From positions 640,001 to 704,000 of the forward strand of contig JBGAHS010000005.1 in assembly GCA_044226015.1 (NCBI GenBank): DNA of 64,000 nt. The letters run 5' to 3'. This DNA comes from Candidatus Obscuribacteraceae bacterium. Lineage in GTDB: Bacteria; Cyanobacteriota; Vampirovibrionia; Obscuribacterales; Obscuribacteraceae. This document shows, one piece after another, positions 1 to 64,000 of the stretch (within the stretch, counting starts at the first letter, position 1; each line of letters begins with the position of its first letter). A program made the translations under genes and the position numbers. The notes beneath the pieces were generated by a model. The model did no database searches, had not been told where the DNA came from, and saw nothing but the letters and a program-made list of their open reading frames with translations.

Positions 1-106
1 TCTTGTCCGCATCGAGAAATTAAAGCAGATGAACCGACGTTATCGATTCATCTGCTATCTTGCGCCAATCAAGTCTGTTTAGTGTTGTTACTCAATCGTT
101 GTCGCC

Positions 107-240
107 ATCATTGTCGCTACTGGATCATCCCCGCTACTGGATCATCGCCGCTACTGGATCATCGCCGCTACTGGATCACCGTCGCTACTGGATCATCGAC
201 GCTACTGGATCATTGTCGCTACTGGATCACCGTCGCTACT
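107..240. repeat. 17-bp tandem repeat (GCTACTGGATCAYYSNC), 7 full copies plus partial flanks
   Basis: Units start at 116 every 17 bp; the last partial unit contains the TAG stop of the 236..1303 ORF. Confidence 0.95.
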
Positions 241-1303
241 CTTTCTTGAGCAATTCTCGAATGTCGTCCCATTTGTATTCCCGCGGATTTGCGATTCTAA
301 TTGGCGCATGAATCTCTGATTTCACGCGGGTTCTGATATCCTTACTTAAAGACATTCGGTCTTCCTCTTGTCCGCCTTTCGATTTCAATGAAAGGTCCAT
401 AGAAATGCCATCTTTTTTAGTTGTGATTTTCTGAGGATAGTAGTATATGTCCAGGTTCCTGTCCTTAGGCATTGGATGGTGAATCTCTGTGCTTTCTGAT
501 GTCCATTGTCCGATCTTTCCATCTAGCTTCATGCCGCTCGGCTCCAGCTTTTTGTTAATCGCGGCAACTAGTTTTTCGAAGGACTCCTTCCCTGCCAAAC
601 CCGCTTCCTCGAACATCTTTTGCATTCTTTCTTTTTTTGGACCATAAGCAAAGTCAGTGTTTCGCACCAGTATGGTGGCAATGTCGCTGGCGTATTTTTC
701 TATTGTGGCGTCTTCAAGTTTCTTGCCGGGATCTACTTTGTCGGTTACCGTCCACTCATCTTTGCCTTCTGGCTTTATGTTTAACAGCTTGAGCAAATCA
801 AGAAGGGAGTCGTCACTGCTTTTTGGTTTCTCTGAACTCGGCAGCTCATCAGAATTTCTTGTGACCTGTTTAGACGGCGGATACATCGATGCATCTGCAT
901 ACGGTAGAGGCTCGTTGGAAAGGTCCTTTGTTCCCGTCAGATTGAGACTCTTGAACAGCTCTTTAATGCTGGGAATTTCCGTAAGTGCTCTACTTCGCGA
1001 TTTTCCGTTGGTCGGTGACGCTGCGTCTTCTTCCTTGCGATCTTTAGATGTTTTTGGCAATCCTCTGTCATCAACGAAAGGAGGATACATAGACGCATCA
1101 GCATAAGGTAGTGGTGGCAGCTCTTTCTTTTGCGGGTTCTTCTCAACGGGGCTTTCGCTCGCCGTTTTCGTTTTTTGATTTCCTGATGGAGGCGCCGCAA
1201 AAATTTCCTTAGATATGCACGAAAATATATCTTCCGGCTTCTGATTGCGCTCATCCGTGTCTTCTGTATTTCTCAGTGCTGGTGAATTATCGACTTCTCT
1301 CAT
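236..1303 (-). CDS. Hypothetical protein, paralog of 22158..23012
   Basis: 355-aa ORF with AGGAG upstream; shares the YA..IA.I...DFAYG...E......EA..AG.ESF.KL...NK.LE..G.K block with the 22-kb ORF; LPYADASMYPP occurs twice. Confidence 0.8.
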   Translation of the reverse strand: MREVDNSPALRNTEDTDERNQKPEDIFSCISKEIFAAPPSGNQKTKTASESPVEKNPQKKELPPLPYADASMYPPFVDDRGLPKTSKDRKEEDAASPTNGKSRSRALTEIPSIKELFKSLNLTGTKDLSNEPLPYADASMYPPSKQVTRNSDELPSSEKPKSSDDSLLDLLKLLNIKPEGKDEWTVTDKVDPGKKLEDATIEKYASDIATILVRNTDFAYGPKKERMQKMFEEAGLAGKESFEKLVAAINKKLEPSGMKLDGKIGQWTSESTEIHHPMPKDRNLDIYYYPQKITTKKDGISMDLSLKSKGGQEEDRMSLSKDIRTRVKSEIHAPIRIANPREYKWDDIRELLKKE

Positions 1304-1528
1304 TCTTGCGCTCCTTCTAAGTCAGATCCGCGTGCGCGGATACTTTCAATTAGCGCAATCAACTCGATGAACTGTAATACACTTTTTTTTCAAGAAATAG
1401 ACTGCGCAAGTCCGCAAATCTCTATCAGTAATACGACAGCAGTATTTTGATATTGTCTTGTGATATTCGCTTGTTACAATAGAGAGAGATTTCGGCGCGA
1501 TGGCGTTTGAAGCAATGGAGAATTCAGT

Positions 1529-1969
1529 TTGCACAGCGGCGCCATACCATTAGTAATTTGTTTCTTCCTCCTGCCGCTAATGCGCTTTCTGACTCGTGCC
1601 GCAGAAGCCGATAAAATTATGAATTTCGGCAAGAAGCCATCTCCAAGGGTGATGAAGCTAGATTTGGAAACGTTTCCCTATGCGATGGGTTTGATAATTC
1701 TGGCGATTATGGCTTTTCTTGCGGCTCCCGTTACCGCCATGGTGATAGTTGCATATGCCGCACGGCGCGCTGTCTTCTTGTTAGTTTGGGCTTGCAAGAA
1801 GATGATGCTGAAGGAAAAGGCGCCAGCAAAGCTGCAAGCCGCAATTCCTATGAAATTATTTGCTGCTGGGGTCGCACTTCTGGTTTGTTGCGGATTTGCA
1901 GTTTATTCCTGTTATTGGCTCGAAACAACAAAGTTTGATTCGACGCCTCCGATGCTTTATCGCACGTAA
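1529..1969 (+). CDS. Hypothetical membrane protein (start may be ATG 1619)
   Basis: ORF with 2-3 hydrophobic segments. Confidence 0.55.
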   Translation: MHSGAIPLVICFFLLPLMRFLTRAAEADKIMNFGKKPSPRVMKLDLETFPYAMGLIILAIMAFLAAPVTAMVIVAYAARRAVFLLVWACKKMMLKEKAPAKLQAAIPMKLFAAGVALLVCCGFAVYSCYWLETTKFDSTPPMLYRT

Positions 1970-2126
1970 AAGTGAGTGCCCAATTAAAGTGGGTCTGCGA
2001 AAGCTAGCGAAAAAGGCAAACTGGTCGGAATTAAATGATGAATCCTTCTGAAAAGATAGAGCAAAGAATGACAATCTGGGCAAATCTTGTGTAGTATCAC
2101 AATTTCTAAAGTGGCAACGAGACAAG

Positions 2127-4460
2127 ATGGAACTGAAAGCAAGCCCAGGCAAGAGTTATCCCTTAGGGTGCACCATCATGCCTGATGGTGTTAATTTCGT
2201 AGTCTATGCAAAAAGAGCTGACTATCTTGAGCTGCTACTTTTTGACAACGAAGATAGCGATGCGCCCTCTGCTGTATACAAACTCAGCGCCGAGGAGAAC
2301 CTTACCTCGAACTACTGGCACGTTTTCATTGCTGGGTGCAAAGCAAATCAGCACTATGGCTGGCGTGCTTATGGTCCATATGAGCCTGAGCAGGGGCTAT
2401 TGTACGATGCTCACAAAATACTTATTGACCCGTATGCACGCGGTGTTGTTGGATGGAAAAACTACTCCAGAGATGCAGCAATGGTGCCAGGCGATAACTG
2501 TGCGAACGCATTGAAGTCCGTGGTGCTTGATACCAGTCTTTATGATTGGGAGCATGACCGCCCGCCTGCGATTCCTTTCTCAGAAACGATCATATATGAA
2601 ATGCATCCTGCAGGATTTACGCTTAATCCTAACTCCGGATTGCGAGAAGACATTCGCGGAACCTTTGCGGGAATCATCGAGCAAATTCCGTATTTGAAAT
2701 CGCTTGGTGTCACTACGGTAGAGTTGATGCCGGTTCATACTTTCGATAAGTTTGACGCGCCGATTGGGCGTACAAATTACTGGGGCTATAGCCCTATCAA
2801 CTTCTTTTCGCCGCACATGGCATATAGTTCAAAGCGCACAGCCATTGAAGCTGCTGATGAATTTAGAGATATGGTGAAGGCGTTTCATAAAAACAAAATC
2901 GAAGTGATTCTCGATGTTGTGTTCAATCACACTGGAGAAGGGGGAGCTGCAGGACCCATTTTGTCCTTCAAGGGACTCGATAATCTGACCTATTACACGC
3001 TCGATGAAAATGACTTTTCGTATCAGGACTTTAGCGGTTGCGGTAATTCCTTGAGGTCCGAACATCCAATTGTTGGACAGTTGATTCTCGACTCTTTGAG
3101 GTATTGGGTCTCAGAGATGCATGTTGATGGTTTTCGTTTTGATCTTGCATCTGTTCTTTCTCGTGATCTCTTTGGCAAGCCAGCTGAGCGACCTCCGGTA
3201 CTCTGGGCAATTGAGTCAGATCCTATTCTTGCATCCTCAAAATTGATTCTCGAAGCCTGGGACCCAGCCGGACTTTATCAGGTTGGTTGGTATGTAAGGC
3301 GTTCCAATAGATTCGCTGAATGGAACGGACCATTTCGAGATGATGTTAGAAAATTTGTCAGAGGTGACTCGAATTCTGTTTATTCTCTATCGCAAAGAAT
3401 CAGTGGAAGCAAAGACATTTATGGGAAGAGCGATTGGGACCCTGCAAGAAGCATTCACTTTATCACCTGCCATGATGGATTCACTTTGAATGATGTCGTT
3501 AGTTACAATCAGAAGCACAACGAAGCAAATGGTGAAGACAACAGAGACGGCAGCAACGAAAATTTCAGTTGGAACTGCGGCGTCGAGGGTCCGACAGATG
3601 ACGAAGAAGTTGAAGCGCTGAGGATTCAGCAAATCAAGAATATGCTGACGATTTTGTTTCTTGCGCCGGGTACTCCGATGCTCTCAATGGGTGATGAACT
3701 GCGAAGAACGGCGCGGGGTAACAATAATGCATACTGTCAGAACAGTGAGCTGAGCTGGTTCGATTGGAGTCAACGTTCGACCAATCGTGAGACATTCTTG
3801 TTTACGAGAAATTTGATTGCATTGCGCAAGATGCTTGGGCTTTATAAGAAGAACTATTTGTGGCAAGAGAGCGATGGTGATGGTCGGCATGCTCGCGGTG
3901 ATAATCCTAAGTCGGTGAGCGGTAGGTATGCACGAGCTGCTTCTGATAATGTAAGCTCCGCGGGTGGTGCGCGTGCTCAAGGTAGTGGTGCAAATGCTGC
4001 TGATGGTGAGCATGCTCAAACTGGTCCTAACTTCAACTCAGTGGACTCAGAACCGATGACTTTACTAAAGTGGCATGGTGTGAAGCTTGACCATCCAGAT
4101 GTTTATCCTCAGTCTCACAGTCTTGCTATGGAACTAAAAGACACTAGAAACTTTGAGCACCTGTATGCTGCATTCAATGCTTATTGGGAGCCACTTGAGT
4201 TTGAACTTCCACATCCTCTCAAAGGTGATACCTGGCAGAAAGTTGTTGACACATCAATGTTGAATCTCAACGAGATCAGACATTCTGATGCGATGATTGT
4301 TTCCACGTCGAAGCTAGTCGTACAAGCGCGTTCTACGATTGTACTAGTGAATTCGAATACGCTGATTGCCGATGGAACCAAACTGGTTAAGGCTGGTGCT
4401 TCGATAAGCCGCCCCGATATGAAGATCACCTGGACGGCACCGAAGCCTGATTTCGACTAA
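2127..4460 (+). CDS. glgX: Glycogen debranching enzyme (isoamylase, GH13)
   Basis: NYWGY, DVVFNH, DGFRFDLA, EAWD, CHDGFTL, GNNNAYCQ motifs. Confidence 0.95.
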   Translation: MELKASPGKSYPLGCTIMPDGVNFVVYAKRADYLELLLFDNEDSDAPSAVYKLSAEENLTSNYWHVFIAGCKANQHYGWRAYGPYEPEQGLLYDAHKILIDPYARGVVGWKNYSRDAAMVPGDNCANALKSVVLDTSLYDWEHDRPPAIPFSETIIYEMHPAGFTLNPNSGLREDIRGTFAGIIEQIPYLKSLGVTTVELMPVHTFDKFDAPIGRTNYWGYSPINFFSPHMAYSSKRTAIEAADEFRDMVKAFHKNKIEVILDVVFNHTGEGGAAGPILSFKGLDNLTYYTLDENDFSYQDFSGCGNSLRSEHPIVGQLILDSLRYWVSEMHVDGFRFDLASVLSRDLFGKPAERPPVLWAIESDPILASSKLILEAWDPAGLYQVGWYVRRSNRFAEWNGPFRDDVRKFVRGDSNSVYSLSQRISGSKDIYGKSDWDPARSIHFITCHDGFTLNDVVSYNQKHNEANGEDNRDGSNENFSWNCGVEGPTDDEEVEALRIQQIKNMLTILFLAPGTPMLSMGDELRRTARGNNNAYCQNSELSWFDWSQRSTNRETFLFTRNLIALRKMLGLYKKNYLWQESDGDGRHARGDNPKSVSGRYARAASDNVSSAGGARAQGSGANAADGEHAQTGPNFNSVDSEPMTLLKWHGVKLDHPDVYPQSHSLAMELKDTRNFEHLYAAFNAYWEPLEFELPHPLKGDTWQKVVDTSMLNLNEIRHSDAMIVSTSKLVVQARSTIVLVNSNTLIADGTKLVKAGASISRPDMKITWTAPKPDFD

Positions 4461-4580
4461 TCCATTAGAAGCAAGTTAACTTCGTGCTACGAACTTGACC
4501 AACCATCACTGGTGGTGAGTCCGACTCTCGAAGAGCAATTCTCCTCTATCTCAGAGCTGCCGCCGTAAGATAGTCCATCT

Positions 4581-5018
4581 TTAGGCGCTGGGTACAGCAT
4601 TTACTGCGACTCCTAACCGTTTCATAGCAGCAACAATTTTGTCCCAGCTTTGCTTGCGGTAAATCTTGCTTGCTTTTGTCCCAGCAGAGAGTCCACTTTC
4701 CGTGAGAATTATTACTCGTCCGTATGGCCATGAGGATACAGGCAAGCTAACAAGAAAATTCTCAATTCCTTCAGGCTTCAGTTCCTTGTGTTTTTGCCTA
4801 CTGTTCCAGCTGACAGCCACAGTATTGTCGTAAATTGTTATAGACGGATTGCTCCACTTCTCGGGAGGAACACGCGCTACCTTCTCTAACGAAGCTGCTT
4901 TGATCTCAGGATTTAGAACCATTACTTGGTCTCTCCCTTCACTTGGCTCTGCTACAAAGAAAAGGAACGCTATGAGTATGAGCACGGTCATGTCCATGTG
5001 TTTCATAAAGAACCTCAA
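4581..5018 (-). CDS. Hypothetical exported protein
   Basis: N-terminal signal-like hydrophobic stretch; downstream of serS on the same strand. Confidence 0.6.
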   Translation of the reverse strand: MRFFMKHMDMTVLILIAFLFFVAEPSEGRDQVMVLNPEIKAASLEKVARVPPEKWSNPSITIYDNTVAVSWNSRQKHKELKPEGIENFLVSLPVSSWPYGRVIILTESGLSAGTKASKIYRKQSWDKIVAAMKRLGVAVNAVPSA

Positions 5019-5103
5019 CTTTGATAGTACCAGTTATATTAGTCGAACTGCGTATAGTTTGTATCTAGGAATCACCCTAAGATCATCTGATCATGGCGGC
5101 TTC

Positions 5104-6369
5104 TCATTCCAATAGCTCTCTTCCATTCAGATATGGTCGCAACGCTGCTGGAATGTATATGCTGCCATCGGCTTGTTGATGATTCTCAAGAAAGGGAATC
5201 AGTATGCGCGGTGAAGCAATTGCAGTGTTATTCAATGTGTGTGCGAATCGCTTTTTACCATTCTCATCGATGAACTTAATTCCCATGCGCCTGGCTTGAA
5301 AGTCGTTCATAGTTGAGCATGAATGCGTTTCTCCGTATGCATTTCGGCTCGGCATCCATGTTTCAATGTCGTGTTTGCGAACCTGTCCCTGACCAAGGTC
5401 ACCTGTGCAAACCGCGACAATTCTGTAGGGGAATTCTAGCGCTTGCAATATTTCCTCAGCATTCAACAGTAATTCGTCGTGGAGTAATCTGGTTTGTGCT
5501 GGGTCGTTAGTTGCAATAATGACTTGCTCTACCTTTTGAAACTGGTGCACTCGGTAAAGCCCACGTGTGTCTTTGCCTGCTGCCCCCGCCTCACGGCGAA
5601 AGCAAGTTGAGATGCCAGCCATTTTAAGTGGCAGTTCCTCGGGCTTATAAGTGTTGTTTGCTCTCATGGCTACTAGCGGAACCTCTGCAGTTCCCGCCAA
5701 ATAGTATTGGTCACGCTCAAGAGCATACGCGTTTTCTGCTCCCAGTGGAAAATAGCCTGTACCAGTCATTGCGTTTTCACGCACCAAAAGTGGTGGTACC
5801 ACAAGTTGAAATCCTTTCTCTATCAATCTATCAACGGCAAATCGCATGAGTGCCATCTCTAACAGAGCACCAAAGCCGGTGAGCGCATAAGCTCTCGCTC
5901 CTGCAAAGCTTCGAATGTTTTCGAATTCTGCGAGCTTATGTCGCTGCGCTAGTGTTAGGTGGTCTTGCAGTTCAAAGTTAGCTAACCTGGGCGTTCTCCA
6001 TTTGCGAAGCTCCAGATTCTCCGTGACATCTGCACCATCTGGGGTGTCATCCGTTGGAATGCTGGGAACACGCAAGAGTTCAATGTCTAATCTGACTTGG
6101 TTTTGTCTGAGTTGTCTTTCCTTTTCCTCAAGTTCCTCAGCTAATTGACGTGCATTCTCTATGTGCTTTTCTCGCTCTTCGCCGAGCAATCCTTTCGTAA
6201 TTTCTGCCCGTCGATTGCGTTCTTCACGCAGTTTCTCAATGTCTGCGCGCTGTTGGCGACATTGTTTGTCCAATTGGACTATCAGTTCAATGTCAACCTC
6301 TATTCGCTTCCGCCTGGCAGCATCAGCGAATAGCTGTGGCGTTGTTCTTATGGCGTTTATATCTATCAT
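5104..6369 (-). CDS. serS: Serine--tRNA ligase
   Basis: N-terminal coiled arm, GTAEVP, FRREAG...GLYRVHQFQKVEQ, ETHSCS, HTLNNTAIASPR; AGGAG RBS. Confidence 0.97.
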   Translation of the reverse strand: MIDINAIRTTPQLFADAARRKRIEVDIELIVQLDKQCRQQRADIEKLREERNRRAEITKGLLGEEREKHIENARQLAEELEEKERQLRQNQVRLDIELLRVPSIPTDDTPDGADVTENLELRKWRTPRLANFELQDHLTLAQRHKLAEFENIRSFAGARAYALTGFGALLEMALMRFAVDRLIEKGFQLVVPPLLVRENAMTGTGYFPLGAENAYALERDQYYLAGTAEVPLVAMRANNTYKPEELPLKMAGISTCFRREAGAAGKDTRGLYRVHQFQKVEQVIIATNDPAQTRLLHDELLLNAEEILQALEFPYRIVAVCTGDLGQGQVRKHDIETWMPSRNAYGETHSCSTMNDFQARRMGIKFIDENGKKRFAHTLNNTAIASPRILIPFLENHQQADGSIYIPAALRPYLNGRELLE

Positions 6370-6408
6370 AACTTCTCTCCTTGAATTTTCTGCAAGACAA
6401 GGACCGCC

Positions 6409-6443
6409 AAAAACAAAAACAGCGAGCCTTGTGTGGCGCGCTG
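6409..6443 (-). terminator. Intrinsic terminator of the serS leader (attenuator)
   Basis: Minus strand CAGCGCGCC-ACACAA-GGCTCGCTG followed by TTTTTGTTTTT, 40 nt before the serS ATG. Confidence 0.85.
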
Positions 6444-6494
6444 AATATCGTTACTCTAATGTCCGTTAGAACTGCACGTAATCGCTCGCCTTCG

Positions 6495-6542
6495 TTATTT
6501 CGAAGACGACGAGGAAAATTGTAGGTGTGCAAATTTGTCCAT
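6495..6542 (-). CDS. serS leader peptide MDKFAHLQFSSSSSK (five tandem Ser codons)
   Basis: ATG GAC AAA TTT GCA CAC CTA CAA TTT TCC TCG TCG TCT TCG AAA TAA read directly; lies between a promoter and a terminator upstream of serS. Confidence 0.85.
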   Translation of the reverse strand: MDKFAHLQFSSSSSK

Positions 6543-6548
6543 AATCTC

Positions 6549-6576
6549 AGTATATGTGTGTTTCAGTTTGAGTCAA
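6549..6576 (-). promoter_or_regulatory. Sigma70-type promoter of the serS leader
   Basis: TTGACT (6576-6571) - 16 bp - TATACT (6554-6549); the leader ATG starts 7 nt after the -10 box. Confidence 0.75.
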
Positions 6577-6583
6577 CCAATGA

Positions 6584-7360
6584 TTAACGTTTGCGAAGTT
6601 TGTCAACAAAATTGTTTTGCATTGATGCATCAACGAATTTCGGCAAAGGTTGGCTACCCAGAAAGTGTCTGAACACTGCATTGTATTTGAGATATGACCC
6701 TCGTTCTTTCGCATTCGCTATAGCCCAAATTTCCTTTTCCGAGAGTTTCGGTGGATGTTGATTCAATTGATTTGCTGCATAAATCGCAAATCCTTCAAAG
6801 AACCACATAGGACCCATTTTTTCTTCTTTGCCTTTGCAGATGCGCACGTGCAATCTATGCGCGAATTCGTGTGTGATCAATTTTCTAAAAGCATTTGGTT
6901 CTGACTTTCCATCAGGGTAATTGGCGAAGTAAACGTCTGGCGAAACTGCAAGTAGTATGCCGCCCTCAATCGCTGCCGAGAATGTTTTGGGAATGTCCTT
7001 TGGGGCATCTGGAACAATCTGTCGCAACCTTGCATCCCACTCGGGCTTTGTAGCATAAATTTCGGCAGAGTCGGCCAGTGGCTTGCTCATCAATTGAGAC
7101 CAGCCATTCTTCTCAGCAAAAACGTGCAAATTCCTTTGCGCTTCTATTATCTCGTTGCGAAGTTCATTTCGGCGAGGCTCAAGCGATTCAGAAAGCTTTA
7201 AGGAGAAGTCGAAAACCCCAGGCTCTATTTGTTTTGGTGCCGAGACAGTGATTTTGGCTTCATTGGAATTATTCATCTTCTGATGAGGTGATGTTATTCC
7301 TTGCTGAGTTGGAACGGCTATGCATGTGACAATTATGAGGGCGGGAATATATTTGAGCAT
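6584..7360 (-). CDS. Exported zinc metallopeptidase-like protein (gluzincin/MA-like)
   Basis: Signal peptide; HEFAH followed by WFFEGFA. Confidence 0.7.
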   Translation of the reverse strand: MLKYIPALIIVTCIAVPTQQGITSPHQKMNNSNEAKITVSAPKQIEPGVFDFSLKLSESLEPRRNELRNEIIEAQRNLHVFAEKNGWSQLMSKPLADSAEIYATKPEWDARLRQIVPDAPKDIPKTFSAAIEGGILLAVSPDVYFANYPDGKSEPNAFRKLITHEFAHRLHVRICKGKEEKMGPMWFFEGFAIYAANQLNQHPPKLSEKEIWAIANAKERGSYLKYNAVFRHFLGSQPLPKFVDASMQNNFVDKLRKR

Positions 7361-7433
7361 ATGGAATCTTGTCTTCGGGCTGTGATGACATAGATCTGCC
7401 GAGAGGCGGTAACAGACTTTACGTTAGTGCAGC

Positions 7434-7883
7434 TTGGCATTATTATGTGGAGGAGTAAAATTAATTCCATCTTCCTTTGTCAGTCTATATAGTGGCAGGT
7501 CTATTTTGTTTGTTGTTGAGCGAAGAATTTTGTTTTGGATGAAGGCGTTTTTGGTTGTAGCAGCCGTCACTGTGCTTGTATCGGCTTTGATTCAATTATC
7601 ATTGCCGGGGTTTTTCAATGTGCCTGAACCAAATACGGTGCAAACGGCAACGCCTGGTCCAGGTGACGAGCACTTCAACGTTTTGATGTTTAGTTTATAC
7701 GGCTTCGAAGCCATTGGCGTCTGGTTCGCCATAACCATCGTGGTTCTAATTATGTGCAAGAAATTTGCTGCAAGCCAGAGGCAAGCATTATCTGGAATGT
7801 CCGTGGCTGTGTTGATGACCTCCATGTCGCTTCCTCAGTTTGTGTTGAATGCTTTGAGCATGATCCATAAGTTCATTCAGTAG
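7434..7883 (+). CDS. Hypothetical membrane protein (start may be ATG 7539)
   Basis: Three hydrophobic segments. Confidence 0.5.
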   Translation: MALLCGGVKLIPSSFVSLYSGRSILFVVERRILFWMKAFLVVAAVTVLVSALIQLSLPGFFNVPEPNTVQTATPGPGDEHFNVLMFSLYGFEAIGVWFAITIVVLIMCKKFAASQRQALSGMSVAVLMTSMSLPQFVLNALSMIHKFIQ

Positions 7884-8335
7884 CGCAAGGAAATATTTTT
7901 CTAGCGCCGAGAGATTATTTTATAAAGCCGGATAATTTTCTTCAGGAATAACCGTACTGAGGTACTTCTATTTCACAAACATGTTGCAATATCATTATGC
8001 GGAGCCGACACCGGAAGCAGCGTAAAAGACGATATTCAGATGATGAAAGACGGCGCCGAAGCTCTGCTACAAGCCCCGATTGTTGCGGCTAATGGCATTT
8101 ATAGCCTCTTTGCTCCTACCTCGAAGAGACATCGATAATCTCCTCATTTAAGTTTGGTTGCTCGATGCGCCGTGTTTATTCACGGCGCATCCTGGTTTTT
8201 CCAGGACAATGTCCCTGATTGTGATATTGCGGTGAAGACCCGCCGGGACGCTTTTACTGACATCTTCACTCTGCTATATTTTAGGCGAGTTGGCTTGTTA
8301 ACTCAGGAACTTTGCTCTGCTGGGCAAGAGGAAGA

Positions 8336-11300
8336 ATGTCTTTAGGACCTGATTCAATTATTGCCTCTCGCTATAAGCTGCTTCACAAGCTAGGTGAAGG
8401 CGGATTCGCCATTGTCTTTAAGGCGCAAGATCTTGAGTTGGGGCGCACTGTAGCGATCAAATTCCTGAAGGCTGACGGGCAAGATTCTGAAAGTCTTGAA
8501 CGCTTCTTGCGCGAAGCAAGGTTGATTGCTCGTCTAAGTCATCCTAATGTTGTTTCAGTTTATGCAATCGACGTTCTAGAAAACGAGAACATGCCATACA
8601 TCGTAATGGAATTTCTCGATGGAGAAAGCCTCGCGAGTCGAGTTAGCCGCCTTGGACCGTTCTTTGATGGCGAGTGCATGAAATTGTGCCTTGCGCTTTG
8701 TGACGGCTTGAATCAATTGCACGAAAACAACATCCTTCACCGTGATTTGAGTTCAAACAACATCTTTCTGTGCAAGTTAGCAGCGGACGATTCTTTCGAT
8801 CCCAAAATCATAGATTTAGGCTTGTCGAAGGTTCTCGCAGATAATTCTTCCGTTGCCGATAAAAAGCTAACAGCCACAGGTCTTTTAATCGGCAATCCTG
8901 CATTTATGAGCCCCGAACAAGCTCGTGCAGAGGCTCTGGATAAGCGAAGTGACATCTATTCTCTGGGCTGCGTTTTTTACACAGCTGTGTATGGGCGTGC
9001 ACCTTTTGAGGCGGATACTCCCGTTGCGTTGCTTTATAAGCATCAAAATGAAGAGCCAAGTTTTCCTGTACTTAAATGGAGGGACCAAAAGGCTGCAACG
9101 CGAGTCATAAACACTTTGCGAATCGCAATGCAAAAATCTGCTAGTAATCGCTTTCAGTCATGCACAGAATTCGCAGCTGCCTTGCGGGGAGAATCACGGC
9201 TCCCTTCTAAAAATAAAAGCAACCTTGCCTGGAGATTAGCAGCGCTTTCTGGCGTTCTTGTGGTCGGGTTTCTTTCTATGTACGTCTTCTCGATTAAGAA
9301 GAAATCAGCTGAGCTTCCGCAGCCTGCTGGTCATAAGATTTCGCGGAAATCCAGTCTATCGCTGAGCATGCGCAAGCCCGAGTCTTTTTTTGAACTGCTT
9401 GATGTGGTTGAAGATTTCGTCAGGCAGAAGCATCCCAAGGAAGCTCTAGAACTTTTGGATTCATTCAAAGGCAATCTTAACGCTAGAGAAAAACAATTGC
9501 TCAACATGCGGAAGTTGAGTCTTTCTGCAGCTCTCGGTATGAAACATGAGGAAGATCGCCTGGCGGCGAAACTGTATTCTGACCCTACGGTAATTGAAAA
9601 TCATTCAGTTTTGATTTCGCTGATTGATTACTATGTTACCCGAGACCCGTCTAAGTGTCTTGAACTTTGTAAACTCTGGCAGAAGAAGAACCCAGGGGAA
9701 CGCGACTTTATAGTTGAACTTTGCAATGTACGTGCCTTAGTTTTAACGCGCAAATTCTCTGAGGCTGAAAAACTTTTTCCCTCGTTTGATTCGTTCGGAA
9801 TCTCCCAGAGCCCTGACCCTGTGAATGTTGTTTCTCAACTTGAACAAATAAAGCTGGTTGCAAGAATTGGAATGAATCAAAGTATTGATGTTGTTAAAGC
9901 TTGCGATGCGCTCACTGACGTACTTCCTCGAAGAAGGATATCTGACAGGTATCATAATTATATTGAGGTTGCTGATCTGTTAGAAAATGCTGGGTTAATC
10001 GAGCCTGCAGCCAAACTTTGGTTTGCTGCTGCGCACGGTTGCAAGAAGTCAGATCTTGACAAATCTGTTTCTTGCTTCTATAGAATTTGTTCCGGTCCAT
10101 TTTATAGAGATAATCCTGAATTGGTGATTGAATCTGCCAAGGAGTTACTTGCTAGCAGGCATCCTCATGTAAACACTTTTGAGATTCGTCATGTCCTGTT
10201 CGAGATGTACATCGTGCTGAACAAAATGGATGAAGCAAAACGTGTTGCAATGGAAAGCTACGAAACTTTTGAGAATACTTATTCAAGTAAGTCTCAATGG
10301 ATAGCTGAAGATTTGAAAGGGCTATTAACTTGCGAGACTGATGTGTGGCTTATTTCTATGAGCCAAAGAGCTAATGAAGATTGCCGACGCGTATGCCATC
10401 GGGTCTTGGAACTCGTTAAAGGGCGCAAAGAAGCACCGATTGTTACGGCTGCAACATTCTGTTTTCTTGCTCATGATGCAGAAGCTGTATGCGATCACGC
10501 AGCATTGATACGTTATTCAAAAATTGCTGCTGACGATCTTGAGAACATCAGTCAGCCTCAGCTGTCAGAAACCTTTGCTAAATTGCTTTCACCATTTTTG
10601 ACAATGTGTGCAAATCTTCCTCCTCGCGACGCGGTTTACTGTCTCGATAAAATTCAACGTGCCTATAAAAGAGCATACCCGGCTCGTTCGCAGCCTCTAG
10701 CATTACTTGCCTTGCTCTCTACAGCGTATTCAGCGATGCCATCCTCCGAATCGGTAATAAAAATTTTTCCAGATTTCATGAATTCTCTAGAAGAGTATGA
10801 TTTTGCCAACTCTAATGAGCTTCCTGTTGATATGCTTTCCTTAATCAGGTTCTTTTCTAATACCATAGATTCTGCTGAGATTAAGAGTGCGGTTTCTAAA
10901 ATCGGAAGCAAGAATCCTTCTGCAGAAAATCTTGCAGTCCGTTCCCTCGCACTTTCTGAATATTTTCTGGATAGAAGACAGTCAGCAGAGTTCGCTCAAA
11001 GTTTCACCACCTTCCGCGCGCAACTTTTTGATTTGAAGAAATGGAATAAATACGCTTACGAAATTTTGAGAAGAGATGCAATAATTCTGTCTTTGAGATC
11101 TGGAGAAAAGTCGGCTCCGGCGCTTATAAGTCAGCTGGTTTCTGACATCAACGAAAGAGGGCGTATCCAACTCTTTGTTGAGTTATCAGGTTATTTTGAG
11201 CGTTTTCGAGATTACGGTATCTGGGCAAATTTTCTTCGGCAAAATGAGGCTCTTCTCAAGGACTCAACGAATTATAATGTCTCTACTCTCATTCGAGTTG

Positions 11301-11644
11301 AGGGAGATTGCTTTCATAGTTGTGGCGACAACGTTCAGTCTGAACAAGTGTTTGCTGCGGCATTGGCTGATTATCTTGCTAGAAAACACTTAACCGAAGC
11401 TGATGTAGGGAATGATTTAGATCTGGCGCTCCTTTATTGGGGAACTGTTAGGGCTAAAATGGCATTAGGCAAAAATGACATACCTTTGCGGGTGTTCAAA
11501 ACTTTGGCACCAGCCTTGAGTAAATTCAAGTTTGCACAGAAAATAGGACTCAAGAAGTTCGTCGATTTCTGGCAGGCTGCTGCAAAAAATGGCAACCCAG
11601 GTGATCTTAAAGAGGTCGAGGATTTCAGGCGTATTATGCTCTAG
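8336..11644 (+). CDS. Hanks-type Ser/Thr protein kinase with TM helix and helical/TPR-like C-terminal region
   Basis: GEGGFAIV, VAIK, HRDLSSNN, DLG, MSPEQ, SDIYSLG; ATG 8336 follows GAGG; TM at about residue 300. Confidence 0.9.
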   Translation: MSLGPDSIIASRYKLLHKLGEGGFAIVFKAQDLELGRTVAIKFLKADGQDSESLERFLREARLIARLSHPNVVSVYAIDVLENENMPYIVMEFLDGESLASRVSRLGPFFDGECMKLCLALCDGLNQLHENNILHRDLSSNNIFLCKLAADDSFDPKIIDLGLSKVLADNSSVADKKLTATGLLIGNPAFMSPEQARAEALDKRSDIYSLGCVFYTAVYGRAPFEADTPVALLYKHQNEEPSFPVLKWRDQKAATRVINTLRIAMQKSASNRFQSCTEFAAALRGESRLPSKNKSNLAWRLAALSGVLVVGFLSMYVFSIKKKSAELPQPAGHKISRKSSLSLSMRKPESFFELLDVVEDFVRQKHPKEALELLDSFKGNLNAREKQLLNMRKLSLSAALGMKHEEDRLAAKLYSDPTVIENHSVLISLIDYYVTRDPSKCLELCKLWQKKNPGERDFIVELCNVRALVLTRKFSEAEKLFPSFDSFGISQSPDPVNVVSQLEQIKLVARIGMNQSIDVVKACDALTDVLPRRRISDRYHNYIEVADLLENAGLIEPAAKLWFAAAHGCKKSDLDKSVSCFYRICSGPFYRDNPELVIESAKELLASRHPHVNTFEIRHVLFEMYIVLNKMDEAKRVAMESYETFENTYSSKSQWIAEDLKGLLTCETDVWLISMSQRANEDCRRVCHRVLELVKGRKEAPIVTAATFCFLAHDAEAVCDHAALIRYSKIAADDLENISQPQLSETFAKLLSPFLTMCANLPPRDAVYCLDKIQRAYKRAYPARSQPLALLALLSTAYSAMPSSESVIKIFPDFMNSLEEYDFANSNELPVDMLSLIRFFSNTIDSAEIKSAVSKIGSKNPSAENLAVRSLALSEYFLDRRQSAEFAQSFTTFRAQLFDLKKWNKYAYEILRRDAIILSLRSGEKSAPALISQLVSDINERGRIQLFVELSGYFERFRDYGIWANFLRQNEALLKDSTNYNVSTLIRVEGDCFHSCGDNVQSEQVFAAALADYLARKHLTEADVGNDLDLALLYWGTVRAKMALGKNDIPLRVFKTLAPALSKFKFAQKIGLKKFVDFWQAAAKNGNPGDLKEVEDFRRIML

Positions 11645-11745
11645 GTTCGGGGTTTCTTGCGTGTACTGCGAGCGAAAGCGCAAATGATTACTATATTTAT
11701 GGGCTTATCTTGATATCTAAAGAGCAACTTCTCAGGTAGACTAAA

Positions 11746-14700
11746 GTGATGATGTTGCTGGGACCAGATGCAATTATTGCCTCACGCTACAAGCTTCTGC
11801 AAAAGCTTGGCGAGGGTGGGTTTGCTATTGTCTACAAGGCTCAAGATCTTGATCTTGGGCGCACTGTAGCGATAAAGTTCCTGAAAGCCGAAGGGCATGA
11901 CTCTGAGAATATGCAGCGGTTCTTGCGTGAAGCAAGGCTGATTGCTAGTGTAAGCCATCCCAATGTAGTTTCGGTTTATGCAATCGACGTTCTCGAGAAC
12001 GAGAACATGCCTTACATCGTGATGGAATATCTTGACGGAGAGAGTCTTGCGAGTCGAGTTAGCAGGCTCGGTGCGCTTTCTGCCGATGAATGTAATAAGC
12101 TTTTTTTTCAGCTGTGTGACGGTTTGAATCAACTTCATGAGAATAACATCCTTCATAGAGACATCAGTTCCAACAATGTGTTCTTATGCAACGTATCTAA
12201 TGGTGAGCCTTTTGTGCCTAAGATTATCGACTTGGGTTTGTCGAAGGCTCTGGTGAATAGTTCGTCTAATACTGATAAGAAGCTGACTGCAACCGGACTC
12301 TTGATTGGCAACCCGTCCTTCATGAGTCCAGAGCAGGCAAGAGCCGAGGCGCTCGACAAGCGAAGTGATATCTATTCGCTTGCTTGTGTTTTCTACACTG
12401 CCGTGTATGGGAGTCCTCCGTTTGATGCCGACACTCCTGTGGCTTTACTCTACAAACATCAGAATCAAGAAGCTCGTTTCCCCCCGTTAAAGTGGCGTGA
12501 CCAGCAGGCTGCGAACAGAGTAATTGACTCATTAAGGGTCGCGATGAATAAGGATGCAAATGCTCGCTTTCAATCTTGCCCTGAGTTTGCTGCTGCATTG
12601 AGTGGAGATGCGCCCTTGCCTGTGCGTTCGGCTCCTGCCTCGAATCGGCTTGCGATAACCGTTGTTCTTTTGTCTGGACTCATGGTACTTGCTCTCCTTC
12701 CTGCCGTTTATTTCACAAGAAAAAAAAGTGCTGAACCAGTTTTAGGATTCCACAAAGTAAGTCAAAAACGCTCTAATTTGTCTCTCCGGATGAGGAAGCC
12801 GAGTTCCTTCCTTGATTTGCTGGAAATTGCTGGAGATTTTGCAGAGCAAGGGCATGAAAAAGAAGCGCTCGACCTATTGAACTCGTTCACAAATGCATTC
12901 AGTCTTTCGCCCGGCGAAAAACAGATTCTGAATATGCGAAAGCTGTCTTTGTTTGCGGCACTGGGAATGCAGAAGCAGGCTGATGCCACAGAGGAATTGC
13001 TTTATTCAGATCCCACAATTACAAAGAACAGTTTGCTCACCGCCAATTTCGTTGATTATATGGTTTCGAAGGATCCTGCGAAGTGCATTGTCATTTGTGA
13101 GCACTGGCAAAAGAATAATCCTGATAATAGAAGTCTACGAATTGAGCTTGCGAAGTTGCGCGCCTTAGTTTTCTGCCGGAAATATGCCGAAGCAAAAAAA
13201 CTTATTCCGTCTTTTGATTACTTTGACCTTAAGCTAAGCGCGACGAATGAAACTGCTTTGAGCGAGCTTGAAGAGCTAATACTTGTAATAAAGTCTGGCT
13301 TGGGTGAGAAAGTAGATCTGGTAAAGGGCTGCAAAGAAATCACAGAAGCGAATCCACGGCGGCGCTTGCATGATGAACATAAAACCTATCTTGAGGTTGC
13401 AAACCTTTGTGAATTGTCTGGTTCGAGGAAAGAGGCGGTGACTCTTTTGATGACCGCTGCTCGCAAGTGCGAGACGACGAATCCTGAAGCTGCAAAAGAG
13501 TGCTTTAGAAAGGTGTTTTCTGAAAAAGATTTTTGGAATGAGTTTCCGTCTGAAGTCATTGAAGCCGCCAACGGAGCTTTGAAGTTGGGGCTAACGCCAG
13601 TTGAAGCTTATCCCGTGCGAAACGTGCTTATTCACGTTTATTGCAATCTCAAAAAATACGACTTAGCAAAGAAATTCGCGCTGGAGAATTATGATTGGTT
13701 TTTGCAAGCTTATGGAAATAAGCCCGAATGGAGTGCAGTTGAATGTCGGTATTGCGCAGATATCATGGGGGGGCTGACCAGAGCTTTTGATGGAGACCAA
13801 AATAGAGATGAGTTAATCAGGCTGTCAGAGCAGGGGTTGGTGCTGTTTCAAAAGCATAAAGAGGCGGCATCAGCCCATGTCGAGGTACTGCTGAATTTAG
13901 TTAGGAGTGTTCAGTGGGTGGATCATGAGAGGATGGGTTCTTTTTCTAGAAGAGCTGCTGATCAGCTTATACTTATTTCTCCAGATGAACTTCCCAATTC
14001 TCTTAGTCGTAAGATGCCCTTGATAGAATCGTTGTTTTCTGCAATTCCGCCTGTTGACCAGATCTACTGCTTTGACCATCTTCTTACGGCTTATTCACAA
14101 GCTTTTCCAGGGCGGGCAAAGCCACTCAAATCCCTATCTTCGTTAGTCTATTCGTATTCCGTGTTGGGGCAAATGGATAATTTGCGGAAGCTATATCCTG
14201 TCATTTCCAAGTCTCTAATCGAAACAGATTTCAGTAAAGAACAAAGTGATATTACTTCTGTGATATTTATGGTTCGAACCATTGAGAATTCCCCAAAATT
14301 TGCCGATTTCGAAAGTGTTCTTGCCAAAACTGGCAGCGCTAAAAACTCGCCTGTGAATCGGGCTGTCGCGTCTTTAGTTCTGGCTGATTTTTATCTTGAT
14401 GTGGGAAGAACCACCGATTTTGAAAACACCTTTTCCAAGTTTCGCTTGCAGCTGAAGGAATTGAGTGTCCGTGATCCAGTCTATGCTCAGCTCAGAAAAT
14501 GCTCTTTATTACAAGCTCTACGAACTCAAAAGCAAGCGTTTAGCGATTTCGTAAACCAGAAATTGGCTGAAGTAAAAGGAGGAGATCGACTTAGACTGTT
14601 TTTGGAATTCTCCGAGTATTTTCAACACTTTTCGGATTTGGCTGTGTGCGTGAAATTTCTCGATGAGCACAAAAATGAGCTGAGTGATAATTCCAATCCT

Positions 14701-15078
14701 GATGTTTTGGTTTTAAATCGCGTCAGGGGTGATTGCTACTATTTGCTCAAAGAATTCGCTCTTTCCGAATCTCTTTACCGCTCTGTTTTAGCAGATTACG
14801 AAAAACGCAAGAGTCTTACTGGCGCTGACGCTGTAAACGATAAAAATCTGGTTTTGCTCGAATGGGGGCTGTTCGATGCATTGAAAGCCCAGAAAAAATT
14901 TGATGAGTCTTTAGAGCTATACAAAAATCTTGGTGCTGGACTCGTGAAGTTTAGAATTAGAGAGCCAAAGGTGCTGAGGGAATTTGCCGCAATTTGGCAA
15001 GCTGCTGCAACTAAGTTTGGCGACGAAAATGATTTGAAGGAAATTGAGAGATTTAAAAATGCAATCGCTGGAAATTGA
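11746..15078 (+). CDS. Hanks-type Ser/Thr protein kinase, tandem paralog of 8336..11644
   Basis: Same motifs (HRDISSNN, DLG); collinear with the upstream gene. Confidence 0.9.
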   Translation: MMMLLGPDAIIASRYKLLQKLGEGGFAIVYKAQDLDLGRTVAIKFLKAEGHDSENMQRFLREARLIASVSHPNVVSVYAIDVLENENMPYIVMEYLDGESLASRVSRLGALSADECNKLFFQLCDGLNQLHENNILHRDISSNNVFLCNVSNGEPFVPKIIDLGLSKALVNSSSNTDKKLTATGLLIGNPSFMSPEQARAEALDKRSDIYSLACVFYTAVYGSPPFDADTPVALLYKHQNQEARFPPLKWRDQQAANRVIDSLRVAMNKDANARFQSCPEFAAALSGDAPLPVRSAPASNRLAITVVLLSGLMVLALLPAVYFTRKKSAEPVLGFHKVSQKRSNLSLRMRKPSSFLDLLEIAGDFAEQGHEKEALDLLNSFTNAFSLSPGEKQILNMRKLSLFAALGMQKQADATEELLYSDPTITKNSLLTANFVDYMVSKDPAKCIVICEHWQKNNPDNRSLRIELAKLRALVFCRKYAEAKKLIPSFDYFDLKLSATNETALSELEELILVIKSGLGEKVDLVKGCKEITEANPRRRLHDEHKTYLEVANLCELSGSRKEAVTLLMTAARKCETTNPEAAKECFRKVFSEKDFWNEFPSEVIEAANGALKLGLTPVEAYPVRNVLIHVYCNLKKYDLAKKFALENYDWFLQAYGNKPEWSAVECRYCADIMGGLTRAFDGDQNRDELIRLSEQGLVLFQKHKEAASAHVEVLLNLVRSVQWVDHERMGSFSRRAADQLILISPDELPNSLSRKMPLIESLFSAIPPVDQIYCFDHLLTAYSQAFPGRAKPLKSLSSLVYSYSVLGQMDNLRKLYPVISKSLIETDFSKEQSDITSVIFMVRTIENSPKFADFESVLAKTGSAKNSPVNRAVASLVLADFYLDVGRTTDFENTFSKFRLQLKELSVRDPVYAQLRKCSLLQALRTQKQAFSDFVNQKLAEVKGGDRLRLFLEFSEYFQHFSDLAVCVKFLDEHKNELSDNSNPDVLVLNRVRGDCYYLLKEFALSESLYRSVLADYEKRKSLTGADAVNDKNLVLLEWGLFDALKAQKKFDESLELYKNLGAGLVKFRIREPKVLREFAAIWQAAATKFGDENDLKEIERFKNAIAGN

Positions 15079-15225
15079 AGATTTGACCAGGCAGAGTGTT
15101 AGATTCGTTGACTAAAGCAGCTTTCCTTGAACCTGTGGGCAGGCGAAAACCGAGGGCAAAGTCCAAAGCTGTGGACTTCAGGACATGACTTAGAACCTCG
15201 TAAAACTGGTGAAGCATTAGCCCAG

Positions 15226-15528
15226 CTAAAACCAGTCCATTTGAGTCTCCTTAGGAGCTATAGGATTATTTTCTGGAACTTCTATTCCAATGAATTTAAT
15301 GTTACCTGGCTCAAGTGGACCACTGATGGCGAGGAGCCATTCGTGCATTGCGGTGTTTGGCGGGCATACGAGAGTACTATGATAAAAAACGTCTTTTTTG
15401 CTACTGATGAGCTTGACCCTGAGGCTGCTGTCTTCCAACATCATCACAGTGCTTACATCTCCGACAGGTGGAAACTTGCTGGGGTCATTAAAAGGGAAAT
15501 TGCTGGGTTCGTTTAACCGATCTGTCAT
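15226..15528 (-). CDS. Putative immunity protein, paralog 5
   Basis: Shares ND..KFP...D...V.......L.V....S....YH....CP..T..H.W.....GP...G with its four neighbours. Confidence 0.75.
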   Translation of the reverse strand: MTDRLNEPSNFPFNDPSKFPPVGDVSTVMMLEDSSLRVKLISSKKDVFYHSTLVCPPNTAMHEWLLAISGPLEPGNIKFIGIEVPENNPIAPKETQMDWF

Positions 15529-15540
15529 TCGTTAGGTTTT

Positions 15541-15831
15541 TCAAAAAAATTCTGATAGCTCATTTGGTGCATCGAGGTCTATTTCTTGGTCTTGGAATTC
15601 CTCATACCCGAACAGGTGAAGTTGCCCTTTTCCCATTGGCCCAGTCATTGAAATAATCCAATCATGCATTTTTGTGTCCCTGGGGCAGTTAATCATGCCG
15701 TGATAATGCATTTCATTATCGCTTCGAAGAACGCGAATTTGCAAACTGCCATCGCCTTCCATGATAACGGAGACGAGATCCTCTTTTCTGGGAAATGTTC
15801 TTGAGTCGTTGTATTTTTTCAAATCCGTCAT
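15541..15831 (-). CDS. Putative immunity protein, paralog 4
   Basis: FPRKEDLVSVIME...MHYHGMINCP...MHDWI. Confidence 0.75.
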   Translation of the reverse strand: MTDLKKYNDSRTFPRKEDLVSVIMEGDGSLQIRVLRSDNEMHYHGMINCPRDTKMHDWIISMTGPMGKGQLHLFGYEEFQDQEIDLDAPNELSEFF

Positions 15832-15867
15832 TGTCGTCTTGCTTTCGTCTAGGGATTTCTGGTTTAC

Positions 15868-16146
15868 CTAGAATTCGTTAGCTGCGTTTTCATCGTACTC
15901 GCCCTCTTTCAATCCATCTGCTAAGCATAATTGCATTACCCCTGGAATTATAGGACCTGTTATCTCTAGCAACCAAGAATGCAATAAGGTGTTTGGTGGG
16001 CATGTGATCATGCCGTGATAATGCATTTTGCTATCGCTCCGTAGAACGCGTACTTCCAAAGTAGTATCCTGTAACATAGTTATTGATACCAGATCTTCAC
16101 GCCTTGGAAATCTTTTTGGATCGTTGAAAATTTCTTGATCTACCAT
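15868..16146 (-). CDS. Putative immunity protein, paralog 3 (alternative start 16170)
   Basis: FPRREDLVS...MHYHGMITCPP...LHSWLL; ATG 16146 overlaps the end of the orphan fragment. Confidence 0.75.
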   Translation of the reverse strand: MVDQEIFNDPKRFPRREDLVSITMLQDTTLEVRVLRSDSKMHYHGMITCPPNTLLHSWLLEITGPIIPGVMQLCLADGLKEGEYDENAANEF

Positions 16147-16289
16147 AATTTTGATTGAATTGCCTCCCATAAGTTATTTCGTTTTGACCAATTCATCGAT
16201 TCCAACGTTGATTCGATTTCTCCGAAGTGTTGTGTCAGCTTTCGAATAGTCTCGGGTCTCCTATTAGTACCTCCATTTGCGATAATCGC
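16140..16289 (-). pseudogene. Orphan toxin C-terminal fragment 2
   Basis: AIIANGGTNRRPETIRKLTQHFGEIESTLESMNWSKRNNLWEAIQSKLW* aligns with toxin AISHGGTCRDPRVVEKLIETFGEINEHMIGIDWAKPESNRWEQIRSWFRR*. Confidence 0.8.
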
Positions 16290-16384
16290 TGTTTTGAACT
16301 GGGTTGCAAATCTTCATTTGCATCTTGCTTTTGTTGCTTATTTCTATTGATCAACTAAGAGTCTTTCGATCTGAACGCTGCAAT

Positions 16385-16672
16385 TCAGTCAACGAGCCAT
16401 TTTTTTGTGGCTTCTTCATCATATTCTCCCTCTGCTAGAGGATCTACGTTGCATAATCTCATGTTGCCTGGATTCATGGGACCTGTTATTTCGAGTAACC
16501 ACGAGTGCATCAAAGTACCTGGGGGACAGGTGAGCATTCCGTGATAGTGCATTTTGCTGTCACTTCGGAGGATACGTACCTGAAGAGTGTGATCGGTCTC
16601 CATAATGACGGAGACCAGATCCTCCTTTCTGGGAAATTTACTTTTGTCGTTGTAATCGTTATTTCCTTCCAT
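16385..16672 (-). CDS. Putative immunity protein, paralog 2
   Basis: FPRKEDLVSVIME...MHYHGMLTCPP...MHSWLL. Confidence 0.75.
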   Translation of the reverse strand: MEGNNDYNDKSKFPRKEDLVSVIMETDHTLQVRILRSDSKMHYHGMLTCPPGTLMHSWLLEITGPMNPGNMRLCNVDPLAEGEYDEEATKKWLVD

Positions 16673-16844
16673 AGAAACTCTTCATTACCTCCCAAAAAGT
16701 TTCGCGCCGTTTCTATCCGTCTCTTTCCAACGACTCATTGATACTGCCGAAAGTCTCCATAAGTTTCTTCTTTGTGAAATCCATACGGTTGGTTCCGCCA
16801 TGAGCCATTGCGTAGAGATCTGCCACTACTTCCTTGGGTCCTCT
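16659..16844 (-). pseudogene. Orphan toxin C-terminal fragment 1
   Basis: RGPKEVVADLYAMAHGGTNRMDFTKKKLMETFGSINESLERDG*KRRETFWEVMKSFYGRK* vs toxin RGPLEVLADCYAISHGGT...; internal TAG (16713-16715) at the conserved Trp position. Confidence 0.85.
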
Positions 16845-16899
16845 AACTAGATTCGTATTCAGCGAACTCCCCTGGGTTTTCTGGAACTGCTGAAATTAC

Positions 16900-17178
16900 T
16901 CAGAACCATCTACGCGGTGGCGGATCCGGGTTGAGGTCCTTCTTGTCTGGAGGAACTACACCTATGAGTTTGGATTCGCCTGGTCTCAAAGGACCGCTCA
17001 AGCTTAACAGCCATGTATGCATCGCGGTGTCAGGCGGACAGACTAGAGTACCGTGATAGCTCAGGTGCTTTTGGCTGCTCATAATTTTTACTTCCAAACT
17101 GTTATCAGCGCGTCGAGTGACGATTTTGACATCAGATTCGAGTGGAAACTTTGTTGGATCGTTAAACCGTTCTGTCAT
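16900..17178 (-). CDS. Putative cognate immunity protein, paralog 1
   Basis: ATGA overlap with the toxin stop codon; family motif YHG.L.CPP.T.MH.WLL. Confidence 0.8.
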   Translation of the reverse strand: MTERFNDPTKFPLESDVKIVTRRADNSLEVKIMSSQKHLSYHGTLVCPPDTAMHTWLLSLSGPLRPGESKLIGVVPPDKKDLNPDPPPRRWF

Positions 17179-19379
17179 CTCCTAAACCAGCTCCTTATCT
17201 GCTCCCATCTATTAGACTCGGGTTTTGCCCAGTCTATACCGATCATGTGCTCGTTTATTTCCCCGAATGTTTCAATCAGTTTCTCTACCACTCTGGGATC
17301 CCTGCAGGTTCCTCCATGAGAAATTGCATAGCAGTCTGCAAGTACTTCAAGCGGACCACGGTCCGGTGACATATACTCGTAAAACTGGTGAAGCAATCTC
17401 AATCGTGTTCTTGACTCTGTCATAATAGATTCGTCGATTATACCTGCTTCAGCGACCACTTTTTCTGCCGTAGACTCGAAAGCGTTCATGTAGCTGAACC
17501 ATGACTCGGCTCGATTTTTATCGTAGATTTTCTGGATTTGTTTGGTCCAGCCATAAGTATGGTCTATAGCATGTCCTATCTCATGGCGCACCACGCCCTC
17601 TGTAATGCCGCTTGCCTCAAATCGTTTCGTTGAGTTTTTAAATGCCTGCTGAGGAATGACAACCATTTTTCTAGTGGTATCTGTGCATCCTAGTGTGTTT
17701 TCTAAGTCTCCAACGTAGTCCATCACATCTGTAATTGTTCTAGGTGCGAAGATTTTGTAACCTGCTTTTCGAATGTCATTGATGTGCTCAGCGGGCAGAG
17801 TTAGTAGCGTTTCCTTGACTCTAGCAACGTGTTCAACCGAAGCTTGGCTGCTGACGTTATTTTCCATCATTTTGTCGATAGATTTTACAGCTTCAGGTGA
17901 GTGCCGTGCCTCAATTTTGTTGTGGTTCCTAAAAATGTTGCCTTCGCTTTGATAATCAAAGTCAAACTTATTCTTCGCAAAAAGTAGCTCAGGCTGCTGC
18001 TTTCGACTGAAGACGGCTTGCTTTTCGCCATTTACAAGCGCTTCTTCTGCATGCTCAGCTTTCTGCGCAGCCTTTAGAAATGCACCTGTCTTTTCTGTAG
18101 CAAGTGCTAATTCTTCTACTTTGTTGCCAGTCGATAAGATGCGTCCGAGATGTTTGCTTGTGTTTGCAATAGCTGCACCGGCAGTTTCAATTTCGCCAAT
18201 TCCACCTGATGTGAACATCAGCGAGAGCTTTCCAGCTTGTTTTCCGCGCTCATAGTGGCTCGACTTGCTGTAGCTATCAGACCAAGATACGACACCGTCG
18301 GCGATGGCTTTGCCTGCTTGACCGGCGTCATTCATTATGCCTTTGCCATCCCCTTTTCCAAGATGAACAGCGTAGTAATCGAATGCTGTTTTTACAGACT
18401 CTTTGGCGCCTGCGGTAAGGTCATTGACCAAGTTATGCTTGCTCAAGTAGTCGACGCTTTGCACCACTGTTTCTTTGACCGCTTCGCCAAATCCATCCTT
18501 GAAGCCTTTACCCATTTCAAGGACGTCATTGAAGTTTTGCACTCCCATTGTCCTTCCATGGTAGTCTCGCGGGAGGGCTTCCGGTCCCAGATTCTCTGGC
18601 GTAGGTGGAATATGCATAGACTGTTTAGATATTCGCTCGAACTGTGCGCGAGCTGCTTCTACTGGATTTTGTCTTCCTGCTGGCGAGTGCTTTTCGATGA
18701 GCGATTGCTGTTCAGCCGCAGCATGTTGTTCTGTCTTTTCTGTATGCGAGTTCTTTTCTGCAGGTGTGTTCTGTTCATTCGCAGCATGTTTTTCTGTTGG
18801 AGCGTGCTTTTTCTCAGGTGTTCGCTTTTCTGGGGTTGATTGTTTCTCAGAAGAGTGATGCTTTTCCGCAGGCGAGTTCTTTTCTGTAGGTGTATGTTTC
18901 TCAGAAGCTGTATGTTTCTCAGAAGCTGTATGTTTCTCAGAAGCTGTTTGTTTCTCAGCAGCTGGATGCTTCTCGTTGGATGCAGCTGTTTGATGGGGGG
19001 TCTGCTCACTCGACCTTAATTTTGGCTGCTGTTCTTTTGGGTGTTCCTTCGCACCTGCTGCATCTTTTGCAGAAGCGCCGTGGTTCGAATCGAGGTGCGA
19101 GTTACCTCTACCTGTCACGCCTGTGTTGTGTCCCGTGGATTGCTCAAAGTGCGCTGCTGATTCCTTCTTAGACGCAATGACTCGACCCTTGTCTGTGATG
19201 CCGAAACTCTGCCCGCCACCGCCGTCAGGGCTCACAGTGAAACGCCGATTTGGGTTTGCCTTTAATGCTTGTCGATGAGCATAAACGGAGTTCTCAGGGC
19301 TGTCCTTTGCGAGTCTTTCGCTTGCTCGCTCAGCCTTCTGAGAAGTATTATCTGTCTTGTGCTCTGCTTTATCCGACAT
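17175..19379 (-). CDS. Putative polymorphic toxin with C-terminal anthrax-lethal-factor/PPEP-like zinc metalloprotease
   Basis: LPAEHINDIRKAGYKIF...ITDV, HEIGHAIDH, downstream EVLADCYA (third ligand); 6-aa repeat linker; Gly/Ala-rich central region. Confidence 0.75.
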   Translation of the reverse strand: MSDKAEHKTDNTSQKAERASERLAKDSPENSVYAHRQALKANPNRRFTVSPDGGGGQSFGITDKGRVIASKKESAAHFEQSTGHNTGVTGRGNSHLDSNHGASAKDAAGAKEHPKEQQPKLRSSEQTPHQTAASNEKHPAAEKQTASEKHTASEKHTASEKHTPTEKNSPAEKHHSSEKQSTPEKRTPEKKHAPTEKHAANEQNTPAEKNSHTEKTEQHAAAEQQSLIEKHSPAGRQNPVEAARAQFERISKQSMHIPPTPENLGPEALPRDYHGRTMGVQNFNDVLEMGKGFKDGFGEAVKETVVQSVDYLSKHNLVNDLTAGAKESVKTAFDYYAVHLGKGDGKGIMNDAGQAGKAIADGVVSWSDSYSKSSHYERGKQAGKLSLMFTSGGIGEIETAGAAIANTSKHLGRILSTGNKVEELALATEKTGAFLKAAQKAEHAEEALVNGEKQAVFSRKQQPELLFAKNKFDFDYQSEGNIFRNHNKIEARHSPEAVKSIDKMMENNVSSQASVEHVARVKETLLTLPAEHINDIRKAGYKIFAPRTITDVMDYVGDLENTLGCTDTTRKMVVIPQQAFKNSTKRFEASGITEGVVRHEIGHAIDHTYGWTKQIQKIYDKNRAESWFSYMNAFESTAEKVVAEAGIIDESIMTESRTRLRLLHQFYEYMSPDRGPLEVLADCYAISHGGTCRDPRVVEKLIETFGEINEHMIGIDWAKPESNRWEQIRSWFRR
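18670..18985 (-). repeat. Coding 18-bp/6-aa repeat (xxEKHx), about 15 degenerate units; three perfect copies at 18891-18944
   Basis: TGTATGTTTCTCAGAAGC x3; protein ASEKHT ASEKHT ASEKHT PTEKNS PAEKHH... Confidence 0.9.
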
Positions 19380-19613
19380 AAGACTACTATACCTCTTGAG
19401 GCAAGGCTTGTCGGCAGTTGTGATTGCTGATTCAGGAATTTAAATCTTGCGTGCTAGCAACCTTCTCCGCAATCCAATTTTTGCCTGATTCCTCTGCCTC
19501 GGCATCCTTGTTGCATGCATGCATCCCCGCAAAGCAAAGTCGATGTTATTGGTGGAAATCCCCCAAAGATTGTCTTTCGGTATAATGACTAAAGATGTTG
19601 CCGAGGTGATCAA

Positions 19614-20983
19614 ATGAAGCCGCATAGCGAGAACTCTGTTTCATCAAAGAGCACTGAGCGTGCATCCGAGAGAAGTGATTCGTCTCTTGAGAAATCCTCA
19701 GCGAATTTGCAGGCTGAAGCGTCACCTGCAATGAGTGAATTGAACGCGATGATTATCTTGAAGAGGCAGGAGAATAAGGCTCAGAGAAATGAGCGCCTGA
19801 GTAGTCAGTTTCGGCAAACCGGAGATGCTAAGGTTGGGGTTATAACTCGTCAGTTTGGCTGTAGCATTGAATTATCTGACAAGCGAAAGGGCGCAGTTGT
19901 TGTACCTGGAAGGTCAACCGAGGATCTTGCTCGATTGCAAGAATTGAAGTCAGCTGCAAATACCGATGCGCTTATTGGTGAGGGAGGGTCTATCCTGATT
20001 CCCGATAAGACTAGTCCGCGCAATGGAGATGATTCGAATGCAACGCCACAGTTGTATGATGAAGCTTCTGGTGAGATTCACATTGGAAAGAGGACATACT
20101 CTCGCGATCAAATAGTTGCTGATGCTTCTCAGAGCACCAAGGGTGATGCCATAGCAGTTAAACATCCTTTCGTGCTAAATCCTGGTGATAGGTCATGTGA
20201 TTATCCGGACGGTGTCGGTTATATCATGAGAAATGACGGGACTTTGATAAATTCAAGAATGGAAAATATCTTGGTACTGCAATCGATGAATCAACCAACA
20301 AGCCATATAATGCTAATGGTTCTCAGATTTCTTTTCCAGGAACTAGTGATGTGCACAATTTTGGCAAATCGAAAGTCCGCTTCATCAATCCATCATTGCT
20401 TCAGGGTGGAGTGCAGGAAGATGTGAAACTTGAGAGACCTAAAGAGAAGCTCGACGCTCAATTGGACGAGCAAGCTGCTAAAAGCCGATTAGAGAAGACT
20501 CAGATCAGCGAAAAGGATGCACTAAAAGACAAGGCGCAGACCAATGATAAGCCTGATTCGTTCTATTCTTTGGTTCTTAAGGCTAACTATTCCTATGAAA
20601 CACAGTCAGGCAGCATGACTGGGCGACGCGATGGTGGTGATTACATAAACATTAATATTCGAGATAACATGGTAGTGAATGGAAGCCCGATCAATGATGG
20701 TTTATCCCATCGAGGTGTTTTCCCAATTGATGTTGAAGGAGCCTACTTTAAGTGGGTTGATGCTACAGTGCAGGTGAATTCTGGTGGAACAGGCTCAATA
20801 GAGATTCATGGACTTAGTCCCAACACTGGTGATAAGCCTCCGGGACCTGACCGTGTCTGGTATTCTCCTTCTGAGACCTCATTTACGTTGCACCAGAGGA
20901 CAGAGAAGCTGCATGCAGATGTCCACAATTTTTCGCAACTGCCTAAAGAGGTTAAGCGGGAAACTGTAATGAAGAGAAAATGA
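19614..20983 (+). pseudogene. Single hypothetical gene split by a frameshift (ORFs 19614..20426 and 20351..20983)
   Basis: The second frame is open from 20237 (DFDKFKNGKYLGTAIDES...), overlapping the first by about 190 nt; the tail of frame 1 looks out-of-frame. Confidence 0.6.
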
Positions 20984-22017
20984 AGTTGAGCATTCTAAAA
21001 TTCTCTATTTTTGCAGTTATTTGCTTTCTCATTGGGTCGTCTTCTGTCTTTGCAGACAGCTTGTTAAGTCTCTCGGACTGGGAGAAGTTGTATAAGGAAA
21101 CGAGGGAAACCGATAGGCGTGGCGGTCGGACACTGCAGTCCTACGAGGAGTTGATTACTAGAAATCCTGAAGGGGTGCCGCCTGATGAGTTGAGCATCTG
21201 TTACTTACAATTGGCTCGGAAGTTTGATGATCTGCATGAGCAAAAATCACACTTGTTGAAAGCTATTGATTTGGCAAAGCATGCAACGGTTAAATCCCCA
21301 GAGTTGTGCGATGCTTTTAGTGACCTATCTTATACCTGCATGAGGCTTGGAGAATACCGCGATTGCGAGACATTCGCTAAGATGGGTATGGATTACGCCG
21401 CTGTCGTCTACGGCAAGAGTTTGCGCAGTGGAAGTTCAATTGTTGTCTATGCTACAGCTGCCGCCAAGAATAGGAATTACAAATTTGCAGAAGAGCTCAT
21501 TTCCAAAGTCGACGAAATGTGCAAGAAAGCCAGTCTTGAAGAAAGGCGAGACTACGAGACACAACTACTCTTTGAGGTTGCAAGCGCTTATCAAGCAAGC
21601 GGTGATTTTTCAAGCGCAGAGAAATACTTTAGGAGAGCCATTTATGCGGCAGAGTCGCTATGGTATCCGTTGTGTGATTGGTGTGGAAGGTGCTTTTCTA
21701 ACCTAGTGACTTGCTGTAATGAGCAGGGGCAATACGCTGAGTCCGATAGAGTCTTTGCTCGCGCGCTAAGCATTCAGAAGACTGGTAATGACCCATTAGG
21801 TGTTGATATTTGCAAATTTTGGAATGGGCAAAAGGCACCTGAGGATATGAGAGTCGTATTTAGCCCATATGAAGTCGTTTCGGAAAAGGAGATGCAAAAG
21901 CGGCGCACTCAGCCGCCTCGTCGCAAGGCGCTCTCTGCTATGGACAAAGATCCTCTGGTGGTCTACAAAAAATACTTGAAGCGAATTCAGCGAAGCAATG
22001 CAAAGGCGAGTCACTGA
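20980..22017 (+). CDS. Exported TPR protein
   Basis: Signal peptide; TPR-like A...Y...GD...AE.YF.RA repeats; ATGA overlap with the upstream gene. Confidence 0.8.
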   Translation: MKLSILKFSIFAVICFLIGSSSVFADSLLSLSDWEKLYKETRETDRRGGRTLQSYEELITRNPEGVPPDELSICYLQLARKFDDLHEQKSHLLKAIDLAKHATVKSPELCDAFSDLSYTCMRLGEYRDCETFAKMGMDYAAVVYGKSLRSGSSIVVYATAAAKNRNYKFAEELISKVDEMCKKASLEERRDYETQLLFEVASAYQASGDFSSAEKYFRRAIYAAESLWYPLCDWCGRCFSNLVTCCNEQGQYAESDRVFARALSIQKTGNDPLGVDICKFWNGQKAPEDMRVVFSPYEVVSEKEMQKRRTQPPRRKALSAMDKDPLVVYKKYLKRIQRSNAKASH

Positions 22018-22055
22018 TCGCGAGAGGCGGCGACAGAGTTCCGTCTGAATGTATG

Positions 22056-22081
22056 AGCGTCGGACTTTTCAATCCGACGCT
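22056..22081. terminator. Hairpin between convergent genes
   Basis: AGCGTCGGA-CTTTTCAA-TCCGACGCT. Confidence 0.45.
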
Positions 22082-22157
22082 TGCATAGCTACTTCATGCA
22101 GTGATGTATTTTAGTCTGCCATGAGTAATTGGAGCGGACATAACCTATGTTCGCTGG

Positions 22158-23012
22158 CTATAGCCCATCCTTAATCCGTTTCAGGCGTATGTTAGGCGAG
22201 AGTTCGGAGTCTAGTGGCTCACGATAAGACTCTCTCCTGGTTACATCAGAGATTACTTTTCTGAATTTCAATGTGTCTTCTTCTGCGCCTGACTTTGAGG
22301 TCAGTGTGAGATCCACCTGTGCGGTCTTAGTATGACGCACTTTTGCATCTTGATAAATTGGCGGATACGAGGTCAAAACGATACTACCTGTGCTAAGCAG
22401 CTCAGTGTCATTTGATACAGACATCTTGCCGCTTACCTTAAGACCTTTCGCCTCCAACTCTTTGTTCAATTGCTTGATCAATTTGTTGAAAGACTCTTCG
22501 CCTGCTTTTGCTGCTTCTCCAAGCAAGTTTTGGATCTTCTCATTCCTGCCACCATATGCGAAGTCATCGTTCTTGCCAATAATCGCAGCGATCGATTTTG
22601 CATACTCGCGAATCTTCTGGTCATCGAGCGGCTTCTCATTCGCTTCGAGTAGCTCTTTGATAAGTGTTTTGTGTTCTTCCCAAGCCTTATCTCCTTCTTT
22701 TGGAATGACCGAACCTTCTTTGATTTGATCCAATATCGATTTCAAATTCGGTAGCGCCTGAGTATTGTTCGGTGTCTTGTCGATCGCATTTTTGACCTGC
22801 TTCATCAATGATTCGATGTTTGGAAACTCAAGCTGACTTGGCGATGCATTCTCATTCTTGTCCGTCAATCGCGGCAAGTTGCTCTTCGCTTCCGGGCTGT
22901 TATTCTTCAAGATTTCGACGAGCGAGAGTCCGTCGGTGCTGCTGTTGTTTGTCTTGTTGTTGTTGTTGTCCAAATTGTGCTGCGATTCGATTTCGTAATG
23001 TTTGTCTGACAT
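22158..23012 (-). CDS. Hypothetical protein, paralog of 236..1303
   Basis: ATG 23012 preceded by AGGA; shared C-terminal domain. Confidence 0.8.
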   Translation of the reverse strand: MSDKHYEIESQHNLDNNNNKTNNSSTDGLSLVEILKNNSPEAKSNLPRLTDKNENASPSQLEFPNIESLMKQVKNAIDKTPNNTQALPNLKSILDQIKEGSVIPKEGDKAWEEHKTLIKELLEANEKPLDDQKIREYAKSIAAIIGKNDDFAYGGRNEKIQNLLGEAAKAGEESFNKLIKQLNKELEAKGLKVSGKMSVSNDTELLSTGSIVLTSYPPIYQDAKVRHTKTAQVDLTLTSKSGAEEDTLKFRKVISDVTRRESYREPLDSELSPNIRLKRIKDGL

Positions 23013-23240
23013 ATTCCTGCGCCTCATCCTTTTCCTGCTGCGGTCGATTGAATTCCGACCGCTGACTTCCTGGCGCAACCTTCGCGATGCTTATGTTCTA
23101 TCCTCGGCGGATCAATTCTGGACTGCGGACTTCCGCATTTGTTTGCTGTGCAAGTGATATTGGCGTTTGGTTGGGAGTGCGCTTCACGCTGCGGCGAAGC
23201 TTTTGTTGGATTGCACGACGTGTGCCACGGAGCTGAATCG

Positions 23241-23285
23241 GGGGAAGCTGCATTGGGGGAAGCTGCATTGGGGGAAGCTGCATTG
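23241..23285. repeat. 15-bp tandem repeat GGGGAAGCTGCATTG x3
   Basis: Read directly; a degenerate copy lies at 23228-23240. Confidence 0.9.
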
Positions 23286-23567
23286 GCGATGCGGTATCAA
23301 CACAATGGTTAGAACGAGGCGAAAGTTATTTGAAGGGCAAATTTCTTGTTGCAGAGGATGTAACTCTTGGCTCTCTTGAGATCTCTTGACGCTAAGAGGT
23401 GAGCCGTCTGGATCCAAAACTTTGAACATTGGATTTCCACAGGATTTTGCACAATCTGGAGTTTGTCGCTTTTTCTGAGACGGCGATAGGGCGGCTAGTG
23501 TTGCTTGTTGGCAAGCGGTCGCTCTGGTTCTCAGGAGGGTTGAATTTCAACACGGACTGGCAATTAT

Positions 23568-23576
23568 TGTTATAAT
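23568..23576 (+). promoter_or_regulatory. Extended -10 promoter of the tRNA gene
   Basis: TGTTATAAT ending 9 nt before the tRNA 5' end. Confidence 0.55.
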
Positions 23577-23585
23577 TCGCCCATT

Positions 23586-23659
23586 GCCCTGGTAGTTCAG
23601 TTGGATAGAACACCTCCGTCCTAAGGAGGGTGTCGGGAGTTCGAGTCTCTCCCAGGGTG
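23586..23659 (+). tRNA. tRNA-Arg(CCT)
   Basis: Acceptor GCCCTGG/CCAGGGT, D arm GTTC/GAAC, anticodon arm CCTCC-GTCCTAA-GGAGG, T arm GGGAG-TTCGAGT-CTCTC; CCA not encoded. Confidence 0.95.
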
Positions 23660-23768
23660 AGCTTTTCCGGGATCGGTATATACGAGGCCCTACATGGGCC
23701 CTACATAAAGATTTTGAACACGATTCGTCCTAAGGAGGGTGTCGGGAGTTCGAATCTCTCCGAGGGTG
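23618..23768 (+). mobile_element. 109-bp mini-element or duplicated att region
   Basis: tRNA 3' part repeated at 23727-23768; 23618-23707 is near-identical to 23727-23816, including the GGCCCTACAT doublet. Confidence 0.8.
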
Positions 23769-23900
23769 AGGCTTTCCGGGATCGGTATATAGCGGGCCCT
23801 ACATGGGCCCTACATAGACCCAAGAATATGCGATTCCAAAGATCGAACTTGTTGCCGCACCAATGAACTATCGTTATTATCGATACAGTTCGATTGGGGG

Positions 23901-25109
23901 ATGAATAGGATGTCCATCATTTTTATTCACGGCGTTGCAAATCGAGATTCAGATCAAAAATTGCAAAAGACGCGTTTGATTCGAAAACATATGTTTGAGG
24001 AACTGGTTGTAAAACCCGCATCTCAGAAGGTCGCTTCATTTAAATTTGTAGCACCCTATTGGGGCGATCTGGGAGTGTCAGTCCCCGGCAACTTCAAGTC
24101 ACTTCCCAGAGCTACTTACAGGGAGTCTTTGTCTGGCACCAATGAAGACACCAATTCCGGTTTGGATTACCTAATTGCGCTCTATCCTCAACATTCAAAC
24201 GTGAACAAAGGAGAGCGACAATCTCTAGGGACTGCAGCGAGTGGAACGACTGATCAGGTTCTCGTAATTCCTGCTCAGGAGAATCCCAAAGAGTTGATTT
24301 GGGCATTCACTTCAGAATTGATCGAAGATGCATTCTCCTTACATACGGATCCTACTGCGGTAGTTGACGCCATTTTAAAGAAAGCAAAATCGCAATGCGA
24401 TTCAGAGGAATTTTTGGACAGCTTAAGAAAATGCCAGAGCAATAAGGACGTTATCGAAAAACTAGAAGGCTCGTACAATGCCCCTCCTCCTGTTGGAGGA
24501 GGAGGACGACAATCTTTAGGTCCAGCCAAAGATAAGGCTACCCAGCTGATTGATTCAAGCAAAAAAGTCTTAGAAAAAATCGGGCATCTCGCCGCACGCG
24601 GGCTTTCCATTCCTTTTGTAAACATAGCGAGAGATCAGGCGACTACAACGAGGAGATTGATTTTTGTCGGTGACGCAATCAAATATGGAACCTCTGCTCG
24701 CAGAGATGTAATTGATCGCGTTCTTGAAGCAGTTAAACCTGAAATTGGTGCCGACAACCCGCTGATATTGGTTACTCACTCCTTCGGAGGTATAATCGGC
24801 TACGAACTTCTCAAAGAATTAGAGAAGGACTCTGTTGCGCTCTGGGTTACTGTTGGTTCCCCTCTATGTTTTTTCATTGAGCTTGGGCTATTTGACGATC
24901 CATTGCAATGCAGAAAGCCTGAGTCCGTGAAGCGATGGCTGAATGTTTATGATCCTCTCGATCCGATCAGCAGCATGGCTGAACCGATTTTTCCAGGACA
25001 GGTCACCGACATATTGTTAAAAGAGGGGCGTTTTCTGAATTCCGCACATGGAGATTACTTTGTTTATCCATCATTCTACGAAATAATTACAAGCGAATTG
25101 GAGAGCTAA
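23901..25109 (+). CDS. Alpha/beta-fold hydrolase (lipase-like)
   Basis: IFIHGV, THSFGG nucleophile elbow, VTVGSPL, WLNVYDPLDP, AHGDY (Ser-Asp-His triad). Confidence 0.8.
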   Translation: MNRMSIIFIHGVANRDSDQKLQKTRLIRKHMFEELVVKPASQKVASFKFVAPYWGDLGVSVPGNFKSLPRATYRESLSGTNEDTNSGLDYLIALYPQHSNVNKGERQSLGTAASGTTDQVLVIPAQENPKELIWAFTSELIEDAFSLHTDPTAVVDAILKKAKSQCDSEEFLDSLRKCQSNKDVIEKLEGSYNAPPPVGGGGRQSLGPAKDKATQLIDSSKKVLEKIGHLAARGLSIPFVNIARDQATTTRRLIFVGDAIKYGTSARRDVIDRVLEAVKPEIGADNPLILVTHSFGGIIGYELLKELEKDSVALWVTVGSPLCFFIELGLFDDPLQCRKPESVKRWLNVYDPLDPISSMAEPIFPGQVTDILLKEGRFLNSAHGDYFVYPSFYEIITSELES

Positions 25110-25113
25110 TTAC

Positions 25114-26283
25114 GTGCTTTGGCTTGATCGGAAGAACACTGTGGGAGACAACTCACCTTCAACGCATGCTTTTGTAATCGGTGTCTCGCACTACGACATA
25201 GTTGAGGAAAATCCAAGCAAACATCGGACGTTTGGTATCAATCATTTGGACTGTGCGGCATTGTCGGCTCTTCAATTCGCCAGATGGCTGCGAGATGACT
25301 ATAATAATGCCGCCGCTCCGCTCTCGACTATCAGAATGTTGCTTTCTCCCTCAGTATTGGAAAGAGGAGAAGATCCCGATCTCAATAACTGGAACGACGA
25401 GCATTCTCCAAGCACCGAATCGGTTACTACGGAACTCGAGCTGTGGAGAAATGATTGCCGTAGAAACCTAGACAATGTTGCAATTTTTTATGTCTGCGGA
25501 CATGGTGGAATGTTCAACAGAGGAAAACGATTACTACTCTTGAAAGATTTCGCAAAGCATGAGCAGGTACTGAATTTTTCAATAAACGTAGATAAGGTTA
25601 TTAGTGGATTTGCCGAGAATGATATAGCGCAGACCCAATTCTATTTTGTCGATTGCTGCTCAGTTCGCTTGGGAAACGGAGATGATATAGATTTGGGAGA
25701 TGGAGTTGGATTAACCAGTGCCTGGGGACCCAGTCCAAGGGCTTCTTCCACTTACTTTGCATCAACATGTGAAGAAGAAGCTTATGGTGATCCTGGTGAA
25801 GCTACTGTGTTCATGCAAGCATTGCTTCGATCGGTTTCGGGAGAAGGTGTCGTACCGCATTTAAACGCAGCTGGAAATTGGACGGTGACTGCTCAAAGCT
25901 TGGGCACCACTTTGACTCAACTAGTTGCCAGCCTCGAACCAAAGCAACGAATCACCACTCATTTTATCGGCAATCCGAATTTTCATGTCATACCAGGATC
26001 GCCTAAAGTATCCAGGAAATTACACGTTTCGCCAGAGGAAGGTGCTGAAAAATCTGATGTGATCATCAGGGACAATCAGGCTACAACAAGAATGAAGGTT
26101 GATCGCCCCTTTGCACCCAGTCCGCGGGAAATAGCATTGGAAGCTGGGATTTATCTTGTTGATGTGGTCCCCAGTGATAAATACAATCCGAGAACTAACA
26201 TTGGCTTCGATCTTATTCCAAGTCTTGGAGCTCAGTTGAATCAATTCGATATTGAATTGGAGTTGCAGGTCAATGAAAAATAG
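25114..26283 (+). CDS. Caspase-family (peptidase C14-like) protease
   Basis: THAFVIGVSHY first strand, FYVCGHG (His), FVDCC (Cys). Confidence 0.85.
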   Translation: MLWLDRKNTVGDNSPSTHAFVIGVSHYDIVEENPSKHRTFGINHLDCAALSALQFARWLRDDYNNAAAPLSTIRMLLSPSVLERGEDPDLNNWNDEHSPSTESVTTELELWRNDCRRNLDNVAIFYVCGHGGMFNRGKRLLLLKDFAKHEQVLNFSINVDKVISGFAENDIAQTQFYFVDCCSVRLGNGDDIDLGDGVGLTSAWGPSPRASSTYFASTCEEEAYGDPGEATVFMQALLRSVSGEGVVPHLNAAGNWTVTAQSLGTTLTQLVASLEPKQRITTHFIGNPNFHVIPGSPKVSRKLHVSPEEGAEKSDVIIRDNQATTRMKVDRPFAPSPREIALEAGIYLVDVVPSDKYNPRTNIGFDLIPSLGAQLNQFDIELELQVNEK

Positions 26284-29278
26284 CGTCCAATTCACCTTTG
26301 ACCATGACCTAGAGGGTAGCAGCTTTTGCGTATTAGAATTGCTATCAAAGCAACTACACCTAATAAGTGTGGGCGAACTCAGTCAACATGTCGAGCTGGA
26401 CGAAGGACGATATGCGGCAATCGTTTACCTTCCAAGCGGAAGTCAATTACATGCTACGTTTCAAACGCAAGATGGCAACAATAAAGTTGTGCGTCTGCCC
26501 TCAGCGGCCCGATCAGCAGGATCGCTCCTGAAGCTCTCCTCTACCCTCAGAGCTACGACGATAGATGAAGCTACTCCACTTCCAATGAATATAAATAGAC
26601 TCACGTCTTTAGCAGCTGAGATTCGTCTTTCATTTAGCATCCCCGAGCAAAGCCCATCAACTATAGATTCCTTTTTGCTACAGGTAGGCTCAAACAAAGA
26701 TGAACAAATAAACATTACCTATCCAAAAGTATTTAGAGATAGGCACGGACAATACACTGTAGCAATCAATGAGGTAGAAAACAATTTTTCGGCAAGAGCC
26801 GTCCTACCTCCAACTAAACTTGGGATTGCATGGGAATATGCCTGTAATGGAAGTGCAACGCAATCCACAGTTCTAGCAAACTCAATTTCATTTTCTGATC
26901 TTTCCTCTGACGAGGAAGTCCTCTTAGCCGGACTCTTGATGATAAAACTCGGACTCAGAGCAACGGAAGATAATGTGCTAAAAGCAATAGAAAAAATTGA
27001 AAAAAGTGCGGACGCTCTAATAATTCAAGGGGAAATATTTGCTAGGCGTGGACTACACAGCAAGTCGTCAGATTGTTTTCGCGCTGCGGCCTCATTTGTT
27101 CCAGCTTTTGGATATAGTCTTGAGATTTTGTGTTTCAGAAGTTCTCAATACAGTGGTTCAGAATTTGAATTCGATCATTGGGCGAAGTTTCAAATTGCAT
27201 CCGCTGGAGTAATCCATAATAGCGTGACCCTAACATACAGAATCCAAAAGCCTGTTTCTGGCGACTTGGGCGAGATGCCACAATCAGTCGATACATCCAC
27301 AGAATCAACGCCGATTTTGGATGAATCGTTTACAAGATATACGATGAAAGCACTAGACGAGAAGAATAAGCGCATGTCCGTTCAGGAAACCCTAGAGTCA
27401 GAGATCCGACAGCGACTAAGGCTTTTGCTCCTAGAAGAGCCGGCGCACAAGACGTATGTGGCTAGAACTACCATCAAGGTGCCAAGCAATTTTTTCTATT
27501 TTTCTCAAAGCCGGAGCAATTTCTCTCGCTATCTTTCCTATGAAGATGACAAGTTGGATGCTGCAAAACGCCAAATTGGAAAGGGTAATTCGAACGCAGC
27601 TCTGAGAATGCTGGCGGGAATTGATGATTCAAAACTTTCGCCACTCGGGCATGTGAGAGTCGCTGTGAATAAAGGTATTTGTCATCTCATGTCAGAGCAT
27701 CTGGCTGATGCAGAACAGCAGTTTAAACAGGGGCTTGACATTGATGAGAATTCGCCTATCGCCCAAATCAATTTTGCTCAAGCGAAATTGCTACAGGGTG
27801 AGACAGCAGTAGCGTATCAGTACAGCGTACGAGCGCTCAAAACGAAATCAGCGCCGGACTACTTGGCGGTTCATCTGGTTGTCTTGTACGCAGATAAAAG
27901 ACGCCGACAGTTGGCAGAGTTTCTATGGAAACATCGGCGAGCCATCCAAAAAAGTTCTTCCTGTTTGTCCGCCCTGGGTCAGAATGCTATGGATGATAAA
28001 CGGCCTAGTAAGGCCGAATATTACTTCCGCCAAAGCATTTCGGTTAATCCTAAGAATGCGCAAACTTATTATCAGTGCGCATTATCGATCTATGTGCCGA
28101 CCGCAGAGAACGTTATGGAGAACCCGCCAACTCATGGAAATTATTCGAAATCAGTTCGTCAAAACCTACAATCAGTAATTGAACTTTTAGAAGTCACCAT
28201 TGAGTTATTGCGAAACGGAGACCTTACCCATCAGCTTTCAAAAGCGCTTGTATTTAAAGGTGCTGTTTATGCAGCCCTTGGTAGGCGCAAAGAATCCTAC
28301 ATGAATTTCAACGAAGCACTATCATTGGAGCCTGAAAATGCAGAGGCGATATTTAATATCGCAAAATTTCATATCCTTCAGGATCAACCGCAAAAAGCAG
28401 TGGAATTGCTTGAAAGGCTGGCGAGAAGTTCAGACAACATTACAGTTTTGGAGATGCTTGGTGAGGCTTACTGCCGCATGGGTCGATACGGAGATGCACT
28501 TGTACCGTTGCGTAAAGTGGTTGGCTTGGAACTGACTAATAGCCCGATGTATTTCCACACATACGATCGTCTTTTGGAAGCGGAATATAGGCTTGGTAAC
28601 GGTATTGAAGTTGAAAAGCTCACACAAAACCTCATGGCTCTATTTGAGAGCAAAAAGGATGGTCCTCGTTATGTCCTTGCAAAGCATTGGAAACGCCAAG
28701 GTAATCTCGCAATGGCGGAAGCTTTCTATGTTGCCGCTGCAATGGTCGCAAATGAATCGATGCGTTTTTGGATAACGAGAGAGCATGCGCAATTTGTCTT
28801 CGATGAGGCTCAAAAGACGTGGTTCCAAGATGCAGCAGTATCAAAAGCGCTGTTTGAAAAGTCGGCAATTTTGCTGCAGCAAATTATTTCAAGTGAATCT
28901 GACTCGCCAGAATATCGGGAATACATTGCAGCAATCGCAAATGCAGGACATCTTGAGGCGGCCGGAGAACTCGCACGCAAATTGCGCGAGTCTATCGGAG
29001 AAGTAATGCCGGTAATATCTGAGATTGAGGCACAAGCTGCCGCAAAAGCTGGAGATCTTCAGCGAGTTCTACTCCTGTTAAATCAACTTGTAAAGATAGA
29101 ACCAAACAACGTTAGAGCGAAAGCAAATCTTTTGAGTATCTACCGCAGAATGGGCCGCGTAGAAAGCCTTACGGCTGCATTGAGCACTGCAGTTCACAGT
29201 AACGTTCAAAACATTGGTCAGTTGGTGGCACAAAAAATGAGCATCATCTCGACAGCAAGAAGAATCGACGAGATTTGA
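26273..29278 (+). CDS. Large TPR protein
   Basis: Many TPR motifs (AEQQFKQGLDID, FNEALSLEPENAEA, LVKIEPNN); overlaps the caspase stop. Confidence 0.85.
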   Translation: MKNSVQFTFDHDLEGSSFCVLELLSKQLHLISVGELSQHVELDEGRYAAIVYLPSGSQLHATFQTQDGNNKVVRLPSAARSAGSLLKLSSTLRATTIDEATPLPMNINRLTSLAAEIRLSFSIPEQSPSTIDSFLLQVGSNKDEQINITYPKVFRDRHGQYTVAINEVENNFSARAVLPPTKLGIAWEYACNGSATQSTVLANSISFSDLSSDEEVLLAGLLMIKLGLRATEDNVLKAIEKIEKSADALIIQGEIFARRGLHSKSSDCFRAAASFVPAFGYSLEILCFRSSQYSGSEFEFDHWAKFQIASAGVIHNSVTLTYRIQKPVSGDLGEMPQSVDTSTESTPILDESFTRYTMKALDEKNKRMSVQETLESEIRQRLRLLLLEEPAHKTYVARTTIKVPSNFFYFSQSRSNFSRYLSYEDDKLDAAKRQIGKGNSNAALRMLAGIDDSKLSPLGHVRVAVNKGICHLMSEHLADAEQQFKQGLDIDENSPIAQINFAQAKLLQGETAVAYQYSVRALKTKSAPDYLAVHLVVLYADKRRRQLAEFLWKHRRAIQKSSSCLSALGQNAMDDKRPSKAEYYFRQSISVNPKNAQTYYQCALSIYVPTAENVMENPPTHGNYSKSVRQNLQSVIELLEVTIELLRNGDLTHQLSKALVFKGAVYAALGRRKESYMNFNEALSLEPENAEAIFNIAKFHILQDQPQKAVELLERLARSSDNITVLEMLGEAYCRMGRYGDALVPLRKVVGLELTNSPMYFHTYDRLLEAEYRLGNGIEVEKLTQNLMALFESKKDGPRYVLAKHWKRQGNLAMAEAFYVAAAMVANESMRFWITREHAQFVFDEAQKTWFQDAAVSKALFEKSAILLQQIISSESDSPEYREYIAAIANAGHLEAAGELARKLRESIGEVMPVISEIEAQAAAKAGDLQRVLLLLNQLVKIEPNNVRAKANLLSIYRRMGRVESLTAALSTAVHSNVQNIGQLVAQKMSIISTARRIDEI

Positions 29279-29380
29279 CAAATTGTCTCTTCTGACACCT
29301 TCACTTAAGAGTAGGCCACTTTTGGGACGACGGTGGCCCCATTTTCGATTGGCAATATCAACGGCACAACTCGGAGCAGA

Positions 29381-31303
29381 TCAATCCCATCCAAGAAGCT
29401 CCGTTGCATTGCCGTTTGCCCAAAGTTCCCGTCGATCGAGCGTAGAGGCGCGCATCCATCCATTCAACTTCTTCGTCGACCACTTACTGGAAAGAATTTC
29501 AATCAACACTGGCATTCTCAGAAGTCTATATGCCTCGCCCAGTCCCGAAGAGGACGTAATAGTGACAGCCTTCTCTTTTGGGAAGTAGCGTATGGATCCC
29601 ATATCGAAGACCTTATCCTCTAAGTTCGTTGGATCCTGAGTCCATGCGCCAAAAATCTTGAGGTATGCGTATTTTCTGCGTTGTCGATACAAAATTCTTT
29701 CAAGAAGCGCTCGGCTATCTGTCTTGAGAATGAGGGTCCGCATGCCCCCATCCCTAACAGCGGACAGCTGGAAGCGTCTACCCATAAAATCGAATGACAC
29801 GTCAAGGAATTGAGTTCCCTCCAGTCCTGAAAGGTCAACCTTAATTCCTTGAAGTACTGAATTTGCGCATGAAAGCCAGTCATCTTTGGGAAGCAAATTA
29901 ACACCAAATTCGTAAGATCTTTCATCATGGCTGCCCATGAATTCATCGGCAAGGAATCCCACCTTTAGCAAAGGTGGAGTTCGTTGACTCCTAATCGTTG
30001 TTGTATCGACAGTCGATTCTTTATCAAATAAATTACCGTAGGAGGGATCGCTTTTATGTCTCTCAATAACTCGATCAACGAGCAAGTATGCATTTTGTTT
30101 GCTGCGTTGCTTTCGGAGTGCCACTACAAACTTTCCAAGCCCTTTCGATTCACCAACACCAACAAGTTTTCCTGCAACATGCTCAATAATATTGTGCCTA
30201 AGCAAGAGCGCCACCAACAATTGGTGAAGAAGCTGAGCCTCTGATAAGAAGGGACATGACCTTGTGCTATTGAGAATCACGCTCACATCGCGTCTGATTC
30301 TGTCCTTCGCCAAAAATTCTGGTTTTCTAGCAGTATCATTCGCTATGAATGATTTCCAATACGCTGCTTTTTCTCTGTCTGTTGCAAATCTGAGTATTGA
30401 TCTAGCCTCAGTCGCCATCCGTTTCAACGAATTGTTTCGCGCTACATCATGAAGGAATGATTTGTGTTCGAAATCCAAGAAAGACAATCGCAAAACTTCA
30501 GTAAGTCCTCCGTCGCCAGAGCCTGAAACCAATATTGAAGTACCTTGATTCGGGAAAAGTATTTGTTCGAGGTCGTCATTTCGCCAATAGGAAGGAGTCA
30601 TACTATGCCTTGGCGATTCCAGTCCGTAGCCGACGGCAATGACAACTAAATTAAATGAAGCATCGGATCTTCCGTCAGAGAAACTCAAAACTGGTAGGTC
30701 TCGATCGTTTAATCTGATACTTTCAATTTTGCAGCCAAATACAATTCTTTTCTTGAATGTTTTGGCAAATCGGTTCCACTGCGCCTGAAGCTGCTGCGCA
30801 ACTTGACCAGCAGCCCCCGCTTGCCAATTTAAGAACGGCATATGTGTAATTGGATAATCGAATCCTTGTTTAGGCCAGATGTACAAATTTGGATGTAGTA
30901 ATCGCGTAATGTTTCGACGCTGCAAATGCATTATTTCCTTTGCGCTCTCGAAGATGAAAACATGAGATCCAAGAGCATGCAGTGCAAGAGCCGCGGTAAT
31001 GCCGGAGATTCCGCCTCCAATTATTGCGATTCGCGATTTTGTGTTGATTTTATTTGCTTCCTTAAGTAACCACGCCAATTGAAAGGCGCGGCGTTGCTGC
31101 GCATGAACAGTAAGCAGGCTTGCGCGACATCCAATTTGGTAAACAGTCTCTTCAAATCCGTCAACTTCGTAGTTCTCACGCAGTATTTCGGGAATGGTAT
31201 GATCATTACTTTTCATCATCGGAGAAATCCAAGCCAACACTCTTTTATCCAAGTATACTGCCAAGTTACTGGCAAAACTATCTGGTTCAAAAGCACTGTC
31301 CAA
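29381..31303 (-). CDS. FAD-dependent oxidoreductase (FMO-like)
   Basis: IAIIGGGISG, TVHAQQRRA, LHPNLYIWP, IAVGYG, SYWRND, VSGSGDGGL. Confidence 0.8.
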   Translation of the reverse strand: MDSAFEPDSFASNLAVYLDKRVLAWISPMMKSNDHTIPEILRENYEVDGFEETVYQIGCRASLLTVHAQQRRAFQLAWLLKEANKINTKSRIAIIGGGISGITAALALHALGSHVFIFESAKEIMHLQRRNITRLLHPNLYIWPKQGFDYPITHMPFLNWQAGAAGQVAQQLQAQWNRFAKTFKKRIVFGCKIESIRLNDRDLPVLSFSDGRSDASFNLVVIAVGYGLESPRHSMTPSYWRNDDLEQILFPNQGTSILVSGSGDGGLTEVLRLSFLDFEHKSFLHDVARNNSLKRMATEARSILRFATDREKAAYWKSFIANDTARKPEFLAKDRIRRDVSVILNSTRSCPFLSEAQLLHQLLVALLLRHNIIEHVAGKLVGVGESKGLGKFVVALRKQRSKQNAYLLVDRVIERHKSDPSYGNLFDKESTVDTTTIRSQRTPPLLKVGFLADEFMGSHDERSYEFGVNLLPKDDWLSCANSVLQGIKVDLSGLEGTQFLDVSFDFMGRRFQLSAVRDGGMRTLILKTDSRALLERILYRQRRKYAYLKIFGAWTQDPTNLEDKVFDMGSIRYFPKEKAVTITSSSGLGEAYRLLRMPVLIEILSSKWSTKKLNGWMRASTLDRRELWANGNATELLGWD

Positions 31304-32504
31304 TCAAAACAACTCCGGCAAAATTTCGGGCGTCTAGATCTCCTTTTCGAATGCAAAAATAGAGTTTTCCATTGTCTCCCCAGAAAAAGTTTGCTAAGTC
31401 GTCAGAAGCTATCTGCAATAACAGCAGCCAGTTATTAGCTGGATCGCCCGGTTCCGAGGATGGCGTGACGAACTGCTTTTGATATTTCGGATCGAATCGT
31501 TCCAGTTCTTCGTAGCAGTCCACAAACACGTCCTGCTGTATAAGTTGTGGATGACCAAGCAATTGATGTGTGGGTTCGTCATGCGCGTCACCCTGCCAAC
31601 CGTAAAGCAGCTCCTCGTATTTATCCCTTTCTTCGTCGGACATGATAATTGATCGGATCGTAGTCGAGCAACCGTCAGGAAGCGTATTTACGCAAGCAAA
31701 TTCAACAGAACAGGCTGGAAAAGTCTCTTCCGGAAAATCATCCCAGATCGGGTCCGGGGACGGCCGTTGTGCCGGCATTAAAGTGCTTTGGTTTTCAAAA
31801 TGGAAAACTTTCCAGGATGATGCTATACCGCCAAATGAGAATTCACTTGGATCGGCGAAGAACGAAAGTATGCCGTTTGATGGCAATCCTGAATCTGGCC
31901 AAACAGTTGCTATTACAGAAAGATCGAGCTGGCACAAAAATTCAAGTGGTGCTACAGCCTCACAGTCCACTACTGGCCATTCAAAATCTGGCGGCACATC
32001 TGGTATTTCGCCAAATTTTGTACTAACGCTGCCATCATGGTGCTGGAGCAGATTCAATCGAAGCGATGGCAAAGACAATACCTTCAAGTCATCAATACAA
32101 TCAGAAAGTCCAACAAAGTCCAGAGCCTCTTGAAACTTACCCGCTACTGCTAATGCTCTTATTGTTGACTTGCGTTGCTCCATTTCAGCGAGTGTACGAT
32201 TTTCAACATCAATCAGTGGATTAATAACATTTCTCAGAGACAGTAGATCCATTCTAATTTTCACATGTTCTTCGTCTTTGGAGCACAGCTTGAGCCCTTT
32301 TTCCACGTCTGCCAGCGCTCTTTTTGTCCACTCTCTCAACAAGCACAATTTTGCCCGCTCAAGAAATGTGACCGGTCGCGGCTCGTAGTATATGGACAGA
32401 CCAAAGTATCTTTCTGCAGTTTCGAAGTCGCGAAGCTGCATTCGCTCAAGTGCTTTATTGAATAGCTTTGTGGCGTCCTCAGGATTGTTGCCTTCACTTA
32501 GCAT
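31287..32504 (-). CDS. TPR + YwqG/DUF1963-family protein
   Basis: N-terminal TPR; FGEIPDVP, FLCQLDL, HQLLGHPQLIQ, LLLQIASD..FFWGDNG.LYF. Confidence 0.8.
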   Translation of the reverse strand: MLSEGNNPEDATKLFNKALERMQLRDFETAERYFGLSIYYEPRPVTFLERAKLCLLREWTKRALADVEKGLKLCSKDEEHVKIRMDLLSLRNVINPLIDVENRTLAEMEQRKSTIRALAVAGKFQEALDFVGLSDCIDDLKVLSLPSLRLNLLQHHDGSVSTKFGEIPDVPPDFEWPVVDCEAVAPLEFLCQLDLSVIATVWPDSGLPSNGILSFFADPSEFSFGGIASSWKVFHFENQSTLMPAQRPSPDPIWDDFPEETFPACSVEFACVNTLPDGCSTTIRSIIMSDEERDKYEELLYGWQGDAHDEPTHQLLGHPQLIQQDVFVDCYEELERFDPKYQKQFVTPSSEPGDPANNWLLLLQIASDDLANFFWGDNGKLYFCIRKGDLDARNFAGVVLIGQCF

Positions 32505-32541
32505 GATATTCCCTTAGTAAGCGGCTCTTACTAACCGCAGT

Positions 32542-32958
32542 CTACTCGGTTTTGCCTTTGAGCAATTTGGTCATTCTTTTGGTAAGTGCCTTCTCATCAT
32601 CGTCAAGCCTCTTCCGCTGCTTTGACTTTACCTCGCTGACGACAGCGGCAAACTCATTTCGAGATTCCTCATTGTAGCTGTAGCCCCGCCAGGTCAGCTC
32701 ATACAACACATCGATTGCGGCTCCTTGTCTTGCCAGCATTCCGCAAACTCGATTTGTCATTTCTTTGATTGCCTGCGCATATGCTGATTCTTTCTCTAGT
32801 GTCTGCTCTTTTTCTCTTTGGTCGAGATAGAATGCAAGCGCCTCGTGTGCAATTTCGGTTTTCGTTTTGCCATCGAGCCTGGACAGGGCAGACAATCGCT
32901 CCTGATCTTTTGCGGATAATCCAATGTAGAGGTTTTGATAAGTTTTGGGCTTAGGCAT
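32542..32958 (-). CDS. Ribbon-helix-helix (CopG-like) DNA-binding protein
   Basis: LYIGLS..DQERL..LS...GKTKTEIAHEAL pattern followed by a coiled region. Confidence 0.65.
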   Translation of the reverse strand: MPKPKTYQNLYIGLSAKDQERLSALSRLDGKTKTEIAHEALAFYLDQREKEQTLEKESAYAQAIKEMTNRVCGMLARQGAAIDVLYELTWRGYSYNEESRNEFAAVVSEVKSKQRKRLDDDEKALTKRMTKLLKGKTE

Positions 32959-33349
32959 AATGTACTCAGAGTTAAAAGTATTGCTATTCCTAGCATATAC
33001 CGATTGTCCCAGAGATATCAAGACCGGGGAGAAAAATTGCGGTACCCAAAACGCTAGCCAGTTCTCCGATTCGGGGAATGTGCATATTTCCCTTTATCCT
33101 GCTATCTTCGATAACGATGGCTTGACACTGGAACTCCGGCTGATCAAGCTCTACTTCGGGACGCTGAAGTAGGGGGAAGGCAAAACAGTCTTTATCTTTA
33201 GGACTTGATCCTGTAATGGCAGATTTGTTTGCCTTCCCTATCCTGATATGCAGGTCGGACGATATCTAAGACCCACTTTGAGTGAGAGTCTGAATTTAGC
33301 AGGTTGACCAAGTCAGGCATACCATGCGTCTTATAACTAGAAAACTAGA

Positions 33350-34192
33350 ATGAAGAGGGATTGCATGTTCGACTGTTTTGTTGGAATCGACATCTCGAAA
33401 GATTTCTTTGATGTTTCCGTGGAGGTGACAGGGAAAGAGAAACACCATCAGTTTTCACAAACCGAAAAAGGCTTCCAGGGCTTCTTGCGCTGGTTGCAAA
33501 AAATCGGAGTTGTGAACGCATTGTTCTGCATGGAAGCCACCGGTGCGTATTGGTATGACCTCGCTGATTTTCTTTCACTGGCAGGCGAGTCTGTTAGCGT
33601 CGTGAATCCGACTTGCATCAGGCGATTTGCTCAGAGTGAGCTGAAGCGAACCAAAACAGACAAAGTCGATGCTGGGGTAATTTCCAGATTTGCAAGAACA
33701 ATGAATCCAAAGCAGTGGCACCCACCAGCTCCCGAAGTGTGTCAATTACAAATGCTGGTGAGGCGCCTCTACGATCTAACAAAAATTAGGCGCCAGGAGA
33801 GAACTCGCTTATCAACAGAGAAAAGCAAACCATGCGTCATGGATTCGGTGAACCGCATCCTCAAGTGCTTAGATCTAGAAATCGGTCGTATTCGAAGACA
33901 ACTGGTGGCATTTGTAGGTCTGGCCCCAAAGGAAATCAGATCTGGCAGCTCCATCCGTGGACGAACTCGACTATCCAAAACAGGAAATGCTAGATTGCGT
34001 TCAGCACTCTTTCTGCCGGCGATAGTCGCAAAAGATCACAATCCCGTCATTGCGCGATTTTATCGAAACCTAATCGCGAATGGAAAGGTTCCAATGAAGG
34101 CCGTTGGAGCCTCCATGAGAAAGCTCTTGCACATCATATTTTGAGTACTTAAGTCTGGAACGCCTTTCCGTGACGACATAGTCTCCGCTTGA
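33350..34192 (+). pseudogene. IS110-family transposase, internally deleted, with a premature stop
   Basis: GIDISK, MEATG, KTDKVDA, AFVGLAP...SG, GNARLR; the usual ...IPGIG... segment is absent near 33895; TGA at 34142 interrupts IIF[G]VLKSGTPF. Confidence 0.85.
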
Positions 34193-34677
34193 GCTGAGTG
34201 GTTCGACAGAGCTTGGCGCTTAATTCCTTCCAGAAGGGATCAGCGCTCGCGGCCGCATTGGGATCACCTCTAGAAACAATAGCGCTGATTGCGTATGGAA
34301 GGAAGCCGACGATGAAAAACGTCGCATGCCTCTGCTGTCCCTGATCTTGAGCTATTGACACTCGACACGATATCTGCCTTACCTTTATGGTCGGTCCTTC
34401 GTCCCTCCCGGCGGTAAGGCTCCGTGCCTTCAGCACTCCGATTCTGGTTGCGCGTCGTTGCCGACTCCGCGCCGCTGCAATCAAGTCCCAGAATTTCCCT
34501 TTCTCCCCGATGGAAGTATCCGATTACAAACCAGCTGGAGCTGTCAACCTCGGCGCAGCCGCCCGCAGGGCTTGGGGTTGACTGGTCCTGCGTTTGCAAT
34601 ATCATTAAACCGAGGGGAGAACGCCTATTGGCGCAATCGCGCTGTTGGGTCATAATATTAGTCGGTGAATAAGCAAG

Positions 34678-34989
34678 GTGCTGGGCATGGACGAACTCAT
34701 TACGAAGCATATCAGCAAGACTCCTGGTGTTTGTGGGGGCAGAGCTTGCATTGCCGGTCATCGAATTCGGGTGATGGATATTGTCGTTTGGCACCAGCTA
34801 CGCGGTTACTCTGCCGATGAAGTTTGTCAGATGTATCCAGGAATTAATTTGGCCGATGTATATGCGGCACTGACCTATTATTTCGATAACCGCAAAGAAA
34901 TTGACGATGACTTCGCAGCTGAGGAAGAGATCGCCAAAGAACTAATGACTCGCCATCCTTCAAAACTTCCCGGCAAGAGAAGTGCATAG
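34678..34989 (+). CDS. DUF433 antitoxin (VapB45-like)
   Basis: ISKTPGVCGGRACIAGHRIRV...YP...ADVYAALTYY. Confidence 0.9.
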   Translation: MLGMDELITKHISKTPGVCGGRACIAGHRIRVMDIVVWHQLRGYSADEVCQMYPGINLADVYAALTYYFDNRKEIDDDFAAEEEIAKELMTRHPSKLPGKRSA

Positions 34990-35317
34990 CCAAATCAGAT
35001 TCTATCTCGATGAGAATATCCAATCTGCTGTCGCGCTGGGATTGAGGATTCGAGGAATTGATGTTCTAACCGCTCAGGAAGCTGGACTGCGTGGAGCATC
35101 CGATCTAGAGCATTTGGCTTTCGCGACTGCAAATGAAAGAGTGCTCGTCACATATGACACAGATTTCCTCGTTATTGACGCGAGCGGTCAGGAGCATAGT
35201 GGTATTGCTTGGTGCCATTCAACAAAATACTCCTTGGGTGCCCTTATTCTGGCGCTTGTTTACGTCCATTCCGTCATTACTCCCGAAGAGATGCGGAATC
35301 ACATTGAATATTTGTAG
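34982..35317 (+). CDS. DUF5615 PIN-like toxin (VapC45-like)
   Basis: FYLDENI, G.SD, ERVLVTYDTDF, HSGI; overlaps the antitoxin gene. Confidence 0.9.
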   Translation: MHSQIRFYLDENIQSAVALGLRIRGIDVLTAQEAGLRGASDLEHLAFATANERVLVTYDTDFLVIDASGQEHSGIAWCHSTKYSLGALILALVYVHSVITPEEMRNHIEYL

Positions 35318-35401
35318 ACCGGCGTATCAGCTTCAAATGAAAGTTCAGTTATCTATGGAATTTGTGAATCAGACTATGGTCTTTAGTCAATTGAAGCCTG
35401 C

Positions 35402-35920
35402 TTGATGGTGCCGATTCCTGTAGAATTGAAAAAAGAGGTGACAGTCCCGTCAAAAGCCTGGTGGACAATGTCAGAAGAGGAAGCGGAACCGAAAACTCAG
35501 GTTGAGAGCAGCAAAGGTGGGGCGGGCGGTTTTCCGCCAACGCGGATTGGTTCCGGCCAACATCCGCAGCTGCCTCAGCCAAATTCTGTGATCTGCTGCA
35601 GCTGCAAACAGCCGGTAACAAAATATCAGCCGGTCTTGCCGTTTATGGCTGCATATGTTTGCATGGATTGTATGAAAAAACAGAAGCAGAAACCTATTCC
35701 GGTCTCCGAAATCACAAATAAGTCTTTTGCTCCATGGACATCGGAAGAAGTTGATAATATCAACGAGTACCAGCAGTCAAACAGTTTTCTCCCATTCGTT
35801 TGTCCAGCACGACACATTTTAAAAGCCAGAACCGAAGGATTCTATTGTTCCGCCTGTCCACAATTTTCTTTGAACTGGACATATCCTTGGGTACTTGATT
35901 TATTTTGGAAACAGCTTTAG
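35402..35920 (+). CDS. Hypothetical Cys-rich protein
   Basis: CCSC, CMDC, CPARH, CSAC motifs. Confidence 0.55.
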   Translation: MMVPIPVELKKEVTVPSKAWWTMSEEEAEPKTQVESSKGGAGGFPPTRIGSGQHPQLPQPNSVICCSCKQPVTKYQPVLPFMAAYVCMDCMKKQKQKPIPVSEITNKSFAPWTSEEVDNINEYQQSNSFLPFVCPARHILKARTEGFYCSACPQFSLNWTYPWVLDLFWKQL

Positions 35921-35970
35921 TTATCTCCAGGTTGTCCGAGCTACCGCATCATGATTCGATTCTTTCTGGA

Positions 35971-37205
35971 TTAGGTTGTTTTTTGCTTAATCTTCTTTAC
36001 CTGTCCTTTTCGTGACAGCAACTTATTCGGATCTTTCAATGCCTCTTGCGCTTTTTCCAATGCCTGCCGCACTGGGTCTTGAGTGAGTCGAGCATAGACC
36101 GATGTAGACGCCATAGAGCGATGGCCCAGAGCCTTGCCTATGATTGTAGGGCTGACGTTCTGAATCGCCATGTAACTGCCAGCGGTGCGCCTTAAATCAT
36201 GAATTCGAAGATCCTCGATACCAGCACGTTCAACAATTCGCTGGAACGCTTTTCTCGGTGAGACTATATGACCTTTATCGCCAGATTTCCAGCCTTTTCT
36301 GTCAGATGGAAATACCCAGACCGGATGCAAGTCATCAGCTTTCTTCCGGTTACGCAAGATTTCCAGTGCATTTAGGGTAAGCGGAATTGTCTGCGAATCG
36401 CCGCTCTTTGTGAGTGGAATTCGCCACTGCTGCAGGTCAAAATTCACCTCATCCCACCGCATCGCCATTACATTTGACACTCGTGCACCTGTATACAAGC
36501 ACATCCAGAAGAAATCTCGAATCAGTGGGTAAGGTTCTGCGTTCAGCGCATTTGCAAATTTCTTGAATTCTTCACCTGGTTGGATGAATCTTTCCCTGGG
36601 TTTACTCTTGAATGTTGTAATTCCCTGGCATGGATTTTCGCCTGTGAAAATTCCTTGTCCAATGCTCCAGGTGAAGACGGCGCGCATGGTGTTGTAATTT
36701 CGAGTGGAGGTGCTTTTGCCATTAGTTCTTGCAAGATTATTCACCCAGCTCTGGATCTGTCGCGAGTAATTTTTGTGATCGGCCGCTTGTCGAACTGCTG
36801 AAAATAGCGTTGGTGGTTTTTCTCAATTTCCTTCCAGGTTACGGTGTGTAGGCTGGCATATTCCTCTATATATCTTCTAAAGATTTCCCCATACGTCGGC
36901 GGAGGCGGTTCAGTAATCGAAGGATCTTTTCCAAGTCCAATAAGGTGATTCAGTTCAGTCGCCTTCGTTCTCGCCTGCTCAAGCGACACATCACCGTACT
37001 TGCCAATAGTGAACTCGATGATCTTGCGAGGCGATTCATTGTTGTCCGGCAGCCGCCGGTAATAAACAAAGGTCTTTACTCCACTCGGACGTACCCGCAT
37101 ACCCAGCCCTTGGACTTCGGTATCCATCACTCGCATGTGCCGCCTCTTGGCTGGGCATACTAGCCCGTCAAGTTTGTCGATCCGAAAATTAAAGGTCGTG
37201 TCCAT
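35971..37205 (-). pseudogene. Tyrosine integrase of island 1, one frameshift near 36758
   Basis: N-terminal arm-binding domain (GLGMRVRPSG...TIGKY...A...A....G.DP); TGAR, K, HDLRR, LGH, VYAR; adding one base restores KITRD-EIQSWVNNL. Confidence 0.9.
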
Positions 37206-38184
37206 CCAGCCGATTTCCTACTACCAATATTAATAAGTACCGATTTGGGCCCTACATAGGCCCTACATAGAAGCGAAAATTTGACCTATTTGCATCTATG
37301 CTCAGAAAATTATAGAACATCCAGAAGGATTATCTACATTAGCTTCGCGGCATTTCCATCAACAATCGGAAAACCCCGAAAACACGTTGACCCATTTTGT
37401 CCTAAGGAGGGTGTCGGGAGTTCGAGTCTCTCCGAGGGTGAAGTTTAGGCAATCTTTTTGGGATTTGACGTTATGTAGACTGACTGATTGTCTCGGTTTC
37501 GATAAGTGTGGTTTCGGAAACGATTGACTGGCGGTCGTATTAGAGATGTGCTAGATCGGATTGTTCTAGTTGCGAGTCCTTTGGGGGTGCAATAGGGGTG
37601 CTTGGTTGTCAGAAGGCTTCCAGTTTTTGCTGTTTTGACTCCAAACAATTTCAGGTGCCAGTGTGTTAACGAAGTTGGGCTAGTGGCAGGTTCGCTGCCG
37701 ATGTGCCGATACCATCTCTGGTGCTACTGTACCCGCCCTGGCAAGTTGGCTTTTGCGAAACATGCCCTGCTCATGTGCTATCCCGGTGCCTGGAGGACAG
37801 GTCATTTGTGTTGGTATGACTAGCGCCTTTCGGACTTGCTGTGCTTTTTGTCCACGTGGTACTAGCCTGCCCGCGCCACTGTGATGAAGCAGTGAGAGCA
37901 TGTTAAGCAGTGGCTCCGCTATTATTACGTGCCTGCTATTCCAGGGCATGGATGCGCGTTGGAGCGAAGACGAGCCTAGTGCCACACCGGTAGGCTAGCG
38001 CCAGTGCGCTTGTACATGTTGGCGGTCGGACGTGGGCGGATCAGACTACGCCCTGCTGATAAGCATGCTTACGGTAGGGGCTACTGCGCCCATTTGCCCT
38101 GCCGCCTCGCCGGCGCCGGGCACTGTGAAATCCTGCTCCAAATAAGCCTGCATTCTGCTATGTTCCTGGCAGGGAGATCGAAAC

Positions 38185-38514
38185 ATGTATATCCATAATA
38201 TATACAGCTCGCATGTTACCGCCGATGGCGAGCAACGCACCTATCAGAAACGTTTGCTGAGGGTCGCCCGCCGGCAAGGCGGCCGCATATTGAATCGAAC
38301 AATCGCCAACGTCACAAAATGGGAAGCAGAGAAGCTCTCCTTGTTGATGGATGCATTGGCTGCTAAACGGGGCGCCAAAGAGTTTTCTACGAGTGAGCAG
38401 GCTGACCAATCGCTTTTCTGTTTTTTACTCTCTATGGGTGTTGAACCCTGGCGCTTGATGCAGACTGATGCAACTCGCCATTCTGGAAAAAAGAAAAGGC
38501 GCTTAGGGATCTAA
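38185..38514 (+). CDS. Small protein resembling the N-terminus of IS1634-family transposases
   Basis: MYI...Y...LLR..R..GG...RTIAN pattern, recognised by eye only. Confidence 0.4.
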   Translation: MYIHNIYSSHVTADGEQRTYQKRLLRVARRQGGRILNRTIANVTKWEAEKLSLLMDALAAKRGAKEFSTSEQADQSLFCFLLSMGVEPWRLMQTDATRHSGKKKRRLGI

Positions 38515-38772
38515 GTCCAAGGCTAAAAGTATATTTTCTGCCAGGTCGCTATCGGTCAGTTCATGTTTATCAGGATCCCATTCTCCAAAATATCCACGGA
38601 TAATCGAAACATAGTTGAGATTGCCATTGACGTAATTACACGCTTCTTCAAGCAGAGCTCGGTACTTTTCTTGTGACTTTGTGCTCTTCGACCTGCTTGC
38701 TTTTGCTGCGGCAGTTAATATTGGTCTGAGGTCTTGAACCGCCTGGCGTCTTTCTCGTTCATGCCTGTCCAT
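38503..38772 (-). CDS. Hypothetical protein
   Basis: 89-aa ORF with AAGGA upstream. Confidence 0.5.
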   Translation of the reverse strand: MDRHERERRQAVQDLRPILTAAAKASRSKSTKSQEKYRALLEEACNYVNGNLNYVSIIRGYFGEWDPDKHELTDSDLAENILLALDLDP

Positions 38773-38934
38773 TTTCCATTCCTTAATCCTGAATCCTGAG
38801 TTTCCGGGAGCTATCTTTTAGATATACATCAACCTTGAAAAGATCGCAAAATGACATCGCTTTTGCGATCGCTGGACTTTGTTGCTCGCTAATCGGCTTA
38901 CCGGGAAACCGTGTATTTCGTTGAGAGAAGCAAA

Positions 38935-39339
38935 TTAACGTAGCAAAAATTCAAATGTTGGATCAGGACCACCGGACAGGAAGAAACTAGTAAAAACATA
39001 GATCGCCATTGCTATTGCTGCGAGCAGTTTTAGAAATCCGAAGATCACTCCATGCGGCGAACGCCAATTCGCAGTTTTGATGACTACTTCGAACTCACCT
39101 ACCAAATAAATAATTGAGATGGGCAGCGCCATTGCTATGACTTCGACTAGAAGCAAGTCGTAACCTTTCAGCCCGAAAAACATGGGTTGGTTCGGCTTAA
39201 GCATTGCTAGGACTAATAAAGGCAAGCCGATTATGGTACCGATAGCGAAAAAAGGCAGCCAACGAATCGATAGCTTTTCAGCCGTTGTAATATGAGTATC
39301 GGTTTCTCTTGCGGCTAAAACTTCTGCCAGCTTGTCCAT
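38935..39339 (-). CDS. Hypothetical membrane protein
   Basis: Three TM segments; GAGGG upstream. Confidence 0.65.
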   Translation of the reverse strand: MDKLAEVLAARETDTHITTAEKLSIRWLPFFAIGTIIGLPLLVLAMLKPNQPMFFGLKGYDLLLVEVIAMALPISIIYLVGEFEVVIKTANWRSPHGVIFGFLKLLAAIAMAIYVFTSFFLSGGPDPTFEFLLR

Positions 39340-39445
39340 TTAAGTGCCCTCTTAAAGCTTGGGTGATCTTATCGTTGCGACGTTGTAGCATCATTAGCAG
39401 CTGCTTACTTGAAACCCGGCTTTGTTGCTTTCGCTAGAAAGTATT

Positions 39446-39712
39446 TTAGTCGCAGAACTCAGGCGAAGCCCATGATGGTGCTGCTCCTGTTATTTCGACC
39501 TCGTTAAGCTTGCCGTATTCTTCCATCAAGGATTGAATCTCTGAAGCTTTCAAGCCAAATTGTTTTTCCAAGCGCTGCCAGGATTTTCGAACCCAGTAAC
39601 GTGAGTTACCGTGGCAATCGTCAGCATAGTCAGCGATAGCGTCAGTTAGATGCAGCGAGCGCTGCAATCGTTCTTCTTTCTGCCATCTTTCTAGTTTGCG
39701 TTTTGCAGTCAT
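39446..39712 (-). CDS. Hypothetical protein coupled to the recombinase gene
   Basis: ATGA overlap with the 39709 stop. Confidence 0.55.
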   Translation of the reverse strand: MTAKRKLERWQKEERLQRSLHLTDAIADYADDCHGNSRYWVRKSWQRLEKQFGLKASEIQSLMEEYGKLNEVEITGAAPSWASPEFCD

Positions 39713-41292
39713 GATTTCCCTTCTTGTGATTTCAACGTGTTGCGTGGATCTATGCCAATTTGGCTATGAAGCTGTGCTCGCTTGGCTAGCTCTTGAGCCT
39801 CTTTGAGTGACAGAGTGTCTGCTTTTCCAAGAGTAAATAGAACTTGTTCACCATTGAAACGGGTCTTGCAAAGGTACGATGAAGGACCGTTTTTATTCTC
39901 ACGTATGCCTAGTCCGTCTTGCCAGATTGTTATGTTCTGAATCACGTGGCGATTCTCTTTGAGCTGCCTTTTTAGTCTGTTTAGGTTTTGCATTTTTGTA
40001 TTGCAAGCTGCGCTCCAATATTTGCTTAGAGCTGTTGTGAATTGGTAGCTCTCTCCGCAGTAATTGCAGCGTCGGTTACCTTTCACGATTTGCCTAAATT
40101 TAGGTGGTTTACGCTTTGCTGCTTGCTTGCATGACAGGCGGCAATACATGCTTTTGCTTCTCTTCCTGCATTGGTATTTGATTCCGCATTGCTGGCAAGT
40201 TCGTTCCTCTTTCTCAACTGTTTTCGAAAACTGAGGAAATACAGTGTAACGCCCATCAGGTTTTGCTCTACTCTTTGGCATCGCTTCGCCCATCGCCTCG
40301 AACATAGATCCTACCGCTAGCTCCATTGCTTCCTTTACTGGATCGATGTGCAACCGAGCGTATATTTGCGTGGAGGCAAAACTTTTGTGATTCAATGTTC
40401 TGCTGATGATTGGCAGGCTGACTCCGTTAATGCTTTGCCACGAAGCAAGCGACCGCCTCAAATCATGAATCTGCAAATCTTCAATCCCAGATCTATCGAG
40501 CACAAATTCCCAGGCTTGGCTCAAGCTCCAAACAGGACCAGACCCATCTTGTTTCGGAAAAAATCAGATAGGATGACAGCGTCTCCTGCGTCTGAGAATT
40601 TCCATTGCTGGTTCGATTAGAGGATTTATTTGAGAATCACCGTTCTTAGTCTCTTCAATGCGCCAGTAAGAATGTTGCTCGCTGATATCCGCCCATCGCA
40701 TCTCTGAAACATTCCGGCGTCGTGCTCCTGTGAAAAGCAGCATGAATAGAAGATCTTTTGTGGTTTCGTTGCGCAGAGAGTGTACCGCTGCAAACCATGG
40801 CGCCAGTTCGTGAGGCTGGAGGAATCGCTCCCGAGCTTTGATTTTGCTGAGCCTTATTCTTGCAGCTGGATTGATACCTTCAAACATGTTCCAATCGATT
40901 GCTCTGTTGTAGAGCATCCTGATAAGTTCAATGGCATGATTGCTTGCGCTCTTGCCATTAGTTTCGAGAAGCGAGACTTGAAGCGCGTGAATTTCTTTCC
41001 GTGTGATTTCGTTGATGTCTTTGTCTGCGAGGGTCGCAAGATGATTCTTGAAAATTCCTTCGTATTTAAACCACTGCTTGCAGTGGAGTTTTGCGTACTG
41101 ATCGAGCCAATATTGCATCAACTCATGCAGTGTCATTCTTTGCGATATCTTCAAAGAGCCTTGAGATGACATCAATCCAGTTAGTTTTGCGACAACCGCA
41201 TCAGAGAGCAGGTCAGAGAATCCGGCTACTGTAAATGGCTTCTGTTCACACTCATCCGCATTATGCTCGCTGAGAATCAGCTCGTCAGACAT
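39709..41292 (-). pseudogene. Tyrosine recombinase with C-terminal Zn-finger-like and arm-binding-like domains; in-frame TGA at 40564-40566
   Basis: The two ORFs share one frame: ...CHPI*FFPKQDGSGPVWSLSQAW...; TGAR, TKNG, HDLRR, LNH, IYAR are intact. Confidence 0.85.
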
Positions 41293-41685
41293 GGAGGGCT
41301 CCTTTTAAGTCATAAAAATTGAATTGAATTCAGACTACAACAACTTTGTCCAAAATGCTCGAAAGGTAAGCTAATAGCTTGTTTTGCTGCTTTCAAAAAC
41401 TAGATTGGGAAAGCGAAATCAACTTTATAAAAATTCTGCAAATTAGCTTAAGTCATCAAGCCGTTTGTGTCCTAAATATGGCTAGGTAAAGGTCAAATTC
41501 TCGTTTGTAGCCTTTATAGCGTTTGCAGTTAGCTTTGAAGCCTCGAAGCCATAGATTTCAAAAAGTCGGTGAGTTTCATATTTTCAATCCTCGTTTCTGG
41601 TTGATAAAATTACTTATCAAGAGGCTAAGCTATTAGCTTAAGTTGTCTGTTTGCTTTGGTTGCAAGTTTACGGGAGCCTTTACTT

Positions 41686-42750
41686 ATGGCGGAAAAGCGC
41701 TATCAAGTCTTTATTAGCAGTACTTATGTAGATCTTGTGGAGGAGCGCAAAGAAGTAATACAAGCGTTGCTTGAGCTCGACTGTATGCCTTCTGGGATGG
41801 AATTGTTTCCTGCAGCAAATGAAAGCCAATGGAACTTGATAAAGCAAGTCATTGATGAGTGCGATTATTACGTGCTGATTATCGGCGGGCGATACGGCAG
41901 CATCTCTGAGCCTGACGGAATTAGCTACACTGAAAAGGAATATGACTATGCAGTAACCATAGGCAAACCAACAATTGCATTCTTGCACAAGTCTCCCGGA
42001 AAAATTGCTTCAGAGAAAACTGAATCAAAAGACAAAGGGAAAGAACTTCTTGCGGCGTTTAGAAAAAAGGTCGAGCAAAAACTATGTAAGCACTGGGATT
42101 CCGCTGCAGAACTAGGATCTGTTGTTAGTAGAAGTTTAGTTCAACTAATGAGATCTACACCAGCTGTGGGCTGGGTACGCGCCAATGAGCTTGCTAATGA
42201 AGAAGCAACAAAAGAAATCTTGGAGCTAAGGAAACAAGTAGACTCACTTACGAAACAACTGGAAACTTCAAAGACAACAGCTCCAAAAGGGGTTGAAGAC
42301 CTAGCGCAAGGAGATGACGAACACACGTTTGAAGTCGCTTTTCTTAGCAAAAAGAAAGTAGGCGGCTCAATTAGCGAATGGTTTTGGATTGACGTCAAAG
42401 CGACATGGAACGAATTATTTGCTTATGTAGCCCCGACAATGATCCATGAGACTACAGAAGAGGCTTTTGAAATTGCCGTGAATAATTTCTTTTATAATTT
42501 CGCAAGTGATCAAGCCGCGAAGCAAGCAGAGGAGCTTCTGCTGTCGGGGCCAGAGAAGATTGAATTAGATGATGGCGAGATTCAAACAGTAAAGGTGCAA
42601 TTGCTTGCGCTTGGGCTAATTAAAAAGAGCGAGAAGCAACGCAGTGTGAAGGACAAAGACGGCTATTTGGAATTAACTCCGTTTGGATATCAAACTATGA
42701 CTCGGTTACGTGCGGTCAAGAAGAAAACCCCTCGCGTACATGGACTCTAG
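41686..42750 (+). CDS. DUF4062 domain protein with coiled coil
   Basis: [38 protein letters not shown] upstream of ATG 41686. Confidence 0.9.
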   Translation: MAEKRYQVFISSTYVDLVEERKEVIQALLELDCMPSGMELFPAANESQWNLIKQVIDECDYYVLIIGGRYGSISEPDGISYTEKEYDYAVTIGKPTIAFLHKSPGKIASEKTESKDKGKELLAAFRKKVEQKLCKHWDSAAELGSVVSRSLVQLMRSTPAVGWVRANELANEEATKEILELRKQVDSLTKQLETSKTTAPKGVEDLAQGDDEHTFEVAFLSKKKVGGSISEWFWIDVKATWNELFAYVAPTMIHETTEEAFEIAVNNFFYNFASDQAAKQAEELLLSGPEKIELDDGEIQTVKVQLLALGLIKKSEKQRSVKDKDGYLELTPFGYQTMTRLRAVKKKTPRVHGL

Positions 42751-43008
42751 TGGTTACATGTAATCGGACATCATCAAGACATGTTGTGGCTGATTCTCTG
42801 CCTGTTCGTTGTTTACGCCTAAAAAGGGATATCTTCGAATCAATGGCAAACTCGGGTATCTCTTAGCTTTGAAGAAACTTATGTGTCGATTATCACAAGC
42901 TGTGACACGTTTTTAGTAAATACGCTCAAACCGCATATACCATGGATCTCTGGATCTGAGCCAATAGATCAATTACTCTATTCTCAAGAGTTCTAGGAGG
43001 TTAAATAA

Positions 43009-43665
43009 ATGCATGATCCAGTTTTTGCAGCCATGATTGCGGCTTTTGCCACATTAATGACTCTTGCTTGCAACAGCTGGCTAACAATGCATAAGGAAAA
43101 AGAGAATCGCAAATATCAGTTGCTGCAAAGACGCTTAGATGAGTTCTACGGTCCGATGCTTAACCTGGTTGTGGAATTGCGATTGAGAGAACAGCATTAT
43201 GTAGAACTTCTAGGCAAGATAACTGGAAAACAAATTTCTCTGCAAACCACTAGAGATTCGGATTCAAAAGACAAAGCTATGGAAGCTTGGAAGAATACCC
43301 ATGAGCAAAGGAAAAGCAGATGGCGCGATATAGATATGTCTCTCTACGGAGAAATTCATGCACTGTTCAAAGCGAAGCAATACCTTGCAGAGCCTTCCAC
43401 ACAAGCATTTTATAAACGGCTAATCAACTTACTAGAGTTGATGGAAATGATCAAGAATGATTACGTGCAGTCAATGCCTTTCGAAATAATGATGCAGTAC
43501 AACGACAGTCAGTTTCTTCGAGAATTTCAAAATGACCTCGAATCGCATCGAGAAGCTTTACTCTTGAACATAACCGGATCTAAAACGAGCGAACAAGGGG
43601 TTCTCGATGGTGTCAAAAGTTTTTCACAGTGGAGCTTCGTTCAAAAAAGTTTGATGTCACATTAG
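43009..43665 (+). CDS. Hypothetical protein with N-terminal TM helix
   Basis: Strong AGGAGG RBS; TM helix then RRLDEFYGPM helical domain. Confidence 0.75.
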   Translation: MHDPVFAAMIAAFATLMTLACNSWLTMHKEKENRKYQLLQRRLDEFYGPMLNLVVELRLREQHYVELLGKITGKQISLQTTRDSDSKDKAMEAWKNTHEQRKSRWRDIDMSLYGEIHALFKAKQYLAEPSTQAFYKRLINLLELMEMIKNDYVQSMPFEIMMQYNDSQFLREFQNDLESHREALLLNITGSKTSEQGVLDGVKSFSQWSFVQKSLMSH

Positions 43666-43710
43666 TGGGCGCTGTTAAAGAACTGTCAAATGAGGTCATA
43701 AGCCACAAAA

Positions 43711-44805
43711 ATGCCTGAGAAACGCTATCAAGTATTCATAAGTAGTACCTACATCGATCTCGTAGAAGAACGCAGCCAAGTAATGCAAGCATTGCTAGAA
43801 CTAGACTGCATGCCAGCAGGGATGGAGTTATTTCCCGCTTCCGATGAATCACAATGGGAGCTCATTACAAGAGTTATTGATGAATGCGATTATTACATCC
43901 TTATTCTCGCTGGTCGCTATGGCAGCCTTTCAAAGGCAGATGGCATTAGTTACACGGAAAAGGAGTATAAATATGCGTTATCGATCGGTAAGCCAACAAT
44001 TGCATTCTTGCATAGCGACCCTGGAAAAATCATCGCCGCTAATACAGAGCGCGACGATGAGGGGAAAAGACTTCTATCGAAATTTAGGGAAAGCGTTCAG
44101 GAGCAATTAATTCGGAAATGGGATAATCCAGGTGATTTACGTGCCAAAGTAACCACTAGCTTAGTTTCCTTGATGCGGAGAAAACCTGGAATAGGCTGGG
44201 TTCGCGCTAATGAAATAGCGAGCGTCGACGCAACAAGGGAAATTCTGCTACTCAGAAAAGAAAACGAATCTCTTCGTCAGCAAATTCAAAAAACGGCAAT
44301 CGATGGACCGGTTGGTGTAGAGGAACTTTCACAGGGCGATGATGAAATCCAGTTAACGCTCACATTCGAAACCGTAAAAACTGAACACTATTCTGAAACG
44401 CCAGAGAATCACGCACTTTCGGTACTCACAACTTGGAACAAACTCTTTGCTTCAATAGCTCCGACTATGATCCATGAAGCGACAGACGCTCAAATAAGAA
44501 CCGCCGTAGCTGAATACTGTACGCAGGAAAGTCAGGTTGCTATACAAGAACTACTAAAGAAAGGAAAGCGAAAAAAAGCCCAGTATTTTGTAGTGTCGAA
44601 TAGAAATTTTCAAACTGTAAAAGTTCAATTGAAAGCCCTGGGCTTGATACAGAAAAGTGAAAAGAATAGAAGCGTAAGAGATACTGAAACCTATTGGTCG
44701 TTGACAGCTCATGGTGAATCCGTTATGACTCGTCTTCGAGCGGTCAAACGAAATCAATCTGGAAGCTCGCAGCAAAACTCTGACAATATTGACGAGCGAG
44801 ATTAA
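43711..44805 (+). CDS. DUF4062 domain protein, full-length paralog of 41686..42750
   Basis: Same motifs; shared C-terminus QTVKVQL.ALGLI.KSEK.RSV.D...MTRLRAVK. Confidence 0.9.
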
Positions 44806-46128
44806 ATGGAAACCAAAAGCTTATCTACAGCATCTTGCATGTGATCTGGCGCCAAATGAGCGCATTTCAGCGTCATTTTGCAATCGCTGTGACCTAACAA
44901 AGCTCTTACTTTGTTCAAATCAACGCCAGCTATAACGAGCTTGCTTGCGAATGTATGGCGTAAATCGTGCCATCTAAATTCTTTATGTCAGCCAGCTTCA
45001 AAACGCCTTCCCATGATGTGCGCATATCCGAGAATGGCTGACCCTTCTCATCACAGAAAACGTATAAAGATTTGACCGGCAAGTATTTGCTCTGACCTTT
45101 AATACATCGAGAGCTTCATTGTTCAATCTTATATGGCGTGTCTTTCCAGCTTTCGCAGTGCTGGCTTCGACCGTCAAATCTTTCTTTCGAAGTCGACGCT
45201 GCTCCATTTTAGTTTCAGCAATTCGCCACGGCGCATGCCAGTGTTCAGCGAAGCAATTACAGCTGGACTGAGATGATCAGCGAATTCATTGGCAGTCAGA
45301 ATTGACTGAAGATCGCAGCCGCGCTCTGCTCGCCAAGCGTTTCCACTGGCTCTGCTTTCTCGCAATCTTAACTCTCTTTTTTCGAGCGCCCAGCGCAATC
45401 GTGCTTCCTCTTAGGAGTGAGATAACGAACAATGGAATTGCTGTCGCCATCGCATGAATCAACTTTGTCGCATGGATTGTTCAATTAAGCCCAAGTCTTT
45501 TGCCTTGTTCAAACAAGCTCGACGGTCATTCAATTGACGATTGATAGTAGCTGGTGACACTCCCTAAATTTCTAAGCGGCGTTGCTTCCTTTGCTCAATC
45601 ATCAAGCTCGTGATGTCACAGAGCTTGATGATTGAAGTTCAGCGAATCTATTCTTGAGATTGTTGTATGTCTCTCTCTCCGAGGCGGAGTTATTCACTCC
45701 GCCTCGGAGATGGCTTACCAGGTATGGCTTATAAGTTGAGTCAAGAAAGTTGCGATAGTTCTCTTTAACTTCTTTCTCTGCTTGCAGCAATTCTGCTGTT
45801 TCAAGTTTGCTTCTCTCGATTGCTGCATTCTCAGCAGCCCGCTTTTCCGCTGCCTCTGCTTGCTTGTGAGCTGTTATTGGATCGATGCCGGTAAGTTCCA
45901 ACTCGGCAAGAAATTTGCGCGCTCTCTTGCGAGCCTGGTCTAAGTCGAGCACATCTGAGCTTATGGTATAGCGCTTGCCTCTGCCATAGACAAGGCAGAA
46001 TGACATGACGCCAGTTTTCCTTACTCGCAGAACCAAGCCGCGAACCTACTCCTGCTCGCCGTCCGGCAACTTTGTTTCAATTCACGCTTGAGAGTCTTAA
46101 TGAGCGATGCTGAAAGTTCGACTGTCAT
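44802..46128 (-). pseudogene. Heavily degraded tyrosine integrase of island 2
   Basis: Fragments in several frames: [40 protein letters not shown]. Confidence 0.85.
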
Positions 46129-46267
46129 TTTGATGCTCCTGGAAAGTAGGCTATGGTGTGCAAAAAATGTCTGGGGGTGCAATGGGGTGCAGAGAAATTA
46201 TACCTGGCTATACTTTCTAATCCCTAGTAAAACCTGAAAGTCTCATCTTAAACCGTTAAAACCAGCG

Positions 46268-47152
46268 TCAATCAGCGGTCTTAGGGAGTCGAGAATTGTA
46301 AGGAAGTATAAGCGAGTATAACTGAGACCAGAAAGGATTCGCCGTCCTAAGAAGGGTGTCGGGAGTTCGAGTCTCTAGCCGCGCAAGCAAGTCTTGTTCG
46401 CCCCTATTTGAGCCATGATCGGCAGCCATTACCCTTCCCTTTCTAATCCAGTAAGTCGATCCAGAGCCAAAATGTTCTCCGAAAATTCGGCGCATATCCT
46501 GACGAGGCACTGCGTCTGAATTCAATACAATCAATCTAATTCTAGGATCTGCAATTTCATTAAGTGCATTTGACAGAGCACGAACGGTTGTAATTGCTCT
46601 CGCGTGATTTTGGTGATACATAGTTACAACTCCGAAATCGATATCGGAAATCTCTCGACAATCCAGATCGTAGATTTCGATGCGGGCTGGGTCTAATCCA
46701 TTGCAGTTTCTCATGACCATTGCAGCGAAAAGATCTTCTTGTCCATCGCCTGCAACTGTTATCTCGATACCAGAAAATTCCAAGATTCTCTTTTTGAGTA
46801 ATCTTGTAAGAGGTCCGTTGTGATAGCCGCGATCAGCATATCGTACAATGCCGTCTTTGATCCAAAACGATTCGCCATATCCGTGTGATACTTCACCCAA
46901 GATTTCCTCACATTCTGCGGGATTGCATTGATCGTTATCCACGATGCGTGCCGAAAATGCTGACGCCGGAGTTTGGGTGACGGCATCGCAGAAAGAGCTG
47001 AATGATGAAGTGCATTGCCCGCTCCAGAGCGCCCGAATGAAGAGTACGCCAGTTCCGATTTCAGCAACCTGCTTTTTCAGGTCAAATGGACCATCCACAA
47101 ACTGAATGCGTCCTGCAAGTTTCTTAGGTATTTGGCTTTCGCTGTGATTCAT
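46268..47152 (-). CDS. Hypothetical protein with two tandem thioredoxin-like repeats; 3' end runs through the att site
   Basis: FWIKDGIVRYADRG / YWIRKGRVMAADHG internal repeat. Confidence 0.6.
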   Translation of the reverse strand: MNHSESQIPKKLAGRIQFVDGPFDLKKQVAEIGTGVLFIRALWSGQCTSSFSSFCDAVTQTPASAFSARIVDNDQCNPAECEEILGEVSHGYGESFWIKDGIVRYADRGYHNGPLTRLLKKRILEFSGIEITVAGDGQEDLFAAMVMRNCNGLDPARIEIYDLDCREISDIDFGVVTMYHQNHARAITTVRALSNALNEIADPRIRLIVLNSDAVPRQDMRRIFGEHFGSGSTYWIRKGRVMAADHGSNRGEQDLLARLETRTPDTLLRTANPFWSQLYSLILPYNSRLPKTAD

Positions 47153-47174
47153 TTTCCAGGCTCAATATCCTCAA

Positions 47175-47726
47175 TCAGTCGCTGATATTGGATGTGGTGC
47201 GCTGATTTGCAGATGCGGATGAGTTGAATGAATTCAATTCTTTTGCCGTAATCTCATGTCGGTATTTGAACATTCGTTTTATTTTCGCTTCGACAAAACC
47301 GCCTACGAATGGTTGGCTCAAGGCTGACAGTGGCAGCTCGTATTCGATTCTGTCTAAGAGCAGGCATTTGCCGTCTGCCATCGGCTCGAATTTGTGAAGG
47401 TGGCGCCAGAATGCAAATGGACCACTCTTTTGGATGTCCACGAATTGACGGTCGGCAATGAAGTCACAGTGACTGGCGACCCAATCGATCTTGCATGGTC
47501 CTGCTGCCATGCGAAGAATAGCTATGGCTCCATCAACGGGCCCTGTCGCGGGTTGTACAAGCTCCACAGGTTCCCATGGAGGAATGAGCTTTTTGAAGGT
47601 GTCCTTCTTCCAATGCCAGCGAAAAACCTCCTCCGCTGGCGCATTGAGCACGGTTTTGAATTCTAGTACCTGCCGTCGCTTTACGTTGACCAATGTCTCA
47701 CACCTGTAGCAACTCACTAAATCCAT
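47175..47726 (-). CDS. SRPBCC-family protein
   Basis: VFRWH...L.PPW, FVD.Q..GPF..W.H.H.F, MFKYRH. Confidence 0.8.
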   Translation of the reverse strand: MDLVSCYRCETLVNVKRRQVLEFKTVLNAPAEEVFRWHWKKDTFKKLIPPWEPVELVQPATGPVDGAIAILRMAAGPCKIDWVASHCDFIADRQFVDIQKSGPFAFWRHLHKFEPMADGKCLLLDRIEYELPLSALSQPFVGGFVEAKIKRMFKYRHEITAKELNSFNSSASANQRTTSNISD

Positions 47727-47798
47727 TATGAATCCAGGCAGTGAACAGAGAGTGAACGTTTGTATGAAATCCTGCCGACTTCGAGGGACTTTAGACCT

Positions 47799-47855
47799 GA
47801 ACAGCCGTGTGAACAGGCTTCGAAACAGCCGTCGAAACAGCCGTCTAAACTGCCG
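47799..47855. repeat. Degenerate 12-bp tandem repeat (RAACAGCCGTCK), about 5 copies
   Basis: Read directly, in a divergent intergenic region. Confidence 0.7.
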
Positions 47856-48010
47856 GGTACCGCAATATTAAACTGTTCCCCAAGATATTGCCTTCACTTG
47901 AGCCTGGAAATGTTAGAAGCTAGCGGTTTTGCTATCCTTTCAGGCATATTGGTTTATACTATAGCCGACAGCTTGCTTCTGTTCTGCATCAGCTACTCTG
48001 CTTATCCATC

Positions 48011-49270
48011 GTGTCTATCCGGCAACTCAAAACAAGTACGGAGCTCATCAGCCAATTTATGGATAATGCGCGAAAAGACAGCAAGCCATTCCTCGTTTGG
48101 CATAACCCTACTTGCATGAATCTACCCAGGAAAAAATCGTTAGCGCAAACGTTGGCAAATAGCAAAATGAGTTCGCGAATTGATGGCATCAATGCTGCTG
48201 CTTCAGCCCTATTAATTTTGACACTGTGCGGACTGCTCTTGATCCCCGTGCAATGTCATGCAATGGGAACTGAGGCACAATTTTTGCCGACGAAGTCGAA
48301 TTCATTGCACAACTCAGGCAAAGCACCATCAGGCATGGTCTGGATTCCGGGTGGTGAATTCTCTATGGGAAGCGATGACCCAACCGAAGGATTATGCAGC
48401 GGACGCGAGCATATGCCAGACGCACGCCCAATTCACCGCGTGTATGTTGATGGGTTCTGGATGGACAAAACAGAAGTGACAAACGAAGAATTTGCCAGAT
48501 TCGTCAAGGAAACGGGATATAAAACCGTAGCCGAAATTGCACCAACAGCAGAAGAATTTCCAACAGCACCAAAGGAGAATCTGGTAGCAGGCTCTATCGT
48601 GTTCACGCCAGCACCGCATCCGGTACCACTCGATAATATGTTTCAGTGGTGGCGCTATCAGAAGGGGGCAAACTGGCAACATCCTGAAGGTCCAGAAAGT
48701 AATATCGTGGGGAAAGAAAAATTTCCGGTGGTTCAAATCGCATATCAGGACGCAGAGGCGTACGCAAAGTGGGCGGGCAAACAACTTCCAACTGAAGCAG
48801 AGTGGGAATTCGCTGCACGTGGAGGCAAGAGTGGAGAGCCCTACACATGGGGAAAGGAATTTCAACCGCGCGGAAAATGGATGGCAAATATTTATCAGGG
48901 TACATTTCCTGTGAAGGATTTGGGAAGCGATGGGTTTGCTGGTATAGCACCCGTTGCTAAATACCCTGCGAATGGCTATGGACTCTACGATATGACAGGC
49001 AATGTTTGGGAGTGGTGCAAAGATTGGTATCGGGCGGATTATTATGAGCAACTGTGCGCTGCCGGAAAGAAGCTAGCACGTAATCCTCAAGGACCAGAAA
49101 ATTCCTGGGACCCAGCTGAGCCATCAGCAAAGAAACGCGTGCAACGTGGCGGTTCCTTTCTTTGCACAGCGCAGTACTGCACCAGATATATTGTCGGAAC
49201 CAGAGGAAAAGGTGAATTCTCCTCTGGTTCAAATCACGTTGGTTTTCGTTGCGTGAAGCCAAAGTTTTAG
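48011..49270 (+). CDS. Formylglycine-generating enzyme (SUMF1/FGE) family protein; true start probably near 48168
   Basis: GGEFSMGS, LPTEAEWEFAARGG, GLYDMTGNVWEW, RGGSFLC..QYC, GFRC. Confidence 0.9.
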   Translation: MSIRQLKTSTELISQFMDNARKDSKPFLVWHNPTCMNLPRKKSLAQTLANSKMSSRIDGINAAASALLILTLCGLLLIPVQCHAMGTEAQFLPTKSNSLHNSGKAPSGMVWIPGGEFSMGSDDPTEGLCSGREHMPDARPIHRVYVDGFWMDKTEVTNEEFARFVKETGYKTVAEIAPTAEEFPTAPKENLVAGSIVFTPAPHPVPLDNMFQWWRYQKGANWQHPEGPESNIVGKEKFPVVQIAYQDAEAYAKWAGKQLPTEAEWEFAARGGKSGEPYTWGKEFQPRGKWMANIYQGTFPVKDLGSDGFAGIAPVAKYPANGYGLYDMTGNVWEWCKDWYRADYYEQLCAAGKKLARNPQGPENSWDPAEPSAKKRVQRGGSFLCTAQYCTRYIVGTRGKGEFSSGSNHVGFRCVKPKF

Positions 49271-49462
49271 AAAGCTGAAGCAGATTTGCAGAGCGATTCG
49301 CGTAGACCTTGCCGTTTCAGCATTAGGCTTCTAAGGAAGTTGATTATCTGACAAAAACTTTGAAAGATAAGCAGAGGAAGCTGCACGAGATCGAATTGGA
49401 TCTTCGCGATTTGAAAAATCGATTCATGCAGGCTGAGACAAGCGCAGCAAATTGAGTACTTC

Positions 49463-50227
49463 TCACTTCGGCGAATTCAGAGTGCGTTCAATATCAGAGC
49501 TGATGTCTAGTGGTTTTACCGTGGGCGCGTATCGCTTCATCACAGTGCCGTCTTTGTCTACCAGAAATTTTGTGAAGTTCCACTTTATGCCCTGAGAGCC
49601 AAGTGCGCCTGGTGCCTTGCTCTTAAGAAACTTGTACAGAGGGTGCGCGCCGTCTCCATTAACGTCAATCTTCTCAAACATTGGAAAGGTTACACCGTAA
49701 TTCTTCTGGCAGAAGTTCGCAATCTCGCTGCTGTCACCAGGCTCCTGATGTCCGAATTGATCGCACGGGAACCCCAGTACGACCAAGCCTTGCGGCGAGT
49801 ACTTCTGATAAAGTTGCTCTAGTTCAGTGTATTGCGGAGTGAAGCCGCACTTGCTAGCAGTGTTGACGATTATTAGGACTTTGCCTTCAAACTGTGAGAG
49901 CGAGAGCTCTTTGCCATCCAATGATTTTGCGGTGCAATTGTAGATACTATTCACGCCTGGTGTTGAGTTCTTACTCACGGCGGTTGATCTCCAGAGAATT
50001 AGTGTGACGAGCGCGAGGAGTATTATCGCAAAATTGCGGCGGGTAAGTTGGGCTTTCTCAGGCACGGAAGTTTTCGCCTCTTTTCTGCTATTCGACTTCT
50101 TCCTTCGCACTTTAGGCTGAGTTCGTGAACGCTGCGTGGTCTCTTGTGTGGTCTCTTGTGTGATCTTTGTAATCACCAACATAGCCAGATGGTCGTCCAT
50201 GCTTAGTTCACGTAGATGTGGTGTCAT
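49463..50227 (-). CDS. Glutathione peroxidase family protein with N-terminal membrane anchor
   Basis: NTASKCGFTPQY, GFPCDQF, IKWNFTKFLVD. Confidence 0.92.
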   Translation of the reverse strand: MTPHLRELSMDDHLAMLVITKITQETTQETTQRSRTQPKVRRKKSNSRKEAKTSVPEKAQLTRRNFAIILLALVTLILWRSTAVSKNSTPGVNSIYNCTAKSLDGKELSLSQFEGKVLIIVNTASKCGFTPQYTELEQLYQKYSPQGLVVLGFPCDQFGHQEPGDSSEIANFCQKNYGVTFPMFEKIDVNGDGAHPLYKFLKSKAPGALGSQGIKWNFTKFLVDKDGTVMKRYAPTVKPLDISSDIERTLNSPK

Positions 50228-50391
50228 TAATGATGCATAGCTGGGTGATTCGTTGGTAAAAATGCTACTGATGACAGCTGTTGTTGTCAGGAAAATAGGC
50301 TTTACCGTCTAAGACTCGTCTAAATCTAAATTGAAACCATCGTGACATGCTATACAAAAGTGGGTCGAGCCAGCAGTAGGAGATATGGACT

Positions 50392-50829
50392 ATGTCATGG
50401 CTCTTCGTAGTGAATCTAGCATCCACCTGGTTTATGACCGGTTTAATCTGGTTTGTGCAAATCGTTCACTATCCCCTATTCACTTATGCGGCTGGTGAAA
50501 AATTCCAGGAGTTTGAACAAACACACTGCGACCTCACTGGTGCCATAGTGGTACCGGCCATGGTGACAGAGTTATTGTCTTCATTTGCTTTAGCGATTCT
50601 ATGGACAGGACAACAGCGATGGTTACTCTGGCTTAATTTCGCTCTGGTGTGCGCGATCTGGATTTGCACTGCGGCTCTCTCGGTTCCTTGCCATAGCCGC
50701 TTTTGCAGTGCGGGATATTCTGCTGCAGTCCTCAGCTTTCTTGTTGGGAGCAACTGGATCCGAACACTTCTCTGGACGGTCAGAGGTCTAATACTGGGAT
50801 TCCTGATGCTCAGGCGAACTGTTATCTGA
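50392..50829 (+). CDS. Hypothetical 4-TM membrane protein
   Basis: MTGLIWFVQIVHYPLF...NWIRT; AGGAG RBS. Confidence 0.8.
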   Translation: MSWLFVVNLASTWFMTGLIWFVQIVHYPLFTYAAGEKFQEFEQTHCDLTGAIVVPAMVTELLSSFALAILWTGQQRWLLWLNFALVCAIWICTAALSVPCHSRFCSAGYSAAVLSFLVGSNWIRTLLWTVRGLILGFLMLRRTVI

Positions 50830-50841
50830 ATCTTTCTCGGT

Positions 50842-50885
50842 TCAGCACTAAGAATTCTCCAGGAGCGGATAATTCTTAGTGCTGA
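50842..50885. terminator. Perfect 15-bp stem-loop downstream of the membrane-protein gene
   Basis: TCAGCACTAAGAATT-N14-AATTCTTAGTGCTGA. Confidence 0.55.
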
Positions 50886-51461
50886 GTATTCTCTAGATAT
50901 CCATTTGTCAGTATCAGATTACAACAGTACGATTCTTCGCATATTCTTCTTCTTCTGTAGCGGGCATGTAATGTTTGGATTTCTGCCGGAAACATGGAGA
51001 CTCAAGTGTGACCATAGCAATTTGTTTTTCTTGCGGTAAAATAAAGTTCGGTGGGTACTTGCCTTGTTCTAGCTGCAAGCTAGAGCCAAAGCAAGAAGAT
51101 GAGCTGGTTTATTCTTGGTGCTGACAGACCATTATTTTGATCGCGCGACTCTTGAGCAAATCAGTCAGGCTATGCAAGTGGACATCCTCGCCCATCTTTG
51201 CCTGCGGATCAATATGAGCAAGTTTTAGAGACCATTCGCAAGCGTGAAGCACGAGAAACGTCTGCTAAACTCAAACCAATCATTCTCATCGTTTCGATTA
51301 TTGCTGCCATTGTTGGAGCCTGGTTCCTCTTTGTACACCGCTAAAAATCTCAATGGTCCTAGACGGCATGGCGAAATCTTGCACCATGTGTCTGTCACGA
51401 TGAGATCGTTCATGGCGAAATCTCGCGCAATGTAAACTTCACGACGAATTCGCTGCAAGAG

Positions 51462-52520
51462 CTATTTGTAATATTTGTCATAGAATTTTATTGAGTTCTC
51501 TTGCGGTGCTCCTTCAACTTTGAGCGTCGTTGATGCATCATGCCCAAAGAACCAGATATTTGATTGAGCGACCTTCTCGACTTTTACCTGAGCCCTTCCA
51601 TGTGAAGCTTCATACTTATTGACGAGGTCTACCACCTGCTGAAGTTTGTCTGGACCAGCCTTTTGAGCCAGCTTAAATGACGCTGCGATATCATTGAATT
51701 CAGTTTTGTCTTTCCCAAAACTGCCCTGATGGTCATTTACTGAGTGAATTCTTTCGCTAACGAGGTTTGCCAATTCTTGAGCAAATTGCTTGGTCCAGCC
51801 TTCTTTTGCATATTTTTCGTATGGATTTAGTTTCACGAAGTCTTGCGAGTGATCATATGCGAACGGATAGCTAAACGCTTCAAGTTGTTTGTGCCAGTCT
51901 CCGTATCTGCCACCCTTTATGTTGATAGCAATTGATTCACCAGTTTGGCTTCCTATCATTCCTGGCTTGGCAGGAGGGGTATGAGTTACCTCAATCTTTA
52001 ACTTTCCGTCGAAAGGCGGTTTCTGGAGTCCTTCGTTTAAGTCCTTTATGAATTCCGGCAATTTGTTCGCTACCCCAGCCATTTCTAGTGCTGTGCGTGA
52101 ATCTTGCCATTGCTCACTCTTAGTGCCGAATTGCCCTTTCGCACCTGCTGCAGCGATGCAATCCAGAGTGTTTCTTACCAGGTCTTTGTGCAAGTCTTCT
52201 GTCCAACCATTAGCATTTAGGCGTTCTGCCGGAGCTAATTGTTTGAACTGCTTGGTGAATTCATAAAAATTGTGCGGCGTATATTTTGCTGTGGGATTAT
52301 TGCCTTCTTTTATTCTTGTGAAGGCTGTGCCTTCTTCAAGTAAAGGTTCTGGAAACAACTTGTCGACTGTTTTCTGGGCATGTTGCTCCCCAGCATTCGG
52401 TTTAGTGATTAACGTTGATGATTCAACGTGTGTTTTCTCGCTCAGCGTGACATTGTCTTGTTCCGGTTCATCAACGGCCGTATCTGGCGATTTCTCTTTA
52501 TCTTCAGAAAATCTGTCCAT
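51462..52520 (-). CDS. Hypothetical protein with two internal repeats
   Basis: F.QL.P.E.....GWT......L / F.KL.P.E.....GWT......L; G.FG.....W/F.D. Confidence 0.75.
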   Translation of the reverse strand: MDRFSEDKEKSPDTAVDEPEQDNVTLSEKTHVESSTLITKPNAGEQHAQKTVDKLFPEPLLEEGTAFTRIKEGNNPTAKYTPHNFYEFTKQFKQLAPAERLNANGWTEDLHKDLVRNTLDCIAAAGAKGQFGTKSEQWQDSRTALEMAGVANKLPEFIKDLNEGLQKPPFDGKLKIEVTHTPPAKPGMIGSQTGESIAINIKGGRYGDWHKQLEAFSYPFAYDHSQDFVKLNPYEKYAKEGWTKQFAQELANLVSERIHSVNDHQGSFGKDKTEFNDIAASFKLAQKAGPDKLQQVVDLVNKYEASHGRAQVKVEKVAQSNIWFFGHDASTTLKVEGAPQENSIKFYDKYYK

Positions 52521-52654
52521 TTCTTTCTCCCAATATCAAAAGAATCTACCGGGCATTTGTGACAAAGCCGTACCCTTCTATTTGAGTCACAATGACATAG
52601 CCAATGCCATTTCCGGTAGCAAATCAAAATTCGGATGGGATAGGAAGCTGTTAG

Positions 52655-53437
52655 CTAATCTGTTCCAGTATTGGCCACGACAACTTTCAGCTTCGGATTT
52701 AGCGCTTGCAGTTCCGCAAGACCCAGCTGTGATGATTGCGGCATGTTGTAAGCAAAGATGCGCTTCAACTTCGGAAAGCGGCTTAACAACTTAAACGCGT
52801 CATGCTCTGCCCAGACATGCGAGAGTGAGATTTCTTCGAGTTCAGGAGTGTCAAGTCCGGCAAGAAATCCTTTACTGAGTTTGCTTCGTCGCAGGCTGAA
52901 AAAATTCAATGCAGGCAAACTGATGTGACATGATGGAGCAGAAGTAATTGTCGTGTTCTCTAAAAGCAGCCTCTTGAGTGTGGGAGGTGCAGCTGCTGCG
53001 AAGCTTGCGCAGCCCGGCAAATCAGTTGAAATTTCAAGGAAAGAGAGATTCTTGAATCGATGTATACATTGCAGATCTGCCTCCGTGAGTGGTGCCATTT
53101 GACTTACAGCAAGTTCTTCAATAGTGGGATGATTATTCGAAAGATCACGAAGTGATTTTGCACAGTCTGTGGAAGCGATAAGAATGACTTCTTTTAGTCC
53201 TTTTAGAGAATTCGGGTTCTCGAACAGAGACACGTCCGAAGCGCTGAGCATGTGAACAGAGTGAACCGCCCTTTTGTTGATTTCTTTCCAATCATCATCT
53301 GACGGTGGCGCCTCTACCTCAAGGCTGCCATCGTGAAATTTTACAGCGTCTGAGCGATATGGTTGCTGTCCAAAACCGTAAGCAGCAAGAGTGGAAGTAA
53401 GAAAAAGAAACAGCAAAATGAATCTGGAAAATCTCAA
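52655..53437 (-). CDS. Exported leucine-rich-repeat-like protein
   Basis: Signal peptide; L..L.L periodicity. Confidence 0.65.
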   Translation of the reverse strand: MRFSRFILLFLFLTSTLAAYGFGQQPYRSDAVKFHDGSLEVEAPPSDDDWKEINKRAVHSVHMLSASDVSLFENPNSLKGLKEVILIASTDCAKSLRDLSNNHPTIEELAVSQMAPLTEADLQCIHRFKNLSFLEISTDLPGCASFAAAAPPTLKRLLLENTTITSAPSCHISLPALNFFSLRRSKLSKGFLAGLDTPELEEISLSHVWAEHDAFKLLSRFPKLKRIFAYNMPQSSQLGLAELQALNPKLKVVVANTGTD

Positions 53438-53703
53438 GACGAGGACCTCTGAGCTTTGTCGTCATGAGATAGTAGCAAACAGTAGTCGTCTTTTCCGGAG
53501 TTGAATCTAATCATCGCAGCCATTGAGTGTCAGTTTGTACTGTTTTAGATTGAACCCGCCAAATGAATATTTGACAAGCTAAGGAGCCTTCACTATTCTC
53601 TAAAGTTCATGAGAGGTTAGTGATGATCGCCAGTTTTCTCCTTGCAAAATCCTGCTTCGCAAAGCTGATTTTCTCTTTATTCTATAATCAGGAGACACCA
53701 CTG

Positions 53704-53729
53704 TAGCGCCACTGTTAGCAGTGGCGCTA
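53704..53729. terminator. GC-rich hairpin downstream of 53752..54741
   Basis: TAGCGCCACTG-TTAG-CAGTGGCGCTA; no clear U tract in the expected direction. Confidence 0.45.
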
Positions 53730-53751
53730 AAAATGCAGTGATAGTTTTCAA

Positions 53752-54741
53752 CTATTTCTTGTCTATGCGATGTTCTTCGATGTAAGCTTGAGGCTTTTGC
53801 GGAATTTGCTCAAGTAACTTTTGAATCTTCAATGGTTCAATTTGAAGAATTTCTCGAGGCGCTGGTGCTTGCTCTAATTTTGGCGCAGCATGCTCTCCTA
53901 TATTCTTTCCTAGCGCAGCAGCTGCACCGATAACAGCGGCTTCGGCCGCTTTTCGTGCGTTGTTAGCATCCACATCCGCTTCGACTGCATTTCGTTCTCG
54001 ATTTGCTCTGACGTCATCTTTGAAAAACTCATGTAGTCCTTTGAACTGTTGTGCGTCAGCATCTTGCCTTCGTAGAAGTTCCATGTTCGATTTCAGATCT
54101 ACTGGCACCACAGGAAACATAGTGTAGGAGCTACTCACCTTAATGCTCTGGTATTCGAGAGCAGGTTTGAGGCTGAGGTTCTTAATATTGAAGTCCTTTG
54201 GCAAATTCAGTTTGCCCGGGTCTAGAGTAACTTCGCGAATATTGCGCGGATTTGGTTCACTGAATTTGAAGTCGAGCAGCTTCGGGCTTCCAGCTGTTTT
54301 GAAACCTGCATATCCTGCAAGTGCCATTGTTGGATAATCTACCAAAGCGGTTCCTAAATTGTTTGCGACAATCATTTTGTTTTGGTCAAAATTATTGCCT
54401 GATTTCCATGTGTCTGCCATTGCTCCCAGAGTTGGAACAGCGCGCCTTCCGACGTCGGCTGCAGCTGCGAGTCCGCATACACCGCCTACTACTTTAGCTG
54501 CAGCGCCCCAACGCCCACCTGCATTAAGTGCAGTTTTTAGAGCATAAGCACCGGCAAAAGCAATTCCTGAGTCACGTAAAATTTCGCCTGGGTCTGACAG
54601 TCTGTGCCGAACCCCGTCTGCAATTCCACCTCTTAGAAGATCCGCTTCGCGCTGAAGCTTCGTAAGCGTTCCTTCTTGAACATTGTTTTGTCCGTTAACC
54701 TGTTTTTCTTCAATGACTGGTCTAAGTATATTATCTGGCAT
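53752..54741 (-). CDS. Hypothetical protein with Gly/Ala-rich hydrophobic helices
   Basis: 329-aa ORF; GGGAG RBS. Confidence 0.7.
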   Translation of the reverse strand: MPDNILRPVIEEKQVNGQNNVQEGTLTKLQREADLLRGGIADGVRHRLSDPGEILRDSGIAFAGAYALKTALNAGGRWGAAAKVVGGVCGLAAAADVGRRAVPTLGAMADTWKSGNNFDQNKMIVANNLGTALVDYPTMALAGYAGFKTAGSPKLLDFKFSEPNPRNIREVTLDPGKLNLPKDFNIKNLSLKPALEYQSIKVSSSYTMFPVVPVDLKSNMELLRRQDADAQQFKGLHEFFKDDVRANRERNAVEADVDANNARKAAEAAVIGAAAALGKNIGEHAAPKLEQAPAPREILQIEPLKIQKLLEQIPQKPQAYIEEHRIDKK

Positions 54742-54966
54742 AAGATCTCCCCATCTATCTTTATGCCAACCAAGCGATGATAAGAGCTTAATGCAGATTT
54801 ACACTGCTACAGCTGTGTATTTCTACAGTCTTCCCGCGGAAATTACGTAGTAGGAGCTCACCCATTTCCATAAGTTGGCACTGATGCCTCTTTCGCCCTG
54901 GCGATTGAAATATCATGCTACCTTGTGACGGCAATGAAGCCCTGTGAATTTCCGCTTCTATGTGGC

Positions 54967-55467
54967 TCATGCACTAGCTTTGTTCGTTTCAAATTGCTTC
55001 TTAAAATTATTCATCAGAATTGGCATCTTCTTTTCCGTATCAATACGCATCAGTGGTGCCAGTAATGATGCGAGGAACCCATTTGTTTCAACGGTGATGT
55101 GCAGAACCAATAGGTTTTCTGAGTGCTCGGACAATTGGTGGAAAAATATGAATCTTGAGCCGAGAAGAGTGAATTCGTCAGTATATGAATGTGGTTCATT
55201 GAAGCTTGTCACCACAAGCTCTACTTCAGGTCCACCCTTCATTCTTAATTTGCCCTTGCTGCCCAACCGCAAGGGTCCGTCAAATATAACGCTCTCCATA
55301 AAAATGTCCCAAGTGTGCATTGTTTGCCAATCCACAAGCTTATGCCAGACGGCTTCTAGACTTCCTTGAATCTGAATTTTACTATCAGCAATTTTCATCG
55401 ATTGAGTTACCTTGCAAGCAGATTGCTCCGCAGTCATCACGACGTGATTATTTGTAGACCTTACCAT
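54967..55467 (-). CDS. SRPBCC/polyketide cyclase-like protein
   Basis: VW..L.D......W......DGP...G..G pattern. Confidence 0.7.
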   Translation of the reverse strand: MVRSTNNHVVMTAEQSACKVTQSMKIADSKIQIQGSLEAVWHKLVDWQTMHTWDIFMESVIFDGPLRLGSKGKLRMKGGPEVELVVTSFNEPHSYTDEFTLLGSRFIFFHQLSEHSENLLVLHITVETNGFLASLLAPLMRIDTEKKMPILMNNFKKQFETNKASA

Positions 55468-55509
55468 TACAGCAAAGCAGTTGGGCGCCAGAGTTTCATA
55501 GTTGCTATA

Positions 55510-56337
55510 TTAACTCAAAAGTAGTTCCAGCAGCGCAGCGGGACCCGCCCTGGTGATGTTCAAGGTCGCTCTGTCCAGAGATAATCTAAGCACTTCATCC
55601 AGGTTACTTGATTTGCCGATTGATGCCAAAAAGGTGCCTGCAAATGTATCGCCCGCTCCGGTAGGATCAAATTCTGTGACATTTTTTGCCGCTGCATTTC
55701 TAGACATTCCGTCACTGTAGATGGTTGCGCCTAGCCTTCCCTGGGTCACGCAAATGATTTGCTCACCAATTGGTTTCAAGGGAAACGATGTCGGCTCGAA
55801 TATTGCTTTGCTTTCATTTTCGTTCATGAAAATAAAATCGCAATTAGAGATAAGCTCTCTTACTGAACCAGTTTCACCATAGGCAATCTTTCCATAGGTG
55901 CCTGCTGAAATTTTGCACTTGGACTGGTGTTTTATGGCGCGCAAGAAATCCAGTTGTCTTTTTGCGCTGCTAAGTGCTGCAATATGAACAATGTCGAATT
56001 CAGCTAGGTTTGCTGGAAGATATGCCGGGGTAAGTTCTGACTCTGCCCCCCAGCTTGCTGCAATCAGCGTGGCGCGATCATTTCCATGATGAATGATTTC
56101 CAGATGTGGAAAGGCGTCTGAGGACGTTTTTGGTCCTATCCATTCGAACTTCAAGTTGTCGAGGTTCTTACAAAATTCGAAGTCAGGTTTGGGCGCCAGC
56201 AGGGTAACTTCAGCACCTGCAGCACAAGCTGCCAGAGACGAATAGAAGGCAGCACCACCAGTAGTATCGAAGCTCTTTGCCCTTGTTTCGAGATGGATGC
56301 GGTCTCGTGATGCGCATCCGATAAAAAGCAGTTTCAT
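55510..56337 (-). CDS. PfkB-family carbohydrate kinase
   Basis: GGAAFY, MNENE, VTQG..GA, DPTGAGDTFAG; start MKLLFIG at 56337. Confidence 0.9.
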   Translation of the reverse strand: MKLLFIGCASRDRIHLETRAKSFDTTGGAAFYSSLAACAAGAEVTLLAPKPDFEFCKNLDNLKFEWIGPKTSSDAFPHLEIIHHGNDRATLIAASWGAESELTPAYLPANLAEFDIVHIAALSSAKRQLDFLRAIKHQSKCKISAGTYGKIAYGETGSVRELISNCDFIFMNENESKAIFEPTSFPLKPIGEQIICVTQGRLGATIYSDGMSRNAAAKNVTEFDPTGAGDTFAGTFLASIGKSSNLDEVLRLSLDRATLNITRAGPAALLELLLS

Positions 56338-56485
56338 GCTAGTACTTAATCCATGGAAGTGCGAAAGCTCTAAGTCTATCAGCTTGTAATCTGCAAATAT
56401 CCTGATGGACGGCACAAAGCCATCCAATATTAATTTCCATACGATGTTCATTGGGTATAATCGTGAAGCAAGCCACAGAACAAAC

Positions 56486-58432
56486 ATGATCAAAATTGGT
56501 AGCGTCTTCGACAATAGGTATCTCATCGAGAAAGAACTCGGTGAGGGCGGTATGGGTAAGGTTTATAAAGCCCGCCAGATAGATGCAGATCGTGAGGTTG
56601 CTCTTAAGCTGTTGAAAGAGATTCACGATGTGGAGAATAAAGAACGCTTCTTCCGTGAGTTCAAGATTCTTTCTGAGCTTCAGCATCAGCACATTATGAC
56701 TGTCTATGGGCTTGCCCTGTATGCAGACTCGGTTCCTTATGCTGTATGTGAGCTTTTGGATGGGAAGAGTTTGAGGCAGCTCTTATTAGAACGTGGGCAT
56801 TTGTCCTGGCAGGAAGTTGTTGAAATCGCTCTGCAAGTCGCAAGTGCTTTGAGCTTTGCTCACAAGAGTAGCGTGATACATAGAGATTTGAAGCCGGAGA
56901 ATATCATTCTTGTTAATAAGCCACGAGAAAACTATGTAAAAATTATCGATTTTGGATTGTCCAAAGTGCTGGATACTTCCGATGAAAAGCTTACCTCTAC
57001 TGGGCAATTGCTTGGAAGTCCTATGTACATGAGCCCAGAACAACTAACGCAGGTTGCCGACTCGCGAAGCGATATTTATTCTCTAGGTTGCATCATATTC
57101 GAAATGCTTGCCGGTGAGAATCTGTTCCCTTCTGATGTTCCTGTTGCTGCGCTGTACAGGCACACGACCGATCGTGCCACCGAGCGTGTTAGTGCCATCA
57201 AGGACGAAGTTCCTGAAGACCTGATCAGACTTGTGCTCGGTATGCTTGCGAAGGACCCTGCTCAGCGCATTCAAACTGCAGATGATGTCTTTCTGCGCTT
57301 GGACCAAATATTGCAGAAGCCTGGAAAGTTTATGCGCTCGCGGTCAATTCTTTCAAGTGACAAGGGTAAGTCATGGAGGCTTCGGCTTGTTGCAGGGCTG
57401 GCGCTAATAGTAATAATAGGGTTTGCAGTGGATTCAGCTCGAAAACGCGAGCTTCTCAAAGAAACTGCTCCAATACTCAAACAGGCCGTTGCTAAACAAC
57501 TCGGGGAAATCGTCAGGATCCGCAGCAAGTTCCATACTGCACTCGTTCTTTCTTCGTCTCGAAGCGGTCAAAAACCACTTAGTGAAACTGAAGGTAGCGA
57601 AGGTCGTAAATGTATTAGCTGGTTGAAAAAATTGGAAAATGAGGCAAAAACAAGATCTGACAAATTCAATGTTTATTGGTTGGAAGCGCAGTTTTACGGT
57701 GATCTTCAAGAACATGGCGCGAAATTGTTAGCCCTGCAGAAATGCTTAAGCCTTCTCACTAGTGATAACAGAAAAAGGTATGAAGAGACGCCGTCAATTT
57801 TTGCTTTAATTGCATCTACTTGTCGTTATGGTTTTGATAAAGAGCATGAAAAGGCATTGCAGTACTGCAAGATGGCAATTGAGGCAGGCAGCGAGAATTC
57901 CAGATGGGTAGCCGCTGGTCATCAACTTGACAGGCTTTGTACCTTGAGAGATGGTCCACCGGTGGGAGACGATAATCACGTTCACGCTCTGTTGGCGGAA
58001 GAGTACATGCGCCTCGGAGATTACCGAGATGCTGCGAGGGAAGCGAAATTCGTTAGTGATTTAGAAGAAGCCGCTTTTCCTCAAACCTATCCAGGTAATG
58101 CCACCATCACCAACGTCGTGATGTACGCTGAAGCATTACGAATGTTGGGACGAAAAGATGAGGGTGCAAGGCACATCGATAGAGTATTGGCCAGAGTTAA
58201 CAAAAGAGATGAATTGCCTCCAAGAGATCGTGTTCAGCAAAGAGCGCTTGCTTGCGATCTGCTTCGGATTTATAGTTCGGCGATATACTGGTTCAATGCA
58301 CATGGATTTCAGCATCTCACCAAGAAGTATGCAGATATATCGATGGATTTTGCGAAGTATTATGGTCTGAAGTATGATCCTTATTCGAAATTGCCACCAT
58401 CCGATCCCGAATATGACAACTCTTCACATTGA
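56486..58432 (+). CDS. Hanks-type Ser/Thr protein kinase with TM and helical C-terminal region
   Basis: GEGGMGKV, VALK, HRDLKPEN, DFG, YMSPEQ. Confidence 0.92.
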   Translation: MIKIGSVFDNRYLIEKELGEGGMGKVYKARQIDADREVALKLLKEIHDVENKERFFREFKILSELQHQHIMTVYGLALYADSVPYAVCELLDGKSLRQLLLERGHLSWQEVVEIALQVASALSFAHKSSVIHRDLKPENIILVNKPRENYVKIIDFGLSKVLDTSDEKLTSTGQLLGSPMYMSPEQLTQVADSRSDIYSLGCIIFEMLAGENLFPSDVPVAALYRHTTDRATERVSAIKDEVPEDLIRLVLGMLAKDPAQRIQTADDVFLRLDQILQKPGKFMRSRSILSSDKGKSWRLRLVAGLALIVIIGFAVDSARKRELLKETAPILKQAVAKQLGEIVRIRSKFHTALVLSSSRSGQKPLSETEGSEGRKCISWLKKLENEAKTRSDKFNVYWLEAQFYGDLQEHGAKLLALQKCLSLLTSDNRKRYEETPSIFALIASTCRYGFDKEHEKALQYCKMAIEAGSENSRWVAAGHQLDRLCTLRDGPPVGDDNHVHALLAEEYMRLGDYRDAAREAKFVSDLEEAAFPQTYPGNATITNVVMYAEALRMLGRKDEGARHIDRVLARVNKRDELPPRDRVQQRALACDLLRIYSSAIYWFNAHGFQHLTKKYADISMDFAKYYGLKYDPYSKLPPSDPEYDNSSH

Positions 58433-58554
58433 GACGCGAAACCGTGAATCTTGCTCGATTTCGGATTATGCGTGAAATCGTTGCAGCAAGCGGATCGTCA
58501 CGTGTAAAATCGCTTGTGAATCTGAGCACTGCTACAACTGTGCACTACTGTTTA

Positions 58555-58614
58555 TTGACGGTTAACTTTGGCATTTAAAGTTGACGGTTAACTTTGACAG
58601 TTAACCTTGGCATT
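58555..58614. repeat. Three copies of TTGACRGTTAAC
   Basis: Copies start at 58555, 58581 and 58594, between convergent genes. Confidence 0.7.
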
Positions 58615-58646
58615 CATCTTTGTCGCAAGAAGACTCGCAGAAAACA

Positions 58647-59192
58647 TCAGTGCTCGGCGGAACCTTCTGTTGCTGGCTCGCCAAGAATCGGACCATCAGC
58701 AGGGTCTCTCTGCGACAGTATTTTCCACAACATTCCTTTTCCTAAAGCTTTATCTAGACCCCGAGCGACGAAGAGAGTGTAGAAAACAATGAATAATCCA
58801 AAGATGTGTGCAGCAGCAAAAAGAACACGCTCTTTCATGGCTGCATCAGCGACGTGTTTGGCAAATATTTTCTCTTCAACCTGTCCACCTAAGAATACTA
58901 TGATTGCCATCACTATCGCTTTGTAAGCGGTTGCTCGTAAAATCGGAGTATGATCCATCTTCTTAAGGAGTGAGATGTTTTGCGTCAGCACTACGATTTT
59001 GCCGAGTGCGAGGGACTCGATTAAGGCGGTAATATAACTGTGTACGAAGTCGTTGATTCCTACTTGAATCAGGATAAGCGATTTGCCTGTTGCTATAAGG
59101 CTGAAGCTAACTGCGAGGTAGCTAACTATAGCTGTGAGTTCTTTTAACTCGTGCATTAGTCGCTCTTTCGGTGACGCCATGTTGTTCTCCAT
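58647..59192 (-). CDS. Hypothetical 4-TM membrane protein
   Basis: Four hydrophobic segments. Confidence 0.7.
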   Translation of the reverse strand: MENNMASPKERLMHELKELTAIVSYLAVSFSLIATGKSLILIQVGINDFVHSYITALIESLALGKIVVLTQNISLLKKMDHTPILRATAYKAIVMAIIVFLGGQVEEKIFAKHVADAAMKERVLFAAAHIFGLFIVFYTLFVARGLDKALGKGMLWKILSQRDPADGPILGEPATEGSAEH

Positions 59193-59244
59193 TTTGCCAT
59201 GTGTTCTGAATTCGATCTCTGTAAGTTTCTAGTGTAATTTTCAG

Positions 59245-59802
59245 CTAGTGTCGATGCATGATTGTAATCAGTACTACTGCAGCGATTCCGCAAGCAATGT
59301 ATATGCCCTGGAAAGTGCAAGCGACGTGCCTCTCTAATTCGGCTAATGAATTCAGGTCTGATCTGTGCGTATGAGCCTGAGCTGTTATCGGCGCTGCCAA
59401 CAAGTACTTTTCCATTCCTTGAAGTACGTGTGTTTGCCTTCGGTGAAGTTTGCCATAGGCCTGCAAGAGTCCAGCCCAATTTCGATCGAGCAAATATCCG
59501 ACCAGCGAAAGTGCCACAGTCATTATCATCAAGTTCGTTACTCGATGCTCGTGCAAGAATACTTCGAATGATTCTTTGAAAATAAATCCGATACCTGCTA
59601 GAAGAAATGTATTCAGGGAAAGGAAGAATCCGTTGATAGCCTGTCGGCGTGCTGCAAAAGAGTCACTAGATTGAACGATGGATTTGTACTGGTCGTAAAG
59701 CAGCTTTAGCTGATCGGAATCGTAGTTAGTTCCTGACGGGAAAAGGACTTTTTCGAGTTCCTCATTTTCTTGCTGAATGTCTGATTTGTCTTGATTTGAC
59801 AT
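59245..59802 (-). CDS. 3-TM protein, RipA-like/SLATT-like membrane family
   Basis: YDQYK......D....RRQ..N.FF..LNT and W......Y..L.........ME patterns. Confidence 0.6.
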   Translation of the reverse strand: MSNQDKSDIQQENEELEKVLFPSGTNYDSDQLKLLYDQYKSIVQSSDSFAARRQAINGFFLSLNTFLLAGIGFIFKESFEVFLHEHRVTNLMIMTVALSLVGYLLDRNWAGLLQAYGKLHRRQTHVLQGMEKYLLAAPITAQAHTHRSDLNSLAELERHVACTFQGIYIACGIAAVVLITIMHRH

Positions 59803-60041
59803 GACTGATTTCCGGCGTTGGAAAAGCTAAATTCTACATACTTGCAAACTATGCAATCAAGTAAAATATGAGTGCTTCTGTGAACCTGAGCTCGCTATTG
59901 ATCCTCTCAAAGGTTGCCAGGTAATTAAACGGGCAATGTGGTAAGTAATCAGGCTGGTCAACATTCCAGTGCCTCGAATGCCAATGTAAGATCGTTTGCG
60001 AAGTCACGGTGTTAGAATACCTGTCCTTCGGAGGGGCGGAA

Positions 60042-61001
60042 ATGTCGAACATATTGGGAAGAGATGGTTTAGCAGGGCGTGTTCCCTACCAGGGGCTGGT
60101 TACATTTTGGCGTACTCCCTACACTCAGGCGCTTGAAAATGTTGATCTTGCCGTTTATGGAGTTCCATTTGATTGCGAAATATTCAATCGTCCTGGCACC
60201 AGATTTGGACCTCGAGCCATACGTGAGCAGTCTGTTTATGTTGGTCTGGTGGGTCAGCATTGGCCGTTCGAATATGATTTGCGTGACAGAAGCAATGTGA
60301 TCGATTTTGGTGACATTCCGTTTTATCCTGGACAGACCGAGGAAATGCTGCTGAATGTTGAACAGCATGTTTCTGAGATGTCTTCGCGCGGTATCGGAAC
60401 AGTCGGACTCGGTGGAGATCATCTTGTAGCTTACCCTGCCGTCAAAGCGCATGCAAAAACACATGGCAAGCTATCGCTGATACATTTCGATGCACATACA
60501 GACACTCATGATGGACCTTTTCTCAATCACGGTAGCATGTTCATCTATGCGGCGAAGGAAGGACTGATAAGCGCTGAGTCCTCAATACAAATCGGCATTC
60601 GTACTCTTATTCCGCAAGGCACCAAGTTCACCGTGTTGAATTCGCATGAGTGCCTTGAGATGAAGAGTAAGGACATAGTTCGGAGAATTCGCGAGACCGT
60701 TGGTGATAACCCCTGTTATGTGTCACTTGATGTAGATGGTATGGACCCTGCTTATGCTCCCGGAACAGGCACGCCCCTTCCGGGTGGTATCACGTCAGCG
60801 ATGCAACGAGAAATTTTGTGGGGACTTCAGGGACTAAACATCGTAGGTTGCGATGTGGTCGAGGTATCTCCACCTTATGATCCGTCCCAGATTACGGCGA
60901 TTCTTGGTGCTACTTTGGCTATGGATATGTTGCATATTCTGGCTGAGTCCCCGGTTCTCAAAAAAATGAAAAAGGCTGTGGAGTCAGGAAAAAATCAATA
61001 A
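60042..61001 (+). CDS. speB: Agmatinase/ureohydrolase
   Basis: RPGTRFGP, GGDH, HFDAHTD, SLDVDGMDP..APGTGTP..GG; substrate not certain. Confidence 0.85.
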   Translation: MSNILGRDGLAGRVPYQGLVTFWRTPYTQALENVDLAVYGVPFDCEIFNRPGTRFGPRAIREQSVYVGLVGQHWPFEYDLRDRSNVIDFGDIPFYPGQTEEMLLNVEQHVSEMSSRGIGTVGLGGDHLVAYPAVKAHAKTHGKLSLIHFDAHTDTHDGPFLNHGSMFIYAAKEGLISAESSIQIGIRTLIPQGTKFTVLNSHECLEMKSKDIVRRIRETVGDNPCYVSLDVDGMDPAYAPGTGTPLPGGITSAMQREILWGLQGLNIVGCDVVEVSPPYDPSQITAILGATLAMDMLHILAESPVLKKMKKAVESGKNQ

Positions 61002-61813
61002 TGAAAGTAATTCATCTCAATTCTGATTTGATTGCGCGCCTTGACGAGGCTGAGGCAGCATTCTTTGGTGACCTTTCAAAAGTCACAAACGAATGTCATA
61101 ACAGCGAGGTTTGTAAGCTTATCGAGCTTCCTGGTGCGCGAGCTTTTGTTTCACCGAAGGTGAACGACCCGCTTTTGAATCGAGTGATTATTTCGGGGAA
61201 GTGCGATGCTGCCTCCGTATTTAGTATCGTTGATGAACATTTTGCCGCGGCTGGCGGTGTGCCGGTTGAAATTAGTCCAGGCGCCCTTGAGCATGAACTA
61301 AGTGTTGGGCTTCATAAGCGCGGTTATGCTCAGACTGAGTTTTTGCCAGTGCTCGTTAATTATGCGGAGAATATTGTTTCGGAAGCACCTAAGCTGCGAA
61401 TCAGCAAGGTTGAATCAGAATCTGAACTTAGCAAGTTCAAAGAACTTTTGATAGCTGGCTGGACGATACCGCCGGCGCAGTTTCCTGAAACTCTTACATC
61501 ATCTGTAGAGAAATGGATCAATCTTCCTGGCTGGACCCTTCTTCTATCATATGATGGTGATGAAGCGGTATCCTGCGGGATTTTGCATTGCCATAAGGGA
61601 GTTGCTTTTCTTGCTGTCTCTGCAACGCCACCACAGTTCCGCGGAAGAGGAGGGCAATCAGCAATTGATCGCGCTCGCGTGGCAGAAGCGATTAAGCAAG
61701 ATGCCGAGTTGATCTGGAGCCGAACTTATTTCGCCAGCGTTAGTCAACGGAATAAAGAGAAATTCGGCTTAAACGTTCTCTATCTGAGATCATGTTGGAC
61801 CAAGGTCGAATAG
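61001..61813 (+). CDS. GNAT-family acetyltransferase
   Basis: AT.P.FRGRGGQ acetyl-CoA motif, SQRN..K.G; TAATG coupling to the upstream gene. Confidence 0.8.
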   Translation: MKVIHLNSDLIARLDEAEAAFFGDLSKVTNECHNSEVCKLIELPGARAFVSPKVNDPLLNRVIISGKCDAASVFSIVDEHFAAAGGVPVEISPGALEHELSVGLHKRGYAQTEFLPVLVNYAENIVSEAPKLRISKVESESELSKFKELLIAGWTIPPAQFPETLTSSVEKWINLPGWTLLLSYDGDEAVSCGILHCHKGVAFLAVSATPPQFRGRGGQSAIDRARVAEAIKQDAELIWSRTYFASVSQRNKEKFGLNVLYLRSCWTKVE

Positions 61814-61835
61814 ATGAGAGCATTTGTCCTCTGGC

Positions 61836-62834
61836 TCAATTCTGATGCTTCGATTTCTCTATGTACGACTCAATAGACGATTTTACTGCTTCAGTCGCTA
61901 TACTCGGAATGTTGCTACCGACTTTAGCGGCAATTTCTCTCAATGCTTTGTTATCTTTGGAGTCCGACAGCTGCTCTGACTTCGCCAGAAATTTCATCGA
62001 CTCTTCGAACACCACTTTTGCGGCACCTTCAGTTGGGTTCAGTTTTGAAAACTTACTCGCCTCAACTAGAAAGCCAAGTGCCAGGTCTCTAGCCCGTTTC
62101 CCATTTAGCCGATCATCCGGTGATGGTTTCTTGTAAAAGTCATTGTTCATATGCAGAATTGCTTTGCTTAGATCCGGCGCAGTCTCGGGGTTTAATGCTA
62201 CTTTTTCCAATTGATCAAATACGGACGGTATGTCATGTGAGCCATAGATTTGATCAAGTTTCGTTTCAACTTTCTGTTGTTCATCATGTAATTGTTTCTT
62301 GTATTCTTCATTCATAGGCTGTCCATTTATTACCTCACCTTTGTGAGCGTCTACGTCGTTCTGAGCCTCTAGAAGAGTGCCAGCAGCAACACGAAGGAAA
62401 GTTGTGGCTTCGCCTGTGAAATCATAATTTAAGCCTTGAAGGATACGACCCTTCGTATCTGCGTGCGATGTTAGATCCAATCTTGTTCCTGAGTAGAGAC
62501 GAAACTCACCGAGTGCTGCTGACACAATAGCTCTTGCTCGCTTATTTGGTGTGCTGTCATTCATTGCGTCTCGCATGTCCAATTCAAGGGTAATCTCGTC
62601 TTTCTTTCCGATTGCTACGCCTTTGTTGATGGCATTGTCAAATGAGTAGTTCGTTTTGTCTTTCTCATCAGCAGCAAGAGCCACATGAAAATCATCGAGC
62701 ATAGCTGCCGCTGTGGGGCTTATTCTTTTAGGTGGATGTTCCCCCAGGAATTCTTGTTGCAATATGTTTGTCGCATCTGTCCAGCGAGTTGTTGTCTTGT
62801 TCTCGCTATTCTCAACCTTGCTGTCATTCGCCAT
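61836..62834 (-). CDS. Hypothetical protein
   Basis: 332-aa ORF; GAGG upstream. Confidence 0.7.
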   Translation of the reverse strand: MANDSKVENSENKTTTRWTDATNILQQEFLGEHPPKRISPTAAAMLDDFHVALAADEKDKTNYSFDNAINKGVAIGKKDEITLELDMRDAMNDSTPNKRARAIVSAALGEFRLYSGTRLDLTSHADTKGRILQGLNYDFTGEATTFLRVAAGTLLEAQNDVDAHKGEVINGQPMNEEYKKQLHDEQQKVETKLDQIYGSHDIPSVFDQLEKVALNPETAPDLSKAILHMNNDFYKKPSPDDRLNGKRARDLALGFLVEASKFSKLNPTEGAAKVVFEESMKFLAKSEQLSDSKDNKALREIAAKVGSNIPSIATEAVKSSIESYIEKSKHQN

Positions 62835-63066
62835 TTTTTTTGCCTCTAAGAGATTAAGCTCATAGTGCTAAGGTAAATTCCACAACGTGAAATGGATGTG
62901 TGTCTGAGGCTGTCTATTTGTACAGTCTTTGCTCGAATATTCAGTACGCTTATGCAGGCTAGCGTTTTAATTGTCATACTTGCGTATTCTCTTATCACGA
63001 AGCACATTGAAGATATTCTTTCGCGGTGACCCTTCAAGGGTATAATGTGCAAAAGAGGATGCGAAT

Positions 63067-63855
63067 ATGGACAAAAAGCTTGGCTTGATTTTATTTGCGC
63101 TAACACTTAGTTGTGAGGCTCATGCTGGATCGAATGAGGACTTTCAGCAGTATTTGGCTAACAGGAAATACAGAGTCAATCTTCTAAACCAGGCACAACG
63201 CTTAAAGGAAACCAATTATCCTGAAGCGGAAAAGACTCTACTCCAATTTTTTACCATTTCACAGAAATCACCTGCAGGCTCGGATGAAAGAGTTTCGGCG
63301 TACGAAACGATGTTTTCTTGGTACAGTCATTTGGAACTATACAAGGCAAAAGAGCATCCAGAGGCTAAAGCTAAGTGTGAGTATTACCTTGGTTTGCTAG
63401 AGCCTCTTTTGGTAAATCGGTCAAAAGAAACCAACAACCAATCGATTTTGCGTTACATGCAGTCTGTTTCTAGTTATTACGAACAAAAGCGACGCTCGGA
63501 CAAAGTCGATTTCTACTACAAACAAATGGTCGACTTGAGTAAACTCAACCCGATGGGTTCAGTGCAAACTGCGACTTTGCTAGACGAGTGGTCGGACAAA
63601 AAGAATAGAGCTGGAGATTACAAGCAAGCTGAGCAACATATGGTGGAAGCTCTCTACTACTGGGACATGTTGCCTCCAACCGATCAGCATCGAGCCAATG
63701 CTCACCTGCGAGCCTATAACTGGTATTTCAGATTTGGTGAAACTCAGAAAGCAGACCGGCAAAAAACCTTGCTTACAGAGATTCTTGGTGCCAGGGCGAG
63801 CGAAGAGCTTCTAAAACCGAAAAAACACATTTGCTACGGTTGCGGGCGAGGATGA
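63067..63855 (+). CDS. Exported TPR-like protein ending in CYGCGRG
   Basis: Signal peptide (AHA cleavage site); helical repeats. Confidence 0.7.
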   Translation: MDKKLGLILFALTLSCEAHAGSNEDFQQYLANRKYRVNLLNQAQRLKETNYPEAEKTLLQFFTISQKSPAGSDERVSAYETMFSWYSHLELYKAKEHPEAKAKCEYYLGLLEPLLVNRSKETNNQSILRYMQSVSSYYEQKRRSDKVDFYYKQMVDLSKLNPMGSVQTATLLDEWSDKKNRAGDYKQAEQHMVEALYYWDMLPPTDQHRANAHLRAYNWYFRFGETQKADRQKTLLTEILGARASEELLKPKKHICYGCGRG

Positions 63856-64000
63856 TATTAGCTGCCCGATTTTACAGCCCACTTTTTTGTCAAAGTCTTC
63901 GCCAGGTGAATCATTCTCGGTTCAAAAGTCTCTATCAATGTTCGAAAAGAAATCAATTTCGGGTCTTCGATAAGTGTGTTTTTGATTTCTTTTTCTTCGA

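Follow-up and report, generated by a model that had tools for sequence, protein, structure and literature searches.

The stretch of DNA analysed here (the window, 64 kb) carries a seryl-tRNA synthetase (SerRS) gene, serS2, and upstream of it a short leader. Both are read on the minus strand, and coordinates are positions in the window unless a genome and contig are given. In the direction of transcription, the features are as follows.

6571–6576, minus strand: -35 hexamer TTGACT; by pattern, a TTGAC-type hexamer occurs in 45 of 48 clade loci.
6549–6554, minus strand: -10 hexamer TATACT, with the predicted transcription start at or next to 6542.
6495–6542, minus strand: leader ORF, likely leaderless, 15 codons, MDKFAHLQFSSSSSK and then a stop codon; homologous ORFs precede most second-copy serS genes (41/43 loci).
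6501–6515, minus strand: five Ser control codons, TCC TCG TCG TCT TCG (segment 1).
6482–6494, minus strand: segment 2, predicted partner of segment 1 (1:2 hairpin) or, once freed, of the terminator arms.
6435–6443, minus strand: terminator 5' arm (segment 3), the conserved partner of segment 2.
6420–6428, minus strand: terminator 3' arm (segment 4), which together with loop bases 6432–6429 can pair with the anti-SD segment (z -3.2).
6409–6419, minus strand: U tract of the predicted intrinsic terminator.
6397–6408, minus strand: segment 5 (anti-SD), which can pair with 6432–6421 or, via 6403–6398, with 6383–6378 over the SD.
6377–6381, minus strand: Shine-Dalgarno sequence (SD) AGGAG of serS2.
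5104–6369, minus strand: serS2, second seryl-tRNA synthetase gene, 421 aa; TIGR00414 match of 422 bits against a cut-off of 301.65.

A 258-aa ORF (6584–7360, minus strand) ends 8 nt before the -35 hexamer. It has no NCBIfam match, and read-through from it into the leader is possible because no evident terminator lies between them. Two tandem 1110-aa kinase-like ORFs occupy 8312–15078 on the plus strand.

The product of serS2 is predicted to be a bacterial SerRS of the TIGR00414 type with intact class II motifs; it aligns over its full length with the solved structure 1SER and keeps motifs 2 and 3 and the ETHSCS sequence. It is 35% identical to the product of the housekeeping gene serS1 of the same genome (G000:C11:677253–678551). 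Within the order, serS1 is present in 92 of 100 genomes and in all 39 high-quality ones. The serS2 type is present in 42 of the 100, 41 of which also carry serS1; a search of 24 genomes outside the family did not find it. All 53 serS2 proteins of full length group in a single clade (support 0.98), and the nearest named relatives are mostly labelled Ca. Obscuribacterales (Melainabacteria). The clade lies apart from serS1, in the midst of SerRS from Myxococcota, Armatimonadota, Bacillota and Bdellovibrionota; we infer that serS2 was acquired from outside. A plasmid search found no close relative of serS2 among 82 records (all below 60%, best 43%). The neighbourhood of serS2 is not conserved: when the longest ORF on each side within 1.5–2.5 kb was compared, 105 flanking ORFs fell into 71 clusters, with no neighbour common across the clade.

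Several individual genomes deserve mention. serS2 lies 4 kb from serA in G011:C2 and 8.5 kb from it in G083:C2, and G011 carries two leader-bearing copies of serS2. At one locus of G083 (L249) the serS2 open frame spans only residues 131–420 and the leader is intact, which possibly reflects a frameshift or an assembly error. The window's genome also contains an array of 18 tRNA genes (G000:C10:356333–358584, L165), including second copies of tRNA-Ser (TGA/GCT-type); the array is reminiscent of the stress-induced cyanobacterial tRNA operon.

The ATG of the leader ORF, at 6542, lies 6 nt past the -10 hexamer, and a 16-nt spacer separates the two hexamers (6576–6549). Rereading of the sequence bore out the initial annotation, which had described a TTGACT-N16-TATACT promoter, an ATG and a peptide of Ser codons on the minus strand. 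Taken alone, the promoter match is at chance level, because one promoter-like site was found in 6200–7000 and shuffled sequence yields 1.6 ± 1.1. The combination of promoter, leaderless ATG and four TCN codons gave a single match in the 8.19-Mb genome by pattern search, at the serS2 leader. The ORF ends with five TCN serine codons followed by Lys. As had also been described, the Ser codons at 6509–6501 pair with 6494–6486 with one G-U (-15.8 kcal/mol, z -3.3), and a U-tailed terminator precedes the gene (stem 6443–6435/6428–6420, one C.U mismatch; -13.5 kcal/mol, z -3.5). This terminator was absent from the output of a simple terminator scan. The earlier description stopped at 6409 and so missed the anti-SD segment at 6408–6397. 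In the window, the 5:SD hairpin alone is weak (z -0.7). No Rfam family matched the leader region in the window, and the T-box family (RF00230) had no match in the window or in loci L045, L046, L047, L050, L052 and L054. By comparison, 7 of 20 same-type Bacillota loci matched RF00230.

The initial annotation suggested scanning serS upstream regions in relatives. This revealed a Ser-run leader ORF upstream of 41 of 43 serS2 loci (42 genomes), compared to none of 28 housekeeping serS1 loci; one of the 28 has four Ser in an unrelated 38-codon ORF, 289 nt upstream. Among 154 loci outside the first clade cut, five were flagged as having a Ser leader, and four of these proved to be serS2. It should be noted that locus counts overstate independence, since the loci are kin. 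The annotation's proposal of a trp/pheST-type Ser attenuator fits the conservation and, as described below, the codon pattern and the sister leaders of the same genome, but the gene that it precedes is a spare copy and not the housekeeping serS.

We then compared 53 leaders in detail. None has a strong SD before the ORF, and the -10-to-ATG gap is 6 or 7 nt in all 32 leaders that match the strict promoter pattern. The promoter-adjacent ATG stays in frame with the Ser run over five spacings, the first Ser falling at codon 9–13. The peptide is 14–44 aa long and its sequence is not conserved, with the commonest residue at any flanking position present in at most 22 of 53. The run codons are TCN in 262 of 267 cases (TCA 108, TCG 65, TCT 52, TCC 37), whereas AGY makes up 38% of Ser codons genome-wide. 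Since the third base is free and the flanks vary, selection appears to act on the decoding of serine, not on the peptide or on an invariant RNA sequence. According to the accessible text of PMC3862929, serine starvation in B. subtilis slows ribosomes at TCN codons only. The choice of TCN may also serve pairing with the purine-rich segment 2.

Two loci of the clade, L250 and L251, lack a classical Ser leader. They share an SD-led ORF of 54 codons, located 460–530 nt upstream, in which serines occur only towards the end; a long pyrimidine stretch precedes the SD. Outside the clade, two same-type serS loci (L080 and L222) carry a Ser-rich ORF and a terminator. These two are similar to each other and may represent an independent family of Ser attenuators. 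L080, which carries the label Eubacteriales, has no T-box match, and the enzymes are not serine-poor (23 Ser in L080 and 21 in L222).

To follow the pairings across loci, we cut the leaders into segments. A script detected a hairpin and U tract in 49 of the 53; the other four failed the strict U-tract rule, and one of the 49 was assigned a wrong hairpin and dropped afterwards (n = 48 in later folding). MAFFT alignments placed the helices of two leader subtypes out of register, and duplex tests replaced column-wise covariation. Duplex energies were compared with those of shuffled partners (p ≤ 0.05, n = 49). The pairing of the 3' arm with segment 5 beat shuffles in 41 leaders, segment 5:SD in 23, segment 2:5' arm in 20 and the 1:2 pairing in 11, compared to three and one for two control pairs. 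These counts suggest a conserved chain of 1:2, 2:3, 3:4, 4:5 and 5:SD. When partners were exchanged between leaders, the terminator arms co-varied, the own partner being best in 19 of 19; the own partner beat foreign ones in only 12 of 19 for segment 2:5' arm and 11 of 19 for 5:SD.

The initial annotation had placed the antiterminator differently, with segment 2 capturing the 3' arm. The complementarity on which this was based is present (GGCGAGC, 6490–6484, with GCTCGCT, 6427–6421), and in the window the segment 2:3' arm duplex is stronger than the 2:5' arm duplex (-13.3 vs -11.4 kcal/mol) and gives the lowest-energy stalled state (-22.5 vs -19.0). Similar duplexes occur in its close relatives L045 and L142. 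However, the pairing is not general: it beat shuffles in only 5 of 49 leaders, as against the 20 for the 5' arm, and the own partner beat foreign ones in 8 of 19. Furthermore, the 3' arm is made last, and holding it would leave segment 5 free to hide the SD. A duplex on the 3' arm beside the U tract could itself release the polymerase, as in oligonucleotide-mediated termination. We therefore consider antitermination through the 3' arm improbable as the wiring of the family.

With the 5' arm as the antiterminator partner, the leader could act as a ribosome-sensed switch, whose dynamic steps and physiological trigger we infer as follows. Transcription would start at the ATG, and the leaderless ORF would be translated. 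With enough Ser-tRNA, the ribosome would pass the Ser codons onto segment 2 (or the 1:2 hairpin would refold), allowing the 3:4 terminator to form. Transcription would then stop near 6410, and any read-through RNA would hide the serS2 SD in the 5:SD hairpin. In a shortage of Ser-tRNA, the ribosome would wait on the TCN run, and segment 2 would capture the 5' arm while the 3' arm is still to be transcribed. The polymerase would read through, the freed 3' arm would take segment 5, and the SD would open.

We used folding to examine this switch. In nascent RNA lacking the 3' arm, segment 2 holds the 5' arm (P > 0.5) in 48 of 48 leaders with a ribosome stalled at Ser, compared to 14 of 48 with no ribosome and 28 of 48 with a control stall at codon 4; the near-zero value with a ribosome at the stop codon is partly built into the test. 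In the window this measure separates the states poorly (0.66 free, 0.83 stalled, 0.64 at stop). For window RNA that extends as far as the U tract, P(terminator) is 0.28–0.62 with a stall at Ser10–13, as opposed to 0.90 free, 0.94 with the codon-4 stall and 0.93 at stop. At equilibrium, folding of full-length leaders gives a weak and partly unspecific switch. Mean P(terminator) is 0.71 stalled vs 0.84 past the run, and the codon-4 control also gives 0.71. A drop of more than 0.3 upon stalling was seen in 7 of 48 leaders. SD access rose by more than 0.2 in 10 of 48, with the window not among them (0.74 vs 0.79). Shuffled versions of segment 2 still reach P 0.56, vs 0.84 observed, and in 5 of 19 representatives the difference is significant when each is taken singly. 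The attenuators known so far work as kinetic switches, so the weak equilibrium switch weakens the model but does not refute it.

These results also bear on the possibility that the same Ser sensor has a mainly translational output, through occlusion of the SD, with a terminator that is weak or constitutive. Pairing of the 3' arm with segment 5 is the best conserved alternative pairing (41/49), at equilibrium the terminator persists in most loci despite the stall, and four of the 53 leaders failed the strict U-tract rule, all of which would be consistent with such an output. The hairpin and U tract detected in the remaining leaders (one wrong pick aside) and the co-variation of their arms (19/19) weigh against this, and a mainly translational switch seems improbable. 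Moreover, because the relay to the SD requires disruption of the terminator, transcriptional and translational outputs would share one trigger.

We asked whether the genome of the window contains other leaders of this kind. In a strict scan of 132 promoter-adjacent short ORFs, the Ser leader was the sole match. Among 5086 long ORFs, a looser scan picked out 64 candidates. The majority lacked a cognate gene and were treated as noise; four are cognate to the downstream gene. These are a Trp leader (WWSW) upstream of a trpE-like gene (G000:C7:767278 minus, L161); a Met-rich ORF, with seven Met in its first 14 codons and an accompanying terminator-like hairpin, before the cystathionine gamma-synthase gene metB (G000:C7:258406 minus, L162); an Arg-rich ORF (RRSRRVR) with a U-tailed hairpin upstream of argJ (G000:C1:405537 minus, L163); and an ORF with YYYYW and two successive terminator-like hairpins upstream of a DAHP synthase gene (G000:C9:287073 minus, L164).

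Among synthetase genes, a promoter-adjacent Pro-rich ORF, MNSVNTPAAPGSPTIEVG, and a hairpin precede family II proS (G000:C1:706282 region, minus; L128, L255). Family II proS is one of two proS genes and is present in 55 of 100 genomes; the Pro leader was found in 21 of 30 of its loci, and the gene adjoins serS2 in L005, L009 and L180. Its product contains 2.6% Pro and no Pro-Pro. In addition, ileS is preceded by a GTG-started, SD-led Ile-rich ORF and a terminator-like hairpin (L134). No leader was seen at other synthetase genes in the 13 loci inspected, and there is no Ser leader upstream of serA or glyA in this genome. Taken together, the cognate Trp, Met, Arg, Tyr, Pro and Ile leaders suggest that the organism likely uses the leader-peptide mechanism broadly.

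Alternatively, the ORF could respond to general translation stress or encode an arrest peptide, or the TC-rich run could be simply an untranslated RNA stem. A stall at codon 4 does free segment 2 in some loci, which is in favour of such readings. Yet in every one of the seven leaders the codons of the run match the gene that follows, and the variable sequence and length of the peptide, its free third codon positions and an ATG kept in frame over five spacings fit neither an arrest peptide nor an untranslated stem. We regard these explanations as highly improbable, and translation of the run as a sensor of charged tRNA-Ser as the better account.

The protein encoded by serS2 is itself poor in serine. 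In the window's genome, SerRS2 has 8 Ser in 421 aa compared to 21 in SerRS1, and only 4 of 3072 long ORFs are as low; four positions that are usually Ser are Ala in the window's SerRS2. Median Ser content is 14 in leader-bearing serS2 (n = 51), 18 in the family's serS1 (n = 17) and 21.5 in same-type SerRS of other taxa (n = 126). serS2 has fewer Ser than serS1 in 9 of 12 genomes, the other three being exceptions, and some copies of serS2 have 18–27 Ser. At the other extreme, the SerRS2 of L250 (G101) and L251 (G097) has two Ser in 435 aa, both of them the invariant Ser of ETHSCS. SerA is not serine-poor (6.4% Ser). Within the clade, the rate of Ser gain is the lowest of all 20 residues (0.54–0.56 of controls). 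By parsimony, the Ser loss/gain ratio shows no increase within the clade (0.63 vs 0.62 and 0.77), suggesting that serine depletion was mostly one early event; repeated independent purges are not supported by this ratio. For the most part, an early purge appears to have gone further in some branches and to have been eased in others, where up to 27 Ser occur. As only 8 of its 421 residues are Ser, production of SerRS2 would go on in the very shortage by which it is induced.

A second, divergent synthetase also raises the question of inhibitors. The spare enzyme could be an inhibitor-insensitive SerRS, in which case poisoning of the serS1 product would lower Ser-tRNA, stall the ribosome on the leader and induce serS2; this is compatible with the attenuator model. 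The divergence of the second copy (35% identity), its patchy occurrence (42/100) and its 22 fixed differences from SerRS1, several of them in motifs 2 and 3, would be expected of such an enzyme, and AbmK (albomycin) and Streptomyces TrpRS1 (indolmycin) provide analogues. However, serS2 has no conserved neighbourhood (105 flanking ORFs in 71 clusters), many other taxa have SerRS of the same type that lack the leader, and a serine-poor composition fits any Ser-tRNA shortage. In addition, serS2 is commoner in genomes where full-length serA was not found (15/22 vs 23/58; p 0.027 in a hand tally of genomes that are kin and not independent). The window's genome carries both serA and glyA. By analogy with these enzymes, a role in inhibitor resistance is thus conceivable, and in our view rather unlikely.

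Therefore, of the readings discussed, we favour the attenuator: judged from its sequence, the conserved Ser leader, with its terminator and anti-SD segment, is probably (about three chances in four) a ribosome-sensed attenuator that induces a spare, serine-poor SerRS when charged tRNA-Ser is scarce. We lean, with less assurance, towards a wider interpretation, in which a Ser-stripped SerRS, a leaderless sensor and a double lock on transcription and translation together form a serine-famine module within a lineage-wide set of Ser, Pro, Ile, Arg, Met, Tyr and Trp leaders. Serine is one of the amino acids that become depleted earliest. A synthetase that is switched on by lack of a residue which it must itself contain faces a bootstrap problem, which the sensor and the serine-purged enzyme address together. 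If true, the famine module would carry cognate bias beyond biosynthetic enzymes, to tRNA synthetases, and would supply a first serine attenuator for testing. The portable leader, about 170 nt long, could serve as a Ser-tRNA biosensor, and the natural two-serine SerRS show which serines the enzyme needs. The work also offers a first view of amino-acid control in the non-photosynthetic relatives of cyanobacteria, an uncultured lineage.

Classical leader-peptide attenuators include trpL, hisL and thrL of E. coli and, for a synthetase, pheM-pheST. The serS2 leader resembles these in its short ORF with tandem cognate codons, its predicted 1:2, 2:3 and 3:4 hairpins and its U-tailed terminator. It differs from them in its amino acid, serine, in being likely leaderless, in the anti-SD relay and in its target, a spare serine-poor synthetase. 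Leader-peptide attenuation is described in PMC4007540, and the accessible text of that paper lists 14 leaders in D. deserti (Tyr, Thr, Trp2, Met, Asp, Leu, Cys and Phe synthetases and six biosynthetic loci). Eight leaderless leader peptides are given for Streptomyces lividans in the accessible text of PMC8079986. As in these two organisms, cognate-rich ORFs, likely leaderless at serS2, precede both synthetase and biosynthesis genes here as a genome-wide set; as far as the accessible texts go, the 14 and 8 leaders include none for serine or serS (PMC4007540, PMC8079986). Mycobacterial poly-Cys leaderless short ORFs, in which stalling relieves SD occlusion, are likewise homopolymeric (bioRxiv 10.1101/834739, accessible text), and an SD-occluding duplex is predicted in the serS2 leader as well. 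From the same text, the poly-Cys system appears to be translational only at the tested locus, whereas the serS2 leader adds a terminator, serine and a synthetase target.

The auxiliary TrpRS of Streptomyces, a resistant enzyme, is reportedly subject to ribosome-mediated attenuation (Vecchione and Sello, 2010). Auxiliary resistant synthetases form pairs at about 30% identity, according to the accessible parts of PMC9437257, PMC9032320 and PMC8323819. serS2 encodes a second divergent synthetase, like TrpRS1, which is reportedly inducible through a leader peptide, and AbmK, the SerRS2 of albomycin producers. Unlike AbmK, serS2 is not part of a conserved cluster, and the accessible text of the reviews mentions no attenuator for AbmK. 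In bacilli, a His leader peptide replaces the T-box before hisS paralogs (PMC2965389, accessible text). The exchange of a T-box for a leader peptide upstream of a paralogous synthetase gene is comparable to the situation of serS2, whose same-type genes in Bacillota carry T-boxes; it differs in involving histidine and Firmicutes. The accessible text of PMC4209129 describes cognate bias, the avoidance of their own residue by amino-acid biosynthetic enzymes; the bias seen here affects a tRNA synthetase paralog and extends down to two Ser.

The initial annotation knew of no described Ser leader-peptide attenuator for serS. Our literature search, which covered few subscription papers, agrees in finding none, and subscription attenuation surveys could hold one; no serine-poor paralog of a synthetase came up in it either. 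Attenuation of synthetase genes by leader peptides is already known, as are leaderless and SD-occluding versions of it. The present analysis adds the restriction to a spare paralog, the antiterminator corrected to the 5' arm, the anti-SD relay and the serine-poor enzyme.

Follow-up and report, generated by a model that had tools for sequence, protein, structure and literature searches.

The question raised by this locus is what a long reading frame ending in a putative zinc protease does in front of five small, mutually related genes. All coordinates refer to the window, the whole 64,000-nucleotide stretch of DNA that was analysed (positions 640,001 to 704,000 of contig JBGAHS010000005.1, assembly GCA_044226015.1, forward strand). 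A 734-residue reading frame on the minus strand (19379-17175) is followed by genes of 92, 95, 100, 96 and 100 residues, the last ending at 15226; sizes and coordinates were re-derived and agree with those in an earlier note made from the letters of the window. The long reading frame and its modular homologs delimit a leader, a repeat linker, a helical pre-toxin domain and a protease tip. On sequence comparison we consider the locus, with good confidence, to be a polymorphic toxin-immunity system with a constant carrier, an exchangeable zinc-protease tip and allele-specific inhibitors encoded by the small genes.

The tip (17175-17897, minus strand) carries HEIGH at residues 599-603 and a predicted third zinc ligand at E678, and is missing the PRGW-type S-loop motif. 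H599, E600, H603 and E678 (EVLAD begins at 678) are invariant in the alignment. Scanned one sequence at a time, the window proteins had no match at the cut-off in Pfam, NCBIfam or PDB (phmmer), and a word-indexed protein search with the tip gave 0 of 606 candidates. Because these scans found nothing, recognition of a likeness to lethal factor (LF) and PPEP required a family profile and a fold comparison. The tip family profile matches 6fpc at E 7e-10, and Foldseek on the tip model (pLDDT 80) returned 17 matches at E<=0.001, which, among the matches listed, are all PPEP-1/Zmp1 or LF (against PPEP: probability 1.0, TM 0.47-0.52, identity 11-15%). The Pfam ATLF model does not match the window protein itself, and relatives reach or exceed its cut-off. 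The resemblance to PPEP-1 and anthrax LF proposed in the earlier note is thereby borne out. The LF/PPEP fold is supported by the model, and the tip is very probably an active HExxH/E peptidase of that fold. In PPEP the S-loop, which bears a basic residue and a Trp/Tyr, closes on the substrate, according to PMC12828418; since the S-loop motif is gone here, the tip would cleave a target unlike that of the PPEPs.

Carrier and tip are separate modules. The leader of about 70 residues (residues 1-73; 19161-19379, minus strand) is hydrophilic, has no hydrophobic signal peptide and is shared, by alignment, with toxins bearing other tips; it is genus-specific and was counted in 6 of 107 genomes of the order and in 28 proteins; a match in genome G113 (E 8e-4) was dropped as likely false, and P0087 likewise. 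The low-complexity linker (about residues 130-235; 18675-18992, minus strand) consists of short EKH/T/A/S repeats and was delimited from the sequence and from DNA repeat family D1. The helical pre-toxin domain (residues 271-409; 18153-18569, minus strand), placed by alignment, has a Gly/Ala-rich, mildly hydrophobic end (peak 19-residue hydropathy 0.97, at residue 387) and is spread through the family, with copies in 47 of the 107 genomes of the order. Neither leader nor helical domain matches a Pfam or PHROGs family. The entire 734-residue protein has no Pfam or NCBIfam match, and hence no RHS, FHA, VgrG, PAAR, LXG or WXG domain is recognised in it, as the earlier note had observed for Rhs, LXG, PAAR and a signal peptide. 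That note had suggested searching for homologs of the N-terminal and central regions with other tips, and such homologs exist: deaminase, HNH, restriction-like and papain-like tips occur under the leader or the helical domain, several with SUKH immunity genes. In the same genome the leader precedes a Toxin-deaminase tip accompanied by SMI1/KNR4, in genome G007 it precedes a WHH nuclease tip, likewise with SMI1/KNR4, and there are other leader-headed tips; the helical domain is joined to CDI_toxin_EC869_like, C39/C70-like, HNH-like and LF-like tips. The downstream gene follows the tip type, with SUKH behind deaminase and HNH tips and the small family behind LF-like tips. Of 11 toxins that combine the helical domain with an LF-like tip, four had loci in which the small domain was not detected.

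The small genes, all on the minus strand, record how tips are replaced. Gene 1 (92 residues, 16900-17178), the predicted cognate immunity gene, is translationally coupled to the toxin, as had been claimed, by an ATGA in which the toxin stop overlaps its start. Behind it, tblastn identifies the decayed 3' end of a divergent tip allele (16844-16665, minus strand; 48% identity over 61 residues, E 1.5e-9, one internal stop) that runs into the start of gene 2 (95 residues, 16385-16672), and a second decayed remnant (16283-16152, minus strand; 42% over 45 residues, E 1.7e-5) that runs into the start of gene 3 (100 residues, 15868-16170, although its true start may be the ATG at 16146). Genes 4 (96 residues, 15541-15831) and 5 (100 residues, 15226-15528) follow the preceding gene after 36 and 12 nucleotides with no tip remnant between. 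The earlier description of four further paralogs interleaved with decayed tips is thus correct as to relatedness, and as to interleaving for genes 2 and 3 and not for genes 4 and 5. Genes 2 to 5 are orphans in the window. Just behind gene 5 lies an exact 20-nucleotide copy (15197-15216) of tip sequence 17376-17395; this repeat, with two copies in the entire genome, is likely a recombination scar, although such pairs are not very rare, the 8.2 Mb holding 89 clusters of exact 20-mers spaced 0.5-3 kb apart. No joint marking excision between the two copies was seen among the contigs listed, and contigs cannot show absence. A step in GC content between carrier (0.487) and tip and array (0.443 and 0.436) was discarded as evidence, because the flanking kinases are likewise at 0.44.

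A contig of a close strain from an independent metagenome (strain X3, study P2; 95-99% alike) has the same locus in a different order: it agrees with the carrier up to 17863, then has 677 letters that differ, gene 5, the remains of the window tip with gene 1, genes 3 and 4, and 280 further letters that differ. Gene 2 is skipped, and the window-tip remnant starts with the 20-nucleotide sequence described above. The exchange point at 17863, where X3 departs from the window sequence, corresponds to residue 505-506 or thereabouts. Read by hand, the loose ends of the contig hold a homologous tip end that is ATGA-coupled directly to gene 5, and a sixth paralog. Gene 1, coupled to the toxin in the window, is in X3 an orphan behind the remnant of its tip, within the orphan array. 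The comparison is direct evidence of tip and immunity exchange, because X3 has another tip with gene 5 while the window-tip remnant and gene 1 have moved to the array; displaced small genes remain with a tip remnant and thereby build the array. The polymorphic toxin reading of the earlier note thus gains from the other tips and immunity genes under the leader, the several tips under the helical domain and the swap at the same locus, and three features of such toxins are present: a constant body with variable tips, a linked gene that tracks the tip, two remnants and four orphan genes.

These observations bear on the proposal that the protein is an effector against eukaryotic grazers or hosts such as protists, like lethal factor, with the small proteins serving as chaperones or for self-protection only. 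A host-directed toxin is known to have the LF fold, lineage-specific N-terminal domains occur on host-directed effectors of Amoebophilus (PMC3482391, section 37), and LF-like domains are hugely expanded in this family (98 of 107 genomes). However, retained orphans and strain-level exchange pay only against bacteria that use the same tips, and sister toxins are accompanied by SUKH immunity genes; we therefore regard a host effector as very improbable.

The five window paralogs share 19 invariant columns; identity to gene 1 is 33-53%, and genes 2 and 3 are 66% identical. A tree of the small proteins, run in quick mode only, leaves the order of the paralogs unsettled. None of the five matches a Pfam family, Imm-SuFu and SUKH included, and 15 members of the wider family have no Imm-SuFu or SUKH match at E<=1. 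The model of the 92-residue protein has no Foldseek match at E<=0.001; the best VIA-align Z for its fold was 4.6, a value that carries no information and does not demonstrate a new fold. In the Atlas, gene 1 had no usable match, and P0035 matched only unnamed sub-0.9 clusters. In several phyla the small family is encoded directly behind LF-like proteases or fused in front of them (10 of 149 representatives), and one cluster reads VgrG-ATLF, small gene, PAAR. An LF-like protease is present in 11 of 59 wide-family loci and 16 of 30 Obscuribacterales small-gene loci, in all 27 cases directly upstream on the same strand, and was not seen in the fetched DNA of the other 48 and 14. When 30 loci were chosen by protease score instead, the partner was present in 16 of 17 with an ordinary HExxH (L155 being an ordinary HExxH locus without it), in 0 of 7 with HQxxH and in 0 of 6 of the TPR or signal-peptide types. 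These counts overstate independence, because the genomes are related to one another and several of the loci served as seeds for the profiles. Across 42 pairs the S-loop motif of the protease co-varies with the tail of its partner. The small family is likely, judging from these associations, a natural inhibitor of LF/PPEP-fold proteases and a new protease-inhibitor family. Several wide-family members have signal-peptide-like N-termini, and many loci also show no LF-like protease in the fetched DNA, so the small domain may have other roles; the fused form also fits a targeting or substrate-binding role.

Instead of inhibiting the protease tightly, the small protein might be its substrate, its decoy or a partner in processing. 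According to PMC8610288, VMSP, which PPEP-2 cuts at PLP/PVP, is encoded directly downstream of PPEP-2, and many wide-family members terminate in PVPPWP. The Pro-Pro bond is not kept, however: the copies that are fused or from Obscuribacterales read V-x-P/A-W, and the motif is absent from the five window paralogs. Nor would orphans be expected to build up around a substrate after loss of its protease allele. We consider this alternative very improbable; the related idea of a Pro-Pro bait, which agrees with the wide-family tails and disagrees with the window paralogs, was set aside. As an inhibitor, the small protein, predicted to be of three strands plus a helix, quite likely binds to the tip and occludes its cleft, acting in trans here or as a fused pro-domain elsewhere. 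Strains swap a tip and its coupled small gene at residue 506 or so; each small gene would then encode an allele-specific inhibitor of one tip, and the orphan genes likely protect against kin with older tips.

The leader may route the toxin out of the cell without a Sec signal, the helical domain may help it across the target membrane, and the zinc-protease tip would then likely poison neighbouring bacteria. In the 92%-complete genome VipB, FHIPEP, sheath, WXG100 and the VgrG OB domain were not found, so that no T6SS, T3SS, T7SS or eCIS marker was detected; the ShlB control was silent. No delivery or trafficking gene adjoins the toxin locus. The genome has two secretin genes and two VirB4-like genes, of which one is split in the assembly and the other lies within a conjugation-like locus. 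One of the two VirB4-type systems is the best single candidate for export, if a doubtful one. We also considered whether the leader could be one version of an export motif used throughout the genome (acidic N-terminus, S..L..EA helix, LP.L.I.D strand). Among hydrophilic N-termini the candidate motif is concentrated at residues 40-60 (10 matches, 0-6 in other bins); its profile is composition-driven, one of 12 toxin leaders (that of the window) beat all 200 of its own shuffles, and the idea was not supported. An intracellular addiction module that is never exported, its long N-terminus a vestige, would agree with the lack of a signal peptide and of standard delivery markers and with a homolog (L017) that adjoins an integrase, but the toxin-first order, the conservation of leader and helical domain across unrelated tips and the same tip and small-gene pairing on a VgrG fusion make it the least probable alternative.

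The earlier note had spoken of a possibly undescribed class of protease toxin. The domain class is not new, because Zhang et al. 2012 (PMC3482391) had included LF-like metallopeptidase tips among polymorphic-toxin domains, whereas the carrier and the immunity family were not found described. More tentatively, and with less than even chances, Obscuribacterales may run a large undescribed class of interbacterial weapons, marked by the helical domain (47 of 107 genomes), by hydrophilic leaders that lack a signal and by at least six tip chemistries, that would be delivered by a route other than T3SS, T5SS, T6SS, T7SS or eCIS, with the small domain as a new cross-phylum LF/PPEP inhibitor that is also used as a fused pro-domain. 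The probable toxin-immunity system would give these non-photosynthetic relatives of Cyanobacteria, represented here only by metagenome assemblies, a defined system of interbacterial conflict, and strain-level tip exchange has been caught in public data. Five paralogs and two tip alleles offer a ready matrix on specificity, and the presence of textbook tip and immunity types in a genome whose search turned up none of the usual injection machines poses a puzzle of delivery.

As stand-alone enzymes, PPEPs are secreted and release adhesins. The window tip resembles PPEP-1/Zmp1 and PPEP-2 (Pfam ATLF, PF07737) in fold and in HExxH with a downstream Glu, and differs from PPEP-1 by the absence of the S-loop motif (K101/W103 in PPEP-1) and by a helical insertion after HExxH. 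Tox-ALFMPTase, listed in other phyla, together with Imm-SuFu, for delivery by PVC and T2SS (PMC3482391), likewise places an HExxH tip of the LF type at the C-terminus of a polymorphic toxin, but the window partner belongs to a non-SuFu family of 70-100 residues and a sheath gene was not found in the 92%-complete genome. MafB-N, Microscilla-N and APD1/2 are, like the leader, conserved N-terminal modules of narrow range on many tips (PMC3482391, section 37); a signal peptide or lipobox precedes MafB-N and APD1/2, whereas the window leader is hydrophilic and begins at residue 1. Unlike Rhs, CdiA and MafB, the window toxin carries no RHS, FHA, LXG, WXG, MafB-N, PAAR, VgrG or signal peptide. It shares with them the order of toxin then immunity gene, a constant 5' body with an exchangeable 3' tip, a string of displaced immunity genes, and common types (BURPS668_1122 deaminase, WHH and EC869-like nucleases, SUKH), and its arrangement agrees with the model in section 41 of PMC3482391.

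Open reading frame prediction and re-reading of the sequence at this position of the genome (G000:C8:640001-704000; 8.19 Mb, 92% complete) confirmed the six open reading frames of the locus, their motifs and the ATGA overlap that couples the toxin gene to gene 1. The 734-aa toxin (17175-19379, reverse strand) consists of a leader (residues 1-73), a repeat linker, a helical domain (271-409) and a protease tip (~495-734), and is followed by five small genes on the same strand (17178 down to 15226). The five small proteins are paralogs, as the earlier note had taken them to be, with 33-53% identity to gene 1 in alignment. The note had also described decayed tips interleaved with them; such remnants do precede genes 2 and 3 (remnant 1, 16665-16844, 48% identity; remnant 2, 16152-16283, 42%), but not genes 4 and 5. 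An exact 20-nt copy of tip sequence lies directly behind gene 5. A signal peptide is absent, as previously stated, hydropathy peaking at 0.97 (residue 387). We consider it quite likely that the locus encodes a polymorphic toxin with an exchangeable protease tip and an array of inhibitors, an explanation that is in part inferred.

The tip alone gave nothing at cut-off in Pfam, NCBIfam, phmmer against the PDB or a word-indexed protein search. A profile of ten relatives matched the Pro-Pro endopeptidase (PPEP) PPEP-2 (6fpc, E 7e-10), PPEP-1 and anthrax lethal factor (LF). With an AlphaFold model built on 103 sequences (pLDDT 80.4, pTM 0.80), Foldseek found 17 matches at E<=0.001; every match among those listed is to PPEP-1/Zmp1 or to LF (probability 1.0, TM 0.47-0.52). 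The suggested M34-type likeness to LF and PPEP is thus upheld by family profile and predicted fold. The zinc-site residues H599, E600, H603 and E678 are all intact. A PRGW-type stretch, which an excerpt of PMC12828418 describes as the S-loop of PPEP, was looked for in the sequence and alignment of the window tip and is absent. Because the predicted fold and the intact HExxH/E residues are present and the S-loop stretch is missing, the tip is predicted to be an LF/PPEP-like peptidase, yet differs in this one respect from PPEP proper. The LF-like protease family is strongly expanded, with matches in 98 of the 107 genomes of the order (profile, E<=1e-10). Some members carry HQxxH instead of HExxH and have no small partner (G000:C9:183794-184867 at locus L026; loci L024, L158, L160, L171, L174 and L179); these conserved proteins are likely pseudo-proteases. 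G000 also encodes a second toxin with helical domain and LF-like tip (G000:C2:8170-10333, 598 aa), whose accompanying small gene is divergent. Elsewhere in G000 a small-family gene stands alone, facing an HExxH fragment (G000:C6:321335-321679).

Seven sequencing runs (X1-X7) contain part of the stretch and were aligned to the window; X1 agrees with it and may be its source. In X3, a close strain from another study, one 5711-nt contig tracks the toxin gene as far as 17863 (residue ~506), past which 677 other letters stand in place of about 685 in the window tip. Next comes gene 5 together with the 20-nt repeat; 26 letters resembling tip sequence then precede the end of the window tip and gene 1, after which come genes 3 and 4, a further 280 differing letters and finally the kinase. 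The contig passes over gene 2 and both remnants. By hand translation, the other tip ends in IWEKWRSFRK and a stop codon that overlaps the gene 5 start (the window tip ends in RWEQIRSWFRR), and the other loose end, MTDLDKFNDEKKF, opens a sixth paralog. Since the tip end overlaps the gene 5 ATG and gene 1 follows a remnant of the window tip, gene 5 is, as judged from sequence, the cognate in X3 and gene 1 an orphan. The swap is based on one assembled contig at a depth of 13.6, with 30 letters of the other tip read; the rearrangement agrees with the displacement model of PMC3482391 (section 41).

Around the locus, two overlapping open reading frames divergent from the toxin (19614-20983; 270 and 210 aa) are likely one frameshifted gene, and X3 skips 19590-20978. 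A tandem pair of Ser/Thr kinases of ~1110 aa (8312-15078) has a hydrophobic segment and a TPR-like tail; in X3, the second kinase gene diverges in its 3' part far more than the toxin carrier does. At 23585-46006, a tRNA-Arg(CCT) is followed by an island-like stretch, possibly of defence genes. It encodes an alpha/beta hydrolase (23901-25109), a TPR protein of 1001 aa and an oxidoreductase, along with fragments resembling integrases and a pair of DUF4062 proteins (41686, 43711). The product of 25114-26283 in this stretch has caspase-like His/Cys motifs by eye and no Pfam match. Further on, 59245-59802 encodes a member of the octameric membrane protein family 8xMP (Pfam, E 1e-17).

The toxin is a modular carrier with an exchangeable tip and coupled gene, and the array grows by displacement. 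The earlier note had proposed a search for homologs of the N-terminal and central regions with other tips; leader and helical domain indeed head varied tips. The 70-aa leader was matched in six of the 107 genomes, five within the window's genus (the sixth was discarded as a weak match), and in 28 database proteins, excluding P0087. In G000, the second leader copy precedes a Toxin-deaminase tip, with SMI1/KNR4 as the next gene, and a leader protein of G007 has a WHH nuclease tip with SMI1/KNR4; with these and the X3 swap, the supposed variation of tip and downstream gene content among homologs is borne out. Further leader proteins end in deaminase and DUF6932 domains (Pfam); for others, inspection by eye alone points to restriction-like, RelA/SpoT-like and C39-like tips and to a second HExxH type. 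On contig C26 of G006, the same leader and a different middle precede a homologous tip and small gene. The helical domain, without a match in a Pfam scan, has 85 matches across 47 of the 107 genomes. Among 24 such loci examined, tips are LF-like in 11, papain/C39-like in five (weak Pfam support for four) and HNH-like by eye in two, one followed by SUKH; one each is restriction-like, otherwise peptidase-like or unknown, and three are broken or short. A helical-domain protein of G030 carries a CDI_toxin_EC869_like tip.

Profile search of the small family returned 55 proteins. Two separately built profiles, one of the five window proteins, the other of 15 distant members, align over 60 columns (probability 84.6%, E 6.9e-6), which gives moderate support to their homology. 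No Pfam family matches the window five or the wide-family members scanned, and four members scanned against PHROGs gave no match. In the predicted structure (pLDDT 84.9), a short helix is followed by three strands and a second helix. Family members are present in 73 of the 107 genomes and, outside the order, in Myxococcota, Acidobacteriota, Alphaproteobacteria, Actinomycetota and further groups. At L041:6686-9445 (G006:C5), an unrelated 464-aa protein, whose tip matches neither the LF profile (tblastn/phmmer of the window protein) nor Pfam, precedes three small-gene homologs, one fused behind a 170-aa domain.

The small domain is tightly linked to intact, signal-less LF-like proteases. Such a protease occurs in 11/59 wide-family loci and 16/30 Obscuribacterales small-gene loci (3 of these 16 had seeded profiles), and in all 27 it precedes the small gene on the same strand by no more than 600 nt; one locus reads VgrG-ATLF fusion, small gene, PAAR. 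Conversely, in 30 loci chosen by protease score (7 of which had seeded the profile), 16 of 17 ordinary HExxH enzymes have a small partner, either fused to them or encoded downstream, as do none of seven HQxxH forms and none of six TPR/signal-peptide forms (two classed by eye, one without downstream DNA). Across 42 protease/small-protein pairs, presence of the S-loop motif in one partner goes with a V-x-P-W tail in the other: both in 32, neither in five, including the window pair, loop with V-x-A-W in four and tail only in one. However, most wide-family loci have no LF-like protease nearby, 4/11 helical-domain LF toxins have no detected small partner, and the genomes counted are kin. The small domain is fused before the protease in 10/149 representatives. 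Leader-small domain-LF protease fusions (L136, L143, L144, L147, L150, L167, L172, L027), seven followed by a free small gene, keep this layout across Obscuribacterales genera, which suggests a pro-domain.

Searches of the 92%-complete G000 for the VipB, FHIPEP, sheath, WXG100 and VgrG OB families gave no match, whereas controls were detected; the control of the ShlB search gave no signal. G000 has two secretins and two VirB4-like loci. The one on C10 also holds genes for a coupling protein and Replic_Relax; the one on C1 includes TadE-like genes, and its VirB4 gene is split in the assembly. The latter locus (L181, G000:C1:182285-197844) also encodes large unknown membrane proteins and resembles an unusual T4SS/pilus hybrid. 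Export by a VirB4-type route ranks first, on gene presence alone, and is a tentative, rather doubtful proposal. Many signal-less G000 proteins, some of 2500-5000 aa, share an acidic disordered start that leads into an S..L..EA helix and then an LP.L.I.D strand, which together make a candidate export signal of the lineage; a link between it and the toxin leader was not supported in a shuffle test.

The tip would act as the active toxin and the small protein as its inhibitor; orphan small genes may give protection from kin, while export and entry could be the task of the leader and the helical domain. The system was not found in literature on polymorphic LF-like metallopeptidase toxins and immunity, Melainabacteria polymorphic toxins and protease effectors, a search covering few subscription papers; among the Obscuribacter toxin/secretion publications listed, none treats it by title or abstract. 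PMC3482391 already lists lineage-specific N-terminal domains as well as Tox-ALFMPTase, for which it gives PVC/T2SS delivery and Imm-SuFu, and the small family could figure under another name elsewhere in that paper or in its supplement. Of the possibly undescribed toxin class put forward earlier, the system logic and tip class are known; apparently new are the unnamed carrier and the unnamed cross-phylum partner family, which also occurs as a fused domain.
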